This document shows positions 1 through 36,671 of a stretch of 36,671 nt of DNA, in pieces. Made by a program: the position numbers and the translations under genes. Source of the DNA: a virus. Positions within the stretch are counted from its first letter, which is position 1; the number at the start of each line of letters is the position of its first letter. The stretch lies in the IMG/VR virus record IMGVR_UViG_3300045988_038078, positions 1-36,671 of that record; one strand, 5' to 3'. The notes under the pieces are model-generated. The model searched no databases. It saw only the letters and a program-made list of their open reading frames with translations, and was not told the origin of the DNA.

Positions 1-55
1 GAGAGAGTATATGTCTCTCTCGGCTACTATGTTACCCGTTCCGTTAATACTATAT
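1..55. repeat. Terminal direct overlap: identical to 36617-36671. Marks a circular contig with unique length 36,616 bp.
   Basis: Read directly: gagagagtatatgtctctctcggctactatgttacccgttccgttaatactatat occurs at both window ends. An exact 55-nt overlap is typical of a k-mer assembly closure. Confidence 0.95.
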
Positions 56-60
56 TTCAT
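1..60 (-). CDS. First 20 codons (MKYSINGTGNIVAERDIYSL) of the large tail-fibre gene, which continues at 36616 across the circular junction.
   Basis: The minus frame of ORF 33962..36568 stays open to 36671. After wrapping (36671 = position 55) the frame reads AAA, then ATG at 60..58, one codon (GAT) after the TAA stop (66..64) of the preceding fibre gene. Confidence 0.75.
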   Translation of the reverse strand, partial: MKYSINGTGNIVAERDIYSL

Positions 61-63
61 ATC

Positions 64-2055
64 TTACCAATTTGTTTTAGTTGGTGGTACATTTACTACC
101 GCTATCTGCGATACATCAGAGATTACATGTTTACCTGTGATGGTTTGTGTGCCGGATGATAGCAAGAAATTCCCCAATAGAACGACATCTCCGTATATAG
201 AAATCGCACCTTGTACCCGGGCATTATCTCTCAATTCGGCCGCCCCCCATATCTGCAAAGCGTTGTTAGTATCCGATCTAAATACGGAGGAATTATCCCG
301 CATAATCAGAGAGCCTGCATGAACGTTAACAGGTGAGTCTATTACCGCATTGTCGTACATCTCTAAACACATGCTTACCCCCTCCGCACTATATACCTTT
401 AACACTTGTGTGTTTCCGAACATCAATACTCTGCGCAAAGACGGAGGATTCGCCACAACTGGCGGAATGAACTTCGCATTGTCTTGCAGGTAAATATAAC
501 CGTTAACCACGGAGTTTTTAATCTCGGCATTGCCTCCGATGTAGCCGCTGCCCTCAAGCGTTGTATCGGTTACCTGCGCATTCCCTTCGATCCGGAAATT
601 TCCGTCAATCGCCATTGCCTTTTCTGTGGTATTAGTAATCTTGGACGCACCACCCAAGGTACCGCCGAACACGTTGCGACCACGGATCGAGAATATACCT
701 TTGATCACGCAATCCTTGTAAATGATGGAGTCGTAGGTAGCGGCGGCACCGGAAACGGATGCACTTACAAAACTACTTGCAGCCTCGGCAAGCATTCCGA
801 AATCGCCTGAAATAACTCCCCTTATACGGTACATCCCTTGTACATTTGATGACACAAGTACGGTATTGGCAACCGCTACTTTCCCCAAGTCCGCCATGGC
901 TTTAGTGAAGTCGATGTTATCCCATACGTTCACCTTCGGGTCGTAGTAGTGAATCGCTGAACCGACGGGCATGTTACAGTTCTTGAAATAGAACGTCTTG
1001 CCGGATGCCACCATAGCGGTTAAGTCGGGGAATGCCACAGACGAGTATTCGAAGTTCGGGCAATCCGATACATCGAATACATTTTTATCGTATCCCGCTA
1101 CGTTGACACTAGCCGGGGTATTGATGTTCGTGTTACGGAATACTCCCAATACATAATTATAAACGCCCGCCGTCATTACCATGTTGTAATTAATTTTAGT
1201 AAAATCAGCGTTAATGGCGAGTGTGTTGGTATTGCTACATACGCATTCCGCACGAACATATGAATTCCGGATGTTTGTGGTAGTAGGTGCCGCTAATGTT
1301 CCCGTCACCAGGAACCGTAGTATGTAACTATCTTTAGTTACAGCACCATTATACACTGGAACGATAGCCGAATTGAACACGTTTATCTGCGCTTCCATCG
1401 CCGTCTGGATAGATACCCCTGCTGCGGCCACGTCCGCCGGAGTTATCGCCGTTTCCCCTACTTTGCGAACATCCACAAGGATATACGGTGCTGTCGAAGC
1501 CAAGATAACAGCAGGACCGCCAACAGTCCAAGTGGTTGCCGACGTTACGATTCCGGCTTCGTTCAATGAAATTAACCTAGCTTCGTAGGCGGTGCTTGTG
1601 ATAGCCACCTTTCCCACTGTTCCGGCAAACAACGGCACCGGAATACGCACCTGGCTAGATGCGTTCGCTTTAACGGGAGCGTTCCCCACCACCACATTAT
1701 ATGCACCCTGTTCAAACATCGCAGGGGTCTGCGCCGTGTCGAACGACTGTGTTTCAAACGAGATAGCTCCCATGATGCGGGAATTACCGGAAATGATAGT
1801 AGCTTTAGGTCTAGCGGTAGCTTTTGGTAGATTGCTCCCCATATCCACAATAGCCTCATCCATAACACGTACACCGGGATATTCCAGCGATCCGCTAAAT
1901 ATCCAACAGTTACCGTCCTGTGACAGTGTATTAGCATCGTAGACGTATCCGCCTAGCTCCATCGGGCAAACGTCCCGTCCTTGTACCGTGAAGGGACGCA
2001 ACGCTCTTACGCGTTTACGCCCGCCTTCATTGATAATGTCATACTTACAACTCAT
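64..2055 (-). CDS. Tail fibre / tailspike-like receptor-binding protein A (663 aa)
   Basis: ATG at 2055. The C-terminal half has beta-helix-like short repeats (GNAQVTDTTLEGSGYIGGNAEIKNSVVNGYIYLQDNAKF). It shares the LSQDGxCW motif and one FEQG...ITPADV module with the larger fibre. Confidence 0.6.
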   Translation of the reverse strand: MSCKYDIINEGGRKRVRALRPFTVQGRDVCPMELGGYVYDANTLSQDGNCWIFSGSLEYPGVRVMDEAIVDMGSNLPKATARPKATIISGNSRIMGAISFETQSFDTAQTPAMFEQGAYNVVVGNAPVKANASSQVRIPVPLFAGTVGKVAITSTAYEARLISLNEAGIVTSATTWTVGGPAVILASTAPYILVDVRKVGETAITPADVAAAGVSIQTAMEAQINVFNSAIVPVYNGAVTKDSYILRFLVTGTLAAPTTTNIRNSYVRAECVCSNTNTLAINADFTKINYNMVMTAGVYNYVLGVFRNTNINTPASVNVAGYDKNVFDVSDCPNFEYSSVAFPDLTAMVASGKTFYFKNCNMPVGSAIHYYDPKVNVWDNIDFTKAMADLGKVAVANTVLVSSNVQGMYRIRGVISGDFGMLAEAASSFVSASVSGAAATYDSIIYKDCVIKGIFSIRGRNVFGGTLGGASKITNTTEKAMAIDGNFRIEGNAQVTDTTLEGSGYIGGNAEIKNSVVNGYIYLQDNAKFIPPVVANPPSLRRVLMFGNTQVLKVYSAEGVSMCLEMYDNAVIDSPVNVHAGSLIMRDNSSVFRSDTNNALQIWGAAELRDNARVQGAISIYGDVVLLGNFLLSSGTQTITGKHVISDVSQIAVVNVPPTKTNW

Positions 2056-2057
2056 AA

Positions 2058-2705
2058 TTACTTAGTTTTAGATTTTTGCCTCTCTACTTCCTCGTGCCTT
2101 GCGCTAATCGCCAATATCACGTCGGAGTAGTTTATCAACTTAGCTTCTTCGAAGGTACAGTGCATCAGTTCTGCTGCTAGCTGTATCATTCCAAGAACGC
2201 TTTTAGCCTCCGCAATTGGATTACTTTCGACTTTCCCACCTCCGGCGGGTAACAGTACCCGTTCGAATTGATCCGCCCGGTCTATCTCACCTGCTATGAA
2301 CTTTGACATCTTCACCATATCGGCGATGGTTTCGGGAACGTAGCCTCCGGTCCATCCTTTGATACGGTCTACCGCCGTTTCCGCCATCCGTGCCTCGATC
2401 ATTTGCCAAAGTGTGATATCCTCCAACAGGGGACACGTGTAGCGGATTCTACCATTTCTTGTAATCCACTGCGAAGGTAGTAAATATTCAGACATGGTGC
2501 GCAATAACTCCGCATCATCTTCCGATAACTCCCTCATTTCGTCCGGTCTAAGGTTAGCGATAGCCCGCATCGCCATAAGCCGTTGCTTCCGGCTGATTCT
2601 CCGGATCATCCAACTCCACGCCTCTTTAATCGGTCGTAGCAATGGTTTCACGTGGTACACATAGATGTAATTCCGATAACTCTTAATCTTACTAATCTGT
2701 TTCAT
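2058..2705 (-). CDS. Hypothetical protein (215 aa from ATG 2705; the track start at 2747 overlaps TerL)
   Basis: ORF directly after TerL. The ATG at 2705 lies 4 nt after the TerL stop (TAG, 2712..2710). No recognisable motif. Confidence 0.6.
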   Translation of the reverse strand: MKQISKIKSYRNYIYVYHVKPLLRPIKEAWSWMIRRISRKQRLMAMRAIANLRPDEMRELSEDDAELLRTMSEYLLPSQWITRNGRIRYTCPLLEDITLWQMIEARMAETAVDRIKGWTGGYVPETIADMVKMSKFIAGEIDRADQFERVLLPAGGGKVESNPIAEAKSVLGMIQLAAELMHCTFEEAKLINYSDVILAISARHEEVERQKSKTK

Positions 2706-2709
2706 GATT

Positions 2710-3873
2710 CTATGATTTGTGGGAACGTCCCGGTTTATACTTCGCAATCAGATACTCCACCGCATAACGGGTAGCGTCCATTGCGTGGTTATGGTCATCT
2801 ATCGCCTCTGTGACGTCATACAAGCCCGTCATTCGGTCCAGCACATAAGAATAGGTATCTAGCTCATCCATGATGCCTCGGCTCCCCACAACAACGCAAA
2901 TTTTCTTGAACTGCTTGATCTGTGCGATACCCGACATAATGGACCCCGCTCCTTTGATACACGGGAATATCTTGCACCCCAGTGATGAGATTTCGGCGAT
3001 ACTCTTTTGCTCGGCCGAATCGGCGATAGTCACAACCTTATGCAGCCCTTTCGATTTAAGCAGCGTAGCGATGTCCCAATTCAGCAGACCGGGTGTGTAC
3101 GCTATCTCTTGCAGATACAGGACGTCATCCAGGAATCCCACTTTCACGATGGCCGTAGGGTCACCCGTGAATCCGAAGTCCATCCCTAGACAGAATTTAG
3201 CCGTGGCCGGGAATTCCTGCACGATCTCGTATTCAGGGAATATCAGTCCTTCCGTGCCGCCTGTTTCACCTTCTCCGAATACACGCCACCAGTTTTCATC
3301 GTTCCTGTTGGATTCGATTTCCTCGACTTGTTCGGGTGTCAGATACGGATTATCACGATACGTGGAAACGATCTCCACCATGTTGTCGCCTACAAAGTAC
3401 TCGTGTGCCCAAAATTTCTTCACGGGATTGAAGTCAACGAACAACATGAGACGGGTACGCACCGCCATCTGTCTAAACACTTCTTTAGGGACCCTTTGCG
3501 CCTCATTGACGAACAGGATGTCACGGGCGGGACCGAACACCTTAGCGGAATTCTCGCAGCCGAAAAACTCGATCTGTGACCCATTCTCCGTGGTGTAGAT
3601 CATCTCGGTGTACTGCATCCGCTTCTCCGACCATACTCCTTCATCCTGCAACATGCGTTTGAAGTCACGGAACATACCACGTTTAACGCCGGGTAGTGTA
3701 TCCGTGACACAGGAGATAAGGAGCGGCTTCTCCGATTGGGTCGCCATCAAGTAGATTAGTTGCAGCATGGACCACGTTTTCGAGGATCGTGTACCGCCTC
3801 GACTGGATACCCCGCGGATATTCGGGTCCACGGCTGCTGCTAATAGCTTGTCAAATACATACGTGGTTTTCAT
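2710..3873 (-). CDS. terL: Terminase large subunit (PBSX/Terminase_3-like)
   Basis: Walker A-like SSRGGTRSSKTWS. Walker B plus catalytic Glu in DILFVNEAQ. RNaseH-like nuclease motifs GMDFGFTGDPTAIV and HAMDATRY. ATGA overlap with the upstream terS. Confidence 0.85.
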   Translation of the reverse strand: MKTTYVFDKLLAAAVDPNIRGVSSRGGTRSSKTWSMLQLIYLMATQSEKPLLISCVTDTLPGVKRGMFRDFKRMLQDEGVWSEKRMQYTEMIYTTENGSQIEFFGCENSAKVFGPARDILFVNEAQRVPKEVFRQMAVRTRLMLFVDFNPVKKFWAHEYFVGDNMVEIVSTYRDNPYLTPEQVEEIESNRNDENWWRVFGEGETGGTEGLIFPEYEIVQEFPATAKFCLGMDFGFTGDPTAIVKVGFLDDVLYLQEIAYTPGLLNWDIATLLKSKGLHKVVTIADSAEQKSIAEISSLGCKIFPCIKGAGSIMSGIAQIKQFKKICVVVGSRGIMDELDTYSYVLDRMTGLYDVTEAIDDHNHAMDATRYAVEYLIAKYKPGRSHKS

Positions 3874-4493
3874 TCCTTCGGTTTATCCTTTAAGTTCTCA
3901 ACTCCTTTAGCCTTCCTCTCACGTTTGGTCGAGATGCCTCGCAACTGCTGCAAATTACCTACTGCTTCGTTGCTGAGTACTTCCACCTTCAATGATCCTT
4001 CTACCTTCTCGCCGCCGCTGGTGACGTCCCTGTATTCCTTTAGCCCTCTTAGCTTGGCGGTGTAAGTGGCATCGAACTGTCCCACCATCGCCGATTTATC
4101 CATGTCGTCACGAATCCATTCACGGATGTTATCTATCTCTCTCATGAACTTCGCCGATTCCGCGTCTCCAAACTTTTCGTGCATCTCCTTGTAACGTTTC
4201 ATGCGGTCGGTTAGGTAGCTTCCGTTTGCTCCGAGGAATTGAGTAAATCCGAATTCGGTTACCATCAGTTTCATTTTCTTCGTGTAACTACGTCCTGCGT
4301 TCATCCCCGACTTCACGTAATCAAGCACCTCGATCGGGTGATTCCGGCACCATTGGACGTAGGCATCGAACACTTCCCGTAGCTGTCCTGGTTCCGTGAA
4401 TAGCGGCGTCTTGCCGAATCGTGCGGTGTAAAGACTCCACAGTTCATCGCCGGAGTAGGGGTCGTATATATCGTTTAATAATTTATTTGCCAT
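3870..4493 (-). CDS. terS: Terminase small subunit (gp3-packaging-like), 207 aa from ATG 4493
   Basis: Lies immediately upstream of terL and is translationally coupled to it. The pattern KTPLFTEPGQLREVFDAYVQWCRNHP ... FGFTQFLG resembles small-terminase N-terminal HTH regions. The track start at 4505 is GTG. Confidence 0.65.
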   Translation of the reverse strand: MANKLLNDIYDPYSGDELWSLYTARFGKTPLFTEPGQLREVFDAYVQWCRNHPIEVLDYVKSGMNAGRSYTKKMKLMVTEFGFTQFLGANGSYLTDRMKRYKEMHEKFGDAESAKFMREIDNIREWIRDDMDKSAMVGQFDATYTAKLRGLKEYRDVTSGGEKVEGSLKVEVLSNEAVGNLQQLRGISTKRERKAKGVENLKDKPKE

Positions 4494-4525
4494 ATCAAGG
4501 TACACATGCGTGGTTATTTATGCTG

Positions 4526-4557
4526 CAAAGGTAAGAGAAACAACTGATGGTTCCAAA
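4526..4557 (-). promoter_or_regulatory. Bacteroidota-type promoter for the packaging/structural operon
   Basis: Minus strand reads TTTG (4557..4554), a 20-nt spacer, then TACCTTTG (4533..4526). This matches -33 TTTG / -7 TAnnTTTG and lies about 33 nt upstream of the terS ATG. Confidence 0.6.
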
Positions 4558-4574
4558 AGGGACCGGACCAAGTT

Positions 4575-5110
4575 ATGGTGATTCGGGGTGGGGTCGTGAA
4601 TCGCCAGGTCATCCCGCCCAAAACCAGGCGGATAGATTACTAGTCATTGTAAATACCTGATTCTCAGACGCTTACAAAATAGTGGATAGGTAGTGATTTT
4701 TTACTTTCCTATGTAACTCACTGATTCACTGTAATTTACCGAAAATGGATAGTTGGATAGAAAAAGTTCAAAGAGTATAGCCAAAAAACACGGTTTGCGA
4801 CGATCAATTAACTTAATTAAATTAACATATTTCTCCAACACACCGATTTTTCTTGTAATAGCAAATACCCCATTTTTACCCATTTTCCTATCCATCCTAT
4901 CATAACTAACTAATAATCAGTAACTTACATAGATAGATATATAAATAGTCACCTATCTTTAAATATGTTAACTAGCTTGAAATGAGCAACTTACAACGAT
5001 AGGTAAAAAATCACTACCTATCCATTTCCTTCTACTTGGTTTGTAACTTACTGTATTTCAGTCATTTAAGGGTATACTAGACGTTTCCCGTTTTCCCTGA
5101 TTTCCTATCT
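4575..5110. repeat. Noncoding box array A: (T)GGATAG / CTATCC boxes around an AT-rich core. Paralogous to 20270-20705.
   Basis: GGATAG at 4630, 4684, 4747, 4755. CTATCC at 4888, 5018. GATAGG at 4998. CCTATC at 4896, 4952, 5104. CTTACA co-motif at 4671, 4924, 4990. AT-rich core about 4795-4835 (gatcaattaacttaattaaattaac). Confidence 0.85.
4683..5024. repeat. Perfect 22-bp inverted repeat (4683-4704 and 5003-5024) bracketing a 298-bp segment
   Basis: TGGATAGGTAGTGATTTTTTAC at 4683-4704. Its exact reverse complement GTAAAAAATCACTACCTATCCA is at 5003-5024. Confidence 0.9.
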
Positions 5111-5401
5111 ACATGGGCCCTCGAAAACTACCGTTTTTAATGTTATGTAAATATTCTCGCTTCCGTATTTTCACCTCACAGCACCTTTGTATCCAAACTA
5201 TTCAAAACTAATCAAAAAGACGCAATGAAAAATTTTGACCACAGGTAGGGGTGAAAAACTGTTCTTCCGTTTTTTGGCAAAAATAGGGTGATTCAAAGGT
5301 TTTGCCTTCCTGTTGTAAACATTTATACACGATAATTTTGGAAACGTTTTATCATAGATTTCGCTACTTTGCACAAAACACTACCGTCACACGAAAATAA
5401 G

Positions 5402-5442
5402 AAACGAGGACCCTCGGCAATCACACCGGAAAGTCCTCGTTT
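5402..5442 (-). terminator. Rho-independent terminator after the small-gene operon
   Basis: 10-bp stem AAACGAGGAC (5402-5411) / GTCCTCGTTT (5433-5442). On the minus strand it is followed by CTTATTTTCG. It sits 26 nt after the stop of ORF 5468..6082. Confidence 0.6.
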
Positions 5443-5467
5443 GACACTATGAAATTAAGAAAAGGTT

Positions 5468-6082
5468 TTACAACATTATGTCGTATTTCTCGCAAATGTG
5501 GTTTAGAAAGTTATTTTTCAGCAGTGAATTCGTTTCCCCTTCCAAGAATACCCATGATGATCCGTCCCATTCGAAGATAGAAACACCGCCATTTGCGTAG
5601 TGCCGGACCTCATAGATCGGTGGCATCTCTCCGGCTTCCGGTTGTTCCCGACCTATCCGGATGAGGCGTTTGGTACGGGATTCCTTCGCGGCTAGCTTTT
5701 CTTCGAATTGCGCCGCTTCATACCGGGTGGAGGATAGGCAACCGTTCACCATCTTCTTTCGCTCCTCGCTTACTGATAACGGGCTACGGCGTTCAAACAG
5801 GTTACGGCAAAACCCTTGGAACTCGATCCGGTTATCCTCGATAACGTGTGCCGGGCAAAGGTAACGAGGCGACCCCTTCTTCATTGGGTCTAGCTCCGGC
5901 TTGTATCCCCTCTGTCGCATGAACTGCATAAAGACGAACGCCCGCACATTAAAGATTCTCGCGACTTGCCTAACATCTACACACCTAGTAGAAAGGCAAT
6001 TAGCAATACGAACGCTGCACCCGCAACTAGTCCCACGGTGATCGCCGCAATTATCGAAAGTATGATTGATTTCATTTTCCAT
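5468..6082 (-). CDS. Hypothetical protein (204 aa), possible DNA-binding regulator
   Basis: Last gene before the coding desert. Has a Cys-rich N-terminus and an HTH-like stretch, VDVRQVARIFNVRAFVFMQFMRQRG. The assignment is speculative. Confidence 0.5.
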   Translation of the reverse strand: MENEINHTFDNCGDHRGTSCGCSVRIANCLSTRCVDVRQVARIFNVRAFVFMQFMRQRGYKPELDPMKKGSPRYLCPAHVIEDNRIEFQGFCRNLFERRSPLSVSEERKKMVNGCLSSTRYEAAQFEEKLAAKESRTKRLIRIGREQPEAGEMPPIYEVRHYANGGVSIFEWDGSSWVFLEGETNSLLKNNFLNHICEKYDIML

Positions 6083-6093
6083 TGATATTCAGT

Positions 6094-6282
6094 TTAAAAC
6101 ATTAGACCTATGATAAGACCCACCGCCATAGAACGGAGTCCGTACAATGTCCGTTTCAGCATATCATCCTTATACTTTTGGCCCTTCTTACCCCAACAGC
6201 CGTGACAGAACGACCCTATCGGGGTGACGTAGCGGGGACCGCCTTCTTTTATTTCTTTACCGCATTCAACACATTTAATCAT
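6094..6282 (-). CDS. Small zinc-ribbon protein with C-terminal membrane anchor (62 aa)
   Basis: CVEC ... CHGC cysteine pairs, followed by the hydrophobic tail SMAVGLIIGLMF. ATGA overlap with the upstream ORF. Confidence 0.55.
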   Translation of the reverse strand: MIKCVECGKEIKEGGPRYVTPIGSFCHGCWGKKGQKYKDDMLKRTLYGLRSMAVGLIIGLMF

Positions 6283-6635
6283 TTTCTTCGTTGCTTATTG
6301 GTTATACTTAATATTTCGTTCGCTAGTAACCTAGCCTCTAGAACCGACATCTCGGTTAATGGCAAAACGGATGGCCCTTTCTTTATCTTCACCTTGCCAC
6401 CGTCGATGTAGGCGTGCGCCCACTTGGTTCTGATCTCGTGTATTCGCTCCTTCATCTTCTGTGTAGCTTCTTCGGCACGCTCCACCCAGTTATCGGAAGT
6501 TGACGTAAGATGATTACTTTCATACTCCCCGTTTAGGTCGGCTAGCTTAGATTGCATATCGAGAAGGTTCATCTCTCCGTTGTTAAAGGCGTTGACCATA
6601 TCATTCTGCCTATCATCATATTCTTGGTACAACAT
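6279..6635 (-). CDS. Hypothetical protein (118 aa from ATG 6635)
   Basis: The internal ATG at 6635 lies 2 nt after the stop of the upstream ORF. The longer track version (to 6758) overlaps that ORF by 120 nt. Confidence 0.5.
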   Translation of the reverse strand: MLYQEYDDRQNDMVNAFNNGEMNLLDMQSKLADLNGEYESNHLTSTSDNWVERAEEATQKMKERIHEIRTKWAHAYIDGGKVKIKKGPSVLPLTEMSVLEARLLANEILSITNKQRRK

Positions 6636-6637
6636 AG

Positions 6638-6889
6638 TTACAGGGGGATACAGGTTAAACCTAGTTTTACAGTCAATACCCAATAGTGGATCGCTCCGCC
6701 TCCCAGTGCTCCGGCTACTGTCAGCCAAAAATCTATCCAGTCCCATTTGCCACCCCATTGGTTATCCTTGAATTCCATCCCTGCGGCGGCGCCACAGGTG
6801 AAAGCGACGCCCGCAACCAATGATACCAAGAAACCATATACTAGGTACTTCCACCTGTTCGACTGTTTAAACCAATTCAATATTTTCAT
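6638..6889 (-). CDS. Small membrane protein, two predicted TM helices (83 aa)
   Basis: Hydrophobic stretches LVYGFLVSLVAGVAFTCGAAAG and FWLTVAGALGGGAIHYWVL. Confidence 0.5.
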   Translation of the reverse strand: MKILNWFKQSNRWKYLVYGFLVSLVAGVAFTCGAAAGMEFKDNQWGGKWDWIDFWLTVAGALGGGAIHYWVLTVKLGLTCIPL

Positions 6890-7262
6890 CTTTCAATTCC
6901 TCCATTACTGTTTTAAAGTTTTTAATAATCTTCGATAATCTTTCGGCGTCTTTCTCTAGGATGTCCAAAACAAAACGCCTACTCTGTCTATTCCTTTGCC
7001 GCATCGCCCACTCTTTTCTTTCGTCCGGTGTGAGGAACTCATAGGTATCTAGGAACGGGCGTAGCCTCTCAATCGTTTTCTCTCTCAGTTCCTCATAGAA
7101 CTGCTTCCTTACATACTTGGTTCCTCGGCTGTCCGTTGTGGTAGGGGAAAGAACGGATTCGGGGTATCCCATCAGCATATTGAACTTAATCTCGTCCTCC
7201 GCTGCCTTCCATTCATTCGGGAACCAAGTACGGAGGAATCTTTCGGCTACCTTTCCTTTCAT
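6867..7262 (-). CDS. Hypothetical protein (131 aa)
   Basis: ORF with an ATG start, co-oriented and tightly packed with its neighbours. Confidence 0.5.
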   Translation of the reverse strand: MKGKVAERFLRTWFPNEWKAAEDEIKFNMLMGYPESVLSPTTTDSRGTKYVRKQFYEELREKTIERLRPFLDTYEFLTPDERKEWAMRQRNRQSRRFVLDILEKDAERLSKIIKNFKTVMEELKDENIELV

Positions 7263-7492
7263 GGCGTCACTAGTTCAAAGTGAGTGCTCTTACCGTCCTC
7301 CCGTTTGTCTCCGGAGCATTCGAAGTGAATGCAACCTTTTCCGTACTTCATCCGGTAATTCTTATTCAGCAGGGGACAGCCTTCGCACATGCTTCTCCAT
7401 TCGAACGCCGGGTCTTCTCTGCAAACTATTTCCGTACCATCGTCCAGTCTGAATTTCCCGTCTACGGGAACTTGGATGTATCTTGTTTTCAT
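7259..7492 (-). CDS. Small Cys-rich protein (77 aa), paralog of 7495..7698
   Basis: CREDPAFEWRSMCEGC ... GCIHFECSGDKREDGKSTHF aligns with the C-terminus of the neighbouring ORF. Confidence 0.55.
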   Translation of the reverse strand: MKTRYIQVPVDGKFRLDDGTEIVCREDPAFEWRSMCEGCPLLNKNYRMKYGKGCIHFECSGDKREDGKSTHFELVTP

Positions 7493-7494
7493 GG

Positions 7495-7698
7495 TTACTC
7501 TATTTTTATAAAATGAACGTCCTTCCCATCGTATCTAGCTTCTCCGATGCACCCTATTTCATGACACCACCCCGACTTGAAGAAGCAACATATGTGGCAT
7601 GGGTATTTGGTGGTTGGTCTGTCCTTTCTGCATTTAGCTTTCACACCCTTGAATTCGAATACTTCTCCTATCTTTGGTTCTATTTCGGGTGTATACAT
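7495..7698 (-). CDS. Small Cys-rich protein (67 aa from ATG 7698), paralog of 7259..7492
   Basis: CRKDRPTTKYPCHICC ... WCHEIGCIGEARYDGKDVHF. The ATG at 7698 lies 2 nt after the upstream stop. The longer track ORF would overlap the upstream gene. Confidence 0.5.
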   Translation of the reverse strand: MYTPEIEPKIGEVFEFKGVKAKCRKDRPTTKYPCHICCFFKSGWCHEIGCIGEARYDGKDVHFIKIE

Positions 7699-7700
7699 GG

Positions 7701-8120
7701 CTATTCGTTTATTGCTTTCAACATCTTCTTTAGTTCTCCCTTGCTTACCATGATGGAAGATGCGAACATCTGTGTTATCCCGATCTCCCATCCGCCCATC
7801 ATTGCACCCATGTTCCGGGCGATGTTATCCGAAGGGTTATTCAAAGGTACGGTTTCCTTTCCGGAGTAATCAAGCATTGACTGAATGATGGCGACCGCTT
7901 GTTCCTTAGTTCCTAGTGATACAGTCATAATCGTTGTGACGTCCTGTTTGACTAGTCCTTTGATTTCGAAGGTATCAGCTACCTTGTACAACTTGATAAC
8001 GCCCATGCGATAGGAACCTACTTGTTCCGGTTCCGGTTTCGGTGATTCTTTGATCTGAGCGGTTGCACTTGCTGCAAAAGCAATGATTAAAACGATAAAT
8101 GCTAAGGTAAACTTTTTCAT
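7701..8120 (-). CDS. Predicted secreted protein with cleavable signal peptide (139 aa)
   Basis: N-terminus MKKFTLAFIVLIIAFAASATAQ has a basic n-region, a hydrophobic core and an A-x-A cleavage-like site. No lipobox Cys. Confidence 0.6.
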   Translation of the reverse strand: MKKFTLAFIVLIIAFAASATAQIKESPKPEPEQVGSYRMGVIKLYKVADTFEIKGLVKQDVTTIMTVSLGTKEQAVAIIQSMLDYSGKETVPLNNPSDNIARNMGAMMGGWEIGITQMFASSIMVSKGELKKMLKAINE

Positions 8121-8155
8121 GATTCTTTGTTATTTAAATGATTAATATTATAATT

Positions 8156-8359
8156 TTAATAGTTAATACCCGTTGACCCGTAAACTCCCCCTTCGTACCA
8201 TCTGCTAAGTTTTCCGAAGTATCCGTACTTTCTGTAATTCGGGATATCTGCTTTAAACATGCTCATGGCTTCCTTCTTGTTCGAAGCGTAATAACGGATT
8301 CCTGTATCTCTACCACTGCAATCTAACACACGGTACGTATTGTTCTGATTCTTTTTCAT
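8156..8359 (-). CDS. Hypothetical protein (67 aa)
   Basis: First ORF after promoter cassette copy 1. ATG at 8359. Confidence 0.5.
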   Translation of the reverse strand: MKKNQNNTYRVLDCSGRDTGIRYYASNKKEAMSMFKADIPNYRKYGYFGKLSRWYEGGVYGSTGINY

Positions 8360-8456
8360 ATCTTTTATTATTTAATTGGTTTCTTATTTCGATATGACAA
8401 ATGTACGGCGAAGTTTTTGTTTTGCCAAATTTTGAACAAAGTATTAACATTCATTA
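8353..8456 (-). promoter_or_regulatory. Promoter cassette copy 1 (about 105 bp, near-identical to 12174-12280)
   Basis: Minus strand reads TTTG (8429..8426), a 20-nt spacer, then TACATTTG (8405..8398). The conserved leader runs to ATGAAAA. An upstream block, AATTTTGAACAAAGTATTAAC, is shared with the other copies. Confidence 0.65.
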
Positions 8457-8466
8457 GTGGACAGAA

Positions 8467-8505
8467 GTTTCACAGTAACGTCCGTTAACGTTTATACTGT
8501 GAAAC
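8467..8505 (-). other. 11-bp stem-loop straddling the SNF2 helicase stop codon
   Basis: GTTTCACAGTA (8467-8477) pairs with TACTGTGAAAC (8495-8505). The loop contains the stop codon at 8485-8487. No U-tract follows. Confidence 0.4.
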
Positions 8506-9888
8506 AATCTCTTTGATAGCATCTATTAACAGCTTCTGTGTACCCGCTTTTTCCTGCAACCTGCTAGCTACCTTTTCGTCTATGGTGCGCTTGGCGATGA
8601 TATGGTGAATGAATACGGGCTTGTTCTGTCCCTGTCTCCATAGCCGGGCGTTGAACTGCTGATACAGTTCCAAGTTCCACGTAGTACCAAACCAAATGAT
8701 GTTGTTACCACCCTTCTGTAAGTTTAGCCCGTGACCCACTGAGGCGGGGTGAGCGATGAGGACCTTTATCTTTCCGGCGTTCCAATCCTTTATAACGGTC
8801 GTGGCGTCTGCTCCCGAATCTCCACCGATCCGGACAGGCTTTAACTTGGATAGCGCTTTCATGATACACTCCGCCTCGTGAATGAAGTTGTAAGCGATAA
8901 GCACGGGTGCACCATTCAACGCCTCTACCATCTCCACAAGCATCTCGATCTTGGCGTCCCCCACCTTTATGATCTTCCGGTCTGCATCATACAGAGCACC
9001 GCTTGCGAACTGCTGTAACTTGCTCGACAGGGCGGCGGCGGACAGGGCGGTTATCTCCTTCTTGTCTCCCACCTCGTCAAACATGGCTAGTACTTGCTCC
9101 TTCTCGAATTCCTTGTACGCTGCATACTCGCTGTCAGACAATGCCACCCTGTCATACAGGTAACTCACCTCCGGCATATCCAAGTAGTCTACGGCTTTCA
9201 TTGAAAGGGTGATGTCGGCGATACGCTCGGACAATTCCGTTTCGGTGTTTTCCCGCGGCTTATAGTTATAGACGATACCACCATTTTGCGCACCCGGTTT
9301 AAAGTAGTTAGCCCGGTAATCGGTGATTGACTTGCCTAGCCGCTTGCCTCCGTCTATGACGAACATTTGTGCCCAAAGGTCTATCAAACCGTTAGGAGCG
9401 GGCGTTCCGGTTAGCCCGATGATCCGGGTAGCGAATCGGCGTATCTTCTTCATTGCTTTAAACCGTTCCGACTGGTGATTCTTAAACGATGATAGCTCAT
9501 CGATCACGATACAATCGAAGGGTACCTTGACACCGCCGAAGTGTTCCAACAGCCAAACGAGGTTGTCACGTCCGATGGTGTACACGTCCGCATCCGCATG
9601 CGCCGCCGCTATCCGCTCCTTCTGTGTCCCGGCAATGACCGATATACGAAGGTTATGAAGGTGGGACCAATTCGAAATTTCATCAGCCCACGTTACTTCG
9701 GCGACACGTTTAGGCGCAACTATGAGTACCTTAGTAACTTCGAAGTATTCTATCATATCGGCTACCGCCGTCAGCGTGGTAACCGTTTTCCCTAATCCCA
9801 TGTCAAGGAACAGAGCGCATTCGGGATTATCCTTGATATGCTCTATTCCTTGTACTTGGTATTTATGCAGTTGGTTTCTATTTAGCAT
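8485..9888 (-). CDS. SNF2-family (SF2) helicase
   Basis: Motif I LDMGLGKT, motif II VIDELS, motif III LTGTPAPNG, motifs V/VI GHGLNLQ and ARLWRQGQ. Confidence 0.85.
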   Translation of the reverse strand: MLNRNQLHKYQVQGIEHIKDNPECALFLDMGLGKTVTTLTAVADMIEYFEVTKVLIVAPKRVAEVTWADEISNWSHLHNLRISVIAGTQKERIAAAHADADVYTIGRDNLVWLLEHFGGVKVPFDCIVIDELSSFKNHQSERFKAMKKIRRFATRIIGLTGTPAPNGLIDLWAQMFVIDGGKRLGKSITDYRANYFKPGAQNGGIVYNYKPRENTETELSERIADITLSMKAVDYLDMPEVSYLYDRVALSDSEYAAYKEFEKEQVLAMFDEVGDKKEITALSAAALSSKLQQFASGALYDADRKIIKVGDAKIEMLVEMVEALNGAPVLIAYNFIHEAECIMKALSKLKPVRIGGDSGADATTVIKDWNAGKIKVLIAHPASVGHGLNLQKGGNNIIWFGTTWNLELYQQFNARLWRQGQNKPVFIHHIIAKRTIDEKVASRLQEKAGTQKLLIDAIKEIVSQYKR

Positions 9889-10183
9889 CTTCTAGGTCTT
9901 CAATATAAACATACCAATAGCTTTTCGTCGGGTCGGTCTCTAGGAGTATCCGGTCATACAAGCAAGGCTCGTCTTCGGGCGACCATCCACGGTTACCCAT
10001 TGGAAGGGTATCGGGCAATTCCATTATGACGGAAGGATAACCTAGCCCGTCTTGCGTGGCGTACCCGGCCACGGTTGCCGTCTCTTTTTCGAATGCTCCT
10101 TCTCTCTTGATAACGAATTTCTTTCCTAAATTCTCATCAGCGAAATCTTTCACTTCTCTTAATAACTCAGTATAAGTTTTCAT
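9878..10183 (-). CDS. Hypothetical protein (101 aa)
   Basis: ORF with ATG, overlapping its neighbours by a few nt (operon packing). Confidence 0.5.
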   Translation of the reverse strand: MKTYTELLREVKDFADENLGKKFVIKREGAFEKETATVAGYATQDGLGYPSVIMELPDTLPMGNRGWSPEDEPCLYDRILLETDPTKSYWYVYIEDLEDAK

Positions 10184-10614
10184 AACCCAATGCTTTTTGT
10201 ATAAAGTTCATCTAATAAATCGTCTAGCGTCCACCGTTCCGGGAACAGCTTAATTAAGGCTTCCACCGTTTCGAGAAGGTCCGGTCGAACACAATCAGTT
10301 CCTAACAAGTCAGCCACGGTGTGTAGCTCGTCATTCTTGTAAACCTCAGACCGAAATGTTTCTTTCAGTTCGTCTGCCGACTGGACCATCGCCGCACCTT
10401 CCAAGTCACCCAAGTTCCGGCGGGAATACTCAGCCCGGAGGACCTTATCGGGAATCTCTGATAACAAGAATTGCTTAATGTTATCCGGTAACCTTCCCAT
10501 GGCTTCCCCGATCATGTAACCGTCCGCTGGGGTATTGTTCGCCATCTTTGTTACGTTATCCACGAACAAGGCTATCCGGTCCTCCTTTAGTTTCTTTCTA
10601 AAATCTACCGCCAT
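10180..10614 (-). CDS. Hypothetical protein (144 aa)
   Basis: ORF with ATG and an ATGA-type junction with the downstream gene. Confidence 0.5.
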   Translation of the reverse strand: MAVDFRKKLKEDRIALFVDNVTKMANNTPADGYMIGEAMGRLPDNIKQFLLSEIPDKVLRAEYSRRNLGDLEGAAMVQSADELKETFRSEVYKNDELHTVADLLGTDCVRPDLLETVEALIKLFPERWTLDDLLDELYTKSIGL

Positions 10615-10618
10615 AATG

Positions 10619-10894
10619 CTATAAGTTTTTAAATTCTTGATTCTGTTTTCTTAATACTTGCCGGATTCTTTTACGGGCGTATTCGGCGATGTCCCTTGCC
10701 ATATCTTGCTCTAGCATAACCGAATCGCTATGATGCACTCCATCGTCATTTACGAATGCCAGTACTACACCTTCGAAACGTTCGCTATCTAGCCACGATG
10801 TTATTTCGTTTACCGCTTCCTCGTTTCTCTCGATATCATAGTTTAACTCGGAGGCACGAAAGTAATCATTTCTATCCATACTACAGAATTTCAT
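10619..10894 (-). CDS. Hypothetical protein (91 aa; alternative ATG at 10879 gives 86 aa)
   Basis: ORF with two candidate ATG starts. No recognisable motif. Confidence 0.45.
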   Translation of the reverse strand: MKFCSMDRNDYFRASELNYDIERNEEAVNEITSWLDSERFEGVVLAFVNDDGVHHSDSVMLEQDMARDIAEYARKRIRQVLRKQNQEFKNL

Positions 10895-11171
10895 TAAGTT
10901 TATCTTCGATTGTTTTCTCCATCTCCCGGCGAATCATTGCCCGGATAAAGTTGTATGCGGTTGGCGCATCTCTGAATTGATCATACCTACACTGGAACTT
11001 AAGTTCTACTTTCCCTATGTTAGCTATCACGGTGAACGATTCCGAATCCGGCTCAAAGTAGATGTTTGTCCGGTCCCACCCTAGCGGCTGTTTCTTCCTC
11101 AGATTCCATGCACTTACTTTAATAAAGCCTAGTGCCAGGAAATGCTGCATAAACTCTGTTCTATCTTCCAT
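10881..11171 (-). CDS. Hypothetical protein (96 aa)
   Basis: ORF with ATG, co-oriented with its neighbours. Confidence 0.5.
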   Translation of the reverse strand: MEDRTEFMQHFLALGFIKVSAWNLRKKQPLGWDRTNIYFEPDSESFTVIANIGKVELKFQCRYDQFRDAPTAYNFIRAMIRREMEKTIEDKLNEIL

Positions 11172-11185
11172 ATACTTCCTGCATT

Positions 11186-11485
11186 TTAATTAAAATGGTC
11201 TATAAGATTCTTAGCTTTCTCGTAGGCCTCTACGCTGTCCACCACGAGGACCAGAAAACCTAAAGCTTGTATTCTCTTATGAACGTATTCCTGTATCTTG
11301 GTGGGCTTCTTTCCAGTGCTTTTGAATTCCACGAAGAGCACCCTCCCACCTTTCAAAAGAAACATCCTGTCCGGCAATCCCCGGAGGAACTGAGACAGCA
11401 GTTTTACCGCCATTCCTCCGGCATCATCCACGTACTTGGAGAGGGTACGCTCGAATACTTTCTCACTGGTCTCTGCACTTTTCAT
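11186..11485 (-). CDS. VRR-NUC domain nuclease
   Basis: PD-(D/E)xK-like core PDRMFLLKGGRVLFVEFKSTGKKPTKIQ. Small size and a position beside the SNF2 helicase are typical for VRR-NUC proteins. Confidence 0.7.
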   Translation of the reverse strand: MKSAETSEKVFERTLSKYVDDAGGMAVKLLSQFLRGLPDRMFLLKGGRVLFVEFKSTGKKPTKIQEYVHKRIQALGFLVLVVDSVEAYEKAKNLIDHFN

Positions 11486-11702
11486 AATCTACTGGGAATG
11501 TAAGTACTTGGTGTTGGAACTTAGCGTTGAACTGCTGCACCCGCTTCGCGATTAGCTTGTACGCTTTACGAACCTTTTGCGCCTCTTCTAAGGTTTTGCA
11601 GCACCCGCCATCTATGGTGCGGAATTGTCTATCACTACCTAGTTCCTGCACACAGAAACGTTCTTGGCGTTGTTCGTTGATCTTTTTAATCCTTGTTTTC
11701 AT
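11463..11702 (-). CDS. Hypothetical protein (79 aa)
   Basis: ORF with ATG. Overlaps the downstream gene by 23 nt. Confidence 0.45.
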   Translation of the reverse strand: MKTRIKKINEQRQERFCVQELGSDRQFRTIDGGCCKTLEEAQKVRKAYKLIAKRVQQFNAKFQHQVLTFPVDYEKCRDQ

Positions 11703-11865
11703 CTTCTTCTACTGTATAAGTTAATAATACTCGGTCACATCTGAATAGTGCCATTACATTCGCTTTGAATTCTTCCGGGGTCAGCCCGGTTACCATGATA
11801 GGCGTCTTACTTATGGTGTCCCATACCTCGCCGTTAATGATGGTTACTTTTTCGATTCTCAACAT
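11686..11865 (-). CDS. Hypothetical small protein (59 aa, below the track cutoff): MLRIEKVTIINGEVWDTISKTPIMVTGLTPEEFKANVMALFRCDRVLLTYTVEEDENKD
   Basis: Translated by hand. ATG at 11865..11863, TAA at 11688..11686. The stop region overlaps the next start. Confidence 0.4.
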   Translation of the reverse strand: MLRIEKVTIINGEVWDTISKTPIMVTGLTPEEFKANVMALFRCDRVLLTYTVEEDENKD

Positions 11866-11936
11866 ACAAATAAAATATAAGCGGTGATTAACACACAGAT
11901 TCCGATGAATCCCAAAACGTTTAATACTTGTTTCAT
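11859..11936 (-). CDS. Possible 25-aa hydrophobic peptide MKQVLNVLGFIGICVLITAYILFVC
   Basis: Translated by hand. ATG at 11936..11934. The TGA at 11861..11859 overlaps the next ATG (ATGTTGA). Single TM-like core. Confidence 0.3.
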   Translation of the reverse strand: MKQVLNVLGFIGICVLITAYILFVC

Positions 11937-11951
11937 ATTCTTTGATTTTGT

Positions 11952-11967
11952 GGGCGGTTGCCCGCCC
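11952..11967 (-). other. GC-rich hairpin with a GNRA tetraloop on the minus strand (GGGCGG GCAA CCGCCC)
   Basis: Plus strand reads GGGCGGTTGCCCGCCC. No U-tract follows, so it is probably an RNA stability or processing element rather than a clean terminator. Confidence 0.35.
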
Positions 11968-11976
11968 GGTTAATGA

Positions 11977-12180
11977 CTAATTAAATACCTGTTCTACTCC
12001 GATTATGTAACCTACTCCGAACAGTCTGTTTAATTTCGGGTCGCTGTTTTTATAAATCTCGTCTACTATTTCGGCAAAACACGGAATTGTCTATTTTGGA
12101 AAATCCAGCCCTACTTTAATGGTTTTCGTTTTATTCACTTCGGTTATTTTAAACTTCACTTTTACTGTAATCGTTTTCAT
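11977..12180 (-). pseudogene. 67-codon reading frame interrupted by one in-frame TAG (12093..12091). The first part, MKTITVKVKFKITEVNKTKTIKVGLDFPK, may be a 29-aa gene.
   Basis: Translated by hand. The same frame continues after the TAG as TIPCFAEIVDEIYKNSDPKLNRLFGVGYIIGVEQVFN, ending at a TAG at 11979..11977. Confidence 0.3.
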
Positions 12181-12280
12181 ATCTTTTATTATTTAAATTG
12201 TTATTCTTATTTCGATATGACAAATGTATGGCGAATATTTGGTTTTGCCAAATTTTGAACAAAGAATTAACTTTGATTAA
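12174..12280 (-). promoter_or_regulatory. Promoter cassette copy 2
   Basis: Minus strand reads TTTG (12252..12249), a 20-nt spacer, then TACATTTG (12228..12221). About nine in ten positions match 8353-8456 by eye, including the leader and ATGAAAA. Confidence 0.65.
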
Positions 12281-12294
12281 CGATACAATAAAAA

Positions 12295-12331
12295 CCACCC
12301 TTACAGGACCGTCTCGGCTGTGTAAGGGTGG
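12295..12331 (-). terminator. Rho-independent terminator after the polymerase/primase operon
   Basis: Perfect 11-bp stem CCACCCTTACA (12295-12305) / TGTAAGGGTGG (12321-12331). On the minus strand it is followed by TTTTTATT. A second small hairpin, GAGGAC-CTCC-GTCCTC, sits at 12373-12388. Confidence 0.75.
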
Positions 12332-12458
12332 GAAAATTAGTGAAAAGCATTTGACTAAATTAGTTTCATGCTGAGGACCTCCGTCCTCGTGAGTTATTTG
12401 AGAATACTATATCTCTAAATGGTGCTACAAAGATAATGCTTTATTCGGTATATGTATC

Positions 12459-14819
12459 CTATCGCCGCACAAACATTGTTTGCTTACCATACAGCTTTAC
12501 GTTTTTCTGCTTGTCCGCCTTAAAACCTGCTCGTTTCAGCATGTTCGCCACCTGCTTAGCCCTTGCTACGTTGAAGTCGGTACGCTTGTTTCCTAGACAT
12601 TCTACCCAAATTTCGAAGGCGCAAAAGCTGTCCCGTATCTCTGTCCCTTCCGGTTGCAATCCCACTTCGTTAACGAAATCTAAGCGGTCGGCGAAATACA
12701 TGTCATTCCAATTAGTAGGGAACTTGCGGTTAACGTACTCGAATACTAAACCTTCTTGCGGGTCTTTCTCCGTGAACTCTTCACGTTTACCGTTGGCGAT
12801 CTCTTCGGCTTCCGGTGACAGGATAAGACTTTCACCTGCTTTATAAAGTTCCACGGCTTCCGCCCAAAGTTGATTAACGATTTCTTGAAACTCCGCTTTT
12901 CGTTTCGGATCGAGAAACACATCGGAGGCGGGGACACGTCTCACAGGGACCGGAAAGAATCGGCGGCTTCCTGTGGGGTCCTTAAGGAAATCATCGTTGT
13001 TGGTGGACCCAAAGAAAACACATTGCCGCCTGTGTGTCTTAACTCTCACCGCATACGCCGCCCGGTAAGTATCCTCCGTTTTAGAGATAAAGTTCTTCAT
13101 CGTCTCAATGTCGGTTTTCTTAAGGGCTGACAGTTCGGCAAGTTCCACAAGCCACGACTTTTGCAGGGCTTCATAAGCTTTAGTGCCTTCCATCGAAACA
13201 AGTGAGTCGTTAAACCAGCCGTTCGCCAACTTCTGAATAAGCGTTGACTTACCTACGCCCTGCTCTGATACCATGATGAACGCCGTATCGAACTTGGTTC
13301 CCGGTTCGAAGATGCGGGCAACTGCCGCCACGAGCATTTTACGGAATGCCTCAGCCGTGTAAATGTTTTGCTCGGCACCCATGTAATCGTGCATGAACGT
13401 GTCTATTCTTGGAATAAAATCCCATTCCCGATCATTCAAGTAGTCTTTAATCGGGTGGAAAGAATTCTCTAAAGCCAGTACCTCGATCACGTCGTTTAAC
13501 CTATCCTTCGCATACAGGCGGTGAAGGCGTTCGATTCTACATTTGATCACGGCTACTCCGGTATCGTCCAATACATCACCTTTTACTTTTGTCTTGTCAA
13601 AGTACGGTGTGCGGGTATAAACAATCACGTCACGGAAAAGGTCATAAGCAAGCAACTTATTCAGCAAAGGGTCCGACTTAAAGGCATTAATAAAGTTAAT
13701 GGTCGTGTTGGTCTTGTTACCTTTCGAATCCAAGTCCCATTCGATTTCCGTTTCTTCCTCTGTCTCTGCAATGGCCTCGTCCGGAATTTCCTCGAAGTCG
13801 CCTAAGTAATCCTCTACGGTGGTTAGTTCCTTAACGACTTCCGAATCCTCGTGTACTAGCTGGTTCATTGCCGTTTCGCTCTCCTTCTTTCCCAAGTGCC
13901 CGAACAAGTGGACGCGTACCAGGTCATAAGCGTTGTATGTGTGTCCGTCTCCGATGGGGTCGGTTGAATGGTGAGAATAGGCGAATTTATCTTCGTACAC
14001 TACCATGCCGGCGGCGGATGTTCCGCCCTTGTACGTGTATCGGTCGCCCTTGCATTCCTCGTAAACGTCAGACAGATATTTTTCTATCGCCCCCTGTATG
14101 GTGTAGACACGACAGAACGCACCGATTAATCCGGTCTTGGTTGTTGGGTCGGCTGATTCTTTGATGAGCGTTCTTACGGTCTGCTCTTCGCTGTCAGCGA
14201 ACGCCCATAGGCGAACGTCTTGCCAAGCCTCACCACCTCCGTACAAGCCTAGGATGTAGTCTACATCCAGTGGTTCGCCTTCTTGCTGCTCGAAGTAAAA
14301 TTGTTGGTCACAGGAAATGGTAGCCCAAAACATTAGGCGTTCGGCTTGAAACGTGGTCGGGTCGAACAGTTCAATCCCCATTATTTCAGCTACCTTGCGT
14401 GAACACGCCTCGTACTCTTCCCGTGTATCTATTTCCCGATTCAATGGGATAATGAGGCGGAATCTACGCTTGTTCGGCCTATCGGAACGTGTACCATAGA
14501 TGGCGGCGGCGCAACTGAATTTAACGGAGAAATCGAAAAAGAAATCATCATTCCCGTAGTCAACATCCAATGTGATGAGGGAACGTGATGTTACCGAATT
14601 CTTGGTACGGCGACCGCCGGAAAGCGTGCCACCCACAAAACCTCCTTTGTCTTTGCGGATAGCCCTTTCCGACTTCGCTAGCAAATCAAATTCCCTGACG
14701 GTTTCAGTATCCACCTTCGGCGTAGAAAGGATGCCTACCAGTTCGTCCCATGTGTAAGACTTCCTTTTCCAATTAGTCGAACGAGCACCACCACCGACAG
14801 AGATATTATATTTTTCCAT
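12459..14819 (-). CDS. DNA primase/helicase (VirE / P4-D5-like P-loop NTPase with an N-terminal primase-like region)
   Basis: Walker A VSEQGVGKSTLIQKL and Walker B-like WLVELAELS. N-terminal acidic motif LITLDVDYG (DxD-like). The 786-aa size and position next to the polymerase fit. Confidence 0.7.
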   Translation of the reverse strand: MEKYNISVGGGARSTNWKRKSYTWDELVGILSTPKVDTETVREFDLLAKSERAIRKDKGGFVGGTLSGGRRTKNSVTSRSLITLDVDYGNDDFFFDFSVKFSCAAAIYGTRSDRPNKRRFRLIIPLNREIDTREEYEACSRKVAEIMGIELFDPTTFQAERLMFWATISCDQQFYFEQQEGEPLDVDYILGLYGGGEAWQDVRLWAFADSEEQTVRTLIKESADPTTKTGLIGAFCRVYTIQGAIEKYLSDVYEECKGDRYTYKGGTSAAGMVVYEDKFAYSHHSTDPIGDGHTYNAYDLVRVHLFGHLGKKESETAMNQLVHEDSEVVKELTTVEDYLGDFEEIPDEAIAETEEETEIEWDLDSKGNKTNTTINFINAFKSDPLLNKLLAYDLFRDVIVYTRTPYFDKTKVKGDVLDDTGVAVIKCRIERLHRLYAKDRLNDVIEVLALENSFHPIKDYLNDREWDFIPRIDTFMHDYMGAEQNIYTAEAFRKMLVAAVARIFEPGTKFDTAFIMVSEQGVGKSTLIQKLANGWFNDSLVSMEGTKAYEALQKSWLVELAELSALKKTDIETMKNFISKTEDTYRAAYAVRVKTHRRQCVFFGSTNNDDFLKDPTGSRRFFPVPVRRVPASDVFLDPKRKAEFQEIVNQLWAEAVELYKAGESLILSPEAEEIANGKREEFTEKDPQEGLVFEYVNRKFPTNWNDMYFADRLDFVNEVGLQPEGTEIRDSFCAFEIWVECLGNKRTDFNVARAKQVANMLKRAGFKADKQKNVKLYGKQTMFVRR

Positions 14820-14830
14820 AACTAAATTAT

Positions 14831-16843
14831 TTAATCGTCCTTTTTATAATAGTAACTTTCGAATCCTTCGGCCTTTAAAGGTATGTCGAAAACCTTTGCC
14901 CAGTCCGGTAAAATGCACATTGCAATACACACGTCATCGAGGCTTGGACCGCCATCCTCCAACACTTCGGCTATCAGTTCATCGTGGATGTGACCGACAA
15001 TTCCGCCATAGTAGGGGTCCAAAGATAATACATTTTTCAACGCGGACGCCATAAGATCGCGTGAAACGGCTTGAATTAAATTTTCAGTCAGCTTTCCGCC
15101 GTATGTATCCAACTCGCACCAAGCTCCCACGGGATGCCCTTTATCGGCGGTTCCGGCGATGCCGTAATAACATATAGCCTCTACCTCCCTTGTGTCCCCG
15201 TTCGGGTATCTGATGGTCTTTGGCTTGATTGATGCGTAGGGATAATGCAGGGACCGACCGGATGGCAAGCGCACGCCAAGCGTATTAAACTGTGGTATCC
15301 AGTAGAAGGTACAAACCGTTCTACCCGCTATTATTACCGGAACCTCCCGTTTGGCTAGGATGGCACGCTTCGCCGAATTTTCTAGGGTGCGCCATAATGC
15401 CACGATGTGGGGGGATGCGTCCCTCCATTTTAAGATAATTCCTTTAATATCCTCTTCGGGGATAGCTCCCTTTTTATCCATTATCTTGATAGCTGATACC
15501 CATCCGCCGTACCCTAGTGCTAGCTCGGTTACCTTACCCTGTTGGCGGTACGGCGAATGTTTGTCAATCTTGGATTCATCTAAACCGAACGTTCTTGCGG
15601 CTGATGTTATATAGATGTCCCCGCCTTTCCGGAACGTTTCGACACGCCATTCTTCATTGGCTAGACAAGCGATTACACGGGCTTCGATCGCTGAGAAGTC
15701 AGCTACTTTAAACTTGTACCCCTTGCGGGCAATGAACGCCGTACGCAACAACTGAGATAGCAAATACGGGATGTTATCGTAGAATAACAGTAGGTCGTCT
15801 AGCTCCATGCTCTTAACGGCTTCCCTTGCCGCCTCTAGTTCTTCCACCGTTTTGAAATGGTTTTTCGCTAGGTTCTGCATTTGGACCATGCGACCCGCCC
15901 AACGTCCGGTACGGTTAGCTCCGTAGAACCGGAACAAGCCCTTAACGCTACCATCCCGGCAAACACAGTCGAGCATCGCACCGAACTTGGTTACGGATGT
16001 CTTGTACACGATTTTGCGTGCCTCTAGCACCTTCGTTACATCTTCGTTATCACATTCTTTGATGATACTGTCTACGGTGTCTTTGTTGATGGAATCGAAA
16101 TGTTTCCCGGTGAGTTTAAGGATGAACGCATCTATCTGTTTGGATGACTTTAGGGATGTTATTCCGAATTCTCTCTCTATTTCGCTTTCGATTCTATGGA
16201 TATACTCATCAAACAGTACTTTTGCTTTTGATGCCAAATGAAGGTCGATCCGACTACCACGGTCGTTAATTTCTTGGTCAACGCTATAGTTTTCTATCTC
16301 GCTTTCCGGTATTTCGATGTGGCGCAATTTGCTTTCGATTTCACGTTCCGATAGGATATCATACTTTAGGTACTCCTTGAAAGCCTCCCATTTTTCCGGG
16401 TAATCTTCCGGGTAAATGCGCTTTCCCTTTGCTTGTGGGTGGCAAAACAACTTGATAAGGTTCAGACCCGTGTCTAATTTCTTGTCGGTTAGCTTCATCG
16501 CTTTAGACACTTTCCCCAATGATTCGGGGAATCCTGCATATAAGGACAGGGTAGCCGTACAACGGAACTTCGTAGCCGGGATGTCATAACCGTATTTACG
16601 GAGACAAAGGCGTTCAAAGGTAGCGTTGTGGGCATATATAAGGGTATCAGATGCTGTTACCAGTTCGAAGAACTCCGTAGTATCCTCATACTGTGTAAGG
16701 TCTATTTCATGGACCCCTCCATCATCAATGGCGTAACCGATAAGCAATATTTCGAAAGCGTCCGATTCGGTGTACTTGTACATGCCGCCTTTTTTGATGT
16801 CTACATCGGAAAACGTTTCGAAGTCGATAAATACTTTTCTCAT
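14831..16843 (-). CDS. Family A DNA polymerase with N-terminal 3'-5' exonuclease
   Basis: Exo I FIDFETFS, Exo II YAHNATFE, Exo III KYDILSE. Pol motif A KVADFSAIEARV, motif B RQQGKVTELALGYGG, motif C GHIHDELIAEV. Confidence 0.9.
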   Translation of the reverse strand: MRKVFIDFETFSDVDIKKGGMYKYTESDAFEILLIGYAIDDGGVHEIDLTQYEDTTEFFELVTASDTLIYAHNATFERLCLRKYGYDIPATKFRCTATLSLYAGFPESLGKVSKAMKLTDKKLDTGLNLIKLFCHPQAKGKRIYPEDYPEKWEAFKEYLKYDILSEREIESKLRHIEIPESEIENYSVDQEINDRGSRIDLHLASKAKVLFDEYIHRIESEIEREFGITSLKSSKQIDAFILKLTGKHFDSINKDTVDSIIKECDNEDVTKVLEARKIVYKTSVTKFGAMLDCVCRDGSVKGLFRFYGANRTGRWAGRMVQMQNLAKNHFKTVEELEAAREAVKSMELDDLLLFYDNIPYLLSQLLRTAFIARKGYKFKVADFSAIEARVIACLANEEWRVETFRKGGDIYITSAARTFGLDESKIDKHSPYRQQGKVTELALGYGGWVSAIKIMDKKGAIPEEDIKGIILKWRDASPHIVALWRTLENSAKRAILAKREVPVIIAGRTVCTFYWIPQFNTLGVRLPSGRSLHYPYASIKPKTIRYPNGDTREVEAICYYGIAGTADKGHPVGAWCELDTYGGKLTENLIQAVSRDLMASALKNVLSLDPYYGGIVGHIHDELIAEVLEDGGPSLDDVCIAMCILPDWAKVFDIPLKAEGFESYYYKKDD

Positions 16844-16864
16844 GACTCTTTTTATTTTTTAATT

Positions 16865-16898
16865 AAAAAAGGGTGGCGTGCTTCTACTCACACCACCC
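16865..16898 (-). terminator. Rho-independent terminator/attenuator between the SSB and polymerase genes
   Basis: Stem GGGTGGCGTG (16871-16880) / CACACCACCC (16889-16898) with one mismatch. On the minus strand it is followed by TTTTTTAATT, 25 nt before the polymerase ATG. No promoter match lies between them. Confidence 0.65.
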
Positions 16899-16996
16899 TC
16901 TGCACACTTGTTACTTATTGGTTGTTAAATAATAAAATGGATTAAATAAAATGGGTGACCCTCTTTTGGTTAGGCGTGGTCTATTCCTATTTTATG

Positions 16997-17563
16997 TTAT
17001 TGCAATAACGGGTCATCTCCGTCTTCCGATTCATCGTCGAAATCATCTTCCACGTTTCTGGCGCCGCCTCCAAATGCGGTATCATCTTTTACCTTCTGCA
17101 AACCATTCAGCCCGAATGAAATGCCCTTTCCGGCAGCATTGTCATAGACATAGGCATCAATCGAGGCAACTCCCCAAGAACCGGAATAGATTTGTTCTTT
17201 CTTTGTCAACGGCTGTTTGAACTTGTCAAGTAATAGCGGCTGTCCGTCTGATTCTTTACGGTAAGCGGAAATCATGATATAACCGAAGTTTTCGCTACGT
17301 GCGGTATCGTCACCGTCTTTGATAGGATTCCACTTTTCTCCGGCTGCTCCGGTGGTAGGGATGTTGAATTTCGGATGTTCGGCTTTATATTCATCCTGTA
17401 ATTCCTTGATGGTGCGGTTTACTTTGGCAATCTGTTCCTTGTCAGATTTCGGAATGAGCAATGTTACTTCGTAACGAGGATTACCACTGTTGAATGCGTC
17501 TCTTGCTTCGAATACCCGTACCCATGAAAAGCGTACATTCTTTAAAACTAATTTTTTTCCCAT
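16997..17563 (-). CDS. Single-stranded DNA-binding protein (DUF2815-like)
   Basis: N-terminus LKNVRFSWVRVFEA resembles DUF2815 phage SSBs. Acidic C-terminal tail DDFDDESEDGDDPLLQ. Position between the DUF2800-like nuclease and the polymerase fits. Confidence 0.6.
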   Translation of the reverse strand: MGKKLVLKNVRFSWVRVFEARDAFNSGNPRYEVTLLIPKSDKEQIAKVNRTIKELQDEYKAEHPKFNIPTTGAAGEKWNPIKDGDDTARSENFGYIMISAYRKESDGQPLLLDKFKQPLTKKEQIYSGSWGVASIDAYVYDNAAGKGISFGLNGLQKVKDDTAFGGGARNVEDDFDDESEDGDDPLLQ

Positions 17564-17589
17564 AATCGTAAATTTTTAAATTTGTTGTT

Positions 17590-17668
17590 ATTACTGTTTC
17601 TTTAAGACTCTGTAAATATAAGGCAAGTTTTTGATACTTCCTAATTTTGACAAAACTATTAACGTTGA
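17590..17668 (-). promoter_or_regulatory. Promoter region for the SSB gene (partial third copy of the cassette upstream block)
   Basis: AATTTTGACAAAACTATTAACGTTGATTAAC matches AATTTTGAACAAAGAATTAACTTTGATTAAC of copy 2. Candidate -7 boxes on the minus strand are TAGTTTTG (17658..17651) and TATATTTA (17620..17613). The -33 element is unclear. Confidence 0.45.
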
Positions 17669-18841
17669 TTAACTTTCGATGTCGAAATCACTTGATACAT
17701 CGTACTCCTTGCCGTTATGGCTGTCCGGTACAAGTTTAGGTGCTCCGGGCTGAGATTTAACGTATTCACCCAATTTGGCGGTGAAAACCCTCTTTCCTAC
17801 TAGCTTCTCTAGGTCGGTGATTCCTTTCAGACTGATATTCAGTACTTCGTCCTCTAAGTATTCTTTGAGAAGGATGTTACGCACCTTATCGGGGTCTACT
17901 ATCTTCCGGGCTGTCCGTCCTTCAACTAGCTTGTACCCTTCCCATTTCTTCCCCTTCATAGCTTCACTATACGCGTACTGGTTGAGCGATTCAAGCCATG
18001 ACTTATACCGATCCAGTTTACCAAGCATATCGACTATCTCTTCATCAGTCATAACCAATGTGTCGGGATGTTCCTCGAAGTCATGGGCTATTTCGTCCTT
18101 TTGCGCTCGGCATGTGGCTTTCACCGGGCAAAACTGGCACCAACTTCCTACCACCTGCTTTCCCTTCCCTTCGAACGCTAGCTTGGCTTTAGGCTGCAAT
18201 ATCTTCGTAGCCCATTCTAGCAGATCGGGGACCGACATTTCGATAGTATCGTAGTGGTGTAATCTAGGCTGTCCCACTGACATACGAACGTACTTGATAC
18301 TTCCGTTGTTGAACTTGGCAAGCGCGCCGAGTGCGTACATTTTGAACTGTGGGCTTTCCGCCGGGATCTTCACCCCCTTTCCATACTTAAGGTCTATGAT
18401 GTGCAGGATAGAAGGGGATAACAGTGTAACATCGGCACTACCGAACGATTCCGGTGCGAACTTAGAGATATCTAGCTTTTCCTCTAGATAGGTTGCCACC
18501 GATCCGCCTAGCGGTCCCTTCTGCATCTCGTAGAATTCTCCTACCACGAAGTTAACGTATTCGCCTACCGCATCCCTCATTTCCTCAGAAAAGTACTTGT
18601 TTTTGGCGATTTCATCCGGGACGGGCATCTCATCGCATTCGGGGTAGAACGCTCCATCTATCCAACTTTTCAGCGCATATTCCGCCAATTCGTGCGCTGT
18701 CGTACCTTCCTCGGCATATTCGCTTGTCTTGCTTCCGGCGGCTTCCACTAGGCGTGCGGACGGCGTGCAATTAAGCCAACGTTCGGAGGATGAAGGGGAC
18801 AGAACAGCGTGTCCCCTTTCTGAATGATTTATGCTTGACAT
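17669..18841 (-). CDS. PD-(D/E)xK / Cas4-like nuclease (DUF2800-like)
   Basis: N-terminus AVLSPSSSERWLNCTPS. Core IIDLKYGKG. C-terminal Cys cluster WCQFCPVKATC. Typical neighbour of DUF2815 SSB and PolA. Confidence 0.7.
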   Translation of the reverse strand: MSSINHSERGHAVLSPSSSERWLNCTPSARLVEAAGSKTSEYAEEGTTAHELAEYALKSWIDGAFYPECDEMPVPDEIAKNKYFSEEMRDAVGEYVNFVVGEFYEMQKGPLGGSVATYLEEKLDISKFAPESFGSADVTLLSPSILHIIDLKYGKGVKIPAESPQFKMYALGALAKFNNGSIKYVRMSVGQPRLHHYDTIEMSVPDLLEWATKILQPKAKLAFEGKGKQVVGSWCQFCPVKATCRAQKDEIAHDFEEHPDTLVMTDEEIVDMLGKLDRYKSWLESLNQYAYSEAMKGKKWEGYKLVEGRTARKIVDPDKVRNILLKEYLEDEVLNISLKGITDLEKLVGKRVFTAKLGEYVKSQPGAPKLVPDSHNGKEYDVSSDFDIES

Positions 18842-19608
18842 ATCAATGCGTAAAAGTCGTTATAACGTTCCGACTGCAATGTCCCGAAGTTAGTTGCTCC
18901 ACATTCGGCGAATGCGTCCGCTACTACTTGGCGTTTTTTCAATCGGATTAACTCGGTCGCTTTCTCTCTCAGCATCTCGATCGTCACTTCCGGAAAATCT
19001 TCGGCGGGTGCTGCTTCTTCCGGAACTTCTTCTGCTTCCTGTGGTTCAATAGCTTGCGTCTGTGGTGCGTTCTCTTCCTCGGTTACGGTTTCCTCTTCCT
19101 CGGTTACGGTTTCCTCTTCTTTGGCTTCGGCGTTGATAGCGGACAGCAATAAGCCTCTCAGTTTGGTGTTCGTATTCTTGCCGGGATGTTCCGCCGGGTC
19201 CACGTTGAAATGTCCAGTTAGGATGTCATAAAGAACCTGTGTAGGAACGTTTTTCATTTCTTCCTCAGACATTGCCACTACGGAGTCAAAAGTGTAAACA
19301 TCACCTTCCGATTCTTCTTTTACCTGTGTAGCTTCTACCGCCTTGTCCGCCAGTTCCTCGTGGGGAATTTCCTCTACCACTTCGGCGGGTGCCTTCTTGC
19401 TTTCCATGATCACGGCGGGTGATTCCTCGCTTTTCATGATCACCGCTTTCGCTTCTTGTACTTCGGGCTTCCCACCTTTGTAAATCTTCCCAAAGGTGGG
19501 AAGCCCGTTTGCTTGGTTACGTTCGTTCGCTACCGCCAAAAGGAAATCGGATGCACATTTCAATTCGTTACCTAAACTCTGCTCGTCAATGCTAATCGTT
19601 ACTTTCAT
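18829..19608 (-). CDS. Highly acidic low-complexity protein with internal repeats (259 aa)
   Basis: Glu-rich. Two perfect 21-bp tandem units at 19075-19116 encode EETVTEE twice. A second repeat reads KAVIMKSEESPAVIMESKKAP. Confidence 0.6.
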   Translation of the reverse strand: MKVTISIDEQSLGNELKCASDFLLAVANERNQANGLPTFGKIYKGGKPEVQEAKAVIMKSEESPAVIMESKKAPAEVVEEIPHEELADKAVEATQVKEESEGDVYTFDSVVAMSEEEMKNVPTQVLYDILTGHFNVDPAEHPGKNTNTKLRGLLLSAINAEAKEEETVTEEEETVTEEENAPQTQAIEPQEAEEVPEEAAPAEDFPEVTIEMLREKATELIRLKKRQVVADAFAECGATNFGTLQSERYNDFYALICQA

Positions 19609-19610
19609 GA

Positions 19611-19796
19611 TTACTGTTTTTTAAAAGTTAAATATTTGTTAGTTATCTCGTTTTCGTCTACTCGTATCTTCCCCTGTTGGTTCTTATACTCGCTTAGATG
19701 ACCTTGCCGGATTTTGTACCGGATGGCATTTTCCGTCAGCCCTATCATGTGGGCGGCTTCGCTAATTCTAATCAGCTTTGGTTTTACTTCTTCCAT
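19611..19796 (-). CDS. Small HTH DNA-binding protein (excisionase/MerR-like HTH_17 type, 61 aa)
   Basis: LIRISEAAHMIGLTENAIRYKIRQGHL is a typical helix-turn-helix of this family. Confidence 0.7.
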   Translation of the reverse strand: MEEVKPKLIRISEAAHMIGLTENAIRYKIRQGHLSEYKNQQGKIRVDENEITNKYLTFKKQ

Positions 19797-19798
19797 TT

Positions 19799-20104
19799 TT
19801 AAAAATTCTTAGATTTGTGAAACGTACTCAAAAAATCTTTGTAAGCCATTTCCACCGCTCCGGCGTAAACCGAACGATACTTGTTAGCTGTTGGATAGAT
19901 GAACGCACGAATTTTAAACTCAAACTTTTCTCCGCCGTCCTCCCTCGCTAGCTTTTCACGAAATAACTCTTCGGTCGTTAGCCGAAACGGGGAACTGAAC
20001 TTGTTATATACGTCTGTGGCTTTTAATTGCGTATTGATGTGCAACCAAGCTTCGTCGTAATAGAACTTCTCTAGCTTGCAAAGATTAACTCTCTCTTTTC
20101 TCAT
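19799..20104 (-). CDS. Hypothetical protein, first gene of the early operon (101 aa from ATG 20104; the track start at 20122 is TTG)
   Basis: ORF directly downstream of the promoter-like element at 20203-20233. Confidence 0.5.
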   Translation of the reverse strand: MRKERVNLCKLEKFYYDEAWLHINTQLKATDVYNKFSSPFRLTTEELFREKLAREDGGEKFEFKIRAFIYPTANKYRSVYAGAVEMAYKDFLSTFHKSKNF

Positions 20105-20202
20105 AACTCGATTGTTTTGCAAATGACCCGTGAACGCTCGTATCGTTACTTTTGCGCTGCCTCGGAGGGTTGACAGCCCGTTTCATTTGTAATTCGATAC
20201 TG

Positions 20203-20233
20203 CAAAGATACGGCTTTTATTTGAATCTGCAAC
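20203..20233 (-). promoter_or_regulatory. Bacteroidota-type early promoter
   Basis: Minus-strand -7 box TATCTTTG (20210..20203). The -33 is imperfect (TTGC, about 19 nt upstream). The leader to ATG 20104 is about 100 nt. Confidence 0.5.
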
Positions 20234-20269
20234 AATTTAGGCAAAAGGAACCGCATCATTAACTTTTCT

Positions 20270-20705
20270 TAGGGATTCGGGGTGATTTTGAGGCGTGGAT
20301 AGATAACTATCCGTTATAAACGGTTGATTCCTAGTGAGTTGAGTAATTAGTGGATAGATTAAAATGTGTTAAAAAACCACGTAAGTTGCTGCAAATCAGC
20401 GTTTTATGGAAAAGTGGATAGATAGGCGCAAACTTCTCAAGAGTATAGCGTAAAAGTGTGTATGTTGATTGATAAATAATCTACACAAGCTAAAAATACA
20501 CACTATAAAAGTTTTCTCATACATACATGGAAATTACCTATCCTACCTATCTATATTGTTATAAAAGCCTTTAGATTAGCAAGTTACGAGGATAAGTGAA
20601 AAAGTGTTTCCTATCTGTATAAATGTTAATCCCCTGCAAATCATCGACTTACAGGGGATAGGACTTTGGATAGGTTAATTTATTTAACTCGATTTTGCTA
20701 TCCCG
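20270..20705. repeat. Noncoding box array B, collinear paralog of 4575-5110
   Basis: GGATAG at 20297, 20352, 20416, 20656, 20668. CTATCC at 20307, 20538, 20698. GATAGG at 20421. CCTATC at 20546, 20610. Blocks shared with array A include GATTCGGGGTG, TAGTGGATAG, AAGAGTATAGC, CCTATCT..AAATGTTAA and ACTTACA..GATAGG. Confidence 0.85.
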
Positions 20706-20708
20706 ACA

Positions 20709-21275
20709 TTACAATTCAGCACTAAATCGGACGTGTAACCGTGATTTTGGATTCTGATTTGTGACTGTGGTCTGTATTTTGGGCTTTCCAATTCTAAAAA
20801 ACAAGAACCTTTTCTGCTTAACATGGCTAATTACGTCTAGCGTATCAACGGAACTAAATTCTAATTTGGTAGTATCGGGGGAAATTACGCCACTAATTTT
20901 GTTCCAAGAATCATCGTAGGAGAATTTATACTGGTTCGGGACCTCCGTTTTCTCGGTTACTACTACCGTATCTATCCGTAACTCTGATTTTATGGTGTGT
21001 ACCGCCTTAACGTCCCTTAACTTTAGACATAGGTTTGCCACCTGTTCTGTTAAACGACTGTTAAACAATTCTAGCTCATTACTTTTCAAAGTTAGGGCTT
21101 GGACCGTCTCAGCATCCTTTCCCGCCTTCGTTTTGAACCGGGTAGCCTCGGTGTTTAGGGCTTCGATGTTGCTATCTAGCCGCCGTATCTCCTTCCGTTG
21201 GCTTTCCACCTTATTATATAAGATGCCTACTACTATGAGAAGTAGTAGGCAACCTGCGATTAAGTATTTGCTCAT
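20709..21275 (-). CDS. Spanin-like / lysis accessory protein (N-terminal membrane anchor plus coiled coil, 188 aa)
   Basis: N-terminus MSKYLIAGCLLLLIVVGILY, then a heptad-rich segment QRKEIRRLDSNIEALNTEATRFKTK. ATGA-coupled to the amidase gene. Confidence 0.4.
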   Translation of the reverse strand: MSKYLIAGCLLLLIVVGILYNKVESQRKEIRRLDSNIEALNTEATRFKTKAGKDAETVQALTLKSNELELFNSRLTEQVANLCLKLRDVKAVHTIKSELRIDTVVVTEKTEVPNQYKFSYDDSWNKISGVISPDTTKLEFSSVDTLDVISHVKQKRFLFFRIGKPKIQTTVTNQNPKSRLHVRFSAEL

Positions 21276-21778
21276 GGCGTGACGATTACGTTTTTCATGA
21301 ACGTTCCATATTCCGCCCTGACATCATAGCAGGGACACATCTTAATGAACTCGTATGGTTCGATCTCGCCGCTTCCGTTCTTATCGGGTGACGTGTCGCG
21401 GTGTCCCAATAGCTCCACGATAGGATAGCGTTTACATATGTCGTTGATTAGGTCTATCAACGCCGCTTTCTGTTCCGGCGTGCGGGTATCCTTCGCTTTC
21501 CCCGCCTTGTCCAAACCGCCTACGTAGCAGATACCGATTGAATGGCGGTTATACGATTCTTTAGAGAATCCTTTAGTATTGCAGTGGGCGCCGATCGCGG
21601 TTTCATTCCTACCCTTTTCTACCTTACCATCTAGGCGGATAACATAGTGGTAGCCGATACCGTTAAAACCTCGCTGCTTGTGCATGGCATCAATCTCCTT
21701 TGCGCCGATATCTTGCCCTTCCCTAGTGGCTGAGCAATGAATAATAATGGCGTCTACTTTATTGCTGTTGTTGATCAT
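21272..21778 (-). CDS. N-acetylmuramoyl-L-alanine amidase endolysin (Amidase_2 / PGRP, T7-lysozyme-like)
   Basis: IIIHCSAT, GYHYVI, AIGAHCN ... HSIGICYVGG, LLGHRD, MCPCYD (zinc ligands His, His, Cys). Confidence 0.9.
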   Translation of the reverse strand: MINNSNKVDAIIIHCSATREGQDIGAKEIDAMHKQRGFNGIGYHYVIRLDGKVEKGRNETAIGAHCNTKGFSKESYNRHSIGICYVGGLDKAGKAKDTRTPEQKAALIDLINDICKRYPIVELLGHRDTSPDKNGSGEIEPYEFIKMCPCYDVRAEYGTFMKNVIVTP

Positions 21779-22016
21779 CTTCTTTGTTCCTTTCTGTGAA
21801 TTCTTTTAGCGCATTATGAACGCGCCCGTTTACGTAGAGGTACACACCGAATATAGACCCGGCGTAAACCAAACACTGTGCGAAAAACCATAAAACCGAA
21901 TCATGAATGATTCCCAACGGTTCTACCAAGAATCCCGCAACTGACAAACTTACTCCCGCGATAAGCATTCCTACCGCCGTCCAAACTTGAATATCTTCCT
22001 TTGTTTCCCTTTTCAT
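21759..22016 (-). CDS. Holin candidate (85 aa, two TM helices, charged C-terminus)
   Basis: VWTAVGMLIAGVSLSVAGFLV and VLWFFAQCLVYAGSIFGVYLYV, with the tail KEFTERNKEDDQQQQ. Immediately upstream of the endolysin. Confidence 0.6.
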   Translation of the reverse strand: MKRETKEDIQVWTAVGMLIAGVSLSVAGFLVEPLGIIHDSVLWFFAQCLVYAGSIFGVYLYVNGRVHNALKEFTERNKEDDQQQQ

Positions 22017-22028
22017 AACCTCAAAAGG

Positions 22029-22568
22029 TTAAGTAATAAAGCAAACTCGGTAAGGTTTCACCGGATTACGACAAGCTTCTTCGGGTGGATCATTGGCGGC
22101 TTTATACTTCTCCCACACGTCGTGAAAATCTTCTATAAAGGCGTCCGCTTTTCCTCGCTCTTCTTCCCATCGCTTGTTTTTGTTGTAATCGGGAATAACT
22201 ACCGAATTGCCGTATTGTTGTATCTTTAATCCTGTTGATGTACTCTTTTGATCCGCCGCTTTCAGATAGCGGACGAAAGCGTAGTAACATAGGATCGTGG
22301 AAAGGGGAACGATATTATAGGTGTTTCCGTCTATTACAACATCCAACGAATAATTGGAATCAGAATCAGTTCCGGCGGGGATATCGGTCATACCCTCTCC
22401 GCCCCCCAAGTCACTAGGTACTGAAAAGAACGTATCGCCGCAAAGAGCTATCTTTATATCCAGCTTGTCTGCTTCTTGGATACTTTTGTTGATCTCAATA
22501 TCTTTCACGTCCGCCGCTATATCAAATAGTTCACGGAACTTTTTAAGTACTGGTGCAAAACTACTCAT
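22029..22568 (-). CDS. Hypothetical virion-module protein (179 aa)
   Basis: ORF between the portal and the lysis genes. No recognisable motif. Confidence 0.5.
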   Translation of the reverse strand: MSSFAPVLKKFRELFDIAADVKDIEINKSIQEADKLDIKIALCGDTFFSVPSDLGGGEGMTDIPAGTDSDSNYSLDVVIDGNTYNIVPLSTILCYYAFVRYLKAADQKSTSTGLKIQQYGNSVVIPDYNKNKRWEEERGKADAFIEDFHDVWEKYKAANDPPEEACRNPVKPYRVCFIT

Positions 22569-23712
22569 TTCCTTCTGTATTTAGTGAGGCTACCGTAGTA
22601 GATCCCTCAAGTTCGTTGTAAATCTCACATAATTCGGTCGGGACGTCCATAGCTCGTGCGATTTCCCGGCTTAACTTGCTACGGAGTTTCGTAACCGAAC
22701 GTCTATAAACCTTCTGCATCTCCTTAACGACTTCGCCGGATGCGTTCGAAAACGAGATAAGGGAAGAATCAACCAAAGGGACAGGAATGTTATACGCTTG
22801 TGAGGCGATGTCCTTTTTCAATGGCTCGTTGTAGGCTTTATACAGATTCGCATCGATCGGCACGCCTAACTGGTCCACCTTAATAAATGGCTTCTGAGAA
22901 AGTGCGTTATCGTCCCTCACCAAAACGGCGGAACCTGCACCCTGCGCACCCATCACTTCGGCGATACCCTTAACGAAGGCATCCTGTTCCTCCTGTTCGG
23001 TAAAGTCACCATGGGAAATGATACTGCACATGTGGAACCCACGCGTCAAGGTACGTTCTACATATGTACTGTTCATTGCCTCGGCTTGCATTTCCGATTG
23101 GACGGCGTGGAATGGGGAAAGCGGGTAAGGCTTCGTGGTGAAGAAGTTGATGTATAAGAGCTGTCCGGGATGATTCTCGATACCTCCGTATTCTTCCACT
23201 TCGGCGGCGAAATTGTCCGGATCAAAGGTGGGATAGGTAATGGCGGTTTTGTCCAGCTGAGTAGACTTGATATTCTGACGGTCCCAATTGTTGAACACGA
23301 CCCATTTATGAATAACGGGATTCGTTAGGTAGTCCTTGTTAAGCCCGGCACGGACATATTCGAACGGGACTGGGTAAATCATCTTCGGACGGTAATCACC
23401 TCCGTACTGCACGATTAAAGCGCACCCACGGAAGCGGGCAACATCGTAGGCAAGCATATTCAGAATGTCATCCATGTTGTCACCGTGGGCGTTCGTTAAC
23501 TCGCCGAATGTGCGGTCTTTGAATCCTTCACATTCGATGGCTTCGCTTAATCTCTCAACGCTCAAAGATGCGGTTTTACTCGCATATATCAGTTCTGAAA
23601 TAATTTGGGGATACAGGTTGCCATCCCCATACCCCACAATTTTCTCGGAAACTCTGGCGTTAATCTTTAAAGCCCTATCGACTATTACATTTACTTTCTT
23701 ATGAGCTATCAT
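22561..23712 (-). CDS. Portal protein candidate (HK97-family-like, 383 aa)
   Basis: The size fits. IASQAYNIPVPLVDSS resembles the conserved portal segment (I-x-x-x-F-G-V-P-x-x-L). It is the only ORF of portal-like size and composition. Confidence 0.55.
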   Translation of the reverse strand: MIAHKKVNVIVDRALKINARVSEKIVGYGDGNLYPQIISELIYASKTASLSVERLSEAIECEGFKDRTFGELTNAHGDNMDDILNMLAYDVARFRGCALIVQYGGDYRPKMIYPVPFEYVRAGLNKDYLTNPVIHKWVVFNNWDRQNIKSTQLDKTAITYPTFDPDNFAAEVEEYGGIENHPGQLLYINFFTTKPYPLSPFHAVQSEMQAEAMNSTYVERTLTRGFHMCSIISHGDFTEQEEQDAFVKGIAEVMGAQGAGSAVLVRDDNALSQKPFIKVDQLGVPIDANLYKAYNEPLKKDIASQAYNIPVPLVDSSLISFSNASGEVVKEMQKVYRRSVTKLRSKLSREIARAMDVPTELCEIYNELEGSTTVASLNTEGNE

Positions 23713-23732
23713 ATTAACTTGCCTTATTTAGT

Positions 23733-24212
23733 TTAACCTAGTTCGTTTATCAGTTCTTCGTCCGTCTTTTCTACGGGTGCTTCCGGTTCTACGGGTGCTT
23801 CCGGTTCTACGGGTGCTTCCGGTTCCGGTGCTACTTCTTCGGGAACTTCCGGGATGGTCGTAGGTTCATCTTCCACGCCGATAGGACCCAAATCGTCGAA
23901 GTAAGGGATGTAATCGGCATTCTCCTTCATCAGACGTTCGGCGATCGCATCGGTGCAATTGAATGCACGGTACACAATACCATCCGCTACATGATTGATG
24001 GAAAGCCCTGGCTTCATAACGTAACGAACGTGTACGCCTGTCATATAGTGGCTTTCGTACCATTTCTTAGCATATTCCCGGTCCATGTGGCACATGGGGT
24101 CCAAGTTTAAACGGGTGATGCTTTTACAGAGATTCAAAATCTCGATCTCGTCTGTCAAGACTACCAATTCTCTAGAAACTGGTTCTTCTATCTTAGTTTT
24201 TCTTCTAGCCAT
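23733..24212 (-). CDS. Hypothetical structural-module protein with a C-terminal PEAPVE x3 repeat (159 aa)
   Basis: Three perfect 18-bp tandem units at 23771-23824. Confidence 0.55.
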   Translation of the reverse strand: MARRKTKIEEPVSRELVVLTDEIEILNLCKSITRLNLDPMCHMDREYAKKWYESHYMTGVHVRYVMKPGLSINHVADGIVYRAFNCTDAIAERLMKENADYIPYFDDLGPIGVEDEPTTIPEVPEEVAPEPEAPVEPEAPVEPEAPVEKTDEELINELG

Positions 24213-24216
24213 GATG

Positions 24217-24747
24217 TTATGCTGATTTTAGGTCTTTATATAAAGACGCCGTGATACTATATCGGAAGTCCCCGCAAGAACCGTCCGGTGTTTTTAAAGT
24301 CGCTGTTGATACGCCATCGGTTGCGCTATCCGTTGCAAAATCGGACAGTTCCAAAGGCGAATTACACCCCAAGACAAAGTATTGATTGTTTTTTGTCTTG
24401 ACAGCCACGAGGAATGTTCCCGATACCAAACCGATGATGTACGGAACGATGGGTGATGATGAAAGTAACTTCATTACTACCGTAATCTCTAACATCGTAG
24501 GCGCGTTATCGTTGATACGTGCCGCCTCGGTTTCTTGGATTGAATTCTTTACCGCCTGTACGGTGTATCCTCTTGCTCCGAGTACCTTGCTTATGCTGGC
24601 TTCCCCTGTTGTTGGGGATACCGATATGCTGGAAATATCCTCGTAGTTAAGCAGTATGGCTTCCTCAATTCCGGCAATACCGGAGATTAAGCCCGGATTA
24701 GCGCAATCAAACGCCAAGTCCTGTGAAATTCGTTTCAAACATGCCAT
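24217..24747 (-). CDS. 175-aa-family structural protein, paralog 3 (possible major tail/tube or head-associated protein)
   Basis: Aligns by eye with the two upstream ORFs: MAC..., x-F-D-C, NAP, FLVAVK, TLKTPD. Confidence 0.5.
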   Translation of the reverse strand: MACLKRISQDLAFDCANPGLISGIAGIEEAILLNYEDISSISVSPTTGEASISKVLGARGYTVQAVKNSIQETEAARINDNAPTMLEITVVMKLLSSSPIVPYIIGLVSGTFLVAVKTKNNQYFVLGCNSPLELSDFATDSATDGVSTATLKTPDGSCGDFRYSITASLYKDLKSA

Positions 24748-24749
24748 AG

Positions 24750-25274
24750 TTACGATGCTTTAGCCAAAAGAGTATTCCAAGTGGATTCCGTTACACTAGC
24801 ACGGGCTTCACCTAATACACTCTCCGGTGTGGTTAATGTGATAGCGGTAAATCCGCCGTTCTCGTTCGCTGATTCTTCCAAGCCTGTTATTTCCAAGCCG
24901 TAATTGCAGCCATATATGCGGTAAACGTCCGTTTCTACCATCTTAGCAACCGCAACCAAGCGGGAATTAAGAATGGCGTTTATGAACACATTTTCAGCAG
25001 TCGTCTTCTTGTAAACGGTGAAGTTTACCGCCTGCTCGATCGCGTTCGGTGCGTTCTCGTTGATTCTCGGTGCTTCCGTTGCGTTCGCTCCTTTACGGAT
25101 TGAGGCGACCCGGATAGTCTTTCCGGTCGACGTAAGGGTAACAGTTGCCACGCCCGCCGAAACGGAAACGGATTGAATATCTGAGTAGTTGATAAGCAAC
25201 AAATCAGCTATCCCAACGGCACCGCCTAAACAGTCGTAGGTGATTGCACCTGTGATATTACTAATACATCCCAT
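24750..25274 (-). CDS. 175-aa-family structural protein, paralog 2
   Basis: MGCISNITGAITYDCLGGAVGIADLLLINY aligns with MACIKLNKAITFGCAGGSVGLAGIYLVNK. Shared pattern GGF-x-(A/V)-(I/V)-TL-x-TP-(E/D). Confidence 0.5.
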   Translation of the reverse strand: MGCISNITGAITYDCLGGAVGIADLLLINYSDIQSVSVSAGVATVTLTSTGKTIRVASIRKGANATEAPRINENAPNAIEQAVNFTVYKKTTAENVFINAILNSRLVAVAKMVETDVYRIYGCNYGLEITGLEESANENGGFTAITLTTPESVLGEARASVTESTWNTLLAKAS

Positions 25275-25278
25275 AGTT

Positions 25279-25806
25279 CTAAGTTAATTTGTTAGCTTCT
25301 AAGTAAGTCCAAACAGCGGGCAAAGCAACCATGTTGCGATCACCCCGTGAATTATCCGGCGTTTTCAATGTAACGGTTACGAAACCGCCTGCTGTGGATG
25401 TATCCCCGTCCATGCTTGCCGCCTCTAGTCCTGCGTAAAGTCCTGCGACTTTAATGTTACCACCGTCTTTCAGTTTTGCAAAAGCTACGAAGTTACCGGA
25501 AAGGAGGGATTCAAGAATCGCCATGCCATCGGATGACTTATCGTAAACCGTAATCGTTACCGTCTGTTCCATGCCCGCCGCACCATCAAGCGAACGCAAA
25601 GCGTCCGTGATTTTAGCACCGTTCTTGTAACAGTCAACCGGGATAGCCTTCCCATCGGACACGAGCTCAATAGACTTTACTACTACGTCGCTACCTGTCA
25701 CAAATGAGGCAAGTTCCGCCTTGTTAACAAGGTATATCCCCGCCAAACCGACGGAACCACCTGCGCACCCGAACGTGATAGCCTTATTTAGTTTAATACA
25801 TGCCAT
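25279..25806 (-). CDS. 175-aa-family structural protein, paralog 1
   Basis: First of three tandem homologous ORFs, directly after the capsid gene. Confidence 0.5.
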   Translation of the reverse strand: MACIKLNKAITFGCAGGSVGLAGIYLVNKAELASFVTGSDVVVKSIELVSDGKAIPVDCYKNGAKITDALRSLDGAAGMEQTVTITVYDKSSDGMAILESLLSGNFVAFAKLKDGGNIKVAGLYAGLEAASMDGDTSTAGGFVTVTLKTPDNSRGDRNMVALPAVWTYLEANKLT

Positions 25807-25825
25807 AGTTCTAGGTATTTACTTG

Positions 25826-26776
25826 TTATTTCGCTGTTGTTGCGAGTTTAAGAATCTCAGGAATAGCCACCATCGCATCAGCAGCAAAAACAGTCGTGCT
25901 GTAATACTTGCGGTCCTTAGCGTCTTGGATAAACGGCTTAATGTTCACGCTTGAATCCTCCAAAGCAATCTGAATGTTAGTTTTCGGGGTAAATGCGATG
26001 AACGCTTTCTGATCGGTTTTGTCCGCAATCATAGACGCTGACACGTGCGGCAACTCGTTAATGCGGTAACCTTCCAAAGTGTAAACGGGCTTTCCGTCCT
26101 CCATGTTCTGCTGCGCGGTCGTGTTGTCCTTCTTCTGCACCAAGTTTTTGAACAAGCGCATAACGTTAGAAGTTACGAAGAACTCAGAGTTTTCTTTTTG
26201 GTCTGCACGCTGAGAGTCGATCAGGGCTTTCATAGTTGCCTCTACGCCGGTGGATGCGTCATCGTCCAGTGTCAGAGTAATGATATTTTCGGAACTGTCC
26301 TGCATCTGTTTCAGGAAACCACCACGTTTGAAGATGTTATATGCTACGTCTGCCGCTTTAGTCCCATCCAACCAAGCCAAACGGAGCAAGTCAGCTTCTA
26401 ATACTTTCAGTACCTCAGCTGCCATGAATCCGGCTAACTGTGTTTCGTCAAAATCGTCAGAGGTGTGCACTCCCTTAGCTACCATCTTTCCCCACAAGTC
26501 CTGCAAGCAGACAACGATAGGTAATTCGATTGGTTGGAAGTCGTAGTACTTAACACTATCCGTCATCGATTTGTAAGTGTACGTGCCATCACATCCCGCT
26601 GACTTGCGAAGTGCCTTAGTGTCAGCCGTGAATGTAACGATAGGCGTTTTGTTGTCCAGTCCAGCAAGAACCGTTGCGCCTCTATCCATTTCTCCCACCA
26701 GTCCGACGGTCATAGAGATAACGTCAGACAGGCTGTTAATATTCAGATTATTTAAATCAGTAAAAGTCATTGCCAT
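25826..26776 (-). CDS. Major capsid protein candidate (HK97-fold expected, 316 aa)
   Basis: Follows the protease/scaffold gene and has an appropriate size. It is one of the few genes with an SD-like AGGAGA 9 nt upstream of the ATG. Confidence 0.6.
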   Translation of the reverse strand: MAMTFTDLNNLNINSLSDVISMTVGLVGEMDRGATVLAGLDNKTPIVTFTADTKALRKSAGCDGTYTYKSMTDSVKYYDFQPIELPIVVCLQDLWGKMVAKGVHTSDDFDETQLAGFMAAEVLKVLEADLLRLAWLDGTKAADVAYNIFKRGGFLKQMQDSSENIITLTLDDDASTGVEATMKALIDSQRADQKENSEFFVTSNVMRLFKNLVQKKDNTTAQQNMEDGKPVYTLEGYRINELPHVSASMIADKTDQKAFIAFTPKTNIQIALEDSSVNIKPFIQDAKDRKYYSTTVFAADAMVAIPEILKLATTAK

Positions 26777-26806
26777 AATTTTAGTCTCCTATAATTTATA
26801 AAGTGA

Positions 26807-27826
26807 TTACTTCTGTTTAGCGAATTTAATCATCGCTTCTTTAGCTTTCGCCCGTGCTTCCTCGTTTGACAACTTGGTTTTCTCAGACTGAGAACCTTTG
26901 CCCCCCACGGTGCGGCTAGTTACGTGCGGCGTTTTGGTTTGCTTGGAAAGCATCGTTTTAATCTCACCCAAAGATTCTTCCAATGCGCCAAGACGTCTAG
27001 AAAATTCGTCCGGTGTTTTGGATTTCTTTTTCTCTTCATCTTCGGTTTCCTCCGCCATCTCTTCTACATCTTCCTTAACTTCTTCCTCTACCTCTTTAAA
27101 GGACTCGATCACGCCATCTTTCACCACGAGAATGAGTTGACCTTCGTCAGTTACTACGGTGATTTCTCCGTCTGCTACGGGCGTACCGTCCGCATTTACT
27201 ACTGCATCACCTACGGCGACTTCTTCGCCCGCCGATTTAATCGTGATTTTCTCACCATTGACGGCTTCCACGGTATTCTCGGCTAATTTTGTCTTTGCCG
27301 AGAATTTACTGAAAATTCCTGTAAAAATTCCCATCTTGTTACTTTGATTTTGGTTATTAAATAGTGAACTTGTGGCGGCGGGTAATCCTACCAAGTCACA
27401 AGTAAAAAGTTCTAAAAATTCGGTTATGTCCCAAGTTCCGGTAGACTCGTTCCACTGCTTGATATCGTTATCAACAACAGATACGCCTAACATATCCGGT
27501 TCTTTCTCGATAAGCGAGCGCATGAAGGTTACTTCGGCGGGGTAAGCGTCCACCATAGCGGGTGAAAAGTCGAAGTCAGCGTAAACAATGCCATCCTCTT
27601 CTACGAAGTTGGAAAACTTGCCGATGTACTGGTCCAACACATCACCCCCGTTGTGCGTCTTGCGGGAATGGATAGGTCTAGAGTTACCACAGGCAACAAG
27701 AGACGCTAAAGATTCCGGTGTAATCACTATCTTACCTGTCAGTGATTCGCCGTTTGTGCCTAAGTCCTCCCACGAATTGGTGGTTTCCCCGGCTTCTATG
27801 ATACGTACTTTAACAAAATCTGCCAT
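26807..27826 (-). CDS. Prohead protease (S78/HK97-like) fused to a scaffolding-like acidic coiled-coil region (339 aa from ATG 27826)
   Basis: THNGGDVLDQYIGKFSNFVEEDGIVYADF fits the S78 pattern H...IG.....ED.G(L/I). A GVSVV Ser motif is present. The C-terminus EEVKEDVEEMAEETEDEEKKK is scaffold-like. The track start at 27847 is TTG and lies inside the promoter-like box. Confidence 0.55.
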   Translation of the reverse strand: MADFVKVRIIEAGETTNSWEDLGTNGESLTGKIVITPESLASLVACGNSRPIHSRKTHNGGDVLDQYIGKFSNFVEEDGIVYADFDFSPAMVDAYPAEVTFMRSLIEKEPDMLGVSVVDNDIKQWNESTGTWDITEFLELFTCDLVGLPAATSSLFNNQNQSNKMGIFTGIFSKFSAKTKLAENTVEAVNGEKITIKSAGEEVAVGDAVVNADGTPVADGEITVVTDEGQLILVVKDGVIESFKEVEEEVKEDVEEMAEETEDEEKKKSKTPDEFSRRLGALEESLGEIKTMLSKQTKTPHVTSRTVGGKGSQSEKTKLSNEEARAKAKEAMIKFAKQK

Positions 27827-27844
27827 ATAATCAATTAATTTGTG

Positions 27845-27876
27845 CAAATATACTAGATAATTACGTGATTTCGAAA
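27845..27876 (-). promoter_or_regulatory. Possible internal promoter ahead of the head genes
   Basis: Minus-strand -7 box TATATTTG (27852..27845). The -33 is imperfect (TTTC, 27876..27873) with a 20-nt spacer. It lies 19 nt upstream of ATG 27826. Confidence 0.4.
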
Positions 27877-27890
27877 GGATGCCGCACCAA

Positions 27891-30437
27891 TTAAAGTGCG
27901 GATTCCCTTATAAATGCCATATTTGAGGCTACATCGTTGAACTCCTGCACCGAAACAACCGGATTAGGAACGTTTTCCACCCCTTGTACGAATGCGGCGG
28001 CTATCTGATTAATTGTTTTATCTGATAAATCTACCGTATTCTTCGACATTTGGCGGTTCAAAGTGGTGTACGAGCTAGTACTAAGTACGTCAAAACCGCC
28101 TCCTTGTGCGTATTTATACGCATTAGACCTACCGAATGAACGTCCTCCGTACTGTTGGTTCAGTGCAGACAGCGCATTTATTGCACGGGATGCCGATTTA
28201 TTGAGGATATACATGTTCTCGCCTCCTTCGGCTTCGAACTGTTGCCCGTTCGATCCGGTAAACGTAACGCCACCCTGTGAATGGGGTGCACCAAATACCG
28301 TACCACCTTTGGCAAACTTCCGGGTGGACGCCTGTGTTTTGGGAACATCATCGTTCACCTTCATGATGGAGGCTACTTGTTTCAGACCCGCTGCAATAAC
28401 GATAGCCGCCTGCGCTACTCCCCAAATACCACCCTGCGCAATCGCTTTAGATGCACCTAGATAGGTATTGATTGTTGCCTGCGCTACGGCGAAAATCTTC
28501 CCGGCTTCGGATTCCTGTCCTAGCAGGTTTGACATTTGCCCGGCGGTTTCGCTTGCCATTGTCAACTCAGCGTTATAACGGGCGGCGGCGTTCTTCCGTT
28601 TCAACTCGTTGTACTTCTGCTCGATAAGTGTGGTGTTAGCTCCTATCTTCTCGGCGTTCTCAATTTCCTGCGCCATCTGAGCGTCTAGTTGCATCTGTCG
28701 CAACTCGTATTCGTTTGATATGTTCTGCTCGGCGATTACCCGGCGGTTCTCGGCGTCCATAGCCTCGGCTTGCTTCTTCCGTTCCGCCTCCTGCTGTTCC
28801 AAAGCGTAGACCCGTTCCTGTTGGGCTATCTGCATCTCATACTTAGTGTTATCGAACTCCTGCTGCGTAATCAAGCCCTGTTCCAACCGGAAACGTTCTT
28901 TCGCCAATATAGCCTGGTTTATCTCGTTTTGGTCTTCGATGGCTTTCCGTTTGTCAACGATACCTATGTTACTTTCCCGAATCTTAAGTTGCAACTCGGT
29001 GATGCCCATCTCATAGCTTTTAAGAACTTCCGCCTGTATCTCTTTCGCTTTCGCTGCTGCGGCTTCCTCCGCATCCTCCTCCGCTTTCTTGGCGTCCTCG
29101 GCTGCTTTCTTATTGGCGGCCGCTTTCGCTGTCGCTGCCGCCTTGTTTGCGGCTGCTACGGCGGCTATGTCCGCTTTCTCCAAGCCGGATACTTGGCTAA
29201 TAAGTTCCTTCCGTTCTGACAGGTATTGTGCCCTCTTTTCTTCCAGTGCGGCCAATGCCTCTAGCTCCTTCCGGCGGTCTTCGTCCGTAGTGTAGCTCAG
29301 TGAGTTTTGCGCTTTGATCTGCTGATACTTTGCCTCTAGTATTTTCAGTTCCGCCGCTTCCATTTCACGGGAAATCCGTAGGGCTTCATTAGCGGCCACT
29401 TGCCGTTCTTTCGAGGATTTAGCTTGATCTGCTAGGATAGCCTTTTGCGCCTCCATTTCGCGCCGTTGCCGGGCTAACACAACGATAAGGTCTGATTCGG
29501 CGTTATAGATATCCCGTTCAGCTTGTGCCATCCCTTTAGCGGTGTTAATGGCCGCTACGGTTTCATCCGAGATCAGCCCCAACCAATTGTAAACTTTAAT
29601 ATAAGCTTCCGCCAACCATTCAAAAACCTTCACTATTTTGGCAAAGAGCGCCGCCACCGCATCAAGTACTTTCGCGATGATCAACTGAATCGGTGCAAGA
29701 ATCGTTTTAACGGACGTAGCTAGTTCGTTATTGCGGTCCATCAGTTTTCCGATAGTGGAAATGAGGAAGAGAACGGCGGATGCGATAGCGACAAACGGAT
29801 TCGCCATCAGTGCGGCGTTAAACGCCTTCACAGAAGCGATGCCGCCCGACATACCTTTTACCATCATTCCGGTTGCACCTGTCAAGCCACCCAAGCTACC
29901 CGTAGTTTTCTCTATATCCTCGGCATAGTTACCCACGTTTCGGCGCGTGTCGCCTACCCCCTTCTCCAAGTCTTTCAACCGGTCGGACAGTTCTTTGGTC
30001 TGAGCTACCAGTTCTTTCCCCGCTGCACCTGTCGTGCGTTCCTGCACGGACATCTTGTTTAGCTCGATAGTGTTCTTCGCCAAGCGTGCCCGCAAGGTTT
30101 CTACCGTCTCGGCCTGGCTGTTCATCACTGTGGTGGTAGCCTTAATCGTCCCGTTCACAGCCTTTAGGTTGCTGTTAGTTCCGTCCAGCTCCTTCTGAAA
30201 ACCCGCAATGGCGGTTGACGACTTGGCAAGGGCTTTCTCATAGGCTGTTTGGTCTATGAGATTATCCCGGTAATTTTGCCGTACCCCCGCAAGAGCGGCT
30301 TTCTCGGCGGCTATCTGCTTGGTTAGCTGCGCCTTTTGGTCGGACAGTTCCAACGACTTGGCGATGAGTTTATCCAAACCATCTACGGCGTCCGCCGTGT
30401 TAAACGAAAGGTCTAATAATGTAACGTTTTCAGCCAT
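27891..30437 (-). CDS. Tape-measure-like protein (848 aa)
   Basis: Long Ala/Glu/Lys/Gln-rich coiled-coil sequence. Central hydrophobic segment ALMANPFVAIASAVLFLISTIG. C-terminal FAKGGTVFGAPHSQGGV...EAEGGENMYILNKSA resembles the GG...GE-x-V-h-N motif of tape-measure and ejection proteins. Confidence 0.6.
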   Translation of the reverse strand: MAENVTLLDLSFNTADAVDGLDKLIAKSLELSDQKAQLTKQIAAEKAALAGVRQNYRDNLIDQTAYEKALAKSSTAIAGFQKELDGTNSNLKAVNGTIKATTTVMNSQAETVETLRARLAKNTIELNKMSVQERTTGAAGKELVAQTKELSDRLKDLEKGVGDTRRNVGNYAEDIEKTTGSLGGLTGATGMMVKGMSGGIASVKAFNAALMANPFVAIASAVLFLISTIGKLMDRNNELATSVKTILAPIQLIIAKVLDAVAALFAKIVKVFEWLAEAYIKVYNWLGLISDETVAAINTAKGMAQAERDIYNAESDLIVVLARQRREMEAQKAILADQAKSSKERQVAANEALRISREMEAAELKILEAKYQQIKAQNSLSYTTDEDRRKELEALAALEEKRAQYLSERKELISQVSGLEKADIAAVAAANKAAATAKAAANKKAAEDAKKAEEDAEEAAAAKAKEIQAEVLKSYEMGITELQLKIRESNIGIVDKRKAIEDQNEINQAILAKERFRLEQGLITQQEFDNTKYEMQIAQQERVYALEQQEAERKKQAEAMDAENRRVIAEQNISNEYELRQMQLDAQMAQEIENAEKIGANTTLIEQKYNELKRKNAAARYNAELTMASETAGQMSNLLGQESEAGKIFAVAQATINTYLGASKAIAQGGIWGVAQAAIVIAAGLKQVASIMKVNDDVPKTQASTRKFAKGGTVFGAPHSQGGVTFTGSNGQQFEAEGGENMYILNKSASRAINALSALNQQYGGRSFGRSNAYKYAQGGGFDVLSTSSYTTLNRQMSKNTVDLSDKTINQIAAAFVQGVENVPNPVVSVQEFNDVASNMAFIRESAL

Positions 30438-30441
30438 ACTG

Positions 30442-32142
30442 TTAAATATTTAACTTAGTTAATTTAATCTTGCAGTCACCCGTAGCGACCGAATAGTCCG
30501 AAACCGAACGGATGTAAAACCACGATTTGAAAGCATCCAGCCAAACCGCACCGTCCAGACGGTATTGTTTCCTAAACCGGAAAAACGGGATATTAGCATT
30601 TATCGTCACATCAATACCCGACTTAAACAGGTCATAGTATTTACGGAACGTGTTATACAGGTAGTTGTGGGTATAGAAATAATCAACAACTACGCTGGTA
30701 CTAGTATTGAAGAACATTGCCCGTGGTAGCGTTTGGTCCATTTTGTACGGAAGCTCCGCCGTAAACACTTCGGCACGGGTAGTGAACATTCCGTGTGTCA
30801 CCGTGTGCCACACGTTTTTCTCGCCTATCTTCCCGTTTATACTGTTGGCGAATCCGCTAGAATCCTCTATCTTCTCAGTGCTCACATAGAACTCGCTCCA
30901 ATCCTGTAAAGTCGATCCGTTTATCCCCTTCCGGAATCCTGCGGTCGTTATGTCCGCATGCAGAAGGTCACGGATATACAGGCTTACTTTTCCGGTATCC
31001 GTTATGGTGAAATCATAGGTCCACATCATTGCTTTGCAGAATCCGTCTAACAATTCCCTAGCAGATTCGCTTCCCAATCCTCCGTTGATCGTGATGTTCC
31101 CGCCACCCGACACTCTAATGATCGTCAACGGGATTCGGAACGCCGCCTCGGAATCCATATCTTCGGGCGGGTGCACGTCCAGTGCGATGGTGTTGCTCAA
31201 CGTGGTTAGGTACATCCCGGTGTACGGAGTAGTCCCGCTTATGCGTATCTGTGGGCTAGACGTGTTAGTGACATACCGGATGTGTGTCTTATCGGTTAGG
31301 TCGCCAACCGGAGACAGGGAAATAACCACTTGCTTGTGTGTCTTGTCACGCACCGCCAAACTAACCGGAGTACCCGCCAAGGATGACACATCTAGTATTA
31401 CTTCCTGCGGAATTGACAGATCACAGAACAGAGTGTCGTAGTTCCCTGATGTTGGAGATGAGGCGGGGTCACGGACAGCGTACTCCATGATGTCGATATC
31501 GTTATTCAGATACCTTGTTCCGGCGTCCGTATTCAGAGCAAACCGGAAAGCTAGTGTTATCGCTTGCCCTACATAAACATCCGTCATTGATTTGGTTTCG
31601 TAGGTGGTACGGATGATCGGCTGCATGTTATTGGCGTAATACGGGAAGTAAACGTTTGATCCGGGTGCGTTGAATGAATCCGCAATCACCCGGTTAAGGT
31701 TCACATTGTACGCTCCGCCCACGCCTGCGCCTCTGATACCGGCATGTGACAAAATACGGCTAGGTAGTTGTTCGGCGGTTACCGATGTCTGTGACAGGGC
31801 TATGTCGTAGCCTGTTTCCTTGCAGGTCACCTTTGCCCGGAAATCACCGGGAATCTGAACGTTACCGATGAATACCTGCGCCGTGTACCCGTTCAGAACC
31901 TTTATCACCTCGTTACCGGGCAACAGCCCCGTTTCGGTGAGATAGTCACGGGGTATCATACCGAAGTGGCGCATACCCTTAAATACTTGGTCGTTGTTCG
32001 CTGATCTCGGAACAGTGATAGTTCCGGAATAGGCGCGGGTAGGCTGCGACAACGTGTAAGGGTCGGCTGACACAACGGATAACTTTAAGTCACCCGTTAC
32101 GCCGTCCAACATCCGTCTATTTATCATTATTCCTAGTTCCAT
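30442..32142 (-). CDS. Tail/baseplate protein (beta-rich, 566 aa from ATG 32142)
   Basis: Large beta-rich ORF adjacent to the tape-measure gene. The start overlaps the upstream TGA by 1 nt (TGATG). Confidence 0.45.
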   Translation of the reverse strand: MELGIMINRRMLDGVTGDLKLSVVSADPYTLSQPTRAYSGTITVPRSANNDQVFKGMRHFGMIPRDYLTETGLLPGNEVIKVLNGYTAQVFIGNVQIPGDFRAKVTCKETGYDIALSQTSVTAEQLPSRILSHAGIRGAGVGGAYNVNLNRVIADSFNAPGSNVYFPYYANNMQPIIRTTYETKSMTDVYVGQAITLAFRFALNTDAGTRYLNNDIDIMEYAVRDPASSPTSGNYDTLFCDLSIPQEVILDVSSLAGTPVSLAVRDKTHKQVVISLSPVGDLTDKTHIRYVTNTSSPQIRISGTTPYTGMYLTTLSNTIALDVHPPEDMDSEAAFRIPLTIIRVSGGGNITINGGLGSESARELLDGFCKAMMWTYDFTITDTGKVSLYIRDLLHADITTAGFRKGINGSTLQDWSEFYVSTEKIEDSSGFANSINGKIGEKNVWHTVTHGMFTTRAEVFTAELPYKMDQTLPRAMFFNTSTSVVVDYFYTHNYLYNTFRKYYDLFKSGIDVTINANIPFFRFRKQYRLDGAVWLDAFKSWFYIRSVSDYSVATGDCKIKLTKLNI

Positions 32143-33131
32143 CAATATACAAATTTTAAAGTTGCTGTTCTCATTAGTCCCGATGCGGATATCTTGATTC
32201 CGGATGTCGTACTTCCCGATACCCTTAACGCCGTGTCATTGGGAAGAATCCCTTTAACCTGTATGTCCGGGCTGACAGCTAGCCTCGAAAGGGCTGCGAA
32301 ATTGTCGTTGTTCACGGGCATTATACATGTTATCTCGTTCTTGGTTACCGTACCGCCTAGAGAATCCCTGCGGATCGTGGGGGTCACCGTCCAGTTATGA
32401 CACGATATATAATCCATAGACCCTGTGGTGTTCAGCCATCGGAAGGTAATCGCACAATCGGACGGAACAAGCGGTGCGTAATACTTATCAATTAGTACGC
32501 TCGTGCCGTCGGATGCTCGTAGATGGTCATAACTCCCGTGTATTTCTTCCTCGGATACAATACCCTGTCTTCCGTAATAGTTAAATTCCCCGCTAAGTCC
32601 TTCCAAAGTATATTCTAGTTCTTGGTTAACGCCTATCGGAGAAATCCAAACTTGGTCACTGAAAGCATGTGCTACCGGAACCTTCGTTCCTTCACCGTTA
32701 AGGAAGTCCGTGCCGTTCATTGCTTTTGCACGGAGCAGATTCGGAGCGTCAATGTTCATAACAGGGATGCGGAAGTAATATTGCTTCAATGCCCCGTTTG
32801 GATTCACCGTGAACGAAAGGGTAACGGTTCTTGCCGCCTGCGTTCCGGTGCCCTTTTCTAGGTCCTTCTGAAAAGTGGCGAGATACGAGGCAATAACGCT
32901 AAGGTCTATGATGCTGTTATCGAAGATAGGCAAAGTAAGAGTTGCGCCCGGTAGGTTATCCACTTCTGCGCCCGCCACTTCTACCCATGAGTTTAGCGGT
33001 TCATCGCCCAATACGTTTATACGGACAAGGCAAGGCTTATTGTAGTGTAGTATCTGAAATCCCGGCGTGACTACATAAGTCCCGGCAATTCCTGTGATGG
33101 TCTGATTCGTTTCAAGTAGTTGTATTTTCAT
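32142..33131 (-). CDS. Tail/baseplate protein (329 aa)
   Basis: ATGA-coupled within the tail block. No recognisable motif. Confidence 0.45.
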   Translation of the reverse strand: MKIQLLETNQTITGIAGTYVVTPGFQILHYNKPCLVRINVLGDEPLNSWVEVAGAEVDNLPGATLTLPIFDNSIIDLSVIASYLATFQKDLEKGTGTQAARTVTLSFTVNPNGALKQYYFRIPVMNIDAPNLLRAKAMNGTDFLNGEGTKVPVAHAFSDQVWISPIGVNQELEYTLEGLSGEFNYYGRQGIVSEEEIHGSYDHLRASDGTSVLIDKYYAPLVPSDCAITFRWLNTTGSMDYISCHNWTVTPTIRRDSLGGTVTKNEITCIMPVNNDNFAALSRLAVSPDIQVKGILPNDTALRVSGSTTSGIKISASGLMRTATLKFVY

Positions 33132-33562
33132 TTCAATAAAATGTTAGAAATTTTAGCGTTGATGACTTTGTAGAAGTCCGTGGTTAACCGCTTTATCCTT
33201 TGTTCGTTGAGAACATCGGAAACGACTGTCCCGGAGTTATGTTCGTTCGGAACTTTTATCCCGTCCCGCTTGATAACGTAGGCGATAGCGAACGCCGCCT
33301 CTTCCGGGATGTTCGTTCCGGCTGTCCTGTTCTTGTCCTGTATCCACTTCTTAATGGCAGAAACAGGTGGGAAAGCCCCCGCCTTCCTACCCAATTCCAT
33401 CTGATACACATGCGCCGGAGCGGTGATCGTTACCTGGTTGCCCAAATCGTTGACCTTTAGTTCCCGTCCGAACTCACCGGATGCGACTAAACCCTTCGAG
33501 ATATAGCTCTCAAAGATTTCCTTCTTAATCTGCTCAACGGCGGCTAGTATATCCTTATCCAT
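33128..33562 (-). CDS. Hypothetical virion protein (144 aa)
   Basis: Translationally coupled ORF in the tail block. Confidence 0.45.
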   Translation of the reverse strand: MDKDILAAVEQIKKEIFESYISKGLVASGEFGRELKVNDLGNQVTITAPAHVYQMELGRKAGAFPPVSAIKKWIQDKNRTAGTNIPEEAAFAIAYVIKRDGIKVPNEHNSGTVVSDVLNEQRIKRLTTDFYKVINAKISNILLK

Positions 33563-33965
33563 AGTTCAATAAATCATCAGTTACAGAGAACGTTACTTGC
33601 CACCCCGACTTCTTTGAATCGTATATGTTCTGAACCTTTCGGAAGATTAGACCGTCTACATCGAAATGACACACAAAAGTAGACATTAATTTGTTCAGTG
33701 CCAAGTCGGTGCGCACCAATGTATCAAGTTCCGCTAGGTTATTCTCCATGTAGAAAGATTCATCGAGACATTGCAGCACTACGTTGTACTTCCGGGTAGC
33801 GGGCGGCAACTTCGCCATCCCGCCGTCGGGAACGTCAAACGTCAGAAACATTCCGGAGATGCCGTTCACCAAAACATTGATGGTGGAGTTATCTCCGAAA
33901 TAGATAGGCAAGCCGAGTTTAATGGCTTGCTCATCCATAAAGGTTAATATATCACTGAATCTCAT
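33555..33965 (-). CDS. Hypothetical virion protein (136 aa)
   Basis: ATGA overlap with the fibre gene stop. Confidence 0.45.
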   Translation of the reverse strand: MRFSDILTFMDEQAIKLGLPIYFGDNSTINVLVNGISGMFLTFDVPDGGMAKLPPATRKYNVVLQCLDESFYMENNLAELDTLVRTDLALNKLMSTFVCHFDVDGLIFRKVQNIYDSKKSGWQVTFSVTDDLLNYG

Positions 33966-36671
33966 GGTAACTTAATTATTGTGTCACTGTGACCGTTACT
34001 ACACAGGCATTCACCGGAATTAAAGTCGTACCCCATTACGGCGTCGCCCTGCAAAACAATCTCTCCCCGCTGGTTTAAGTTCCGGGATAACACGGCATTG
34101 TCGTACATCCGGATTCTCATTCCGTTAACTGTCAGCGTATTCGATCCATAGGGAGCTATGATCCGGGGTGATGGCGTGAATTCAACCACTAATCTTGTGG
34201 CGGTTACGTCTGCGGGGGTGATAGCGGCTGTCTGTGAACCTGCTATGTTTCCCACAAGGGTAAATAAAGCATCATTCATGTTTTTCGAAGCAGACCCGTA
34301 TAATAATTTAGTATCGGCGTCATAGTAGGTAGGCCGGAATGAATACACAGATGAAAAAGTCACCCCATATCCTGCACCGAGACCAAAAGGTCGTTTCAGT
34401 CTAATATGATAAGGGGACACTATTTTCAACTCTTCATATGGCTTCCCTGCATTCTCTTCTGCAACGGAAAGCCCACCTTGTTCCCACATATCCGGACCTA
34501 ACAAGATGTCTTCCGGGCTAGTACGGTCCAGCTCATTGGTTATGTATCTACGTTTCTTGAATGCACGAACGTACTTAACGTTTGCGACTGGGATGTCGGA
34601 ATCTATAATTAGCCCGTCACCGCTTACGTCTAAGACGATACCCACGAAATGGGCACCTGCGGGGACAACGAAAGATGTTACCCATCCGGTCCCCCCGGAT
34701 GCCGTTCTGTTTCCAAACTCATCGAAGTACCAAGCAACCATTTTCCCGCCTTTCATACGGCTAACCGTTCCGCCCGGTTCAACGGGTATCAAGTCTTTTG
34801 AACGATACCTATTATGTGCGTTGCTTGAAGAGAATCCGTCTCGCCATTTACCGCCCTGTGTCGGTTGACAGCTCCCACGTTCCCACATGTTCACATCCAA
34901 CAGTCTATTAACATAGGGATCGCCATGTAACTGAACATCTCCCCTAACCGTGCATCCTGCGCCCACGTAGGCGGACCCGGTTATTTCCGGTGCTTTCGTG
35001 CGATCAACCGTTTGCAGAGTCCTGTTAAGCGCAACGAAATCCGCTACGTTTATTGCGGAATCATCATCCTTTCTGAATAACATAACCACATAAGGGTAGG
35101 TAGTGGCTAGCTCGGCCGGGCTTGCGGCTGTTGAACGGATTACGAAATCCTCATCCAAGTAATACAGGGCTTTCACCGAATACCCGGCGGGCAAAGACGG
35201 GAATATTAAGCCAAGGGTAGCTAGTGGTTTCCCGGTTCGGATTCTAATATCGCTTGCCGATTTAGCTGATTCATAATGAATCCGAGGACCACCTCCGTAT
35301 GCTCCTTGTTCCATAATAGAACCATCCAACGGGAGATACCCACCCGCTTGAAACAGTCTAGCCGTATCAGCCAAGTTACCTTTGTGACTAACGAATCCCG
35401 CAGGAGCAGGACCTCCGCTCAGGCAGTATAAGCCCTGCTTATGGCCTGAAATGAATCTAGTGTATCCCGCTATTGTGACTCCCAAGTCTTCGTTAGCATA
35501 CGAGAAATCTATGTCTTCGTAGGTATTCCCGTTTATAACGTCATTTTGGAATTCAGCTTTAGGGACAATACAGTTACGAAGAGTTAGGTCGCCTATAGCA
35601 GCCAAACTATCGTTGTAAGTAGTATCGTCTACCCGTAACAGCGGGCAATCATAAGCGGAGATGTAAGTATCCCTGGTTGCTGCGGTACGGTGCGAATCAT
35701 CTAGATACTTAGTATATTCCAATCGTTCCACATTCCGGAATGTACCATACGGTTTATAATCCGGCCTATCTGTCTTTGTGTACATGGTAGTATCGTACAT
35801 ACTACCCGCTACGAATCGCAACTGCGTAGTAGCCAATCCGAAGTTATCCGTAGTCATGACAAATGATGAGTTATTAATCACGTATTCGCCCGATACGGAT
35901 TCCGGACGAAAATCCTGTAACAGACTACCACTAATGTGTCCTAGTATCTTAGCTCCGGTAGCCAACAGATTAGCGGGGGTCATTGCAGTTCCGTCAGCCT
36001 TCACTATGGATACCATAGCTAATCTGTAAACTGAATGGTTTAACTCTATCAGTCCTGCTTGGCTTGCCGTAGATTCTCCCGAATATGCTAGTTGATTAGA
36101 ATTGTCGTAGTATGCCCAAAATACCCTAGCTCTATAGCCTTTTGGGATATATAAATACGTGTTCCGTCCTGGCCGTAAGGTAGTGGTGTTTCTACATGCG
36201 CTAGTGTCATCTAATCTCATAGATGCTGAAGTAAACAAGGTCCCTTTTGCCGCTTCTGCTTTGAAGCCCCCCTGCTCAAATGGGAACGCTGCTGCAGTGG
36301 TAGAGGGTCCGCAAAGAACATCCATAGACACCCCGATGAACGAATCCTTGATAAGTACGTTGTTCTTGGTATCTGATGCAAACGACCTCACCGATATGTT
36401 ACCCGGAATAAGCGTATTCCCGCTAAACTCCGTTACACCATCCGTGTGAACTGGATTAACGCCTGGGGTGAACGTCCCTACATAGGCATTGTCCTTGATT
36501 ACGATATCCGGTCTACCCGAGATGTCCCCACCTGCTAGCCAACACTCGCCATCCTGCGATAACTGCACCCTGCTAGCGATTTTACCGCCTACTGTCCCTT
36601 TCGGGATAAAGCCACCGAGAGAGTATATGTCTCTCTCGGCTACTATGTTACCCGTTCCGTTAATACTATAT
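33962..36671 (-). CDS. Tail fibre / receptor-binding protein B. 904 aa when joined to 60..56 across the circular junction.
   Basis: The frame is open to the window end. Four internal ~100-110-aa modules each start (F/M/W)E(Q/R)G: aa 97-205, 419-516, 561-667, 694-797 of the 868-aa track protein. Two of them end A(I/M)TPA(D/N). The LSQDGECW motif is shared with fibre A. Confidence 0.65.
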   Translation of the reverse strand, partial: YSINGTGNIVAERDIYSLGGFIPKGTVGGKIASRVQLSQDGECWLAGGDISGRPDIVIKDNAYVGTFTPGVNPVHTDGVTEFSGNTLIPGNISVRSFASDTKNNVLIKDSFIGVSMDVLCGPSTTAAAFPFEQGGFKAEAAKGTLFTSASMRLDDTSACRNTTTLRPGRNTYLYIPKGYRARVFWAYYDNSNQLAYSGESTASQAGLIELNHSVYRLAMVSIVKADGTAMTPANLLATGAKILGHISGSLLQDFRPESVSGEYVINNSSFVMTTDNFGLATTQLRFVAGSMYDTTMYTKTDRPDYKPYGTFRNVERLEYTKYLDDSHRTAATRDTYISAYDCPLLRVDDTTYNDSLAAIGDLTLRNCIVPKAEFQNDVINGNTYEDIDFSYANEDLGVTIAGYTRFISGHKQGLYCLSGGPAPAGFVSHKGNLADTARLFQAGGYLPLDGSIMEQGAYGGGPRIHYESAKSASDIRIRTGKPLATLGLIFPSLPAGYSVKALYYLDEDFVIRSTAASPAELATTYPYVVMLFRKDDDSAINVADFVALNRTLQTVDRTKAPEITGSAYVGAGCTVRGDVQLHGDPYVNRLLDVNMWERGSCQPTQGGKWRDGFSSSNAHNRYRSKDLIPVEPGGTVSRMKGGKMVAWYFDEFGNRTASGGTGWVTSFVVPAGAHFVGIVLDVSGDGLIIDSDIPVANVKYVRAFKKRRYITNELDRTSPEDILLGPDMWEQGGLSVAEENAGKPYEELKIVSPYHIRLKRPFGLGAGYGVTFSSVYSFRPTYYDADTKLLYGSASKNMNDALFTLVGNIAGSQTAAITPADVTATRLVVEFTPSPRIIAPYGSNTLTVNGMRIRMYDNAVLSRNLNQRGEIVLQGDAVMGYDFNSGECLCSNGHSDTIIKLP
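36617..36671. repeat. Second copy of the 55-bp terminal overlap (identical to 1-55)
   Basis: Exact identity read directly from both ends. Confidence 0.95.

Follow-up and report, generated by a model that had tools for sequence, protein, structure and literature searches.

Two paralogous origin-like iteron modules in a Bacteroides siphophage, probably read by the phage's own primase-helicase

In a lytic gut siphophage of Bacteroides thetaiotaomicron, an iteron-type, origin-like locus is present in two diverged copies, and these are probably, though by no means certainly, read by the phage's own PriRep, a 786-aa primase fused to a SaPI-Rep-like (VapE/SF3) self-loading helicase (12459-14819, minus strand) that we propose as the iteron reader. 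The window analysed, a stretch of 36,671 nucleotides, is the nearly complete genome of this phage, a member of cluster alpha (ARB25/BT19-like). Judged from sequence comparison, the two loci, module A (4575-5110) and module B (20270-20705), would most likely be two sites at which PriRep binds and is loaded, that is, replication origins. Lytic infection of Bacteroides thetaiotaomicron is studied in the laboratory chiefly with ARB25, SJC01 and their cluster-alpha relatives. In the literature that we searched, we found no description of the replication origins or of the early/late control of cluster-alpha phages, nor of the two modules.

Architecture of the two modules

Both modules are non-coding, roughly 450 bp in length, and consist of short repeats arranged around an AT-rich centre. 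Module B is placed between the last late gene, in the lysis region, and the early promoter, and module A between the end of the early operon and the promoter of terS, which are the two operon boundaries at which an earlier note on this DNA had located them. The gap that holds B measures 586 bp, as given in that note, when it is counted to the TTG codon at 20122, but 604 bp when it is counted to the ATG at 20104 that had been named as the start. The claim that one module is a second, collinear copy of the other is borne out by global alignment, with a score of 50 against 4.1 +/- 2.3 in 300 dinucleotide shuffles (z about 20) and 68% identity over 395 aligned pairs, in the same register (4627/20292, 4680/20348, 4742/20410, the GAGTATAGC block, 4887/20537, 4922/20580 and 4989/20647). 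A purely local alignment was also significant, but its register was shifted by one unit of about 64 bp because the modules are internally periodic; the register of the global alignment was used in its place. It should be noted that the block-by-block order claimed before holds for the overall register and not strictly, because some sub-elements (GTAAGT...CAG) are inverted between A and B.

Counted on either strand, the hexamer GGATAG has six copies in A and eight in B, its density elsewhere being 0.70 per kb (Poisson P = 3e-6 and 1e-9, respectively). All eight exact copies in B are at the positions previously listed, as GGATAG at 20297, 20352, 20416, 20656 and 20668 and as CTATCC at 20307, 20538 and 20698. 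The extended box is the 9-bp ATCTATCCA, with CTATCC as its core, and CTATCT/GATAG variants are present in the modules besides the exact hexamers. In both modules the boxes on one side of the 70-76% AT centre point against those on the other, some of the distal ones being of mixed orientation, and their phasing of about 55 and 64 bp corresponds to 5-6 helical turns.

In the arm of B beside the early promoter there are three iteron copies on the plus strand. The first, GTGGATAGATA (sense strand TATCTATCCAC; 20295-20305, repeat family D2), forms together with the CTATCC at 20307-20312 the palindrome GGATAG-ATAA-CTATCC that had been reported, found in the sequence at 20297-20312. The second, GTGGATAGATT (20350-20360), lies 55 bp from it, and the third, again GTGGATAGATA (20414-20424), 64 bp from the second and overlapping a GATAGG at 20421; both are invariant in an alignment of six phages. 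The GGATAG boxes at 20297, 20352 and 20416 face CTATC-type boxes at 20538, 20547 and 20611 across the 76% AT centre (20451-20536), the presumed DNA-unwinding region, in which several short blocks are likewise invariant across relatives. The other arm begins with two iterons of opposite orientation, CCTATCCTACCTATCT (20536-20552, minus strand), continues 64 bp further out with the variant CCTATCTG (20609-20617, minus strand, repeat family D7), and ends in the distal boxes (20654-20703), which comprise the GGATAG at 20656 and 20668 and the CTATCC at 20698.

Module A repeats this organization. Its arm beside the terS promoter (4627-4760, plus strand) contains GGATAG at 4630, 4684, 4747 and 4755, with spacings of 54, 63 and 8 bp, and these boxes face those at 4888, 4897, 4953 and 5018 across an AT-rich centre (4762-4886, 70% AT). 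The opposite arm (4887-5109, minus strand) carries CCTATC-type boxes at 4887, 4896, 4952, 5017 and 5104 and GATAG at 4932 and 4998. The spacer had been described as AT-rich, which is correct but in a moderate degree only, 70-76% against a genome mean of 54%. The 100-bp interval 20467-20566 in B is the fourth least stable of the genome, and the interval 4874-4973, which adjoins the centre of A, is the least stable. Across the whole genome, GC and AT skew displayed a monotonic coding-strand bias, in which no origin or terminus signal was seen.

A second element of about 19 nt, GTAAGT..CTGATTTGCAG, is interleaved with the iterons. In B it is found as GTAAGTCGATGATTTGCAG at 20634-20652 (minus strand), with other copies at 20569-20587 (minus) and 20381-20399 (plus), and in A at 4910-4928 and 4976-4994. 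GTAA[GC]T occurs nine times in the modules when 0.98 would be expected (P = 1e-6), and the element is kept in the relatives, the BF1-2 clade included. In the third large gap of the genome (11703-12458), next to the PriRep gene, repeated boxes were not found.

Promoters and early genes

A canonical Bacteroides promoter follows each module, its -33 element 65-95 bp downstream of the module, and the boxes reach 100-600 bp upstream of the promoter. The early promoter P_E (20203-20232, minus strand) has its -33 TTG at 20230-20232, a 19-nt spacer and the -7 element TATCTTTG at 20203-20210, all inside a block that is invariant in the six aligned phages. The late promoter P_L (4526-4558, minus strand), directly upstream of terS, has TTTTGG at 4553-4558 and TACCTTTG at 4526-4533, and is conserved in the module-A alignment of relatives. 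The Bacteroides promoter consensus is reportedly TTTG / TAnnTTTG. We located the promoters by our own scan for TTG-N17-23-TAnnTTTG, since Bacteroides promoters are outside the scope of the sigma-70 tool, with which promoter-like sites were not in excess. Just 3' of the last early gene and upstream of module A, a hairpin followed by a T-run (5402-5442, minus strand; inverted repeat I17) is likely the terminator of the early operon; a simple terminator scan missed it because its loop has 21 nt, and in the module-A alignment it is present only in the window and BT19. The leader RNA downstream of P_E folds no better than its shuffles (z = 0.01). The boxes were also considered as the -33 element of TGATTTGCAG-type promoters, and this was rejected given the inconsistent distances from box to element (11, 16 and 23 nt).

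The short distance between the modules and the -33 elements of P_E and P_L favours another reading, compatible with origin function, in which the modules would be arrays for transcription control. A small early DNA-binding protein would then sit on the phased boxes and shut off early transcription, turn on late transcription, or both, and replication would start elsewhere. The candidate readers are the products of the first two early genes (19611-20104, minus strand), namely a 61-aa HTH_17 protein (19611-19796; E = 1.5e-5), possibly acting with the 101-aa first early protein. That a HTH_17/MerR-like protein is encoded by the second early gene speaks for this reading, as does the finding, discussed below, that the box reader appears to be phage-encoded; furthermore, the two genes are fused into one in BF1-2, where the proteins have diverged (57% and 47% identity) alongside the change of the boxes. 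We nevertheless regard it as unlikely. The two other intergenic consensus promoters, at 12228 and 8405, have no boxes or module, and inverted sets of boxes around an AT-rich centre are the layout of an origin and not of an operator. In addition, covariation between the HTH protein and the boxes could not be demonstrated, and the distribution of box types in more distant relatives, described in the next section, follows residues of the PriRep C-terminal domain. For the 101-aa protein, the AlphaFold2 (AF2) model was too poor to use (pLDDT 57.6), and a homologue search recovered close relatives only. No family of known function was recognized by Pfam or PHROG in the first early protein, the 259-aa and 204-aa proteins and several small early proteins.

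Conservation of the modules and switches of the boxes

Both modules are present in every relative examined, and module B is conserved, at 68-70% identity, in 53 related phages. In six phages, mean column conservation was higher in the boxes than in the spacers, both in B (0.93 vs 0.80) and in A (0.85 vs 0.74), with permutation P values of 2e-4 and 2e-3, respectively. Sequence constraint is tighter on module B than on module A, and our guess is that B is the primary origin. Orthologous modules of different genomes are more alike than A and B of one genome, and the duplication therefore predates the radiation of cluster alpha. These observations agree with the earlier proposal of conserved boxes in diverged spacers, pointing to selection on protein-binding sites and not to a recent duplication or a conserved RNA.

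The same data bear on the possibility that the small terminase recognizes the modules as packaging (pac) arrays, or that they encode a structured non-coding RNA. Module A is directly upstream of terS, packaging in these phages appears to be headful, and some of the GTAAGT..ATTTGCA elements could fold as sense-strand hairpins with G-T pairs. However, B is the better conserved copy although it lies about 15.6 kb from terS, and two pac sites would mean two packaging series; the pac reading was rejected on these grounds. As for RNA, the window gave neither an Rfam hit at the gathering thresholds nor any tRNA or tmRNA, and conservation confined to short boxes of both orientations, with diverged spacers between them, is not the pattern of an RNA. 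Taken as a whole, the packaging or RNA explanation is very unlikely.

The boxes have changed in a concerted manner. In the BF1-2 clade both modules carry ATCTATGCA, a C-to-G change, and in the clade of the window both carry ATCTATCCA; BF1-2 (GC boxes) and BF1-3 (CC boxes) share the same host strain, B. fragilis BL19. From these sequences the box reader is taken to be phage-encoded and common to both modules, in agreement with the previous suggestion of one factor reading the two.

The shared host also weighs on the idea that the modules are clusters of host DnaA boxes which recruit or titrate DnaA. The E. coli DnaA-box consensus is degenerate at its fifth position. The box TCTATCCAC resembles TTATCCACA, the promoter-proximal copies matching 7 of 9 positions of a consensus that is that of E. 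coli and may not be that of Bacteroides, and the CC/GC difference falls precisely at the degenerate fifth position. On the other hand, the conserved flank is on the 5' side, AT (ATCTATCCA), and positions 8-9 of the DnaA box vary (CAA, CAT, CTA, CCC, CGT). The variable position is uniformly C or G within each genome, never mixed, and two phages sharing one host strain have different boxes. Furthermore, the unrelated boxes of other relatives (GAAACAATG, CTGGTAACAC) track a phage protein. A DnaA-box cluster, judged by its fit to TTATNCACA, was rejected for the unconserved positions 8-9 and the differing boxes in phages of the same host, and we hold this explanation to be extremely improbable.

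Cluster alpha offers a single clade-level switch of the boxes, and consequently every diverged cluster-alpha protein co-varies with the box, the first early proteins included. A finer view was obtained in a group of 36-kb phages whose PriRep proteins are 94-99% identical among members (98-99% for all but L066) and only about 41% identical to that of the window. In this 41% group there are three independent box switches, from GAAACAATG to GGAACAATG, to GACACAATG and to TGTAAACAATG, and they are accompanied by substitutions at residues 778, 779 and 781 of the PriRep C-terminal domain, which map to the first strand of its hairpin. In the PriRep of the window the equivalent positions are K770, Q771 and N773, and residues 751-763 form a putative recognition helix. 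When all early proteins with orthologues in all four box classes were scanned for site association, the association was perfect at just two sites, namely N781 of PriRep and a single residue of the gene that abuts the C-terminal domain. As regards the transcriptional reading, alleles of the first early protein that are 69% identical share a box and alleles that are 92-93% identical differ in it; by sequence, then, the first early protein does not track the box type in this group, and the residues of the PriRep C-terminal domain do. In L088, a distant relative, 10 CTGGTAACAC repeats form inverted sets around a 100-bp AT-rich stretch, and this equivalent array begins right at the stop codon of PriRep, the position of the SaPI origin, a location that also disfavours transcription control. 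The 41% and 38% groups, each with its own boxes, again have two modules laid out around the early region.

PriRep as candidate reader

The Pfam VapE-like domain was recognized in PriRep with an E-value of 6.5e-75, and the protein matches PHROG DNA primase/helicase families, its N-terminal 376 residues matching PHROG primase families. Residues 372-704 match PDB 7PDS (E = 4e-70), a Rep helicase from a study of SaPI self-loading helicases (PMC9371898). Among the proteins scanned, which include part of the small ORFs, this VapE/SF3-type protein is the sole candidate for a replicative helicase-initiator, the other helicase being of SNF2 type. The C-terminal domain (residues 690-786; 12462-12752, minus strand), the predicted DNA-reading domain, is more divergent than the remainder of the protein. 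Its AF2 model (pLDDT 92.7) has a strand-helix-helix-hairpin (beta-hairpin) topology and is winged-helix-like. Foldseek of this model against the PDB gave no significant match (best E = 0.33), the weak matches being to PadR/LmrR, IRF and ORC winged-helix domains. In the genome, about 7.3 kb separate the PriRep stop from module A, which lies beyond it, and about 5.5 kb separate the PriRep start from module B, which lies upstream.

Proposed function

The interpretation given in the earlier note stands in part. Selection on protein-binding sites and a single reader for both modules are upheld; of the two alternatives that it left, one factor coordinating the two operons or two origin-like loci, the latter is better supported because of the SaPI-Rep-like primase-helicase, the SaPI-ori layout and the C-terminal residues that track the box switches.

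Under the origin reading, early transcription from P_E would be followed by binding of the winged-helix-like C-terminal domain of PriRep to the boxes. PriRep hexamers would assemble on both arms and melt the AT-rich centre, priming would be carried out by the N-terminal primase, and extension by the family-A polymerase of the phage. As for the second module, it may be another origin, or it could resemble SPP1 oriR or P4 crr, as a site bound by the initiator that aids initiation or stalls forks. Stalled forks would pass replication to the recombination set of the phage (exonuclease, annealing protein and VRR-NUC), which would yield concatemers from which headful packaging could start at the neighbouring terS. 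The genome encodes a suitable toolkit, consisting of a DUF2800/PD-(D/E)XK exonuclease, an Enc34-type ssDNA-binding protein, the SNF2 helicase and a small nuclease (annotated as VRR-NUC in relatives).

A division of labour with a single initiator is conceivable, and we put it forward tentatively as a rather improbable refinement: B would fire as the origin, and A would be a fork barrier bound by PriRep and a switch for the late promoter. Module A would then convert theta replication into recombination-driven concatemer synthesis, and late-gene expression and headful packaging would be coupled to replication. A putative second factor would act at the 19-nt GTAAGT..CAG element between the boxes.

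If the modules are the cis-acting replication elements that they likely are, they and their reader become targets for phage engineering, in the form of minimal replicons, Bacteroides shuttle vectors and safe deletion sites. The box variants set against three residues of the C-terminal domain would offer a natural specificity code. In addition, an SPP1-like layout of paired origin-like modules recurs with an unrelated, putative initiator of SaPI type in several groups of primase-helicase phage contigs related to these phages, which hints at a general role for a second initiator-bound locus beside the packaging genes.

Comparison with known systems

Short phased repeats beside an AT-rich region are also found in iteron plasmids (P1, R6K, pSC101) and in DnaA-box clusters, and as in the plasmids the initiator could pair two sets of iterons ("handcuffing"). 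Unlike these plasmids, the window phage has no gene for an initiator of the RepA/pi type, and it is hard to see what a lytic phage would gain from control of copy number by handcuffing; unlike DnaA-box clusters, the boxes of modules A and B are not DnaA boxes.

Another parallel is the satellite phage P4. Its alpha protein is a primase-helicase with a C-terminal winged-helix DNA-binding domain, which recognizes one short iteron in both of two separate cis regions, ori and crr, each contributing to replication. The alpha gene is flanked by these regions, which are 4.5 kb apart, and crr consists of two 120-bp direct repeats, not being a symmetric copy of ori. The proposed situation in the window phage is similar in having one primase-helicase and two separated iteron regions; in a PDB sequence search, PriRep gave no match to alpha.

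In the SaPI origins, iterons are generally more closely packed than in our modules, and neither a spacing of 55-64 bp between boxes nor a second element of about 19 nt between them is known to be typical there. SaPI origins contain 6-12 copies of a 5-6-nt iteron, half on each side of an AT-rich centre, with at least two per side and in opposite orientation, which are read by the winged-helix C-terminal domain of the self-loading Rep (PMC9371898). The modules, with six (A) and eight (B) exact hexamers plus degenerate copies, are within this range, and in both of them the short iterons are opposite in orientation across an AT-rich centre. The helicase is SF3/VapE-like, is fused to a primase as in PriRep5 of SaPI5, and ends in a small domain that is predicted to be the iteron reader. 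Directly 3' of the PriRep gene, the array of L088 occupies the SaPI position, whereas in the window phage neither module adjoins PriRep. There are further differences: two modules are present per genome, the host element is a lytic Bacteroides siphophage and not a Gram-positive island, and the C-terminal domain has no sequence match and no significant fold match to those of SaPI Rep proteins.

The pairing of the modules has its counterpart in the Bacillus phage SPP1, whose circularised genome has two similar origin loci, oriL and oriR, about 13 kb apart, with repeats and an AT-rich unwinding element, both bound by a single initiator, gp38 (PMC6316719). The oriR locus is intergenic among late genes, and it has been proposed that forks stall there and lead to recombination-dependent concatemer synthesis, which uses an exonuclease, an annealase, an SSB and a resolvase (PMC6316719). 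The window phage is likewise a unidirectionally transcribed siphophage with apparently headful packaging and two separated loci of the same organization; its recombination toolkit matches, and one reader for both loci is suggested here by the concerted box change in the BF1-2 clade. It differs in that a single primase-SF3 helicase takes the place of gp38, the loader gp39 and the DnaB-type gp40, in that A and B are both intergenic and upstream of promoters, whereas oriL is inside gene 38, and in the absence of sequence similarity to the modules. The paired modules are a new example of a known design and not a new kind of element; the best reading is that of a SaPI-type ori combined with a pairing like that of SPP1 oriL and oriR, in which PriRep would bind the boxes and the loci would fire as origins.

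Two collinear modules at the operon boundaries

The window (36.7 kb) represents approximately the whole genome of a siphophage that infects Bacteroides thetaiotaomicron and belongs to the ARB25/SJC01/BT19 group (here cluster alpha); over a 5-kb stretch that includes region B, it is 89% identical to BT19. The minus strand carries all real genes and is called the sense strand here. Comparison with annotated relatives places region B (20123-20708) between the first early gene and the last late gene, whose DUF6549 product is encoded downstream of the amidase. Region A (4506-5467) marks the boundary between the last early gene and the small terminase gene, terS. The genomes of cluster-alpha phages circularise on assembly, and their packaging seems to be of the headful type.

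The earlier note had described the noncoding module at 20270-20705 (B) as a block-by-block copy, in the same order, of the one at 4575-5110 (A). The global alignment of both modules scored 50, against 4.1 +/- 2.3 for dinucleotide shuffles, and reproduced exactly the proposed register, with 68% identity over 395 pairs; the order of the blocks is conserved overall, except for one sub-element that is inverted between A and B. A first local alignment had chosen a register one ~64-bp unit off, which indicates that the modules are internally periodic. The eight hexamers reported for B and the palindrome GGATAG-ATAA-CTATCC were all found at their positions, hexamer enrichment in the two modules is about 20-fold (P 3e-6 and 1e-9), and the boxes are, as claimed, significantly more conserved than the spacers in the six phages compared. 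The gap reported as 586 bp measures 604 bp when the ATG at 20104 is taken as the start. With these small corrections the observation is confirmed: the A/B pair is a real, conserved feature, and probably a functional one.

Read on the sense strand, A and B share a common plan: an arm of GATAGG-type boxes, a centre of 86-125 bp with 70-76% AT, and a second arm of three TCTATCCA(C) boxes with spacings of 63-64 and 54-55 bp, a ~19-nt element (GTAAGTTGCTGATTTNCAG) and a TTAACA motif being interleaved between the boxes. A canonical Bacteroides promoter lies ~65-95 bp beyond each module. The early promoter P_E (TTG, 19 nt, then TATCTTTG at 20203-20210, minus strand) falls inside a block invariant among all relatives in the six-phage alignment of B, and the late promoter P_L has TTTTGG followed by TACCTTTG at 4526-4533, ~20 nt before the terS start. 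Module A is preceded by a hairpin with a T-run (5402-5442). A regulatory role, itself compatible with an origin function, would also fit the location of the modules immediately ahead of P_E and P_L.

Two more consensus promoters (12228 and 8405) occur without a module. They are near-identical (12190-12235 and 8367-8412, minus strand; ATTTGGCAAAAC.AAA.A.TTCGCC.TACATTTGTCATATCGAAAT), are located in the gaps 11703-12458 and 8360-8484, lack iteron boxes, and are probably a matched pair of "middle" promoters within the early region. The 11-mer GATTCGGGGTG (sense strand CACCCCGAATC) has only two copies in the genome, at 4580-4590 and 20274-20284, one between each module and its promoter, and is only partially conserved in relatives. 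Two unrelated versions exist of the leader that separates P_E from the first early gene (20105-20200), one in the window and BT709P1 and the other in BT19 and ARB25, spanning columns 530-760 of the six-phage alignment (about 20990-21200 in locus L003 and 21090-21300 in locus L005); SJC01 and BT24 carry the second version (~100 nt, GTTAGACGTTCAGCCCCACCGAAACCGGGTTGAGG...) as a tandem duplicate. The leader of the window folded no better than shuffles, Rfam and tRNA searches of the window gave no match, and the GC skew of the window carried no origin signal.

Conservation and a shared, phage-encoded specificity

Region B is recognisable in 53 phage records at 68-70% identity, and region A is more diverged. 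On direct inspection, BT19, ARB25, SJC01, BT709P1 and BT24 each showed the two modules, the positions of the boxes being conserved, and both modules were also present in the IMG/VR contigs inspected. Within every genome compared, A and B align at 66-70% identity; orthologous modules are more alike than this, which indicates an old duplication followed by retention of both copies.

In the BF1-2 clade, whose primase-helicase is 67% identical, the two-module layout is that of the window, and the box is ATCTATGCA in both modules, never ATCTATCCA. BF1-2 and BF1-3, a phage with the CC-box, share one isolation host, the B. fragilis strain BL19. The concerted box in both modules, together with the different boxes on one host strain, indicates that a single sequence-specific factor serves both modules and that it is encoded by the phage rather than being a host protein such as DnaA.

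The 5' end of the annotated 287-aa terS of BF1-2 (locus L006, 25472-26335) seems to be placed too far upstream: the part resembling the terS of the window (211 aa) begins near 25727, and iteron boxes lie at 25459-25487, within the annotated start. A 67-aa ORF (window 8156-8359) encodes a protein 100% identical to that of a BF1-2 ORF (about 22018), whereas tblastn gave no match in BT19, ARB25 or BT709P1, the closer relatives compared; this looks like a recent horizontal exchange between clades.

PriRep as the candidate box reader

PriRep (786 aa, 12459-14819) consists of an N-terminal primase, a VapE/SF3 helicase matching PDB 7PDS (E 4e-70) and a ~95-residue C-terminal domain (CTD), more divergent than the remaining protein. 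The AF2 model of the CTD, of high confidence (pLDDT 92.7), has a strand-helix-helix-hairpin topology; its assignment as a winged helix is provisional, because Foldseek gave no significant match, the weak ones being to PadR, IRF and ORC winged-helix domains.

The strongest evidence on the box reader is natural covariation among distant phages, which were collected with the primase-helicase as probe. In a 36-kb genome group (PriRep ~41% identical to the window's) the PriRep proteins are 94-99% identical (98-99% without locus L066), yet the repeated box differs. Considering only sites at or near the C-terminal hairpin, L049, L054 and others, with the box GAAACAATG, have the reference residues S778, T779 and N781; L047, L048 and L061, with GGAACAATG, carry S778A, T779S and N781R; L051, with GACACAATG, carries T779N and N781K; and L066, with TGTAAACAATG, carries N781R, I784T and K787T. 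The box-switch residues map to the first strand of the hairpin, and four of the nine differences in the 796 residues of L051 PriRep fall between positions 774 and 790. A scan of all early proteins for which each of the four box classes has an orthologue revealed perfect association with box class at two sites only: N781 of PriRep and one residue, likely hitch-hiking, in the small gene overlapping the PriRep end.

The first early proteins of the window, one of 101 aa and the other an HTH_17 protein of 61 aa, are possible alternative readers, since cluster alpha offers only one box switch. Their genes (19611-20104) are fused in BF1-2 into one 167-aa gene (gp13, 8998-9498), so the two proteins probably work together; the AF2 model of the 101-aa protein gave no usable structure. 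In the 36-kb group the first early protein does not follow the box: alleles with 69% identity have a box in common, and alleles with 92-93% identity differ in it.

Further repeats in relatives

L066 has two near-identical tandem upstream modules (1270-1700 and 1950-2345) with 12 TGTAAACAATG boxes each, and a third copy at the terS-side position (about 18612 to the locus end). Both ends of L048, a 17,953-bp IMG/VR contig, are near-identical modules (1-460 and 17570-17953), and its assembly probably broke at the repeat; such modules are a practical hazard for assembling phages of this kind. Between the terS-side module and the putative terS of L049 there are tandem repeats (20812-20954; CAGTAGAATTGGTGCCAAATTGGTC) of 18 bp (three copies) and 25 bp (four to five copies), which may be packaging-related. 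Some 51-kb relatives have a further gap with 8-9 copies of AATGCCACAG/CTGTGGCA (L036 16082-16617; L022 15946-16451), which bear no relation to the GAAACAATG boxes that precede the early genes of these phages.

Comparison with known replication origins

We consider it fairly probable that A and B serve the phage primase-helicase as a pair of origin-like loci of the iteron type; no description of such modules was found in the literature searched, and they appear undescribed. PriRep would bind the boxes, after which the AT-rich centre would melt and priming would follow. This model is readily testable.

The 7PDS structure comes from a study on staphylococcal "self-loading" Rep helicases, whose C-terminal winged-helix domain reads iterons of 5-6 nt; these are divided equally between the two sides of an AT-rich centre and face in opposite directions (PMC9371898). 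A and B fit this layout. In contrast to SaPI origins, neither module of the window adjoins the PriRep gene. Nor are boxes so widely spaced, or a second element, known to be typical of SaPI origins. The two-module arrangement around the early region recurs in the more distant groups. In another relative, L088, an array of ten CTGGTAACAC repeats begins at the stop codon of PriRep, precisely where SaPIs have theirs; its repeats form inverted sets that flank an AT-rich stretch of 100 bp.

For the pairing of the loci, SPP1 is the closest precedent: gp38 binds both its oriL and its oriR, which share this repeat-plus-AT-rich organisation and are ~13 kb from each other, and a proposed function of oriR is to stall forks and set off concatemer synthesis that depends on recombination (PMC6316719). 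The second module copy may have a comparable role in the window phage, whose toolkit likewise includes a PD-(D/E)XK exonuclease, an Enc34-type ssDNA-binding protein, a SNF2 helicase and a small nuclease annotated VRR-NUC in relatives. The ori/crr pair of P4 is a further analogy. The A/B pair would thus represent a SaPI-type iteron origin, duplicated in the manner of SPP1, in gut Bacteroides phages.
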